Notes under the pieces: generated by a model
What the model saw: only the letters and a program-made list of their open reading frames with translations
Told to the model about the DNA's origin: nothing
Databases searched by the model: none
NCBI GenBank assembly: GCA_020434375.1
Contig: JAGRAY010000001.1
Span: 1 to 38,288, forward strand
Length of the DNA stretch: 38,288 nucleotides
DNA from: Bdellovibrionales bacterium
Lineage (GTDB): Bacteria; Bdellovibrionota_G; JALEGL01; JAGRAY01
Reading direction: 5' to 3'
Translations under genes and position numbers: made by a program
Shown: positions 1 to 38,288 of the stretch, piece after piece
How the letters are laid out: each line of letters opens with the position of its first letter
Position numbering within the stretch: the stretch's first letter is position 1

Positions 1-81
1 AGCCACACCGGAGCGTACTTCCAGTACGTGAGGATGGCGAACCGACGAACAACGACGAAGATGGGCGTTTCAGGGCAGTCT

Positions 82-963
82 CTACTGGGGCATTATTTTG
101 CTCGCGACCCTTGTGAAATCTTGATGACTAAAACAACTTATTTTGATTTCTCCACCTTTGTTTCGGGCCTTGATTTCAACCCGGGTTCCAAGATGCCTTT
201 GCATATCTTCAGCAAGTTGTTTTAGGTTTGCTGAAAGTGCCACTTTAGGAGCTGATTTCGTGGGTTTTGCTTGGTTAAAGGTAAGGCTCTTAACCATGGC
301 CTCGACTTCACGCACCGAGAGCCTGTTTGCAGAGATTTTTTGAGACAATGTTTCTTGAAGCTGCTTACTTTCTACTCCAATAAGTGCACGGGCATGGCCC
401 ATGGATAAATCTCCTTTTTGAATCATCGTTTGCACACTTTCTGGAAGCTTTAATAGCCTCAGAAGATTTGTAATCGTCGATCGATCTTTGCCTACTTTTT
501 GGGCGATCTCTTCTTGAGTTAATTTGAAATCTTGGCTGAGTTTCTCGTAACCTCTGGCTTCTTCAATGGGAGAAAGATCTTGCCGTTGAAGGTTTTCAAC
601 CAGAGCTACCTCGAGTTGGTCTAAATCTGTGCTCTTTCGAATAATGACAGGTACCTTCGTTAATCCCGCCAGCTTGCTCGCTCGAAGCCGCCTTTCACCT
701 GCAATAAGCTCATAGCCGGGATGCGCTCTTCGTACGATAAGAGGTTGAATCACACCCGAATGCGCAATAGACTTAGAAAGCTCTTCCAAATGCACATCAG
801 AAAAGTGACGCCTAGGCTGCCTAGGATTCAGACGGATTTCAGAAATGAGAACTTCCAAAGGGGCATCTAAACTGGAAACAACCGAAGAAGAATTTTCATG
901 TGTTGGGGTTCGGAGAAGAGACGATAGGCCCCTCCCCAATGCGGGTCGTTTTTCTTTGTTCAT
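82..963 (-). CDS. parB: Chromosome partitioning protein ParB (Spo0J family)
   Basis: ORF 82..993 (-). Translation shows ParB hallmarks: N-terminal [12 protein letters not shown], ParB box IAGERRLRASKLAG, and HTH region EEIAQKVGKDRSTITNLLRLL. Start moved to ATG 963 ([12 protein letters not shown]...) because AGGAGG lies 8 nt upstream on the minus strand. Lies directly downstream of parA. Confidence 0.93.
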   Translation of the reverse strand: MNKEKRPALGRGLSSLLRTPTHENSSSVVSSLDAPLEVLISEIRLNPRQPRRHFSDVHLEELSKSIAHSGVIQPLIVRRAHPGYELIAGERRLRASKLAGLTKVPVIIRKSTDLDQLEVALVENLQRQDLSPIEEARGYEKLSQDFKLTQEEIAQKVGKDRSTITNLLRLLKLPESVQTMIQKGDLSMGHARALIGVESKQLQETLSQKISANRLSVREVEAMVKSLTFNQAKPTKSAPKVALSANLKQLAEDMQRHLGTRVEIKARNKGGEIKISCFSHQDFTRVASKIMPQ

Positions 964-1759
964 GGGTTTTACCTCCTGGCATAATTTTTTCAAGAAATTC
1001 CTTGGCCAAAGCCAAGTAACTTTGCGCCCCTACGGAACGAATATCATAGGTTATAATGGGTTTTCCAAAGCTAGGTGCCTCGGAAAGCCTAATATTTCGT
1101 GGAATGCGTGTCTTCCATACCAAAGATCCAAAATGCGTATCGACCTCGGTTGCGACCTGGTGCGATAAATTATTACGTGTGTCAAACATCGTCAAAATGA
1201 TACCTTCCACATGCAAAATGGGGTTGAGTTGCGATTTAATAAGCTCGACTGTGGTCATAAGGCGACTTAGACCCTCCAGGGCATAATATTCCGCTTGAAG
1301 TGGCACCAGAATGCTGTCGGCCGCGCAAAGAGCATTCACCGTCAATAAACTTAGCGAAGGTGGACAATCGATCAAAATATAATCAAACGTATCCTGGATA
1401 GGCTCAAGCGCCTGCCTAAGTTTCATTTCACGATCGGGAAGATCTATGGCTTCAATTTCGAATCCAATAAGATCAGCAGTCGAAGGCGCAATAAAAAGAT
1501 GAGCAATATCTGTTGGGAAGATCGCCTTCGATGCCGTGATTTGCCCCAGTAAAGCGCCATAGATTTGTCTATTTTCGGGAAAAGAGGTCTCATGAACATC
1601 GGCTTGAAGCCCCACACCACTTGTAGCATTGGCTTGAGGATCCATATCGACAATAAGCGTTTTTTTTTCCAATACAGCTAAAGACGCAGCAAGATTAACC
1701 GTAGTGGTTGTTTTTCCGACGCCTCCTTTTTGATTGACGATGGCGATGACTCGACTCAA
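896..1759 (-). CDS. parA: Chromosome partitioning ATPase ParA/Soj
   Basis: ORF 896..1774 (-). Deviant Walker [12 protein letters not shown] with ParA/MinD-like sequence throughout. Preferred start is TTG 1759 ([13 protein letters not shown]...), preceded by GGAGG plus a 4-nt spacer and overlapping the mnmG stop (TTGA). The track start at 1774 is the alternative. The 3' end overlaps the parB start by 68 nt. Confidence 0.92.
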
Positions 1760-3636
1760 AAAACCTCCGAACAACGCAATGCATTGTGTTTTCGCAGGTA
1801 AATACTCAATACACCCATGGCTGCAGGCGTGACGCCTGATATCCTTGATGCCTGCCCCAATGTTCTGGGTCTGATTTTTAAAAGTTTCTCTCGAACCTCT
1901 GAGGAAAGACTAGGCAAAACGGTAAAGTCGAAGTCACCAGGAATCATCGTGGTCTCCTCACGGGACATACGCAAAATTTCCCTTTTCTCCCGTTCAATAT
2001 AGCCCTCGTATTTAATTGCAATCTCTACCTGCTCAGCGACCACTCTGGGAACATCACTTAGCAAAGGGCTGATCTGCCTTAGAAGATCCCAACTCACTTC
2101 CGGCCTACGAAATAACTCTGAAAACGTGGTCGATGTTTTAATCGGTGCTAAATGCAAACGAGACAATAAATTAGAGACACTCGGGGTTGGTGTGAGCTTG
2201 AGTTCATCTAATTGTTTGCGCAAGCGTTCAATAGATGCCATTTTTTCGTTATAACGGCGATCAACCTCGTACGAAATCAATCCCAGAGCTTTAGCTAAAG
2301 GGTGTAGTCGTTGATCAGCATTGTCTTCTCTCAAATACAATCGATGCTCAGCTCGAGAAGTAAACATTCTATAGGGCTCTTTGGTCCCTTTAGTAACCAG
2401 ATCGTCAATCATGACACCAATATACGATTCGGTTCGCTTCAAGATAATAGGATCTTGCTGACCCAAGTGACGAACGCTATTGATTCCCGCTAAAAGGCCT
2501 TGTCCTGCCGCCTCTTCATAACCCGTCGTGCCATTGATTTGACCGGCCAAAAAAAGCCCAGAGATTTTTTTTGTCTCTAGAGAAGGATGAAGTTCTAAAG
2601 GGTCAACATAGTCATATTCAATGGCATAGCCTGGACGCATGACTTCCACGTTTTCTAAGCCTTTCATGGTTCTTAGAAATGCCACTTGAACAGGAAATGG
2701 CAATGAATTAGACAATCCATTTGGATAAATTTCGTGGGTGTCGAGACCCTCCCGTTCGAGAAAAATCTGATGGCGATCTTTATCTTTAAACCGAACAACC
2801 TTGTCTTCAATGCAGGGACAATATCGGGGTCCAAGCGTTTGAATTTTACCGCTGTACATGGAAGACAAGTGAAGATTCTCGCGAATCAATGCGTGCGTCT
2901 CTTCGTTTGTGTAGGCAAGATGGCAAGGCACCTGCTCTAAAAGCGTTGGCGAATGAAAAAATGAAAACGTTGGTGGTGGTTCGTCGCCAGGCTGTTCTTC
3001 TAAAATGTCAAATCGAATCGTCTTGGCGTCTAACCTAGGTACCGTTCCTGTCTTAAGGCGCCCCATAGAAAAACCCTGCTGTTTTAGCGATGCACTTAGT
3101 CCAATGGAAGGCTGGTCACCAGAACGACCGGCAGGTTCTGTATACTTTCCAATATGAATTAACCCGTTCAAGAATGTCCCTGTGGTTAAAACAACGGCGG
3201 CAGCTTGAATGCACTCTCCCATGGCAGTTTCAATACCCACACATCGCTCATCCCGAATAAGAAGTTTTTCAGCCATACCTTGTTTCACGTGAAACATTTT
3301 TATGGATTCAACTTTCTCTTTCATTCGGCTTGCGTAGCGATATTTATCCGCCTGGGCCCGTGAAGCTCTCACGGCGGGACCTTTTTTTGTATTCAGCCGT
3401 CGAAATTGAATGCCTGTGTTGTCGATGGCTTGGCCCATCTCTCCCCCCAGAGCATCAATTTCCTTTACAATATGACCCTTACCAACGCCACCAATCGCAG
3501 GATTACAAGACATATGGCCGATACGATCTAAATTGCTAGTGAGGAGGCACACACGAGCACCCATTCGCGCCGCAGCTAACGCAGCTTCGATGCCTGCGTG
3601 CCCAGCACCCACAACAAGTATGTCGACCTTTAACAT
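1756..3636 (-). CDS. mnmG: tRNA uridine 5-carboxymethylaminomethyl modification enzyme MnmG (GidA)
   Basis: ORF 1756..3696 (-). FAD-binding [16 protein letters not shown], conserved [16 protein letters not shown], and full-length GidA-like sequence. Start set to ATG 3636 ([15 protein letters not shown]), 4 nt after the upstream gene's stop. The longer N-terminal extension would overlap that gene. Confidence 0.95.
3281..3296. promoter_or_regulatory. parS: parS centromere-like site (perfect palindrome TGTTTCACGTGAAACA), inside mnmG
   Basis: Exact 16-mer TGTTTCACGTGAAACA read directly at 3281-3296. It matches the widely conserved ParB-binding consensus TGTTNCACGTGAAACA and lies about 2.3 kb from parB. 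Confidence 0.85.
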
Positions 3637-3640
3637 TGTC

Positions 3641-4387
3641 CTAAAATCCTGTCTTAATAATGGTTTTATGAGCGTAATAGTTCTTTTTAACGCCAATCGC
3701 AGGATAAACCATACAATGGCTAGCCAGCAAAACGCCCGGATTCAAAACACTATTGCATCCGGTTTCGACGCGATCGCCGATGATGGCGCCCATTTTGCGA
3801 AGCCCTGTTTTTATAAGATCATTCCCCAAACGAAGCACTATATCATCTTGAGTCATCTTAAGATTGGAAACCTTCGTTCCAGCACCCAAGTTCACAAAAT
3901 TCCCCAAAATACTGTCGCCAACGTAGGCAAAATGTGATGCTTTGGCCGCATCTAAAAAAATACTGCTTTTGACTTCTGAGGCATGACCTATCACACAATT
4001 CTTGCCCGTCAAAACACCCCCCCGAACATAGGCTCCGTGACGAACTTCTGTACCAGCCCCCAATATGGTTGGACCAGCAATATAGGCTCCCGCCTCGATG
4101 CGAACACCTGAACGGAGCTCAATATTGTCCCCCACCAAGTAACTTCCCGCCTCAACAAGGGCATTTCCTTCCGATGTTTTGATTTCGGTGGTCTTGAGCA
4201 CCAAAGAACCTTCACGAGGAACACCCTGTATATTCGAACGAAGATTCTCTGTAATCCATGTCTCTTTATATTTTGCCGCCAGAAGCTCCCATGGGTAATT
4301 GACAGAGCCCAAAAAATCTGAAAACCAAACGGCTGACAAATCAAAAAAATGAGAAATCTGTAATGTTTCACGTGAAACAGTAGTCAT
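3641..4387 (-). CDS. Hexapeptide-repeat (left-handed beta-helix) transferase-like protein
   Basis: ORF 3641..4387 (-), 248 aa. Runs of imperfect [LIV]-G-x4 hexapeptide repeats ([58 protein letters not shown]). Substrate cannot be assigned by eye. Confidence 0.7.
4364..4379. promoter_or_regulatory. parS: parS centromere-like site (perfect palindrome TGTTTCACGTGAAACA), inside the 5' end of the hexapeptide-repeat gene
   Basis: The same exact 16-mer as at 3281-3296, read directly at 4364-4379 (codons VSRET of the minus-strand ORF). Confidence 0.85.
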
Positions 4388-4409
4388 TAACTAAGCCTTT
4401 TAGCCCTAA

Positions 4410-5780
4410 TTACTTACCAATGCAAAATTTTGAAAATATCTGATCTAGGATATCTTCCTGAGGATCCGCTTTTCCAAGAATTTCTCCAATAAAACCAAGG
4501 CCTTGCCTAAATTCAAAGGAAACAAATTCCGAGAACTGGCCATCATGCATCGCAGCATATCCTTGGTCGAATGCACTTTTAAATTTTAGAAGAAGTTGCC
4601 GTTGTCTTTCGTTTGAGATGCCTCCACTTTGATGATACGTCAGTCGCCTTGTGGCTTCGTTTGTCAGAGCCTCTCTTAGTGCACCAATCCCATTGCCGTT
4701 TAGAGCGCTGACTAAAAAACATTTTCGCCCTTCCAACACTTCTTCTATTTTAGGTTCTTTGAGATCGATCTTGTTCCATACCACCCATAGTTTGTCCGAG
4801 CTCAATTTTTGAAGCCAACTTCTTTCCATTTCTCCTAATTTTTCTTCCGAAGATAAAATCAGGCAGACGATATCGGCGGCGTCGATCACGCCAATGGATC
4901 TTTCCATGCCCTCACGCTCAACAATATCCTTTACGCCTTCATGCAAGCCCGCTGTATCAAAAAGTCGTACCCGTCGACCCCCTAAGTTTAATTCTTCTCG
5001 AAGCAGATCTCGCGTAGTGCCTGCAATAGACGTTACAATCGCCCGATCTTCACTGAGCAAACGATTAAAAAGCGAGGATTTACCAACATTAGGTGCTCCA
5101 AAAAGAACCACTTTCATACCATCGTGTAACTCTTGGTTTGATTCGTAACTATTCAACAACTCGCTTGCGCGGGTTGAGATATCCTTTATTTTTTTCAACA
5201 ATGGGCCCCGCTGCTCTATTGGTAAATTCTCATCCGGAAAATCAATATCAGCTTCACATTCTGCCAAGACATCCAGAACTAACGCATAGAGAGATTCTAA
5301 CGATGCCGAAAGAGCACCAGAAAGCCGCTGTTTTGCAGCCTTGGCTTCCTCTAAAGATTCAGAATGAATTAGCTCGCAAATGGCCTCTGCCTGAACCAAA
5401 TCGATGCGGCCACTTAAAAATGCTCTTTGTGAAAACTCACCTGCGCGCGCCAATCTTGCTCCCTCATCGATGACCAGCGTAAGAATTTTATTGAGTAAAA
5501 TCGGATTGCCATGCCCATGAATCTCCACAACATCTTCTCCAGTGAAACTATGGGGTCCCTTCATCCAAGCAGATAAAACCTCGTCTATGACATCACCTGT
5601 TTTTGGCTCTACAATACTTCCTAGAACCAGTCGATGTGTTGCCCACTCTTGATCTTTTCGCGGAACAAATAGGCGATTAAAAATCTCTAAAGCTTTCGAA
5701 CCCGAAAGTCGAATGACGCCAATGCCAGCCTGGCCAATGGGCGTTGCAATCGCAGCAATCGTTTCTTGGCTATTCGTCAC
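4410..5780 (-). CDS. mnmE: tRNA modification GTPase MnmE (TrmE)
   Basis: ORF 4410..5780 (-), 456 aa, GTG start. G-domain motifs GAPNVGKSS (G1), DTAG (G3) and NKID (G4), plus the C-terminal CIGK motif characteristic of MnmE. Confidence 0.95.
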   Translation of the reverse strand: MTNSQETIAAIATPIGQAGIGVIRLSGSKALEIFNRLFVPRKDQEWATHRLVLGSIVEPKTGDVIDEVLSAWMKGPHSFTGEDVVEIHGHGNPILLNKILTLVIDEGARLARAGEFSQRAFLSGRIDLVQAEAICELIHSESLEEAKAAKQRLSGALSASLESLYALVLDVLAECEADIDFPDENLPIEQRGPLLKKIKDISTRASELLNSYESNQELHDGMKVVLFGAPNVGKSSLFNRLLSEDRAIVTSIAGTTRDLLREELNLGGRRVRLFDTAGLHEGVKDIVEREGMERSIGVIDAADIVCLILSSEEKLGEMERSWLQKLSSDKLWVVWNKIDLKEPKIEEVLEGRKCFLVSALNGNGIGALREALTNEATRRLTYHQSGGISNERQRQLLLKFKSAFDQGYAAMHDGQFSEFVSFEFRQGLGFIGEILGKADPQEDILDQIFSKFCIGK

Positions 5781-5789
5781 AAAATAAAC

Positions 5790-6404
5790 TTAAAGACAAC
5801 TGCCTTGATTAGCAACCACACCCGAGTAGTTTCCTGATTGTGACTGTGCGATCAAATGAATATCACCATTCACGCCAACCTCGATTTCTCTAGCTGCCGT
5901 ACCTATGGGTAAATTTGGATTACTAATACATATTTCATAAGTCGAACGGTTCCCATTATATGATGTTGCAAAACCATCCTTGTCAAAAAACAAACTCGTG
6001 TTCAAATCGATCTTTGAATCGCAGGTGGTACAAAGTTTTACACTAGCACCGAACGGAAACTTCTTTCCCGTACTGAGCTCATTCCCCAAACAATTATTAT
6101 CTGATGGCAGCGTCGATCCTCCACCAAGATCAGGCTTGTAAGACTGCACAAAATACTGTCCCGTGGCAAAATCTTGTTTAAAACATATCGCCCTAAACTC
6201 ACCAAACACTCTCGCTTCAGCTTGAATTTCTCTAAGAATATTAACTAGTTGACTTCCAACCTTTAACAATTCTTCTCGTTGTCTTCCCTGTCCCCACGCG
6301 CGAATAGCCAACAAAGACAGAATAGTTAATATCGCTACAACAACCATCAATTCAATCAAACCAAAGCCTCGTTTTATTTTTCTTCCAATTCTTTGACTTA
6401 TCAT
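5790..6404 (-). CDS. Prepilin-type N-terminal cleavage/methylation domain protein (minor pilin / pseudopilin-like)
   Basis: ORF 5790..6404 (-), 204 aa. Canonical class III signal KRG|FGLIELMVVVAILTILSLL. Its start overlaps the stop of the upstream pilin-like gene (ATGA). Confidence 0.8.
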   Translation of the reverse strand: MISQRIGRKIKRGFGLIELMVVVAILTILSLLAIRAWGQGRQREELLKVGSQLVNILREIQAEARVFGEFRAICFKQDFATGQYFVQSYKPDLGGGSTLPSDNNCLGNELSTGKKFPFGASVKLCTTCDSKIDLNTSLFFDKDGFATSYNGNRSTYEICISNPNLPIGTAAREIEVGVNGDIHLIAQSQSGNYSGVVANQGSCL

Positions 6405-7006
6405 AAATTTAAATCCACCTGAATATTCGACATTGTCACCTTATGACAATTACCCTGACGATCCGTGTAGGTCGCTAATACACGTATTTCTACTTCACCC
6501 TCATCTGTGTGGCTGACATCGCAAGCCAGGCTGTCCGGCCTCACACTTTCAACGTCTCCACATGGTTTACCCCCTTCAGATGGTGCGTCGATGCCTCCTT
6601 CCGTATCATCCAAGCAAACAACAAAGCTCAAAGTATAGACAAAGGGCCCTTCTGAACTTTCAGATTGCGTTTTACCCACGCGATTTAAAGGACCATAACT
6701 GACAACTTCCTGTGAGGGAGCCCCATACTGTATCTTTTCCGACTCAGTCGAACCCGTCGCCAAAGCTTCGTATTCTAAACCAGCTAATGTCGAAATCTTA
6801 AGTTTTGCCAGTGACTGAGCATTTTGAAGCCGCTGCGATCTAAGTTTGGCCTCCTGAGTTCTAAGAACCATCATGGCAATCGCCAAAAAACCAAGACTCA
6901 AAACCACCAACGAAATCATGATCTGAATTAGATTAAAACCTGCTTTCGCAGATTTTATACTTATCGGTGGTAAAGCCTTATTGACTCGACTAAAGTTTAC
7001 TTTCAT
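6401..7006 (-). CDS. Prepilin-like protein, PilV-like, with Gln in place of the conserved Glu5
   Basis: ORF 6401..7006 (-), 201 aa. A 23-aa basic leader ends in AG, followed by FNLIQIMISLVVLSLGFLAI (PilV-like hydrophobic helix). Position +5 is Q, not E. Confidence 0.7.
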   Translation of the reverse strand: MKVNFSRVNKALPPISIKSAKAGFNLIQIMISLVVLSLGFLAIAMMVLRTQEAKLRSQRLQNAQSLAKLKISTLAGLEYEALATGSTESEKIQYGAPSQEVVSYGPLNRVGKTQSESSEGPFVYTLSFVVCLDDTEGGIDAPSEGGKPCGDVESVRPDSLACDVSHTDEGEVEIRVLATYTDRQGNCHKVTMSNIQVDLNL

Positions 7007-7140
7007 AAAAATGGGACGACAGCTACTAGGTTATCACGCGACAACACAAAACGTCTATGATGAAGTGCCAAACAGCTGACGCCATACAAAAGCACCACAT
7101 AAACAATCAACCGGTTACAACTATAGTAAATTAAATATAA

Positions 7141-7247
7141 GTTGAAACACCAAAGTAAATTTTGGAAGTTGCCTACTGGCTCCGTCGCTACGCTCCAAGT
7201 CGCCATACGTCAATCTTCCAAAATTTAAGCAGTATCAACTAAAACTT
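7141..7247. repeat. 107-bp dispersed hairpin-forming repeat, copy 1 (MITE/REP-like)
   Basis: 106/107 nt identical to 26021-26127 in the same orientation; the single difference is 7151 C versus 26031 A. Internal inverted repeats: GTTGA...TCAAC termini (7141-7145 / 7235-7239) and TAAATTTTGGAAG / CTTCCAAAATTTA (13 bp). TAA precedes both copies. Confidence 0.9.
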
Positions 7248-7358
7248 AAAATACTATAGGGTTTATCTCTAAAAATCTATTATAGGGGCAGGCAAAGCCC
7301 CCTTCTTCGGCCAGCGAAGCTGCAAAAGTAAATACTCCGAACATAAGTCCGGAGAAAT

Positions 7359-8345
7359 TTATTCTTCGTCGTTCGAACCACCCGAGCGGCGCCTAGGCGC
7401 TGCTGGAGCAACGTTAAAGTCTGCATCCATCATTTCGTCAATATTATCAGGGAAAATGTCCATCTTTGGTTCTGCCGGGACATCATAAGAATCATGAAGC
7501 CGATTTGGTTTGGTCTGACGACCCCTTCCCTGGGAAGAACCACGATTTCCATAACCTTGATTTCGACCACGATTAAATCCGCCGCGGCCACCATTTCTAG
7601 AGCCCCTCTTATCGTTCATACCCCGTTTAGGGCTAATAAGAATTTTCCTCTCAGAGCCTTCTCCAACACTTTTCGTTGTGATGTATCGATCGTCAGATAA
7701 CGCTAAATGAATCACGCGTCTATCCATAGCTGTCATAGGTTCGAGAGTTACAGTTCTTCTATTGCGCTTAGCCTTCGAAGCCATTTTCTTGGCGAGGGCC
7801 TCCAGAGAAACCTGCCGTCTATGACGATAGCCCTCTGAATCCACAATGAGTCTCTTGCTTGAACTTCGATCTAGACCCAACATTTTTGCCACTATGTGTT
7901 GAAGCGCCTCTAGCATTTGGCCACGTTTTCCAATTAACAACCCTGATCCATCGGCTTCAATTTCTAAGATGATTTCCTCTTCCGTGTGATCAACAAATAT
8001 TTCGTTCTCCGGAGAAATAAATTTCAAGACATGCTTAAGTATTTCAAGGCCTTCCTGCGAAAGTTTTTCGTAATCGCGATCATCAATTTCTGGTGCTTTC
8101 TCTTTATAATTGTTGGCTTCTTTGGATGCCGCCTCGTCATCATCGGGTTCAATTCTTTTAGCACTTCTTCGCTCTTGGCTTTTCCGCGCTCGAATCTTAA
8201 ATCCTGGTCCATCAACGACTTCGTAATCCAAATACGACTGTGTCGTATTCAGTGCTGTGCACGCTCTTTCCAAAGCATCTTGCTTTGATGAGCCTTCAAT
8301 TTCGATCCAATCTTCGTGATCTTTGAATGCATTTTGTTCTATCAT
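7359..8345 (-). CDS. jag: Jag/KhpB RNA-binding protein (Jag_N-KH-R3H) with Arg/Gly-rich C-terminal extension
   Basis: ORF 7359..8345 (-), 328 aa. Conserved position downstream of yidC with ATGA overlap. KH-like LLIGKRGQMLEALQHI and R3H-like MDRRVIHLALSDDRYITTKSVGEGSERKILISP. An 87-aa tail is rich in RGG/RG repeats. Confidence 0.88.
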   Translation of the reverse strand: MIEQNAFKDHEDWIEIEGSSKQDALERACTALNTTQSYLDYEVVDGPGFKIRARKSQERRSAKRIEPDDDEAASKEANNYKEKAPEIDDRDYEKLSQEGLEILKHVLKFISPENEIFVDHTEEEIILEIEADGSGLLIGKRGQMLEALQHIVAKMLGLDRSSSKRLIVDSEGYRHRRQVSLEALAKKMASKAKRNRRTVTLEPMTAMDRRVIHLALSDDRYITTKSVGEGSERKILISPKRGMNDKRGSRNGGRGGFNRGRNQGYGNRGSSQGRGRQTKPNRLHDSYDVPAEPKMDIFPDNIDEMMDADFNVAPAAPRRRSGGSNDEE

Positions 8346-10009
8346 GATCCACTCACTTTCTTTAGAGGTTGTGCCGCCGACATCGAACCTTTTTGAATTC
8401 TATATTGTTGAGCTACGCCCCAAAGGGTGCTCACTAAAATATAAAGATTCAATCCAGCCGGCAAAAATAGCATAAATGCCGTAAACATTACGGGCATAAT
8501 TTTCATCATCATTTGCTGAGCATCATCCGCAGACGGTGAAGGCGTAAGCTTTTGCTGAAAAAACATCGCCACGCCTAAGAGGACAGGCAAAATAAAATAG
8601 GGGTCGTGCGCTGCAAGATCCCGAATCCAAAAGGCAAATGGTTCGTGACGCAATTCAATCGAATTATAAAGAACGCGATAGAGCGCAAAGAAAATAGGTA
8701 ATTGTGGCAGCAGTAAAAGGCACCCGCCCATGGGGTTAATTTTATGAGAACGCATATAAGTCATCAGCTCTCTTGAATAGGCCTCTTTATTGTCTTTGTA
8801 TTTCTCCTTTAGCTCATCCATGTATGGCTTGTGTTCCTGCATTTTTCGCATGGATTTGGCCTGCATGTGCGTAAAGGGTGTCAGTAATAAACGAACCAAA
8901 ATCGTCAGTAATATTATCGCGACTCCGTAATTAGGAATAAACTTATGGGCGAATCTTAAGAACTTAATCATGGGCCTTGCAACTAACCCAAGCCAATCCC
9001 CAAGATCGATCGCACGATCCAAAGACTGTCCAACATTTCTAAGAGCATCAATATCTTTGGGTCCTGCGTAGAGCTTTAGCTGATAAACCAGTGGTTTTCC
9101 CGGGTCTAATTTCCAAACCGGGTAATTTAACTGGATTTGCATCTCGCTTTCATTCGCACTACCCAATGTTAAAGACTCCCATCTTCCCTGAACAGGAATT
9201 GCGGCAAGCAAGAAATACTGCGAATCAAACCCGGCCCACTGAATGTCACCTACAGGAACTTTTGGGTCTTTTTTAAACTCTCCAGAACTCCAATGATGAG
9301 TTTGATCGTTGATAAAAGAAGTCGCTCTCACAGGTGTGTGTCGCGGCTTGAAAAAACCACCTGCGCTTTTGTCATCTTCTGTGATCGCTCCACTCAATTT
9401 TGTCGAGGCACCTAAATTCACAGATTGTTTACCTGTGTTCAATATTTCCACTGTCCACAAAGAAGCATAAGATTTTGGATCTAAAAGAAGTGTCTTTTTT
9501 ACGTTAATTGAATGGCTCATTTGGGTTTGAAAAACGAATCGATTTTTTTCTGACTCTACTACAGAATAAACGCTTTCTTGGTCAGATATTGCCGTTCCAT
9601 CGACATTCAATGTCCAAGTGAATGGCTCTGTCGCGGGTCCTCCTATAGGGATCGTCGTTATGGAGGGTGATTTGCCTTTAACCGACTGGTGATATTTTAA
9701 GAGTCTAAGTTCTTCAATACTTCCTGGTTGATTAGTCACAAAAAGATGCCAAAGATCACTATCGACTTCGTCTATTTTTTTGGCGACCCCCGACTTAATG
9801 CTCGCCACGGGAACTTTAGATACAGAGCTAGAGGTCGTCTGATCCAATATCATTTTGCTGTTCGTCGGACTTGGCGTAACCTCGCCTGAAGTTGTAACTA
9901 CAGGTTCGATGGGTCGTGGTACGGGTTTAGGAACAAAGTATTCAAACCAAACATACAAAAATGCAACCGTTAACCCAATCGCAATCAAAAATCTTTTTTC
10001 ATGGTTCAT
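8342..10009 (-). CDS. yidC: Membrane protein insertase YidC
   Basis: ORF 8342..10084 (-). Conserved insertase core (NPMGGCLLLLPQLPIFFALYRVL, GLNLYILVSTLWGVAQQY) with a large periplasmic domain as in Gram-negative YidC. Start set to ATG 10009 (MNHEKRFLIAIGLTV, N-terminal TM). The longer form would overlap most of yidD's 3' end. Confidence 0.93.
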   Translation of the reverse strand: MNHEKRFLIAIGLTVAFLYVWFEYFVPKPVPRPIEPVVTTSGEVTPSPTNSKMILDQTTSSSVSKVPVASIKSGVAKKIDEVDSDLWHLFVTNQPGSIEELRLLKYHQSVKGKSPSITTIPIGGPATEPFTWTLNVDGTAISDQESVYSVVESEKNRFVFQTQMSHSINVKKTLLLDPKSYASLWTVEILNTGKQSVNLGASTKLSGAITEDDKSAGGFFKPRHTPVRATSFINDQTHHWSSGEFKKDPKVPVGDIQWAGFDSQYFLLAAIPVQGRWESLTLGSANESEMQIQLNYPVWKLDPGKPLVYQLKLYAGPKDIDALRNVGQSLDRAIDLGDWLGLVARPMIKFLRFAHKFIPNYGVAIILLTILVRLLLTPFTHMQAKSMRKMQEHKPYMDELKEKYKDNKEAYSRELMTYMRSHKINPMGGCLLLLPQLPIFFALYRVLYNSIELRHEPFAFWIRDLAAHDPYFILPVLLGVAMFFQQKLTPSPSADDAQQMMMKIMPVMFTAFMLFLPAGLNLYILVSTLWGVAQQYRIQKGSMSAAQPLKKVSGS

Positions 10010-10265
10010 AGTGATGGAACTCCGATTTATAATCTGTGGCCAATTTCCGAGTGCACTCCGACATATTTTTTGGCACGGGATCATATCCTCCCGGGTGAAA
10101 CGGTTGGCACTTTATTACCCGACATCCAATCAATTGGATTGCTCTAAAAAAGTGATGTCTACTTAAAGCGTCGTAAGCATATTGTGAACAAGTAGGATAA
10201 AACCTACAACTGGGCGCCAACAAAGGTGAGATAAGCCACTGATAAATTTTGATCAGAAATCTCAT
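9999..10265 (-). CDS. yidD: Membrane protein insertion efficiency factor YidD
   Basis: ORF 9999..10265 (-), 88 aa. Motifs CRFYPTCSQYA and HPGGYDPVP. ATGA overlap with the rnpA stop. Confidence 0.9.
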   Translation of the reverse strand: MRFLIKIYQWLISPLLAPSCRFYPTCSQYAYDALSRHHFFRAIQLIGCRVIKCQPFHPGGYDPVPKNMSECTRKLATDYKSEFHHYEP

Positions 10266-10612
10266 TGATTTTTTTCAATCAACGATGACTGAATTTCATT
10301 CTTGAGAAGTTCCAAGTGAGGCACCACGTTTCGACCGGGCCTTACCATCATGACAATATCGCACGAGGTTTTCAGCCTATGCTTCCTCAAACGAAAATAT
10401 TCCCTTAGTTTTCGTTTCCATTGATTTCGAATCACTGCGGACCCTACACGTCTACTCACAACCAAACCCAATCTGCTGAATGTTAATGCATTTGGAAGAG
10501 TCACAACCGTTAAATTCGAGGTTGAATATCTTCGTCCGTCTTTGAGACATTGTTTAAATTGCTTTGGTCTGGTGAGATGTTCGCTTTTTTTAAACGTAAA
10601 CTTTGAGTTCAC
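10262..10612 (-). CDS. rnpA: Ribonuclease P protein component
   Basis: ORF 10262..10612 (-), 116 aa, basic. RNR-type motif [18 protein letters not shown] start overlaps the rpmH stop (GTGA). Canonical position between rpmH and yidD. Confidence 0.9.
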
Positions 10613-10758
10613 TTACCAGAAATAGAGGCGGCCAAACGTTTTCGTCCTTTTCGCCTTCTTTGCGATAAAACTTTTTTACCAGAAGTCGTTTTCATTCTTT
10701 TTCGAAATCCGTGAGCGCGCTTTCGGCGAACTCGACTTGGTTGATACGTACGTTTCAT
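10609..10758 (-). CDS. rpmH: 50S ribosomal protein L34
   Basis: Not in the ORF track (49 aa). Hand translation of the minus strand from ATG 10758 gives [49 protein letters not shown] then TGA (10609-10611). This is a near-consensus L34 sequence. AAGGA lies upstream. Confidence 0.95.
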
Positions 10759-11273
10759 AACTGTTCCAATTCCTTTTATTAACGCTGTTTTTAGCTTCTA
10801 CTTCATCCTTAAATTCGACACGAATCTTGCCCCTTTTCAACATAACCAGCGAAAACTGTCAAGGGGATATCTAGCCTTATCTTACAAGGTCTCATTTGAG
10901 GGCTGTGAGAGGGTTTTTGCAAAGCCTAGTAAAAATGAATGAAAATTCAGCACCTAGAAACAAAATCGCCCGCAAACAGCTTTCTTTAATTACGATCGGA
11001 GGAACCTAGTCGGAAATGTTTGCCAATTCGACATTCCATTCATCCCCACTCACAAAGCATTGGCGTGGCAAGGTCATAAATGCCAGAGATGTTTTTCTCT
11101 AAGAGTCACGTACACTACAAAAATTTCAACTTTTTTCTAAAAATCTGCGGCTTTTCGCCTGTGCTAAATCATCGATTCCGTTTGGTGTTCGCGGCGCATC
11201 TAAAAAAAAATATTTTCCCGCTCATTTTCTTGACCCATATCCAAAGCCTTATGCTAACTCCGTTCCTTCCACA

Positions 11274-12614
11274 ATGAAACAAACTTGGACCCAAACTAAA
11301 GCTCACCTCGAAAGCGTCCTACCTTCGCACACATTTAACACATGGATCAAACCGCTGAGCTATCGCTCAGTGTCCGAAAACAAACTCATTATAGAAGTGC
11401 CAAATGCTTTTTATAAAGAACGTATTCTATCTTCGTACGCGAATCTTATCCTAGCAAAAGTTCGCCAAATTTCTGAAAATCACTTTTTAGATGTTTCTTT
11501 TGTTCTTCCGGATGCTTTCGCTTCCTCTAAAGTAATCGAATCCATCTCGAAAATTAAAACAACGGCTCTTTTTGAAAAAAATGTCTCGCGATCCAAAGAA
11601 AGTATTAACCAGAGGTATACATTTGATCACTTGGTTGTGGGAAGTCATAATCAATTTGCACACGCTGCAGCTATGGCCGTTTGCGACGCTCCTGGGCAGC
11701 TTTACAACCCTCTTTTCATATATGGCGGTGTTGGATTAGGTAAGACACATTTATTGTGTGCGATCGGAAACGAGATTTTAAAACGCTCCCCACAAAAACG
11801 CGTCGTCTACCAAACTTCTGAAGATTTTGTTAACCAACTCATCCAAAGCATTCGAAATCAACGTATGAACGACTTCCGAACGCAGCATCGCCAAGGTCTG
11901 GACGTTTTGCTTATCGACGATATTCAGTTTTTTAGTGGTAAAGAGCGCACACAAGAGGAGTTTTTTCATACATTTAATGCGCTTCATCAGTTTAATGTAC
12001 AAATTGTCTTAACGTCGGATCGGATGCCAAAAGACATCCCTGAGCTCGACGAAAGGCTGCGTTCTCGGTTTGAATGGGGCCTTTTTTGCGATGTAACTGT
12101 GCCCGACCTTGAAACACGCGTCGCGATTTTAAGAAAAAAGGCCGATTCATCTGGGGTAGATCTGCCTGATGACGTCGCCGACTTTCTGGCAAGTGAAAAC
12201 ACTAGTAATATTCGCTCCCTTGAGGGGGTTTTTATTAGTCTTGTCGCAAAATCTTCATTACAAAAAAGGCCTCTGACCCTGGAGTTTGCCAAAGAGGTCT
12301 TTGCAAGTCACCCCAAAATACCTCCTAATATTGAAGAAATTCAAAGACATGTTTCGTCTTTTTATAACTTAGCAGTATCAACGATGCGATCGAGTTGTCG
12401 CCAAAAGGCCGTGGCACTTCCAAGACAAATCGCTATGTTTTTAGCTCGTAAACACACGGCATCCTCTTATCCCGATATCGGTAAAAAATTTGGCGGCAAA
12501 GATCACTCTACGGTTATTCACGCTGTCGAAAAAATTGAGCGTCTCGTTCTCGAGGACAATAAGTTTCGGCACACCGTTGAAGCTATTGAAAAAAGCCTTT
12601 CTTTAGATTCGTAG
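11274..12614 (+). CDS. dnaA: Chromosomal replication initiator protein DnaA
   Basis: ORF 11274..12614 (+), 446 aa. AAA+ Walker A GGVGLGKTHL, Walker B VLLIDDIQFF, and domain IV DNA-binding region RQIAMFLARKHTASSYPDIGKKFGGKDHSTVIHA. Confidence 0.97.
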   Translation: MKQTWTQTKAHLESVLPSHTFNTWIKPLSYRSVSENKLIIEVPNAFYKERILSSYANLILAKVRQISENHFLDVSFVLPDAFASSKVIESISKIKTTALFEKNVSRSKESINQRYTFDHLVVGSHNQFAHAAAMAVCDAPGQLYNPLFIYGGVGLGKTHLLCAIGNEILKRSPQKRVVYQTSEDFVNQLIQSIRNQRMNDFRTQHRQGLDVLLIDDIQFFSGKERTQEEFFHTFNALHQFNVQIVLTSDRMPKDIPELDERLRSRFEWGLFCDVTVPDLETRVAILRKKADSSGVDLPDDVADFLASENTSNIRSLEGVFISLVAKSSLQKRPLTLEFAKEVFASHPKIPPNIEEIQRHVSSFYNLAVSTMRSSCRQKAVALPRQIAMFLARKHTASSYPDIGKKFGGKDHSTVIHAVEKIERLVLEDNKFRHTVEAIEKSLSLDS

Positions 12615-12884
12615 GCTTAATTTTACCCACAAAACAATGAAAATGCTTAACCGAACCAGCCAGAATATTCGATTGCATCTTGTGCATAAATATGGTTTTA
12701 AAAAGTTGGTTTCTAACGGTTTAGGAGTTTCTGTGCATGACTAATATATTACTCACATGTTTATCCACAACAACATCATCACTTTTTATGTATATTTTCA
12801 GTTGTTTGAGCGTTTTTTCCACATTGTTCACAGGGCCTACGAGTACTACTATTTCTTTTAAACTATTAAATAAAGAGGGTGTGT
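12615..12884. promoter_or_regulatory. oriC: Candidate oriC: DnaA-box cluster plus AT-rich tracts in the dnaA-dnaN spacer
   Basis: Perfect DnaA box TTATCCACA at 12761-12769. One-mismatch boxes TTACCCACA (12623-12631), TGTGCATAA (12681-12689) and TTTTCCACA (12815-12823). Two-mismatch box TTGTTCACA (12824-12832). AT-rich stretches around 12741-12800 and 12851-12875. Confidence 0.7.
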
Positions 12885-14006
12885 ATGAAAATTGATTGCC
12901 AACAAAAAGACTTATTTCGAGCCCTTCAAACGGTAGTGCCGGTCACGGAAAAAAAGACCACGATGCCCATTTTGGGAAATCTTTTGTTTCAAGTCCAAGA
13001 TAATCAATTATTAATCTCAGGTACTGATCTTGAACTTTCTATTCAAAGTGAATGTCCTGTTAAGTCTCACCTGGAGGGTCAAATATGTACGCCCGCTCAG
13101 CAATGGATGGATATTGTTCGTCGATTACCGAGTCCAGACGTTAGTATTCAAAAAGACGACCATGGTTGGCTAATTCTGAAGAGCGGCAAGGCTCAATTTC
13201 GTATAGCCGGTATTGATGCTGAAGAATTTCCAAAACTACCGGACCTTAAAGATCACCATTTTCAAAACGTTCGAAAAAATATCTTTCTTGAAGGGATTGA
13301 ACGAACAGCTTATGCGATGTCGGTGGATGAAATTCGTTACAACCTCAACGGTATATTTATGGAGAAACTTGTTGAAGACGAGTTGTCAGTCATCAAAATG
13401 GTTTCAACTGATGGGCACCGTCTTGCGTTTTCAACCAGTCAACTTCAAAATGGAGAAGACTTAAATCTGGAAAAAGGTGTGATATTGCCACGAAAAGGTG
13501 TGATGGAACTCAAAAGACTTCTGCCAGAATACAGTGACGAGACTATTCAGGTTTCAATTTCACAAAACAACGCGGCCTTTGTGGCGGGCGGCACAAAACT
13601 ATTTATGAAGATGGTGGTAGGAGATTTTCCGAAATATCAGGATGTCATTCCAAAAGGTGAGAGAAAAAAACTTGTTGTGCAAAAATCGTTATTAACAGAC
13701 TCTCTTAAAAGAGTATCCATTTTATCGGAAGGAAAGTCTAAGGCAGTAAAATTTAGTATTCGACCTGATGGTATTTTGTTGTCTGCTCAGAGTCCAGAGC
13801 TTGGAGAAGCCCAAGAAGATATTCCAGCGGAATTCACAGGCGGCGAACTTCAAATTGGATTTAACGCTAAGTATGTTCTTGATGCACTTCATGTTTTTCA
13901 GGAAGAAAAAATTGTTTTTGAACTCGACCATGAACAAAGCCCTGGCATCCTCAAAGAGCTCGACGAAAATAAAAGTATGAGCGTTATTATGCCCATGCGT
14001 ATTTGA
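12885..14006 (+). CDS. dnaN: DNA polymerase III beta sliding clamp
   Basis: ORF 12879..14006 (+). Typical DnaN N-terminus (MKIDCQQKDLFRALQTV...TTMPILGNLLF) and C-terminus (SVIMPMRI). Start set to ATG 12885, with AGAGGG 5 nt upstream. The GTG at 12879 falls within that Shine-Dalgarno sequence. Confidence 0.95.
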   Translation: MKIDCQQKDLFRALQTVVPVTEKKTTMPILGNLLFQVQDNQLLISGTDLELSIQSECPVKSHLEGQICTPAQQWMDIVRRLPSPDVSIQKDDHGWLILKSGKAQFRIAGIDAEEFPKLPDLKDHHFQNVRKNIFLEGIERTAYAMSVDEIRYNLNGIFMEKLVEDELSVIKMVSTDGHRLAFSTSQLQNGEDLNLEKGVILPRKGVMELKRLLPEYSDETIQVSISQNNAAFVAGGTKLFMKMVVGDFPKYQDVIPKGERKKLVVQKSLLTDSLKRVSILSEGKSKAVKFSIRPDGILLSAQSPELGEAQEDIPAEFTGGELQIGFNAKYVLDALHVFQEEKIVFELDHEQSPGILKELDENKSMSVIMPMRI

Positions 14007-14018
14007 TTTTATTAGTGC

Positions 14019-15125
14019 GTGAACGATACTTTCAATCAAGGTGATTTTAAACCTCATAGAATCAAAAGACTCGTCTTAAAAAATATTCGGATTTACGGTG
14101 AAGCGCTTTTTGACTTTGAAGATCAGCTTTCCGTTTTGTTTGGACCAAATGGTTCTGGTAAAACAACAGTACTCGAATCGATTTCTATTCTCGGAACCCT
14201 TAAATCATTTAGATCGTCTCGAATTTACGATGTTATAAGAAAGGATGAGTCTCACGCCTTAATAGAGGCCAAGTTTGATAACCCTATACAAACTCGAAAG
14301 ATAGAAATTCGAGAGAGAAGCAAAGTTTTATATAAAAATGGTAGTAAAGAAAATGATGTAAAAAAATACCTAAGTAATTTATCAATCACGTGCCTTGCGC
14401 CGGATCACTTGTTGCTTGTAAAATCTGGTCCGGAAGAGAGACGTAAATATTTAGATTATATTCTATTTAATCTGGATGATACCTACCTAGATTACTTAAA
14501 AAGATACCAGCGTGCTGTAAAACAAAAGGCTAGTATTTTAAAACAAAAACTTAGTAAGTCGGTATATTTAGACTTAGTTTATCCATGGGAAAAAGAAATC
14601 GCCTTGAGCGGTGACTACATTCGGACTCAACGAAAAAATATTCTTTCAAAGATGCTTTCAAGTTTTCAAGAGTTTTTTGCAGAAATATCCAATAAATCTA
14701 ACAATAAGCATATTACCATTGATTACCAAGACACAGAACAAACCATCCTTGAGGAGATTCAACAAAAAAGGGACGCAGAATTTTATTCCCAACGTGTACT
14801 TACGGGCGCTCATCGTGATGACATAAAAATTTATCTTAGTGGTAGTCCAGCTAAAGACGTGGGTAGTCAGGGTGAGGTATCGTCAATAGTACTAGCTTTA
14901 AAAATGACAGAACTTGCGATACTAGAAAAACAGTGGCACGGCTCGCCGATTTTATTGCTCGACGATGTAGGAAACGCTCTTGATGAAGCGCGTCGCACCC
15001 ATCTTATGGGTTGGGTTCAAAAGCGAAATACGCAAGTTATTATGACGACAGCAGACCCCCAAATATTTGATTTGGCTACAAAAGCGGGTGGCAAGAAACT
15101 CGACGGACGAAGATCTGCATTTTAG
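14019..15125 (+). CDS. recF: DNA replication and repair protein RecF
   Basis: ORF 14019..15125 (+), 368 aa. GTG start is the only canonical start upstream of the conserved N-terminus. Walker A GPNGSGKTTVLESI, Walker B ILLLDDVGNALD. Canonical position after dnaN. Confidence 0.92.
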   Translation: MNDTFNQGDFKPHRIKRLVLKNIRIYGEALFDFEDQLSVLFGPNGSGKTTVLESISILGTLKSFRSSRIYDVIRKDESHALIEAKFDNPIQTRKIEIRERSKVLYKNGSKENDVKKYLSNLSITCLAPDHLLLVKSGPEERRKYLDYILFNLDDTYLDYLKRYQRAVKQKASILKQKLSKSVYLDLVYPWEKEIALSGDYIRTQRKNILSKMLSSFQEFFAEISNKSNNKHITIDYQDTEQTILEEIQQKRDAEFYSQRVLTGAHRDDIKIYLSGSPAKDVGSQGEVSSIVLALKMTELAILEKQWHGSPILLLDDVGNALDEARRTHLMGWVQKRNTQVIMTTADPQIFDLATKAGGKKLDGRRSAF

Positions 15126-15174
15126 GGAGATCCCATAGTATCTTTACGTTGCTGCACAGTGCTGTCCATGGTAG

Positions 15175-17676
<2,502 letters not shown>

Positions 17677-17701
17677 AACCAATGCATAGAAAGATCCATC
17701 G

Positions 17702-20152
17702 ATGTCACAAGTAGAAAAACTAAAAGAAATTCCAAGATCTATTGAAGAAGAGATGCGTTCATCGTATCTCGACTATGCTATGAGCGTTATTGTTGGTCGT
17801 GCACTTCCCGATGCGCGCGATGGACTCAAGCCAGTACATCGCAGAGTTCTTTTTGGCATGTACGAAATGGGCAACTATTCCAACAAGCCCCATAAAAAAT
17901 CTGCTCGCGTTGTTGGTGATGTCATGGGTAAGTACCACCCTCATGGCGATGCTGCCATTTACGACACGATCGTTCGTATGGCCCAAGATTTTTCTATGCG
18001 TCACGTATTGGTTGATGGTCAAGGAAATTTTGGCTCCGTTGATGGAGATGCGGCAGCAGCCATGCGTTATACTGAAATCCGGCTTTCTAAAATCGCTGAA
18101 GAGTTTCTTAAAGACATTGAAAAAGAAACAGTGGCGCACGGTCGAAACTACGACGACACTCTTGATGAACCACTCCTTTTGCCAACCAAAATTCCTAACC
18201 TTTTGGTAAATGGTGCCTCAGGTATTGCGGTCGGTATGGCCACCAATATTCCACCTCACAACTTAGGAGAAGTGTGTGATGCTCTGGTTCAAATTATTAA
18301 GAATCCAGAACTTGAAAACAAAGAACTTTATAAAATTGTCAAGGGCCCAGATTTTCCAACCCAAGGTATCATCTACGGAACTAGTGGAATCAAAAATGCT
18401 TACGATACAGGCAAGGGAAAATTCTTTGTTCGTGCAAAGTCATCAATTGAAAATATTGGAAAGGGAAATCGTCAACAAATTGTAGTGACAGAAATTCCTT
18501 ACCAAGTGAACAAGGCTCGCCTTATTGAATCGATCGCTAACCTAGTGCGAGATAAGAAAATTGAGGGTATTCGTGACCTTCGAGACGAGTCCGACCGCGA
18601 GGGTATGCGCATTGTTATTGAAATCAAAAGCGATGCAACCTCAGAAGTGATATTGAATCAATTATATACCAATACGCAAATGCAAATTTCCTACGGAGTT
18701 ATTTTGCTAGCGTTGGTTAACAATAAGCCCAAAGTTATCTCCCTAAGAGAGGCGCTTGATATTTTTATCCAGCACCGTCGTGAAATTGTCACACGTCGAA
18801 CCATTTTCGATCTTAAAAAAGCCGAAGCTAGGGCACATATTTTACAGGGTCTAAAAATAGCTCTTGATAATCTTGATGCTGTGATTGCTTTGATCCGAAA
18901 ATCTAAAGATCCGCATATTGCCAAAGAGAGCCTTTGCAAAAAATTTGAGCTTTCAGAAATTCAAGCCACAGCCATTTTGGAAATGCGCCTTCAACGCCTG
19001 ACGAACTTGGAGCGAGACAAAATTATTCAAGAATACAAAGATATTCTTAAGCTCATTGAAGATCTTAAAAAGATTCTTGCTGATGAGAAGTTGGTTAGCA
19101 ATATTATTGTTTCAGAGCTCGAAGAAACAAAAAAAGAATTTGCAAACAAACGACTCACAGAAATTCGATCCAAACTCGAGGAGTTCTCCAAAGAAGATCT
19201 CATCGAAGAAGAAGAAATGGTCGTTACCTTTACGCATGCAGGCTACATCAAGCGCAACCCCGTGTCTCTTTACAAGAGTCAAAAACGAGGAGGTAAGGGT
19301 AAGGTTGGTACAGGGGTTAAAGACGAAGACTTTGTTACATCGCTCTTCGTGGCATCGACGCACTCTTATGTACTAGTGTTTTCAGACAGAGGGCGCGTGT
19401 ATTGGTTAAAGGTTCACGAAATACCTCAGGCAGGCAGAGCAGCTAGGGGTAGGCCCATTGTCAATCTGGTTCAAATGCAGCCAAGCGAAACGGTAGCGGC
19501 TATTTTGCCCGTGAAAGAATTTTCCGAAGGAAGCTTTGTTTTTATGGCCACACGAAGTGGCATTGTTAAGAAAACCGATCTCATGCAATTTGCGCACCCA
19601 AGAAATTCAGGAATTATTGCATGTACCGTTAAAGATGGCGACAAACTCATTGGCGCTCAAATAACCGGTGGTGACATGGAAGTCTTCTTGGCTTCAAAAG
19701 AAGGCCAGGCGATTCGCTTCAATGAAAGTGAGGTTCGTTCGATGGGACGTCAGGCCTCAGGTGTCTACGGAATGGACCTAGGCAAAGACGACGAAGTCGT
19801 CAATATGCAGGTGTTTAAAAAAGAAGGCACGTTATTGACAGTCACGCAAAAAGGCTATGGCAAGCGCACAGAAACCACCGAATATCGCAAGCAGTCTCGG
19901 GGTGGCAAGGGCATTATGACCATCAATATTACCGAAAAAAATGGTCCTCTGGTTGGCTTGTCTTTGGTTACAGATGATGACGACATTATGCTGATTACTG
20001 ATCAAGGCCAATTGATTCGGATGCATGCAAAAGATGTTTCAGTGATTGGTCGCGCAACGCAAGGACTTCGACTCATCAATCTTCACAAAGGAGAAACGTT
20101 GGTATCCGTGACCAAAATAGTTCCTGAAGAAGCCGCCGAAACAGCTGAGTAG
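17702..20152 (+). CDS. gyrA: DNA gyrase subunit A
   Basis: ORF 17702..20152 (+), 816 aa. QRDR-type [20 protein letters not shown], catalytic-Tyr region [11 protein letters not shown], and a C-terminal beta-pinwheel repeat region. Confidence 0.97.
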
Positions 20153-20221
20153 TAGACCATCTTTAAGAAAAATTAATAATTCTAGCGTTGGCATTTTCAG
20201 TTAACCTGCTTAAATAAACGT

Positions 20222-21391
20222 GTGAGTTTTCATAAGCTTATAAGCATTTGCAGCGTAATGGCGTTTTTGGGTTGCAATGAGCCAAAGCAAGATCAGTCGG
20301 CTGGTGCTGTTGAAACTAAGAGTAAAACGACATCAAACACGCAACTTTTTGGTTTGAACACCTTTCTAGATGATAAAGGCAACTCAGGCGCAAAATCACA
20401 ACCAACCGTATCAGTTCATGGCGCGAAACGAATTCCCGATCTCAGTACTAAGACATCTAAGTTGAAAGAGCCTCTTTCGCCTCTACCTTCAAAGGATCTA
20501 ACAAAGCTATCCTTAAAATCAAAAGAGCAGCGCTCAACGCCGATATCCGTGCGTACAGTGCCATCTCGAAGCATAGCGAACACAAAACCAGATCGACCTG
20601 CAAAAGTTTCCTCAAAAAAAAGTACTTCATCAGCTAAGCCGATACGTTCAAAAAGGAATGCTGCAAACGTTGCTGATAGTGATCCAGAAACTCTATGCGA
20701 CCAAAAGAGTGACGACCGGAATTTTGAAGAAGAAGACACAGAATGCAACTCACCTAAAATTGCAGCAACGGTTGACTTTTCATACAGTGTGTACAAATCG
20801 GGTGTGTTTGGCTCACCGACCTTGCGCATACGAAAAGCACAAGTAACCGTTTACGAAACGAACCTATTTAGTTCCGATCCGTTGACATTGAACTTTGGTC
20901 CATTCTCCCGATCGGGAGACAACTTACTATGTTCCGATCTCGAGCTTTTCTACTCGAGTAATAGTTTGTATTTAATCAACGATGAAGAGAAAGATGCTTC
21001 CAATTGTCTCGATCAATTAGGAAAAGCGCCTCAGGCGGGCCTTCGAATTTCATTTGTTTCACAGCAAGGTGCAGATCTTAAAACCGCGATATCACCAATA
21101 CCGTTTGCCTATCAAAACCAAGACAATGCACTCAAACTCGTTGGCATAAGTGATTCCTGCATGGTTAGACAGAAAACCAAAGGTCATCCAGTCATCGGCC
21201 ACATGTCTCAAGCAGGGTATGTTTCAACAAGTATCACGATCGATGAAAAAGCAGACAAGTATTTGGAATGCAGAACAACGAAACTGGTGCCTATAACAAC
21301 GATGTCCAAATATCAAATTCAAATTATAACAGCGTACACATTGGAATTGTCAATGTCATATCGCTTCACAGATTCAAATCCAATCACATAG
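20222..21391 (+). CDS. Hypothetical lipoprotein with basic Ser/Lys/Pro-rich linker
   Basis: ORF 20222..21391 (+), 389 aa, GTG start. Lipobox in MSFHKLISICSVMAFLGC|NE. About 140 aa of low-complexity K/S/P/T-rich sequence, followed by a Cys-containing C-terminal domain with no family recognisable by eye. Confidence 0.65.
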   Translation: MSFHKLISICSVMAFLGCNEPKQDQSAGAVETKSKTTSNTQLFGLNTFLDDKGNSGAKSQPTVSVHGAKRIPDLSTKTSKLKEPLSPLPSKDLTKLSLKSKEQRSTPISVRTVPSRSIANTKPDRPAKVSSKKSTSSAKPIRSKRNAANVADSDPETLCDQKSDDRNFEEEDTECNSPKIAATVDFSYSVYKSGVFGSPTLRIRKAQVTVYETNLFSSDPLTLNFGPFSRSGDNLLCSDLELFYSSNSLYLINDEEKDASNCLDQLGKAPQAGLRISFVSQQGADLKTAISPIPFAYQNQDNALKLVGISDSCMVRQKTKGHPVIGHMSQAGYVSTSITIDEKADKYLECRTTKLVPITTMSKYQIQIITAYTLELSMSYRFTDSNPIT

Positions 21392-21445
21392 CGATTTAAA
21401 CAATCTTAATATTACTTTGTTAAAACACCCCTGCCTTTTGGGGTT

Positions 21446-24400
21446 ATGAAAGCAGTTTTAAACATAGCATGCGCTACAAGCCTTTTTTGGGTGTCGTCGC
21501 TATTTGCACAATCTGTGGATCTTCCATCAATATGTACTGATCGTGCCAAAGCCATTCGCATTCAGGCAAATCACGACGGTAATAGCGTCAGTCAAGTTGC
21601 ACAATCGGCTTACCTACAGACGCTTAGAGAACTTCGAAATCAAACCAACGATCCAGACTCACTCATTTTCAAAAACTCTCGCGCATGCGCAAGCAACCCC
21701 GTATATTGTCCTCTCATATTTTCAAAAGCCGATACGTTTCATCTTAGATTATTTTGCGATCGCGAAATCTTTAATCGCATCTTGGTCACTGAAGATCAAA
21801 AAGCTGCTCAAACGCTTCGAAAATGCAAATTTTCACGAGAGCTTTTCTATACATACCCTTATGAACAAGATCTAAGTTTTCAAAACGATTGCCTTTTGCC
21901 ATCAAACGAAGTGTCCAACGCACTTGGCGATGCTAGCCGCATAAAACGTGCCGAAGACACCATGGCTTCAATTCGGACCCAATATATTCAAACGCTTGGA
22001 GCCATTGAGGCTGAGCTCAATGCATCCCATTTTAAGGAAGCCTTTGCATATGCAATCTACAAAGTTCAAGAGATAATGGGCTATGGTTCAGTGGCGCCGG
22101 ATCAAATTCAAAGCATTCAAAAGCTCTCGCGCTTCGCACTTAGTATTCTAAACCCTATCGGCAAACGCTATGGCGATCCGCGTGTCCAACACTCTGCAAA
22201 TCAGGCCAGGCAGGTTTATGAAGCTATTTTTAAAGAGTTTTCAAATGGTCAATACGGTGCAACGTTTCCTGCCCTTTCAAAGGAAACACAAGCTTATTTA
22301 AACGCCATTGACGATACACAAAGTAAGGCTCTCTACAATCCCGATACACTTATAGCTCAAAGTACAACAATGGTAAGTCAAACATCAGGGCTTTATGCAT
22401 TTGCTAACGTCGATGTTCAAGCGCTGGAAAAAGATCGCGCTTACTACGATTTATTTCATGGATTTCTGCCATATCAATTTATACGCGCGTCAATTGCCAA
22501 GCTACTAATTATTATTCAAAAAAAGAAATACAAACATATCCAAGCCTTTTTAACTCAAAAAGATCGATTTGTTGCATGGGCCGATCGCGATATTGTTTGT
22601 CGACAACATCAGCATACTTTTTGTCTATCTTCCAAGGTACCAGGGTTAACCAAAACCGAGAAAGATCGTCGACAAAATATTGAAAATTTACGTCATGAAT
22701 TCCTAGGCAAGTTCTGGTCCGATATCAAGAATGGCACTTTTAAGCTGACCTACAATCCTGAAGTCTCCACGAAAGATGAGCGGGATTATATCTACACCGA
22801 ATCTTTTGTTAGAGAGTTCAATCAAAAATCCAAAGATCTCAACGATTTTTGTTGGGCACATGCGGTGCCCCAAGACACTTACGAAAAACAAATAAAATCT
22901 AGCCAAGCTTTTTCAACGCTATTGCCGTTGCTTCAAGTTAAAATTAATACATTTTTAAAAATCCCACGAATAGGTTATCTCCTAAAAGAAGAAACGATTA
23001 CCAAAGCTCTTGATTTTCCAATTAACTTTGGCGAAGACCTCATTCGTAAATGCCTCACCAAGGGCGCCGTCGTTGGACCCATTGAGCCCAAAACAAAAAC
23101 TGAAATGCCCCCCTCTACATATGGGCCGTATCGTACAACTACTGTCTTGGAAAGGCCATATAAGCATCCTAAAGACATGTATGTTCGCTCCACATTTTCG
23201 CTGAGCCTTCAAGATCTTCATCATTTAGAGACATTGATTTTAAAAGATCTCGGAAAAGAGCTTTGGTCCTATAATCAGTGGTTTTTTTGGCGAAGTCACC
23301 AAGATATCACCAATCTTCTCGTGCAATCCGTTTCAAAATATTTTCTATCCCTTGTTGACTACGCTTTATCGAAACCGTCCGCCTATCTTGGTCATGCGCT
23401 CATGGAACTTCTTTTTGAAAAAGACGCGTTGGAGCAACGATTCACCACACGACAATATTACTTACACGGCGCTGCTCTTTTGATTAGTGTTGTTTTAATT
23501 CCATTTACGGTGTTTTCGATACCGGCAATGATTGCTTCCCTATGTTCGTTTGATCTCATCATGACCGCCCAAGGCATCAAAATAAAACATCTTGAGGGTG
23601 CGCAAGCAGAAATCAATACTGCCGCACGAACTTTTAATATCACGGTTGAGGCGTCGATCGCTTTGCACGCATATTTTAGACCCCAAATTGACGACATCAA
23701 GGTGTCACGCCAATTGGAAGCCGTACTGTTTATTCCGCTCAATGCCTTCGCGATAGCCAAAGGGAGTTGGAGACTCATGCGAATTTTAGTGGCCGATCAA
23801 AAACTCATAGCCACAGCTCGAACCTTCAAATACGAAGCCCTTCTAGCTAAATTAGCACCGAGTCAAAAGGCTATTTTGAGTTTACCCTCCGTGGAAAATG
23901 CACTACTTAATTTATCAACCGACAGTGAGATTGTTGAAGAAACATTGAGGCTCGCCAAGGAACTAGACCCCGAACAATTGTCACAATATATCAATAACGC
24001 ACTAAAACTAGATATCGATGTTCCTACGCCGCCAAAACCTAAAGCCATTCCGACAAAGCTAATTCAGCCGATATCAAGTACTCGAAAAGCTGCAATCTCA
24101 ATCCAAAATGGATTCCTCCGACTCCTAAGTAAATTCAAAGGGAACACGGTTATAGTGGCTGTGGCTGGCACTTTACAAAAACTGTGCTCCAAACATTGCC
24201 AGCTTTATTTTTCACAAACCATCGACGATCTTCTAGAAAAAGGTCAGATTACCATGGATGATGCACTACAAATTCTTAAAGGAACAAATTATATAGTTGA
24301 AGATGGCCGGGTCATTCCCAAAATTCTAAAGCTCGTTGAAGAGGACTTCTTTAAGTTTCTCAGTAGCAATGTTGCACATAAACCAGAACTTATACAAAGC

Positions 24401-26020
24401 TTTAAGCAAATGTTTTACGGTGCGGATCTTGGCGATGCAGAAACCTGGCAAAGGCTTTTATCAAATCTTGTAGCTAAGGGTATTAGGTTTGATCACCAAG
24501 AAGATCTCAAAAATTTTCTCAAGTGCTTAAAGTTTCTCAATCTCGAACACACCAATTTATGGAAGTACATGGTCAAGGGTGCCTTTACCAGGCAAATTCA
24601 TCATCGCATTGACTTTATAGTTGATCATATTGACGATTATATGAAAATCGCAGCCTACGACCGTCACAAAACCTATATTCAGTTTTATGATTGGGTTGAA
24701 GCGTTTATTAATGACCCTATCAAAAATAAAAGCAATTATACGTTTCGTGAGATTGCTCAATGGATAAAAAAAGATATCGATACCGATTTTGACCTTTCAG
24801 TAATTCAAAAAAATATCGCTAAATATCGTCAAGTCGTAAACGACCAAAAAGAAACAATCGAACGTTTAACAAATGGAGCACGACATAACCAATTGTCAGA
24901 GTTTCACAAATGGATTCAAAAGTCGACTGGGGATTTTCGAAAAGCTTTTGATAGAACAATGAAACAAACCGGAGATTTCAAAGACGCCTACAAAAACGCA
25001 CATCAATTTGTTGAGAGCACACAATGGATCGACCGAGATTGTTTTTTAAGATACGGCGAAGCACAAGGAAAAACGGCTAAAACGTTTAAAAATTTCACAA
25101 AGTATGCCGCTTGGGGATCGGCCACCTTAACTTATATGTGGAACAATCTAGATGAGTACGATTCTGAAAAAGTATTTGATATGGAGTTTCTTAGCCGCGC
25201 TTTATACAATATTGTTATTTCCCAAGCATCATCAACATCCAAAGCGATGCCGTCGAATCACAATGGTATAGGCTTTTTGAATAAAAATATTGACGTTTGG
25301 CGCGCAGGTTTACCGATGGCTACGATCGATCTTTTTGCCTATCCTGTGCTAGATCACTACATATGGGATCCTACAAGTGAAGCTGAGGCCGAGATTTCAG
25401 CACAAATGCTTCAAGCTGAAAATGTCGAAGATCGCCTCTTTGAAATCTTTGCAAAATATCCAAACGTAAAACAGGCAATCGATGAAAAGCTTAGAAAATG
25501 GCAAGAGCTTTACAAAAGATATCAGCCCTACGATACGGCAAAAGTCGATGAAGATACTGAAGAAGAAATTTACCAACAATTTTTAAATAACGGCCTTATT
25601 CAAGAATTCAAAGACGATGCCGATTACGAAAACACAATTATCGAGTCGCTTAAAGATGTTCAGTATTATGAAATGTATCACAACATGAGGGCAAGAAAGA
25701 AATACGAAGATCAAGCACAAATTATTGACGGTAATTTTGACTCTCCTCGATTATCCATACAAACCAAAAGTATGGCCAATCTTGGTGCATTTAATGAATC
25801 GCTTGATCGATACGTTATTTTGCGAAGTCTTGACATGGTTGGTGACGGTCCTCTCAATATTTGGCGTACTCATTATGTTACCAACACTATTTGCAAATAC
25901 AGGCACACAAAAAGCATGGGAATCGTCAAGGCTCTGGGGTATTACACCCTATTTAAGCTTCTCATCGACAACGTCAAAAACGCAGCCCTAGCCAATATGA
26001 CCCAAACCACTGGCGGGTAA
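21446..26020 (+). CDS. Very large (1524 aa) secreted/membrane-associated protein of unknown function
   Basis: Uninterrupted ORF 21446..26020 (+). Sec-type signal peptide MKAVLNIACATSLFWVSSLFAQ|SVD. Hydrophobic TM-like segments near aa 670-710 (GAALLISVVLIPFTVFSIPAMIASLCSF) and around aa 750-770 (LEAVLFIPLNAFAIA). Otherwise helical-looking, with no enzymatic or repeat motif that I can name. Confidence 0.75.
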   Translation: MKAVLNIACATSLFWVSSLFAQSVDLPSICTDRAKAIRIQANHDGNSVSQVAQSAYLQTLRELRNQTNDPDSLIFKNSRACASNPVYCPLIFSKADTFHLRLFCDREIFNRILVTEDQKAAQTLRKCKFSRELFYTYPYEQDLSFQNDCLLPSNEVSNALGDASRIKRAEDTMASIRTQYIQTLGAIEAELNASHFKEAFAYAIYKVQEIMGYGSVAPDQIQSIQKLSRFALSILNPIGKRYGDPRVQHSANQARQVYEAIFKEFSNGQYGATFPALSKETQAYLNAIDDTQSKALYNPDTLIAQSTTMVSQTSGLYAFANVDVQALEKDRAYYDLFHGFLPYQFIRASIAKLLIIIQKKKYKHIQAFLTQKDRFVAWADRDIVCRQHQHTFCLSSKVPGLTKTEKDRRQNIENLRHEFLGKFWSDIKNGTFKLTYNPEVSTKDERDYIYTESFVREFNQKSKDLNDFCWAHAVPQDTYEKQIKSSQAFSTLLPLLQVKINTFLKIPRIGYLLKEETITKALDFPINFGEDLIRKCLTKGAVVGPIEPKTKTEMPPSTYGPYRTTTVLERPYKHPKDMYVRSTFSLSLQDLHHLETLILKDLGKELWSYNQWFFWRSHQDITNLLVQSVSKYFLSLVDYALSKPSAYLGHALMELLFEKDALEQRFTTRQYYLHGAALLISVVLIPFTVFSIPAMIASLCSFDLIMTAQGIKIKHLEGAQAEINTAARTFNITVEASIALHAYFRPQIDDIKVSRQLEAVLFIPLNAFAIAKGSWRLMRILVADQKLIATARTFKYEALLAKLAPSQKAILSLPSVENALLNLSTDSEIVEETLRLAKELDPEQLSQYINNALKLDIDVPTPPKPKAIPTKLIQPISSTRKAAISIQNGFLRLLSKFKGNTVIVAVAGTLQKLCSKHCQLYFSQTIDDLLEKGQITMDDALQILKGTNYIVEDGRVIPKILKLVEEDFFKFLSSNVAHKPELIQSFKQMFYGADLGDAETWQRLLSNLVAKGIRFDHQEDLKNFLKCLKFLNLEHTNLWKYMVKGAFTRQIHHRIDFIVDHIDDYMKIAAYDRHKTYIQFYDWVEAFINDPIKNKSNYTFREIAQWIKKDIDTDFDLSVIQKNIAKYRQVVNDQKETIERLTNGARHNQLSEFHKWIQKSTGDFRKAFDRTMKQTGDFKDAYKNAHQFVESTQWIDRDCFLRYGEAQGKTAKTFKNFTKYAAWGSATLTYMWNNLDEYDSEKVFDMEFLSRALYNIVISQASSTSKAMPSNHNGIGFLNKNIDVWRAGLPMATIDLFAYPVLDHYIWDPTSEAEAEISAQMLQAENVEDRLFEIFAKYPNVKQAIDEKLRKWQELYKRYQPYDTAKVDEDTEEEIYQQFLNNGLIQEFKDDADYENTIIESLKDVQYYEMYHNMRARKKYEDQAQIIDGNFDSPRLSIQTKSMANLGAFNESLDRYVILRSLDMVGDGPLNIWRTHYVTNTICKYRHTKSMGIVKALGYYTLFKLLIDNVKNAALANMTQTTGG

Positions 26021-26127
26021 GTTGAAACACAAAAGTAAATTTTGGAAGTTGCCTACTGGCTCCGTCGCTACGCTCCAAGTCGCCATACGTCAATCTTCCA
26101 AAATTTAAGCAGTATCAACTAAAACTT
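26021..26127. repeat. 107-bp dispersed hairpin-forming repeat, copy 2 (MITE/REP-like)
   Basis: 106/107 identical to 7141-7247. Starts immediately after the TAA stop of the 1524-aa gene and ends 14 nt before the stop of the convergent MltB-like gene, so it fills that convergent spacer. Confidence 0.9.
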
Positions 26128-26141
26128 CACAGTGCCAATGG

Positions 26142-27206
26142 TCACTCATCAGAGTTGAATTCAGATTCAAGCTCTTTCCATCGGGCTTCCACGAGTTTTG
26201 CGACGGTTGTGACATGTGTTCGATACCACTTTGGGCTATTGTATCTTCCAATAGCTTTATTGATTTGCTCGGGTGATTCGCCCCAATAGGGCATGAGATA
26301 TCTTGCCATCAAAGGAATCACATCGCCAAGATCGTGCGGATCGATAATTTCTCCGGCTTTTAGAATGTCTCGAAGTGTGGTTGGCATAAATTGTCCATCG
26401 GTAATGGCGCCCACCCAAGAACCCTCTAACTTGATGATGCTGTCATAATTAAGGTTCATTGATTCGGCCAAGTTCAGAAGATCCCGAAGCTGCGAAATGG
26501 ATCGCTTTGATCGGCTCAATGCTCTATTTTCCCAAATTGAATTTTGTGAAAAATCATATTTTGCTGTTGAAAAATTCTTATCAGTTCGATTGTTAACAAA
26601 GTGTTGTTTGGCATCGATAGCATGTTTATACGTTCCGATAATATAAGATCTGAATGTTGGATTATTTAATGCAACCCAACTTGCAAGAGTGGCTAGCGTA
26701 GGAAATTTAAAAACATTCTTGTAGGTTCCAAAAAAAGTCTCAATGGAAATAATTCCCGCAATATACTCTGGTTCCACACCACAACTGAAATAACTCTCGC
26801 CGAGCACGAAACAGTGTTCTTCTAAAAACGCGTTTGCACGTTCGATGGAAGTTGAGGCCTGAAGCCTTTCAATAACAGCAGGCAGTCGACGAGCAGGATC
26901 TTTAAAAGGTGCACCAATCGTCAAATCAAGCCATACCGCATAAATTTGAAATTCAATGAGTTCGGGGTACAAATAGTCGAGCCAGTCAAGGCTATATAAA
27001 TCGTTAAAAACGGGATTTTGATTTCCACTTCTCTTGCTAGCTATTAGATCTCTGACAGTTTTTAGACCCTGACCCCATTGCTTTTGATCAATTTGAATTC
27101 CAAATGTCTCTTGAGCCAAGACATTTAAGTTCAAGGCTATACTGACTAATACGGTAACGCGTAATATCACGGTTTTTACCATCTCAACCACTTGTGTTAA
27201 TGGCAT
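26142..27206 (-). CDS. Lytic murein transglycosylase (MltB / SLT_2-like)
   Basis: ORF 26142..27206 (-), 354 aa. Signal-like N-terminus (MVKTVILRVTVLVSIALNLNVLAQ; the start may be the internal ATG at 27182). Catalytic-Glu region IAGIISIETFFGTY and GSWVGAITDGQFMPTT match the MltB-family pattern (GIETnFG ... GSwAGAmGqpQFmP). Confidence 0.75.
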   Translation of the reverse strand: MPLTQVVEMVKTVILRVTVLVSIALNLNVLAQETFGIQIDQKQWGQGLKTVRDLIASKRSGNQNPVFNDLYSLDWLDYLYPELIEFQIYAVWLDLTIGAPFKDPARRLPAVIERLQASTSIERANAFLEEHCFVLGESYFSCGVEPEYIAGIISIETFFGTYKNVFKFPTLATLASWVALNNPTFRSYIIGTYKHAIDAKQHFVNNRTDKNFSTAKYDFSQNSIWENRALSRSKRSISQLRDLLNLAESMNLNYDSIIKLEGSWVGAITDGQFMPTTLRDILKAGEIIDPHDLGDVIPLMARYLMPYWGESPEQINKAIGRYNSPKWYRTHVTTVAKLVEARWKELESEFNSDE

Positions 27207-27274
27207 TTGAGCTCAAAAACAAATTAAAAAGTACTTTTAAACTCGGCAGATCATGATAAACCTTTGATTAAATC

Positions 27275-28117
27275 ATGAAGCCAATTGTGCCTATATTAAC
27301 TTTACTTGCTCTGGTAGCGCTGTTTCAAGGTTGTTCCTCGTTGGAGCTCAATGAAGCTCAAGAAAGTTTGAGAGAAGGCAAGTACTATATTGCTGTTGAG
27401 CACTATATGTCATTTGCAAAAAATCATCCCAAGCACAGGCGTGCACCAGAAGCACTTTTAGAAGTTGGAAATATTCAACACTCAGTTCTTGGTGAACCTG
27501 ACAAAGCCATCTTAACTTATGAAAAATTAGTGTCGTCATACCCGGTCAATACCTACACGCTTTCGGCTCAACGTAAAATCGCCGAGATTCATAAAAACCA
27601 TTTTTCAAATTATCACGAGGCTATTATCGAGTATGAAAAATTTCTTCACGCTGCTCCAGATCACGAAGAAACCCCTGCAATTATTATGGAGCTTGCGCAT
27701 TGCTACACGCTAATCCACGATTTTAAACAGGCAGAAATTGAATACGACCGGCTTATTCGTGATTATCCTAAATTTAATCGATTGGCTGAAGTCTATTTTC
27801 AAAAAGGCAATAACGATTTCATCTCAGGCCGTTATGAAAAATCGATAAAAAATTATCAAAATGTTGTGGAACATTTCAAAGATTCAGATCTGCGCCCCCA
27901 AGCCATCTTTGGAATGGCTAATGCTTATGAAGAAATGGATGATTTTAAAAAAGCCAAGGAGTTTTATCATAAAATTTTAAATACTTATCCGTCACCAAAC
28001 GTCGTTAAAATTAGGCTTAAAGGTGTAGAAGATCGCGAAAGACGAAAAAATAGTGGGGCAGCTCTTAAACCGTGGAGTGAGGAATCCAAAGCCGCTCGAG
28101 ACCTTTGGCGAGGTTGA
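27275..28117 (+). CDS. Tetratricopeptide-repeat lipoprotein (BamD/CpoB-like architecture)
   Basis: ORF 27275..28117 (+), 280 aa. Lipobox LVALFQGC|SS. Repeated TPR-like units of the type A..Y..F....P.H..APEALL... and ...YPKFNRLAEVYFQKG. Assignment to BamD versus CpoB/YbgF is not possible by eye. Confidence 0.6.
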   Translation: MKPIVPILTLLALVALFQGCSSLELNEAQESLREGKYYIAVEHYMSFAKNHPKHRRAPEALLEVGNIQHSVLGEPDKAILTYEKLVSSYPVNTYTLSAQRKIAEIHKNHFSNYHEAIIEYEKFLHAAPDHEETPAIIMELAHCYTLIHDFKQAEIEYDRLIRDYPKFNRLAEVYFQKGNNDFISGRYEKSIKNYQNVVEHFKDSDLRPQAIFGMANAYEEMDDFKKAKEFYHKILNTYPSPNVVKIRLKGVEDRERRKNSGAALKPWSEESKAARDLWRG

Positions 28118-28171
28118 CGCGCTTTTAGTCAATAGTTTACGAAAATAGCGTCAGGGCCTATACTAAAGCTT

Positions 28172-29458
28172 ATGGCAGCAGGCAGTTTATCAAAAGAACT
28201 TTTTAATGCTTCACTTAAATTGATGCCGGGGGGCGTAAATTCTCCAGTTCGCTCATTTTTGGGCGTTGACGGTGAACCACTTTTTATGGAGCGGGGTAAG
28301 GGTTCTAAGATCTACGATGCTGATGGCCGTGAATATATTGATTATGTCATGAGCTGGGGACCACTCATTTTTGGGCACGCCAATGCAGAGATTTTAGGTA
28401 AGGTTCAAAAGGTGATCGAGCGTGGTATGAGCTTTGGAGCATGCACCGGGTTTGAGCTCGAACTCGCAAAACTCGTGGTTGATTCCGTTCCTTCGATAGA
28501 AATGGTGCGATTTGTAAATTCAGGCACAGAAGCAACGATGTCTGCCATTAGGCTTGCCAGAGCAGTTACCGATCGAAAAAAAATAATTAAATTTGATGGC
28601 TGTTATCATGGCCACGTGGATTCACTTTTGGTTCAAGCAGGATCCGGTATGGCCACGCTGGGCTTGCCAAGTTCACCAGGTGTACCTGAAGAATTAACGG
28701 CACTTACGTTAAGCTTGCCTTATAACAATATTGAAGCCTTGAAAAAGGTTTTCGAAAGCGACCCGCGCGGCATTGCTGCCGTGATTATTGAACCCGTGGC
28801 AGGTAATATGGGCGTTGTGGCGCCAAAGGAAAATTTCTTATCTGAAGTTCGAGATCTTTGCACAACGCATGGGACAATTCTTATTTTTGATGAAGTCATG
28901 ACAGGCTTTCGCGTTGCAATGGGAGGCGTCCAAGAAAAATACAGTATTTCACCTGATCTCACCTGTCTTGGAAAAATCATCGGTGGTGGAATGCCGGTAG
29001 GAGCCTATGGTGGACGAAAAGAACTCATGGAAGAAATATCCCCCTGTGGTCCAGTTTATCAGGCGGGCACACTTTCAGGTAATCCTGTATCTATGGCAGC
29101 AGGAATCAAAACACTTAAAATGCTCAGAGAAGCAGAAACTTTTGGAAAGCTCGACTATCGAACGCAGTATCTGACCGACGAAATGAAAAAACGCTCCGAC
29201 AAACAAGGTTTAGATATAGCGGTCAATCGCGTGGGTTCCATGTTCACGCTATTTTTCCAAAAGGGTCCGATTTTCAATTACGAAGATGCAAAGAAAAGTA
29301 ACTTAAAACAATTTTCAAAATATTTTCATGGCATGTTGGCAGAAGGCATTTATATTCCGCCTTCTCAATTTGAAGCTTGGTTTATGTCACTTGCTCACAG
29401 TGAACAGGACATTGACAAAACTATTAAAGCTCATGAAAAAGTTATTAAGGCTCTTTAA
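28172..29458 (+). CDS. hemL: Glutamate-1-semialdehyde 2,1-aminomutase
   Basis: ORF 28172..29458 (+), 428 aa. Typical HemL N-terminus LMPGGVNSPVRSF, class-III aminotransferase fold, and PLP-lysine region CLGKIIGGGMPVGAYGG. Confidence 0.95.
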   Translation: MAAGSLSKELFNASLKLMPGGVNSPVRSFLGVDGEPLFMERGKGSKIYDADGREYIDYVMSWGPLIFGHANAEILGKVQKVIERGMSFGACTGFELELAKLVVDSVPSIEMVRFVNSGTEATMSAIRLARAVTDRKKIIKFDGCYHGHVDSLLVQAGSGMATLGLPSSPGVPEELTALTLSLPYNNIEALKKVFESDPRGIAAVIIEPVAGNMGVVAPKENFLSEVRDLCTTHGTILIFDEVMTGFRVAMGGVQEKYSISPDLTCLGKIIGGGMPVGAYGGRKELMEEISPCGPVYQAGTLSGNPVSMAAGIKTLKMLREAETFGKLDYRTQYLTDEMKKRSDKQGLDIAVNRVGSMFTLFFQKGPIFNYEDAKKSNLKQFSKYFHGMLAEGIYIPPSQFEAWFMSLAHSEQDIDKTIKAHEKVIKAL

Positions 29459-30076
29459 TTGAAGACCAAAGATCTAGAGAAGCTATTTACTGATCAAGAC
29501 AAACAAGCAATTGAAGTGGCTATCAAAAGAGCAGAGCAAAAATCCTCTGTTGAAATAGTTCCGTGTATTATTCCGATATCTGACGACTATGCTCATGCTT
29601 ACTGGAAACTTTTATCCATAGCGATGTTTCTGGCGCTTGCTATATCCTATTTTTCACTAGGCATCGCTCTGCTGAGTGCCACAGTGTTAGTTACAGCTTA
29701 TATTACAATTCTACCGTTTCGAAGGCGCATGATCGGCAGAGTGTTCATGGATCATCGAGTCTGGCAAAAAGCTAAACAGGTATTTTTAGAAGAAGAAATT
29801 TTTCTAACTAAACATCGAACGGGTGTTTTGATTCTTATTTCAATCTTCGAGCGAGAAGTAGCGGTTCTGTGCGATACACAAATTTACAAAATGACAGACC
29901 CTAAAACGTGGAAAGATATCTCTGATAAACTGGCAGATGGCATGAAAGCCAATAAACCTGCTGAGACCATGCTCACAGCTATTGAAAAAATAGAAGCGTT
30001 GGTCGATGGAAAAGCTCTTCCAGAAAAAGACCTTCAAGATAATGAAATTAGCAATACCATAAGGTACAGAAGCTAA
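29459..30076 (+). CDS. TPM-domain membrane protein
   Basis: ORF 29459..30076 (+), 205 aa, TTG start directly after the hemL stop. TPM-like halves (FTDQDKQAIEVAIKRAEQKSSVEIVPCII and HRTGVLILISIFEREVAVLCDTQI) are split by two hydrophobic helices. Confidence 0.7.
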   Translation: MKTKDLEKLFTDQDKQAIEVAIKRAEQKSSVEIVPCIIPISDDYAHAYWKLLSIAMFLALAISYFSLGIALLSATVLVTAYITILPFRRRMIGRVFMDHRVWQKAKQVFLEEEIFLTKHRTGVLILISIFEREVAVLCDTQIYKMTDPKTWKDISDKLADGMKANKPAETMLTAIEKIEALVDGKALPEKDLQDNEISNTIRYRS

Positions 30077-30077
30077 A

Positions 30078-30782
30078 ATGAACAATATTAGAGTTATTTT
30101 CTTTCTAGGAATGCTATGTGTAAATCTTTTTGCATTAGATGTTCCTTCGCTTAAAGGGCGCGTGTCAGATTATGCGAACATCCTATCACCATCAACGATC
30201 GTAACGTTAACTCAAACTCTTGAAAAGCTTGAACAAGACACGGGCGCACAAGTGGTAGTGCTAACCATTCAAAGCCTAAATGGAGCGGATCTAAGCACCT
30301 TTTCGCTTAAAACGGTCGAAGCATGGAAGCTTGGTCAAAAAGGTAAAGACAATGGCGTCTTATTTTTAATTTCAAAAAATGATCGAAAAATGCGTCTTGA
30401 AGTTGGATACGGTCTTGAAGGTACTATTCCAGATATTTATGCAAAGCGCATTTTAGACGATTATGTCTTGCCCTTATTTAAACAAGGTAACTTCAATCAG
30501 GGCGTCGTCGATGGTGTCAATTGGATTAATAAACTTATTCGAAAGGAAGCCACGCCCCCAAAAAAGAAAAAAAAGCCATCTGTTTTCACCGATGTATTTC
30601 CTTTTATATTTTTCGTTATATTTTTTGTAATACCTTCTTTGTTTCGTCCACGGGGGCGGCGCAGAAGCGGTTTCTTTGGTGGCGGATATTTTGGTGGCGG
30701 AACTGGCGGCTTTTCGGGAGGTGGTGGTTTCTCGGGTGGCGGTGGAAGTTTTGGCGGTGGCGGTGCTTCAAGCAGTTGGTAA
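30078..30782 (+). CDS. TPM-domain protein (YgcG-like) with signal peptide, TM anchor and Gly-rich tail
   Basis: ORF 30078..30782 (+), 234 aa. Signal peptide, TPM core (QVVVLTIQSLNGADL, GVLFLISKNDRKMRLEVGYGLEG), a TM segment FPFIFFVIFFVIPSLF, and C-terminal GGGYFGGGTGGFSGGGGFSGGGGSFGGGG. Confidence 0.8.
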   Translation: MNNIRVIFFLGMLCVNLFALDVPSLKGRVSDYANILSPSTIVTLTQTLEKLEQDTGAQVVVLTIQSLNGADLSTFSLKTVEAWKLGQKGKDNGVLFLISKNDRKMRLEVGYGLEGTIPDIYAKRILDDYVLPLFKQGNFNQGVVDGVNWINKLIRKEATPPKKKKKPSVFTDVFPFIFFVIFFVIPSLFRPRGRRRSGFFGGGYFGGGTGGFSGGGGFSGGGGSFGGGGASSSW

Positions 30783-30794
30783 TAAAGTTTTGCT

Positions 30795-31895
30795 ATGAAA
30801 TTTAAAGGCGAAATTCATAATTTTTCTGTTTTAGATCTTCTGCACTATCTTAACGCTCATGAAGAAACTGGCATACTAACCATCACATCACCAACTGGTG
30901 AAGTGTCTGAGCTTTACTTTGATAAAGGTCAATGTGTTCGGTCCAAATATGAAGGAATGTCGAATATTGGCGAAATGTTAGTTTCTCAAGGCAAAATCAA
31001 CCAAGCGCAAATTGATATTGCGCTCACCGAGCGACAAAAGCAGAAAATTGCAAAACCGTTCGGTCAGGTTTTACAAGACTGCGGTTTTGTTTCGAAAGAT
31101 GATATTAGACAGGTGATGACCCAGCAAATTGAAGATGGTCTTCATCGTCTCATGAAGCTTAACTCAGGTTTGTTTCGATTTAAACATACCGAAGCTCTTG
31201 GCGTCGATGATATTGGTCTTCAATTTAATGACTTAGTATTGCCAGAAGAGATCAACACAGCTTATGTTTTAGTCGATGCCATTTCTAGATTTGATAAAGA
31301 ACAAGATGACACGGGTGAAGACGAAGAAAACAACGAGCCAATTGATACGTCATCCGATCAAATTCGATTTGCGATTTCATTATTGAAACTCATGATGACT
31401 GACGCACGTAAAATTGAGCAAAGTTCAAATATTCTTAAATTATTTTTAAATGTACTCTCCGAGTACGCACCTAGAGCCGGTTTATTTACCCTTTCCGATG
31501 ACACTTTTATGGGAGTGGGTGGATTTGGTAAAACTCAGGACGGTCAATTACTTAACGACGTTATCCGGAAAATGAAATGTTCGTTACCCGATAATCCAAC
31601 TCTACTGGCGCTTATGGAAAACCGAGAAACGGCATGTGTTGATTCTTTGAACGAACCATGGGTTCAATCAATCCATGAGGCCATTGGTAAACCAATGAAT
31701 TCTCAAATTCTGATTCTACCCATTGGTGGTGTGGAGTCGGTGACAGCTTTTGCGTATGCTGATATGGGCGACCGAGAAGATAAGTTCTTAGACATCGATC
31801 TTCTTGATTTAGCCGCGGCACAAACTGGCGTTTTAGTAGAGAACACTTATATTAGAAAACTCGTCAAAACTCTTCAACGCCGAAGCATTCACTAA
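30795..31895 (+). CDS. DUF4388 (PATAN-like) domain protein with T2SSE_N/MshEN-like repeat
   Basis: ORF 30795..31895 (+), 366 aa. N-terminal GEIHNFSVLDLLHYLNAHEETGILTI is the typical DUF4388 signature. It is followed by EMLVSQGKINQAQIDIAL...FGQVLQDCGFVSKDDIRQVM, which resembles GspE-N-type repeats. Confidence 0.7.
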   Translation: MKFKGEIHNFSVLDLLHYLNAHEETGILTITSPTGEVSELYFDKGQCVRSKYEGMSNIGEMLVSQGKINQAQIDIALTERQKQKIAKPFGQVLQDCGFVSKDDIRQVMTQQIEDGLHRLMKLNSGLFRFKHTEALGVDDIGLQFNDLVLPEEINTAYVLVDAISRFDKEQDDTGEDEENNEPIDTSSDQIRFAISLLKLMMTDARKIEQSSNILKLFLNVLSEYAPRAGLFTLSDDTFMGVGGFGKTQDGQLLNDVIRKMKCSLPDNPTLLALMENRETACVDSLNEPWVQSIHEAIGKPMNSQILILPIGGVESVTAFAYADMGDREDKFLDIDLLDLAAAQTGVLVENTYIRKLVKTLQRRSIH

Positions 31896-31936
31896 ATTCC
31901 TCTACAAAACGTCTCCAATCAACTAAGAGTTTTGGT

Positions 31937-32869
31937 GTGAGCGCATTATTGGGAATGAATATAGCGGTATTGATCTGGGGGTTTACAGGCATTCTGGGGC
32001 GTAGCATTCACGTCAATGAAATCAGCCTTGTATTCTGGCGCCTGTTTATTACCGTTGTTTCACTAGGCTTGGGAGCCAGCTTATTTAAGGCAATGTTACA
32101 ATCACGATACCCCGTACTTTTCAAAACAAGGACGGGAAAGTACCCAATGCCAAAGGTTTTATCAAGGCAAGCGTTAATCTTGATTATTCCAGGTATGACC
32201 TTAGGTATCCATTGGATTTTTTTTTACGGGAGTATCAAGTACGCCAATATTTCAGTGGCTCTTACGTGCCTTGGTTCGGCACCCCTTCTTGCCGCTATTA
32301 TAGAACCGCTATTTTTTAAACGGCGCATAAAAAATTCAGAAATCGTTTTGGGTCTGGTTGTTTTGCTGGGTATCACCATTATCTATTATTCTCATCTTCA
32401 ATTTTCAAAGGGAGTTATTTACGGTGCTTTGGCTTCGGTCCTCACAGTGCTTGTTTCTGTCCTCAATAAAAATATTGTTGCTAAATATTCGCCAGTTCAA
32501 ATGATCGGTGTTCAAATGTCTGGTGCTTTGTTGGCCGTGTGCCTATTTTTTCCTTTATATGCAAGTACGTTTCATACGCCATTTGAGTTTCCATCATTGC
32601 AAGATACTTTTTATCTATTCATTCTTAGCTGGGCTTGCACCATTTTTACGTTCTTTCTGTGGATACTTGCTCTACAAGAGGTCAGCGCGTTTACAACGAA
32701 TATTTTGTTAACACTTGAGCCCGTCTACGGGATTGTCTTAGCATTCATATTTTACAAGGAGCACCTTGAAATGAGACCCCATTTTTACGTAGGATTTTTT
32801 TTCATAGGAGCCGCCGTGCTAATTCACACCCTCGGACCCAAATTGCAAAAAATGAACGAACCCAATTAA
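31937..32869 (+). CDS. EamA/DMT-family transporter
   Basis: ORF 31937..32869 (+), 310 aa, GTG start (alternative ATG at 31955). About ten hydrophobic helices arranged as two EamA-like halves. Confidence 0.75.
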   Translation: MSALLGMNIAVLIWGFTGILGRSIHVNEISLVFWRLFITVVSLGLGASLFKAMLQSRYPVLFKTRTGKYPMPKVLSRQALILIIPGMTLGIHWIFFYGSIKYANISVALTCLGSAPLLAAIIEPLFFKRRIKNSEIVLGLVVLLGITIIYYSHLQFSKGVIYGALASVLTVLVSVLNKNIVAKYSPVQMIGVQMSGALLAVCLFFPLYASTFHTPFEFPSLQDTFYLFILSWACTIFTFFLWILALQEVSAFTTNILLTLEPVYGIVLAFIFYKEHLEMRPHFYVGFFFIGAAVLIHTLGPKLQKMNEPN

Positions 32870-33168
32870 ACTCATTGGCTATATCACTTTCGATAATACG
32901 TCTTTCTAACCATTGTTTTTTAAGTAGAAAATCGGGGCACTGCTATCCTATTTTTGCGGATCATTAGTTCTCTGTGAATCGCGGGATACATTCAGAGATT
33001 CGTCTTAAATTCCAAACCTAAGTGTGAGTGTCCAATGGTGGAAGAGAGGGAATGAAAAGCCCCTCTCGTAACTCGCGGACAACAAAGCCGAATTTAACAA
33101 TAACAACCCGTTAGCGACGAAGCGATTACATTTGAGTACTACCAAGTACCAAGGATTTCACCCGACCT

Positions 33169-33188
33169 GTTCCGCAAAGTTCCGCAAA
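33169..33188. repeat. Tandem 10-bp direct repeat GTTCCGCAAA x2 upstream of the island's first gene
   Basis: Read directly: gttccgcaaa gttccgcaaa at 33169-33188, about 30 nt upstream of a perfect TATAAT (33217-33222) and 42 nt upstream of ATG 33230. Confidence 0.6.
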
Positions 33189-33229
33189 TTAATTAGACCA
33201 AACAATAGATGTAAAATATAATTTTATTA

Positions 33230-33580
33230 ATGAAATTTTCGCCTAAACTTCTTAATCAGACATTTAATTTAAAAATTTACTCGAGACGGTGGGGTCACTT
33301 TGACTCATACACGTGTAAAATTACAAACAGTGGTTGGTATTTTTCGTTTCACGGTATTGGAGGACGATGTAATAAAAAAGGACATCCGTACCTCTTTAAA
33401 AATTTTCGACAAGACCTGATCTGCTATCCAAGTGATTTAAGTTACGTTCTTGAGGATCTATGGGACAAAGTTCATCGAGACAAACTCAATCCAAATCAAA
33501 TTACCCCTAAGCTTAAAAAGATTGCAAAGTGGATCAGCGAAACTGAGAAAAATAGACCCAAATGGAAAATTAAAAACTAA
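33230..33580 (+). CDS. Hypothetical protein (116 aa)
   Basis: ORF 33230..33580 (+). Non-degenerate composition with conserved-looking Trp/Cys/His positions (SRRWGHFDSY, GGRCNKKGHPYLFKNFRQD). No family recognisable by eye. A perfect TATAAT lies 7 nt upstream of the ATG, so the mRNA may be leaderless. Confidence 0.55.
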   Translation: MKFSPKLLNQTFNLKIYSRRWGHFDSYTCKITNSGWYFSFHGIGGRCNKKGHPYLFKNFRQDLICYPSDLSYVLEDLWDKVHRDKLNPNQITPKLKKIAKWISETEKNRPKWKIKN

Positions 33581-33627
33581 GACCTTATATTATCTGATCC
33601 ACGCCGCGTGAATAATCATAAAGATTT

Positions 33628-33649
33628 TTAGAGGCAAATTGGCCTCTAA
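33628..33649. terminator. Hairpin between convergent genes (possible bidirectional terminator)
   Basis: TTAGAGGC-aaattg-GCCTCTAA (8-bp stem, 6-nt loop) at 33628-33649, between the 116-aa gene (+) and the SIR2-like gene (-). A short T run lies on its 5' side and a 5-A run follows the stem (2 of those A are the last stem bases). No classical long U-tail. Confidence 0.35.
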
Positions 33650-33678
33650 ACAACCATTCAGCTTGTACGGCACGAAGG

Positions 33679-34686
33679 TTAGTGATTCAACTTTGCAAGC
33701 CAGGCTGAGTTACTTGACATAAAACACTTATCCAAGTCATTAGGTCCACACATGGCCAAATCATAGATTCTCTCACCCACATAGTTAGCCTCATCTGCGG
33801 TTTTATTAATTACAAACAATTTAAGTTTTCGGCCTAGCTTTCTTGTGAGAAATGAAAACATCACTTTTGCTAATGTATCTGACTCGGGCAAGCTGTACCC
33901 GAATATAACTAAGTTCTCTGCTTGTTGAATTGCCGAAAATGCATCGTGCCAAAAATGAATCATTGATCGCCGATTTCCATAGTCTTTCAAATAATCCGGC
34001 ACAATTACATATGCATCTTCGCTGCTAATTTCCCCCATATTGGATCTACATTCTGGGAAGTAGTTGTCACTAACGACGATTTCTAAATCTTTTGTCGATG
34101 AATCGATCGGAGTTTTATTTATGAAATTCAAAGAACCATGCGGTTTAATTAAGGAAATATTATTTTCTACCTTGGGAAGCCTTTCAGATACTTTGTCGAT
34201 AAGCCATGATGAAGGGTTCCCATCTAGACCGTATCCGCCCTTAGGGGACCAAAGTCCAGCCTTCCACAATAAGCGCTCTACGAATATGTCATAGTTGAAC
34301 GAGATAATAATATCTAAAGGTCTAAATATTCTTTGGATTTCTGAAAGTGCATTATTTTCTATATTTTGAGGTGGGGTGGTTAGTAGATGTTCTCTAGAGA
34401 AAGTACAAAACCGTCTTTTTAAGGTTTCTGACTCAGATGATGTGAGACTTAAAGCTAAGAACGTTAAGCTTTTTTCCAAATCTTCCGATGCAAATCCGAC
34501 TAACTTATTTTCATAGTCCGATTTGTATTTTGCAACAAAAGCTTCAAGCAATGTTTTTGATAGTGGGTATTGGCACTTTGAAAAATGATGAGAAAATCCT
34601 GCGCCTAATACGAACACTCTTCTAGCTTCTGGCTTTTTTCTTAAAAACATATGCCTTAAATATTTAATAGTACAATGGTATACCAT
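33679..34686 (-). CDS. SIR2-like domain protein (SIR2_2 type), short standalone form, predicted NAD+-consuming effector
   Basis: ORF 33679..34911 (-). SIR2_2-type motif series: RVFVLGAGFS (GAGxS), IIISFNYD (catalytic Asn), IKPHGSLN (catalytic His) and LVIFGYSLPESD. The first 75 codons of the track ORF are antisense to a convincing AbrB-fold gene and look like junk. The start is therefore ATG 34686 (M76) or ATG 34650 (M88, with weak AAGG upstream). Confidence 0.8.
   Translation of the reverse strand: MVYHCTIKYLRHMFLRKKPEARRVFVLGAGFSHHFSKCQYPLSKTLLEAFVAKYKSDYENKLVGFASEDLEKSLTFLALSLTSSESETLKRRFCTFSREHLLTTPPQNIENNALSEIQRIFRPLDIIISFNYDIFVERLLWKAGLWSPKGGYGLDGNPSSWLIDKVSERLPKVENNISLIKPHGSLNFINKTPIDSSTKDLEIVVSDNYFPECRSNMGEISSEDAYVIVPDYLKDYGNRRSMIHFWHDAFSAIQQAENLVIFGYSLPESDTLAKVMFSFLTRKLGRKLKLFVINKTADEANYVGERIYDLAMCGPNDLDKCFMSSNSAWLAKLNH
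34656..34686. promoter_or_regulatory. Two perfect 12-bp palindromes in the divergent SIR2 / AbrB control region (candidate operators)
   Basis: TTAAATATTTAA at 34656-34667 and ATGGTATACCAT at 34675-34686 are both perfect palindromes. They lie in the 43 bp or less between the SIR2-like start and the AbrB-like ATG (34694). Confidence 0.35.
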
Positions 34687-34693
34687 CAGTGGA

Positions 34694-34915
34694 ATGATTA
34701 AGAAACTAGTTCCCCACGGTAATGCCTTGGCCTTAATTATTGATAGGCCGATCTTAGAACTTTTGAGAATTGAAGCCCATACTCCGCTTGAAATTGAGAC
34801 CGTGGATGGAAAATCTCTAACAATTCGCCCTGTGCGAAATAGCGTGGCGTTAAAAGCGGCCATGAAAGAAATTAATCGCAAATATCGAAAAACACTTAAA
34901 AATTTGGACAAATGA
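34694..34915 (+). CDS. AbrB/MazE/SpoVT-fold DNA-binding protein (antitoxin-like)
   Basis: ORF 34694..34915 (+), 73 aa. N-terminal swapped-hairpin signature KLVPHGNALALIIDRPILELLRI...LEIETVDGKSLTIRPV, with a C-terminal helix AAMKEINRKYRKTLKNL like the antitoxins that precede Doc/PIN toxins. Confidence 0.8.
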   Translation: MIKKLVPHGNALALIIDRPILELLRIEAHTPLEIETVDGKSLTIRPVRNSVALKAAMKEINRKYRKTLKNLDK

Positions 34916-34934
34916 TAATCTCATCCGCTTTTCA

Positions 34935-36644
34935 GTGAACCCAAATATGCTTCACTTTCGCCAAACCCATGGAATTCGCTTAGGACTTAGTGAACTCGTA
35001 GGTGGTTCGCCCAGGACTATGGCAGATTTAATTGCCGTTTTATCGACGCTCCCGGTCACTCCAACAAGAATAATCCTATCTAAAATACAGATCCTCATGG
35101 CTAATGAGGACTCGAGCGACTTCGAAAACCACATGCGGACTCATTACGTTGGGCCAGCATGCATCGAAGCTCTGAAAAAGTACTCCGCTGTCAAAGGAGC
35201 ACAGGTCAGACTATTTACCAAAATGGCGATTCTTCTAGTCCAGGAAGTTTTTCGTCAACATCATGATATCAAAAAGTCAGGGCCAGCTGAGGTAGAGTAC
35301 GTCATACCTAAAATTTCAGAAGCGATTTTAATCGCGAACGATATATGCAACACAGTTACATCTAAATCTGATAAAAATATGGCTGAGCCTGATAACTATG
35401 CCACCTTTGCCCTACCAGAAATGCTTTTTAACTATTCCGACCAGTTTCGCTATGCCATTGGTCGCTCGTATTTAATTTATGAAGGTTTAAAAGAACGTTG
35501 CCGTACCGAATATCCTGATGATTTTTTCGACGTCGATGCCTTTTTTAAGGAGAAACTTAAAATTGGCTTCGATGATTATTTTTTTGCAATCTTTGCTTTG
35601 TATTCGCAGTGGAGCTTTTCTTTTAAAGACCTAGCTAACCAATCTGGCTTGATTGATCCTACTACTTGGATTGAATCGCCTTTATTAAGGACAAGGATTA
35701 ACAACATCTTGGCTTTATTTGAGGACTCCTGGGAGCAACCTCAAACAATTTCAGATGTAGAGAATCTCGAGATTATTAGGGAAGTTATCTATGAGAATTT
35801 TCATCTTAGAAAATCACCTCTTCTTAAAATTCCTGAAGGCATTCTTTGTGGAAGCTTGCAGCACATCATGAGCAAATGCTGGAATGGTCCATATTATGAA
35901 ATTATTGACCGAGGAAATGAATGTCAAAAAGATCTGTTCTTTCGTTTTCTAGGTAGAACAATAGAAATGTATGTTCAAGGCCTATTAAAAGACGCTTTTA
36001 GACATAAATTTAAGCAAATTACTTCTACATCAGGAAACCCAATTGCTGATGCCGCTGTTTACATTAAGTCTAGTTGGTGCTTGCTATTTGAAGTTAAGGC
36101 TAAACGCCCAACAAGAGAGATGACTTCTAGCGGTGATGCTCCAGCCGAGATGCAGGCGGTTGCCAAAATGGCTTTTGAAGGTCTTCAACAGCTTAATAAT
36201 AGAATTGCCGACTTTCGTGCGACCGGATTTAGGGGAAGAATTACCCCAATTCTAGTAACTGGTGGACTGTTTCCAATTAATAGTTTGCTATGGAAGCACT
36301 ATCTTCACAAAGTCGAGTCTCTTCCAATGATGAGTGACCTAGAGGTTGATTTACCCCAATTTATGAATCTCGAATCTATCGAAATTCTTACGGCACTAAA
36401 ACAGATTTGTGGAATAACCGATCTCTTAAGAGAGAAGCTCACTGATTCCTGGAAGGCTGAATCGTTACAAACTTTCCTTTTTTCTTATTATTTTCCTAAG
36501 TATCAAATCATTGAGCCATTAAATAAAACATGTGAAAGCCTTTATAAAGACCGCATGGCCGCCCTCATAAGGGCGCTTTTCCCCAATAAGGCTAGCGATT
36601 TTCCTGCTGACAATAGATGGCGTCCTGTTTTTAGCCGCACTTAG
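34935..36644 (+). CDS. Large hypothetical protein (569 aa) with C-terminal PD-(D/E)xK nuclease-like motif
   Basis: ORF 34935..36644 (+); GTG at 34935 or ATG at 34947. Starts 20-32 nt after the AbrB-like stop, so it is probably co-transcribed. Motif order helix-E (FLGRTIEMYVQGLL), then D (IADAAVY, D372), then E-x-K (LLFEVKAKR, E386/K388), then a helix with Q (AFEGLQQL), which is the restriction-endonuclease-fold pattern. The N-terminal ~340 aa has no recognisable domain. Confidence 0.75.
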   Translation: MNPNMLHFRQTHGIRLGLSELVGGSPRTMADLIAVLSTLPVTPTRIILSKIQILMANEDSSDFENHMRTHYVGPACIEALKKYSAVKGAQVRLFTKMAILLVQEVFRQHHDIKKSGPAEVEYVIPKISEAILIANDICNTVTSKSDKNMAEPDNYATFALPEMLFNYSDQFRYAIGRSYLIYEGLKERCRTEYPDDFFDVDAFFKEKLKIGFDDYFFAIFALYSQWSFSFKDLANQSGLIDPTTWIESPLLRTRINNILALFEDSWEQPQTISDVENLEIIREVIYENFHLRKSPLLKIPEGILCGSLQHIMSKCWNGPYYEIIDRGNECQKDLFFRFLGRTIEMYVQGLLKDAFRHKFKQITSTSGNPIADAAVYIKSSWCLLFEVKAKRPTREMTSSGDAPAEMQAVAKMAFEGLQQLNNRIADFRATGFRGRITPILVTGGLFPINSLLWKHYLHKVESLPMMSDLEVDLPQFMNLESIEILTALKQICGITDLLREKLTDSWKAESLQTFLFSYYFPKYQIIEPLNKTCESLYKDRMAALIRALFPNKASDFPADNRWRPVFSRT

Positions 36645-36684
36645 ATGGGCTAGTTAATATGGTTAGCGATATTTAATTTTATGA

Positions 36685-37311
36685 ATGAATTTACCATTTT
36701 ATTATAAAAATGGTAAATTCAACATTCACATGCCCATTGACTCAATCCCTAATTCATTAAAAACACAAGGGCTACTAACAGCCCAAAAGCTTCGGAATCG
36801 TCTAGGTGTCTCGCAACCGACACTCTCGAGACTCGTAAAAAGCGGTTCACTTCGTCGATTTAGTCATGGGCTTTATGCTCATCCAGATTGTGCCGTTCCT
36901 CCGGAAGAAATCGATTTTGCAGTGGCCTGTGCGCGATTCGCCCCTACTTCTGCCATTGGTGGGTTGTCCGCCTTGTTTCACTACGGACTACTTGATCAAC
37001 CGCCTCATCAAATATGGGTCGTCATCCTTCCCCAGAAATCGGATCATAACGATTTCTACCGAACGCTCCGGACCAAGACATCTCCGAAGTATGGTATTGA
37101 CGTTTTCAAATTCTATCGAATGACCAATATAGAACGGACGCTTCTTGAAGCGCTGAAGTTTGCTCCTAAAATTGGTCCACGTATTGCTATATCAGCTGCA
37201 AGGATGGCCCTTCAAAAAGGCTTAACCACAGAAAAGAAGCTTGGTGAAATGGCAAAAAAACTAAAATTGAAATCCGTACTTGAAAAATATTGGGAAGCGA
37301 TCGTGATATGA
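36685..37311 (+). CDS. AbiEi-family (type IV TA) antitoxin / transcriptional regulator-like protein, without a cognate AbiEii gene
   Basis: ORF 36685..37311 (+), 208 aa. wHTH signature LTAQKLRNRLGVSQPTLSRLVKSGSLRRFSHGLYAHPD typical of AbiEi N-domains. C-terminal domain with ERTLLEAL. The true start may be ATG 36730 if the inverted repeat is an operator. Confidence 0.75.
   Translation: MNLPFYYKNGKFNIHMPIDSIPNSLKTQGLLTAQKLRNRLGVSQPTLSRLVKSGSLRRFSHGLYAHPDCAVPPEEIDFAVACARFAPTSAIGGLSALFHYGLLDQPPHQIWVVILPQKSDHNDFYRTLRTKTSPKYGIDVFKFYRMTNIERTLLEALKFAPKIGPRIAISAARMALQKGLTTEKKLGEMAKKLKLKSVLEKYWEAIVI
36686..36721. promoter_or_regulatory. Perfect 15-bp inverted repeat at the 5' end of the AbiEi-like gene (candidate operator)
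   Basis: TGAATTTACCATTTT-attata-AAAATGGTAAATTCA read directly at 36686-36721. AT-rich with no following T-tract, so it looks more like an operator than a terminator. Confidence 0.45.
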
Positions 37312-37467
37312 AAAAGACGCTTGCTCATGAGGGCGTAGTCGCACGGGTACAAACTTAGCCATATAAACTTATTAAGTAACATATTGAAATTATGGATAAA
37401 AACCTTAGATTCTATTTCGATTATTTCGACTATTGCGTTTATTTCATATACTCTGTAGTATAGATCT

Positions 37468-37944
37468 ATGCAAGCAATAGACAATTCCATGGTCGTAAAT
37501 ATTCCTAGCAAAGACGAAAGCAAAACGGCGGAAGAAGCTGCGCGTAGCTTGGCTAGGCACCAGCCTACTAAAAAAGAAAAAGTAGTTTCTTTGCAGTTTA
37601 TTAGGGGCGAAAAAAATAAAAGCCCCGAGGAAGTTAAAATACCCTTCGCCGCCTATCAATTGCTAATCAACTTACTTTCTGAAATGGCCCGGGGAAATGC
37701 TGTAACCTTAATGCCGATCCACGCTGAATTGACGACCCAAGAAGCGGCGAATCTGATGAATGTTTCCCGACCTTTTCTGATTCAACTCCTTGAAAAAGGA
37801 GAAGTGCCCTTCCGAAAAGTAGGAAGTCATCGCAGGATTCTTGCAAAGGATCTCTTCGAATACAAAAAAGGTATCGATATAAAGAGAAGTGAAACCTTGG
37901 ATGAACTGACCGCAGATGCTCAAAAACTGGGGCTGGATTATTAA
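37468..37944 (+). CDS. Excisionase-type HTH DNA-binding protein (antitoxin partner of PIN toxin)
   Basis: ORF 37468..37944 (+), 158 aa. ELTTQEAANLMNVSRPFLIQLLEKGEVPFRKVGSHRRILAKDL is the typical HTH_17/excisionase-family motif found upstream of PIN_3 toxins. Its stop lies 2 nt before the PIN start. Confidence 0.8.
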   Translation: MQAIDNSMVVNIPSKDESKTAEEAARSLARHQPTKKEKVVSLQFIRGEKNKSPEEVKIPFAAYQLLINLLSEMARGNAVTLMPIHAELTTQEAANLMNVSRPFLIQLLEKGEVPFRKVGSHRRILAKDLFEYKKGIDIKRSETLDELTADAQKLGLDY

Positions 37945-37946
37945 TC

Positions 37947-38288
37947 TTGGCTCAGTACACTGCCCTTTTTGATGCATGTGTGTTGTATCCGATGGGTCTT
38001 CGCGACCTTTTGATGGAACTTGCCCTCACGGACACGTTTCGCGCACGGTGGACGAATGAAATACTAGATGAATGGGTTGATGCAATCCACGAAAGACGCC
38101 CCGACATTCCAAAACAAAATTTAAGCAAGCAGCGCGCGTTAATGAATGACCATGTCCGTGATGCCTTGATTGAAAACTACCAAGACTTGATTCCAACGCT
38201 ATCCTTGCCGGACCCTAAGGATCGGCATGTTCTAGCTGCAGCGATTCGTGGCCGTGCAGATGCCATTGTTACTTTTAATCTTAAAGAT
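37947..38288 (+). CDS. PIN-domain ribonuclease toxin (VapC-like, PIN_3 type), 3'-truncated by the window edge
   Basis: Not in the ORF track (no stop inside the window). Hand translation from TTG 37947 gives (M)AQYTALFDACVLYPMGLRDLLMELALTDTFRARWTNEILDEWVDAIHERRPDIPKQNL...LPDPKDRHVLAAAIRGRADAIVTFNLKD, with conserved acidic residues (FDACVL, DPKDRHVLAAA, TFNLKD). TTG is the only canonical in-frame start between the upstream stop (37902-37904) and the first conserved Asp. Confidence 0.8.
   Translation, partial: MAQYTALFDACVLYPMGLRDLLMELALTDTFRARWTNEILDEWVDAIHERRPDIPKQNLSKQRALMNDHVRDALIENYQDLIPTLSLPDPKDRHVLAAAIRGRADAIVTFNLKD

What the first reader, a model, noticed from the sequence alone, without database searches (positions are those of the whole stretch)
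34935..36644. 569-aa protein: unknown ~340-aa N-terminal domain fused to a restriction-endonuclease-like core, in the genomic position of a toxin
Seen: the motif series FLGRTIEMYVQGLL, then IADAAVY (GAT at 36048-36050), then LLFEVKAKR (GAA 36090-36092, AAG 36096-36098). The 13-residue spacing between the Asp and the ExK matches the classic beta2-beta3 PD-(D/E)xK geometry. There is no P-loop, HNH, HEPN or Doc (HxFx[DN][AG]NKR) motif. The gene immediately follows an AbrB-fold antitoxin-like gene whose C-terminal helix resembles those of Doc/PIN-partner antitoxins. Inference: the N-terminal domain could act as a sensor that regulates the nuclease, which would make this a TA-like or Abi-like pair with an unusually large toxin.
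Basis: partly seen in the sequence, partly recalled or inferred. Interest (0 to 1): 0.7.

Follow-up and report, generated by a model that had tools for sequence, protein, structure and literature searches.

The report
Distant GapS1-like anti-phage nuclease gene
This gene encodes a distant relative of GapS1, a known one-protein bacterial anti-virus system that joins a sensor region to a DNA/RNA-cutting domain, and the small "antitoxin" gene in front of it belongs to a different toxin (Doc) that is missing here, so the two are probably not a matched toxin-antitoxin pair.

Summary
The ORF and its motifs are real.

The motif alone is weak: D-x13-ExK occurs in about 10% of shuffles. Its residues, though, are nearly invariant in 61 relatives at 15-30% identity. 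The AlphaFold model (pLDDT 92) places them on the expected helix and hairpin. Foldseek and the PDB sequence search return PD-(D/E)xK nucleases.

The protein belongs to a family of at least 621 clusters that is homologous almost end to end to GapS1/GAPS1 (hhalign 99.2%, E 1.3e-19, 428 columns). Its N and C halves each match independently. Its catalytic residues map onto the GAPS1 residues whose mutation abolishes defence. Residues 150-316 of the "unknown" N-terminal region are therefore GapS1-like.

It is not a member of NCBI's GapS1 subfamily (16.6 bits against a 320-bit cutoff).

The upstream 73-aa gene is a Doc-partner antitoxin: 25 of 33 relatives are followed by Doc and none by a GapS1-like gene. 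No homologue examined has this antitoxin upstream, and distant ones stand alone in defence or mobile islands.

Verdict: a divergent new member of a known kind of single-protein sensor-nuclease defence. The toxin-antitoxin reading is unsupported.

The parts
34947..36644 (+). GapS1-like gene (565 aa plus stop). The listed ORF begins at GTG 34935, but the conserved start is ATG 34947.
   Evidence: ORF list and sequence. Homologue alignment starts at this Met. NCBI product is 565 aa. Family profile versus bona fide GapS1: 99.2%, E 1.3e-19, 428 columns.
34947..35393 (+). N-terminal helical segment, aa 1-149. It is conserved within the family. The full-length profile alignment to GapS1 starts at about aa 93, and the split N-half test covers only aa 150-316. 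Function unknown; candidate part of the sensor.
   Evidence: Model secondary structure is all-helical. The full-length hhalign starts at query position 93, and the split test starts at 150.
35394..35894 (+). Middle region, aa 150-316. Homologous to GapS1 residues 105-263; presumed sensor/regulatory region.
   Evidence: Split hhalign N-half versus GapS1 N-half: 97.4%, E 1.2e-11, 154 columns. Crossed controls give E about 0.1.
35922..36266 (+). PD-(D/E)xK nuclease core, aa 326-440: helix 325-354 (E340), strands 369-374 (preceded by D368) and 377-384 (E382, K384), helix 403-425 (Q415), strand 431-438.
   Evidence: Model pLDDT 92 with secondary structure. Foldseek: Upx, Nt.BspD6I, FokI, BstEII, Card1, Cas4, BsoBI, VRR_NUC, SgrAI. 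Family profile hits the Can2 core at E 1.2e-5. NERD hits in 6 of 61 relatives.
35964..35966 (+). E340 codon (GAA), the helix-1 acidic residue. Aligns with the invariant E283 of E. coli GapS1.
36048..36050 (+). D368 codon (GAT), the 'D' of PD. Aligns with GapS1 D315, which is equivalent to Vibrio GAPS1 D313, essential for defence.
36090..36098 (+). E382-V-K384 (GAA GTT AAG), the ExK motif. Aligns with GapS1 D328-A-K330. K330 is equivalent to Vibrio GAPS1 K328, essential for defence.
36267..36641 (+). C-terminal helical region, aa 441-565. The first part is homologous to GapS1; the extreme tail is the least conserved part.
   Evidence: hhalign extends to query position 560. Regional conservation.
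34694..34915 (+). 73-aa AbrB-fold antitoxin of the Doc-partner type, lacking its Doc toxin. It lies 31 nt upstream of ATG 34947 on the same strand. It is probably co-transcribed and may act as a transcriptional regulator. It is not a conserved partner of the family.
   Evidence: Weak profile hits. 34 related loci, of which 25 of the 33 with a downstream ORF have Doc downstream. N-terminal domain 62% identical to the Doc-paired relatives, C-terminal part 23%. No + strand terminator-like site between the two genes.

Best explanation
The gene encodes a stand-alone anti-phage defence protein of the GapS1 (GAPS1) type. A largely helical N-terminal and middle region (aa 1 to about 325) would keep a C-terminal PD-(D/E)xK phosphodiesterase (aa about 326-440; E340, D368, E382, K384) inactive until a phage-made protein is recognised. 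In Vibrio GAPS1 that trigger is the major capsid protein. The activated nuclease then cuts nucleic acid, and the infected cell stops growing (abortive infection or dormancy).

Shown here: homology of both halves to GapS1, conservation of the catalytic residues, a confident PD-(D/E)xK fold, solitary gene organisation in relatives, and location in mobile or defence islands.

Inferred: the anti-phage role of this clade, the trigger, the substrate and the autoinhibition.

The upstream 73-aa gene is a Doc-partner AbrB-type antitoxin that has lost Doc. Most likely it is a leftover toxin-antitoxin promoter/repressor module that now sits in front of the defence gene and may drive or regulate its transcription. 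It is probably not a protein-level antidote.
For: Homology
- The exhaustive profile search finds 621 clusters, mostly full-length at 550-620 aa.
- 43 of 61 diverse members hit NCBIfam GapS1, best E 3.4e-23. These alignments run through the catalytic region.
- hhalign of the family against a PGAP-annotated E. coli GapS1 gives 97.9%, E 5.7e-13. That gene is identical over 380 nt to the experimentally validated homologue EJP5250929.1.
- Against 22 GapS1 proteins, several of them named as GapS1 by their sources, hhalign gives 99.2%, E 1.3e-19 over 428 columns.
- The N and C halves are each significant, and the crossed controls are negative.

Catalytic residues
- E340/D368/E382/K384/Q415 align with the invariant GapS1 residues E283/D315/D328/K330/Q361.
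- GAPS1 D313A and K328A abolish defence.
- The residues are conserved across the family.

Fold
- The model has pLDDT 92 and pTM 0.93, with helix, beta hairpin, helix and strand at the expected positions.
- Foldseek returns PD-(D/E)xK enzymes, topped by the single-protein defence nuclease Upx.
- The family profile hits Can2 at E 1.2e-5.

Context
- The window holds a SIR2-like gene, AbiEi and an HTH-PIN pair around the target.
- Homologues lie next to tmRNA/tRNA genes and integrases.
- Other homologues sit among Wadjet-like, DUF4238 or Fic genes and stand alone with 550-700 bp of upstream spacer.
Against: - The close Bdellovibrionales clade alone is not significantly similar to GapS1: NCBIfam 16.6 bits against a 320-bit cutoff, and hhalign A1 versus GapS1 E 0.18. 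The link is transitive through the wider family.
- No member of this clade or of the wider 621-cluster family has been tested for defence.
- PADLOC v2 has no model for the family.
- The first ~92 residues have no counterpart in the full-length alignment to GapS1, and the split N-half test supports homology only from residue 150.
- This locus has a tightly linked upstream antitoxin-like gene, unlike GapS1.
Confidence: 0.68

Rival explanations
1. This is a toxin-antitoxin-like pair. The 565-aa nuclease is a constitutively toxic protein neutralised by the upstream AbrB-fold antitoxin, which has been re-partnered from Doc to this nuclease.
For: The two genes are on the same strand with a 31-nt gap and no + strand terminator-like site between them. 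The antitoxin ORF is intact. Its C-terminal, toxin-binding part has diverged (23% identity with a 4-7-residue deletion, against 62% in the DNA-binding part), which re-partnering could produce. Two other relatives of the antitoxin (L033, L034) also have a non-Doc gene in the toxin slot, so toxin swapping does occur in this antitoxin family.
Against: None of the eight homologue neighbourhoods examined has an AbrB-like gene upstream. The upstream element is a tRNA, a CoiA-like gene, an unrelated ORF or a long spacer. Of 33 antitoxin relatives, 25 pair with Doc and none with a GapS1-like gene. Vibrio GAPS1 arrests growth when co-expressed with its trigger, the T7 capsid protein, and the E. coli homologues are single genes. 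C-terminal divergence is also usual among antitoxins that still pair with Doc.
Confidence: 0.1
2. It is a PD-(D/E)xK/NERD-type nuclease that acts directly on nucleic acid without a phage-protein trigger. Examples would be a modification-dependent or Type IIS-like restriction enzyme, or a repair or mobile-element maintenance nuclease.
For: Foldseek lists Nt.BspD6I, FokI, BstEII, BsoBI and SgrAI. Six of 61 relatives hit Pfam NERD, and one is annotated 'Nuclease-related domain-containing protein'. The substrate and activation of GAPS1 itself are unknown.
Against: The restriction-enzyme matches have TM of about 0.18 or less and concern only the shared core. No methyltransferase or specificity gene is adjacent. 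Homology to GapS1 includes the non-nuclease region. The island-bound distribution argues against a housekeeping role.
Confidence: 0.17
3. It is a decaying or inactive passenger gene with no current function.
For: It lies among apparently orphaned modules: a Doc-less antitoxin and an AbiEi without AbiEii.
Against: The ORF is intact and full-length. All catalytic and structural signature residues are kept. Close homologues at 50-65% identity keep the nuclease core at 70% pairwise identity.
Confidence: 0.05

Closest known systems
GapS1 / GAPS1 (Vibrio parahaemolyticus VPaI-6, WP_005477165.1; E. coli and Klebsiella homologues; NCBIfam NF047931). Source: Mahata et al., bioRxiv 10.1101/2023.03.28.534373.
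   Same: It is a single polypeptide of about 450-530 aa with a non-catalytic N/middle region and a PD-(D/E)xK domain toward the C-terminus. Profile-profile homology covers about 430 columns. The catalytic E...D...(D/E)xK...Q residues align. It is carried on mobile islands or prophages.
   Different: The target scores only 16.6 bits against a 320-bit family cutoff. It has ExK where GapS1 has DxK, and the D-to-K spacing is 16 against 15. About 90-150 N-terminal residues have no clear counterpart in GapS1. The host is Bdellovibrionales. An antitoxin-like gene lies directly upstream. No experimental data exist for this clade.
Upx (single-protein PD-(D/E)xK defence nuclease; PDB 9wuf; PMC13099982, PMC13601566)
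   Same: It is the best structural match (Foldseek E 6e-6 and 1.8e-4, probability 1.00). Its concept is the same: a large sensor region plus a C-terminal PD-(D/E)xK core (D1161/E1176/K1178), activated by a phage protein.
   Different: Upx is about 1270 aa with a second, atypical N-terminal nuclease. TM-score is only 0.26-0.29. The family profile finds no sequence-level match to it in the PDB search.
Can2 / Card1 (CARF-PD-(D/E)xK CRISPR ancillary nucleases; PDB 7bdv, 6xl1)
   Same: The nuclease cores are similar at sequence-profile level (E 1.2e-5, profile positions 336-398) and by Foldseek. In both, a sensor domain controls a PD-(D/E)xK effector.
   Different: The target has no CARF domain and no CRISPR or cyclic-oligonucleotide context. 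The similarity is limited to about 60 residues of the core.
Phd/Doc-type toxin-antitoxin modules with an AbrB-fold 'doc_partner' antitoxin (TIGR02609)
   Same: The upstream 73-aa gene belongs to this antitoxin family, and 25 of 33 relatives are followed by a Doc gene with the HxFx(D/N)(G/A)NKR motif.
   Different: No Doc gene or remnant exists in the window. The downstream gene is a 565-aa GapS1-like nuclease unrelated to Doc.

Membership tests
PD-(D/E)xK phosphodiesterase superfamily | Core fold: alpha-helix carrying an acidic residue, then a beta hairpin carrying D and (D/E)xK, then a helix and a further strand | tested here: met
   The model (pLDDT 92) has H325-354, E369-374, E377-384, H403-425 and E431-438. 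Foldseek hits are PD-(D/E)xK enzymes.
PD-(D/E)xK phosphodiesterase superfamily | Conserved catalytic D ... (D/E)-x-K residues among homologues | tested here: met
   D368 kept in 60 of 61, E382 as E in 59 and D in 2, K384 kept in 51 of 61. All are invariant in the 10 close homologues.
PD-(D/E)xK phosphodiesterase superfamily | Metal-dependent nuclease activity | not testable with these tools
   Needs biochemistry.
GapS1 family (NCBIfam NF047931 subfamily) | Whole-protein score at or above the curated cutoff of 320 bits | tested here: not met
   16.6 bits, E 0.0027, covering aa 196-353 only. The best wider-family members seen score 65-71 bits.
GapS1-like superfamily (homology to GapS1) | Significant profile-profile similarity over both the non-catalytic and the nuclease regions | tested here: met
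   Family versus GapS1: 99.2%, E 1.3e-19, 428 columns. N half E 1.2e-11 and C half E 4.9e-11, with negative crossed controls. The close clade alone gives E 0.18, so the link is transitive.
GapS1-like superfamily (homology to GapS1) | Residues equivalent to GAPS1 D313 and K328, which are required for defence | tested here: met
   D368 aligns with D315 and K384 with K330 of E. coli GapS1.
GapS1-like superfamily (homology to GapS1) | Single-gene system without a conserved partner gene | tested here: met
   Upstream neighbours differ in all contexts, and distant members stand alone. E. coli gapS1 is a lone gene next to a prophage integrase. This locus is the exception, with an antitoxin-like gene upstream.
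GapS1-like superfamily (homology to GapS1) | Anti-phage activity triggered by a phage protein (capsid), causing growth arrest | not testable with these tools
   Needs phage challenge and trigger co-expression experiments.
Type II toxin-antitoxin pair (AbrB antitoxin plus this protein as toxin) | Conserved co-occurrence of antitoxin and toxin genes across homologues | tested here: not met
   None of eight target-homologue contexts has the antitoxin. None of 33 antitoxin-relative contexts has a GapS1-like gene, while 25 have Doc.
Type II toxin-antitoxin pair (AbrB antitoxin plus this protein as toxin) | Toxicity of the large protein alone, neutralised by the small protein | not testable with these tools
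   Needs expression experiments.
Phd/Doc module (for the 73-aa gene) | Doc toxin gene immediately downstream of the antitoxin | tested here: not met
   tblastn with 15 Doc sequences against the window gives a best E of 0.57. No [DN][GA]NKR motif occurs in any frame.

The most novel reading that the evidence does not exclude
A Doc-partner AbrB antitoxin has been captured by a GapS1-like sensor-nuclease to form a hybrid module. The small protein would either repress the operon until infection shuts off host transcription or proteolysis removes it, or bind the nuclease directly as a second safety catch. That would be a natural case of an antitoxin re-wired from Doc to a large defence nuclease, and it would show how toxin-antitoxin promoter/antidote cassettes are recycled to control single-protein immune effectors. 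More broadly, the family of at least 621 clusters would be an unrecognised, phylum-spanning sister family of GapS1, possibly with different phage triggers.
Probability: 0.12. Interest if true: 0.6.

Novelty: new member of a known kind. Interest (0 to 1): 0.4.

Why it matters
If the clade is active, the GapS1 type of single-protein immunity extends well beyond the enterobacterial and Vibrio proteins now recognised by NCBIfam. It would become a family of several hundred sequence clusters that includes predatory Bdellovibrionales and Firmicutes. None of these clusters matches a model in PADLOC v2 or Pfam. The family would offer diverse sensor regions for asking how such proteins recognise phage proteins and what the nuclease cuts, and both questions are still open for GAPS1. 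The Doc-less antitoxin in front of the gene is a small but concrete example of module shuffling in defence islands. It is also a warning against inferring toxin-antitoxin pairs from adjacency alone.

Tried and rejected
- Direct profile searches of the target found nothing except one weak GapS1 hit: Pfam, PADLOC, PHROGs and PDB sequences.
- The word-indexed homologue search returned only 10-12 close relatives, even when given the 61-sequence alignment. The exhaustive search was needed.
- tblastn against plasmids, with the target and with an intermediate member, found no match.
With the close alignment it gave one locus, the same island as L001.
- The viral fold library gave nothing significant.
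- The window protein is not on record in the contig index.
- One of the two GAPS1-homologue DNA fragments from the paper's supplement had no match in the E. coli genomes; the other did.
- A weak tblastn match of Doc to 36758-36817 on the minus strand was inspected and dismissed: E 0.7 and no GNKR motif.
- The stored copy of the GAPS1 homologue list is truncated, so I could not tell whether the authors' set already includes this clade. Their thresholds (E at or below 1e-15, at least 70% coverage) make that unlikely.
- A SIR2-like/GapS1-like functional pair was considered, because a SIR2-like gene also occurs 3 kb from the homologue in L001/L005. It was rejected because the two genes are not adjacent there and the SIR2-like gene is absent from the other contexts.
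Full report
**1. Observation**

The codons are where stated: GAT 36048-36050, GAA 36090-36092, AAG 36096-36098.

All homologues begin at the Met four codons downstream (M-L/I/H-HFR...), and the NCBI product of this contig is 565 aa (MAG Bdellovibrionales bacterium, KDD48_00150). The gene is therefore best written 34947..36644.

By itself the motif is not beyond chance. The exact D-x13-ExK pattern appears in about 10% of shuffles of this protein.

Conservation is what makes it real. In 10 homologues of 30-65% identity, E340, D368, E382, K384 and Q415 are invariant. In 61 relatives of 15-30% identity:

| Residue | Conservation in 61 relatives |
|---|---|
| D368 | 60 of 61 |
| E382 | 59 E + 2 D |
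| K384 | 51 of 61 |
| E340 | 49 E + 8 Q |
| Q415 | 58 of 61 |

**2. What the protein is**

Direct searches of Pfam, PADLOC, PHROGs and PDB sequences found nothing. The one exception was a weak NCBIfam hit to "antiphage GapS1": 16.6 bits, E 0.0027, against a cutoff of 320.

An exhaustive profile search showed that the protein belongs to a large family. There are 621 clusters (at 50% identity) with E at or below 1e-3, and 198 at or below 1e-10. Most are full-length proteins of 550-620 aa.

- Of 61 diverse members, 43 hit the GapS1 model, with a best E of 3.4e-23.
- Alignments of other members to the GapS1 model run through GapS1's catalytic region.
- Six members hit Pfam NERD.
- One member is WP_090742441.1 of *Mesobacillus persicus*, annotated "Nuclease-related domain-containing protein".

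To test the link directly I needed a bona fide GapS1 sequence. The supplement of the GAPS1 paper gives a 380-nt fragment of the validated E. coli homologue EJP5250929.1. That fragment is identical to a PGAP-annotated gapS1 gene in E. coli Ecol_AZ147, which I retrieved. From it I collected 22 GapS1 proteins, several of them named as GapS1 by their sources.

| hhalign comparison | Probability | E-value | Columns / residues |
|---|---|---|---|
| Family (61 sequences, ours first) vs the single E. coli GapS1 | 97.9% | 5.7e-13 | 355 columns |
| Family vs GapS1 alignment | 99.2% | 1.3e-19 | 428 columns; ours 93-560, GapS1 58-509 |
| N halves only | 97.4% | 1.2e-11 | ours 150-316, GapS1 105-263 |
| C halves only | 97.1% | 4.9e-11 | 170 columns |
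| Crossed N-vs-C controls | below 1% | about 0.1 | – |
| Close Bdellovibrionales clade alone vs GapS1 | 0.3% | 0.18 | – |

Both halves match independently. Because the close clade alone is not significant, the relationship is transitive through the wider family.

The alignment pairs E340/D368/E382/K384/Q415 with E283/D315/D328/K330/Q361, all invariant in GapS1. D315 and K330 correspond to D313 and K328 of Vibrio GAPS1. Substituting those two residues with alanine abolishes defence against T7.

**3. Fold**

With the 61-sequence alignment AlphaFold gives a confident model: mean pLDDT 92.0, pTM 0.93.

- Residues 1 to about 325 are mostly helical, with two small strand elements (259-261 and 292-301).
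- The core is helix 325-354 (E340), strand 369-374 (entered at D368), strand 377-384 (E382, K384), helix 403-425 (Q415) and strand 431-438. This is the canonical PD-(D/E)xK order.
- A helical C-terminal region follows.

Foldseek against the PDB puts the single-protein defence nuclease Upx (9wuf) first, at E 6e-6 and 1.8e-4 with probability 1.00. Then come Nt.BspD6I, FokI, BstEII, Card1, Cas4 SSO0001, BsoBI, VRR_NUC and SgrAI. TM-scores are low (0.29 or less), so only the core and some surrounding helices match. No solved structure resembles the whole protein.

Independently, the family's sequence profile hits the catalytic core of Can2 (7bdv) at E 1.2e-5. I could not obtain model coordinates, so clustering of the side chains is inferred, not measured.

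**4. The upstream "AbrB-like antitoxin"**

The 73-aa ORF (34694..34915) has only weak profile matches:

- MazE_antitoxin, E 0.027
- TIGR02609 doc_partner, E 0.004
- PDB MazE/PemI, E about 0.4

A metagenome scan found 34 loci encoding relatives of 40-78% identity. A downstream ORF could be called in 33 of them.

- In 15 of 33, the ORF immediately downstream carries the strict Doc signature H-x-F-x-[DN]-[GA]-N-K-R. It often overlaps the antitoxin by 4 bp and is 125-139 aa long.
- In 25 of 33 it is Doc or a Doc fragment by BLASTP.
- None is GapS1-like.

The window contains no Doc gene or remnant: best tblastn E is 0.57, and no GNKR motif occurs in any frame.

The antitoxin's DNA-binding N-terminal domain is 62% identical on average to the Doc-paired relatives. 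The C-terminal part is 23% identical and shorter by 4-7 residues, though the terminal YRKxLKxL motif is kept.

Conversely, none of the target's homologues has this gene upstream:

| Homologue (locus) | What lies upstream |
|---|---|
| P0002 (L003) | 3' end of a tRNA; two integrases downstream |
| P0004 (L004) | tRNA-Lys and tRNA-Glu |
| P0005 (L002), P0007 (L001, also L005) | a conserved CoiA-like gene of about 260 aa |
| P0003 | an unrelated 173-aa ORF |
| P0010 | a 287-bp spacer after a tRNA-synthetase gene |
| P0087 (Mesobacillus, L007/L008), P0104 (L009) | 550-700 bp of spacer, among T1RH-like, DUF4238, JetD-like or Fic genes |

The gene does occupy the slot of a toxin. The toxin that belongs there is Doc, and the pairing with the nuclease is unique to this locus.

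The two genes are 31 nt apart on the same strand, with no + strand terminator-like site between them. Co-transcription, and regulation by the AbrB-type repressor, is therefore a reasonable inference.

**5. Context in the window**

The last 5 kb of the contig is a mosaic of defence and toxin-antitoxin modules:

- an integron-cassette-like protein (33230-33580)
- a SIR2-like gene (minus strand)
- the Doc-less antitoxin
- the GapS1-like gene
- an AbiEi without AbiEii (36685-37311)
- an HTH_17 antitoxin with a PIN_3 toxin that runs off the contig end

No tRNA gene lies in the window. E. coli gapS1 is likewise the terminal gene of a P2-like prophage, beside the integrase.

**6. Mechanism**

What is known for GAPS1: it is a single protein with a PD-(D/E)xK domain, D313 and K328 are required, it is triggered by the T7 major capsid protein, and the outcome is dormancy. 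Its substrate is unknown.

By homology I propose the same logic here. The non-catalytic region senses a phage protein and releases the nuclease, which halts the infected cell.

Within the family the nuclease core is the most conserved part, and the N-terminal regions and extreme C-tail are less conserved. This fits a constant effector with more variable recognition surfaces, but the difference is modest.

Upx provides a structurally related precedent for a phage-protein-activated single-chain PD-(D/E)xK defence. Two groups disagree on whether its trigger is gp16 or the large terminase (PMC13099982, PMC13601566).

**7. Comparison and novelty**

The protein works like GapS1 and is homologous to it. 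It fails NCBI's subfamily cutoff by a wide margin, so I do not file it as a GapS1 family member in that strict sense. It is a member of a divergent sister group.

Differences from GapS1:

- ExK in place of DxK
- one extra residue in the catalytic hairpin (D-to-K spacing 16 against 15)
- about 90-150 additional or unalignable N-terminal residues
- the host lineage
- the Doc-less antitoxin upstream

PADLOC v2 and Pfam have no model for the family. The GAPS1 authors' thresholds (E at or below 1e-15, at least 70% coverage) would probably not have captured it. The stored copy of their list is truncated, so this could not be checked.

**8. Verdict**

- The nuclease and sensor/Abi-like parts of the interpretation are supported.
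- The toxin-antitoxin pairing is not supported.
- The finding is a new, distant member of a known kind of system: single-protein sensor plus PD-(D/E)xK anti-phage defence of the GapS1 type.
- Interest is moderate. It enlarges a recently described defence family and offers a tidy case of toxin-slot replacement, but it does not reveal a new principle.

Noticed in passing
window 33679-34911 (-): A SIR2-like ORF (Pfam SIR2_2 E 0.003-0.007; PADLOC SIR2 E 1.3e-5). Read from its TTG start, it overlaps the whole antitoxin gene on the other strand. The likely true start is the Met at 34650 (MFLRKKPEARRVFVLGAGFS). A SIR2-like gene of 24% identity (E 4e-7) also lies about 3 kb upstream of the homologue in L001/L005.
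   Followed up: partly
window 36685-37311 (+), palindrome 36686-36700 / 36707-36721: An AbiEi antitoxin-like gene (PADLOC E 5.7e-26) with no AbiEii toxin gene after it. A perfect 15-bp inverted repeat with a 6-nt spacer sits in the first 37 nt of the listed ORF. It may be an operator, in which case the real start would be Met16 (about 36730).
   Followed up: partly
window 37468-37944 (+) and 37941-38288 (+, cut by the contig end): An excisionase-type HTH_17 protein (Pfam E 1.3e-10; PADLOC mad1 E 2e-7), followed with a 4-nt overlap by a PIN_3 domain ORF (E 9.9e-12) that runs off the window. This is probably an HTH-PIN toxin-antitoxin pair.
   Followed up: partly
window 33230-33580 (+): A 116-aa protein matching Pfam PF21648 'Integron cassette protein' (E 2.5e-8). 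It lies at the boundary between the EamA transporter gene and the defence/toxin-antitoxin mosaic. No attC-like repeats were looked for specifically.
   Followed up: no
L001 5158-5946, L002 5222-6004, L005 5167-5994: A CoiA-like gene of about 260 aa (CoiA_N E 3.9e-5, CoiA_nuc E 0.0024; 45% identity between L001 and L002). It lies directly upstream of the GapS1-like gene in one subclade and overlaps its start in L002. It may be a clade-specific partner or a second nuclease.
   Followed up: partly
L001 1194-1541 (tmRNA); L004 4468-4639 (tRNA-Lys, tRNA-Glu); L003 1-30 (tRNA 3' end) and 1970-4645 (two integrases): Close homologues are early cargo genes of islands inserted at tmRNA or tRNA genes.
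   Followed up: partly
L006 4001-5527: E. coli gapS1 (WP_032260687.1) is the terminal gene of a P2-like prophage, immediately after the integrase. It matches phrog_14259 (E 1.7e-174), so GapS1 proper is prophage-borne there.
   Followed up: no
L033 862-1950 and L034 269-1318: Two relatives of the Doc-partner antitoxin are followed by an unrelated protein of about 350 aa instead of Doc. These are further examples of toxin-slot replacement in this antitoxin family.
   Followed up: no
wider family (alignment A2): Three of 61 family members carry a SEC-C/SWIM-type metal-binding motif (Pfam SEC-C E 7e-8; NCBIfam TIGR04102), and several have N-terminal extensions of 30-60 aa. The significance is unknown.
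   Followed up: no
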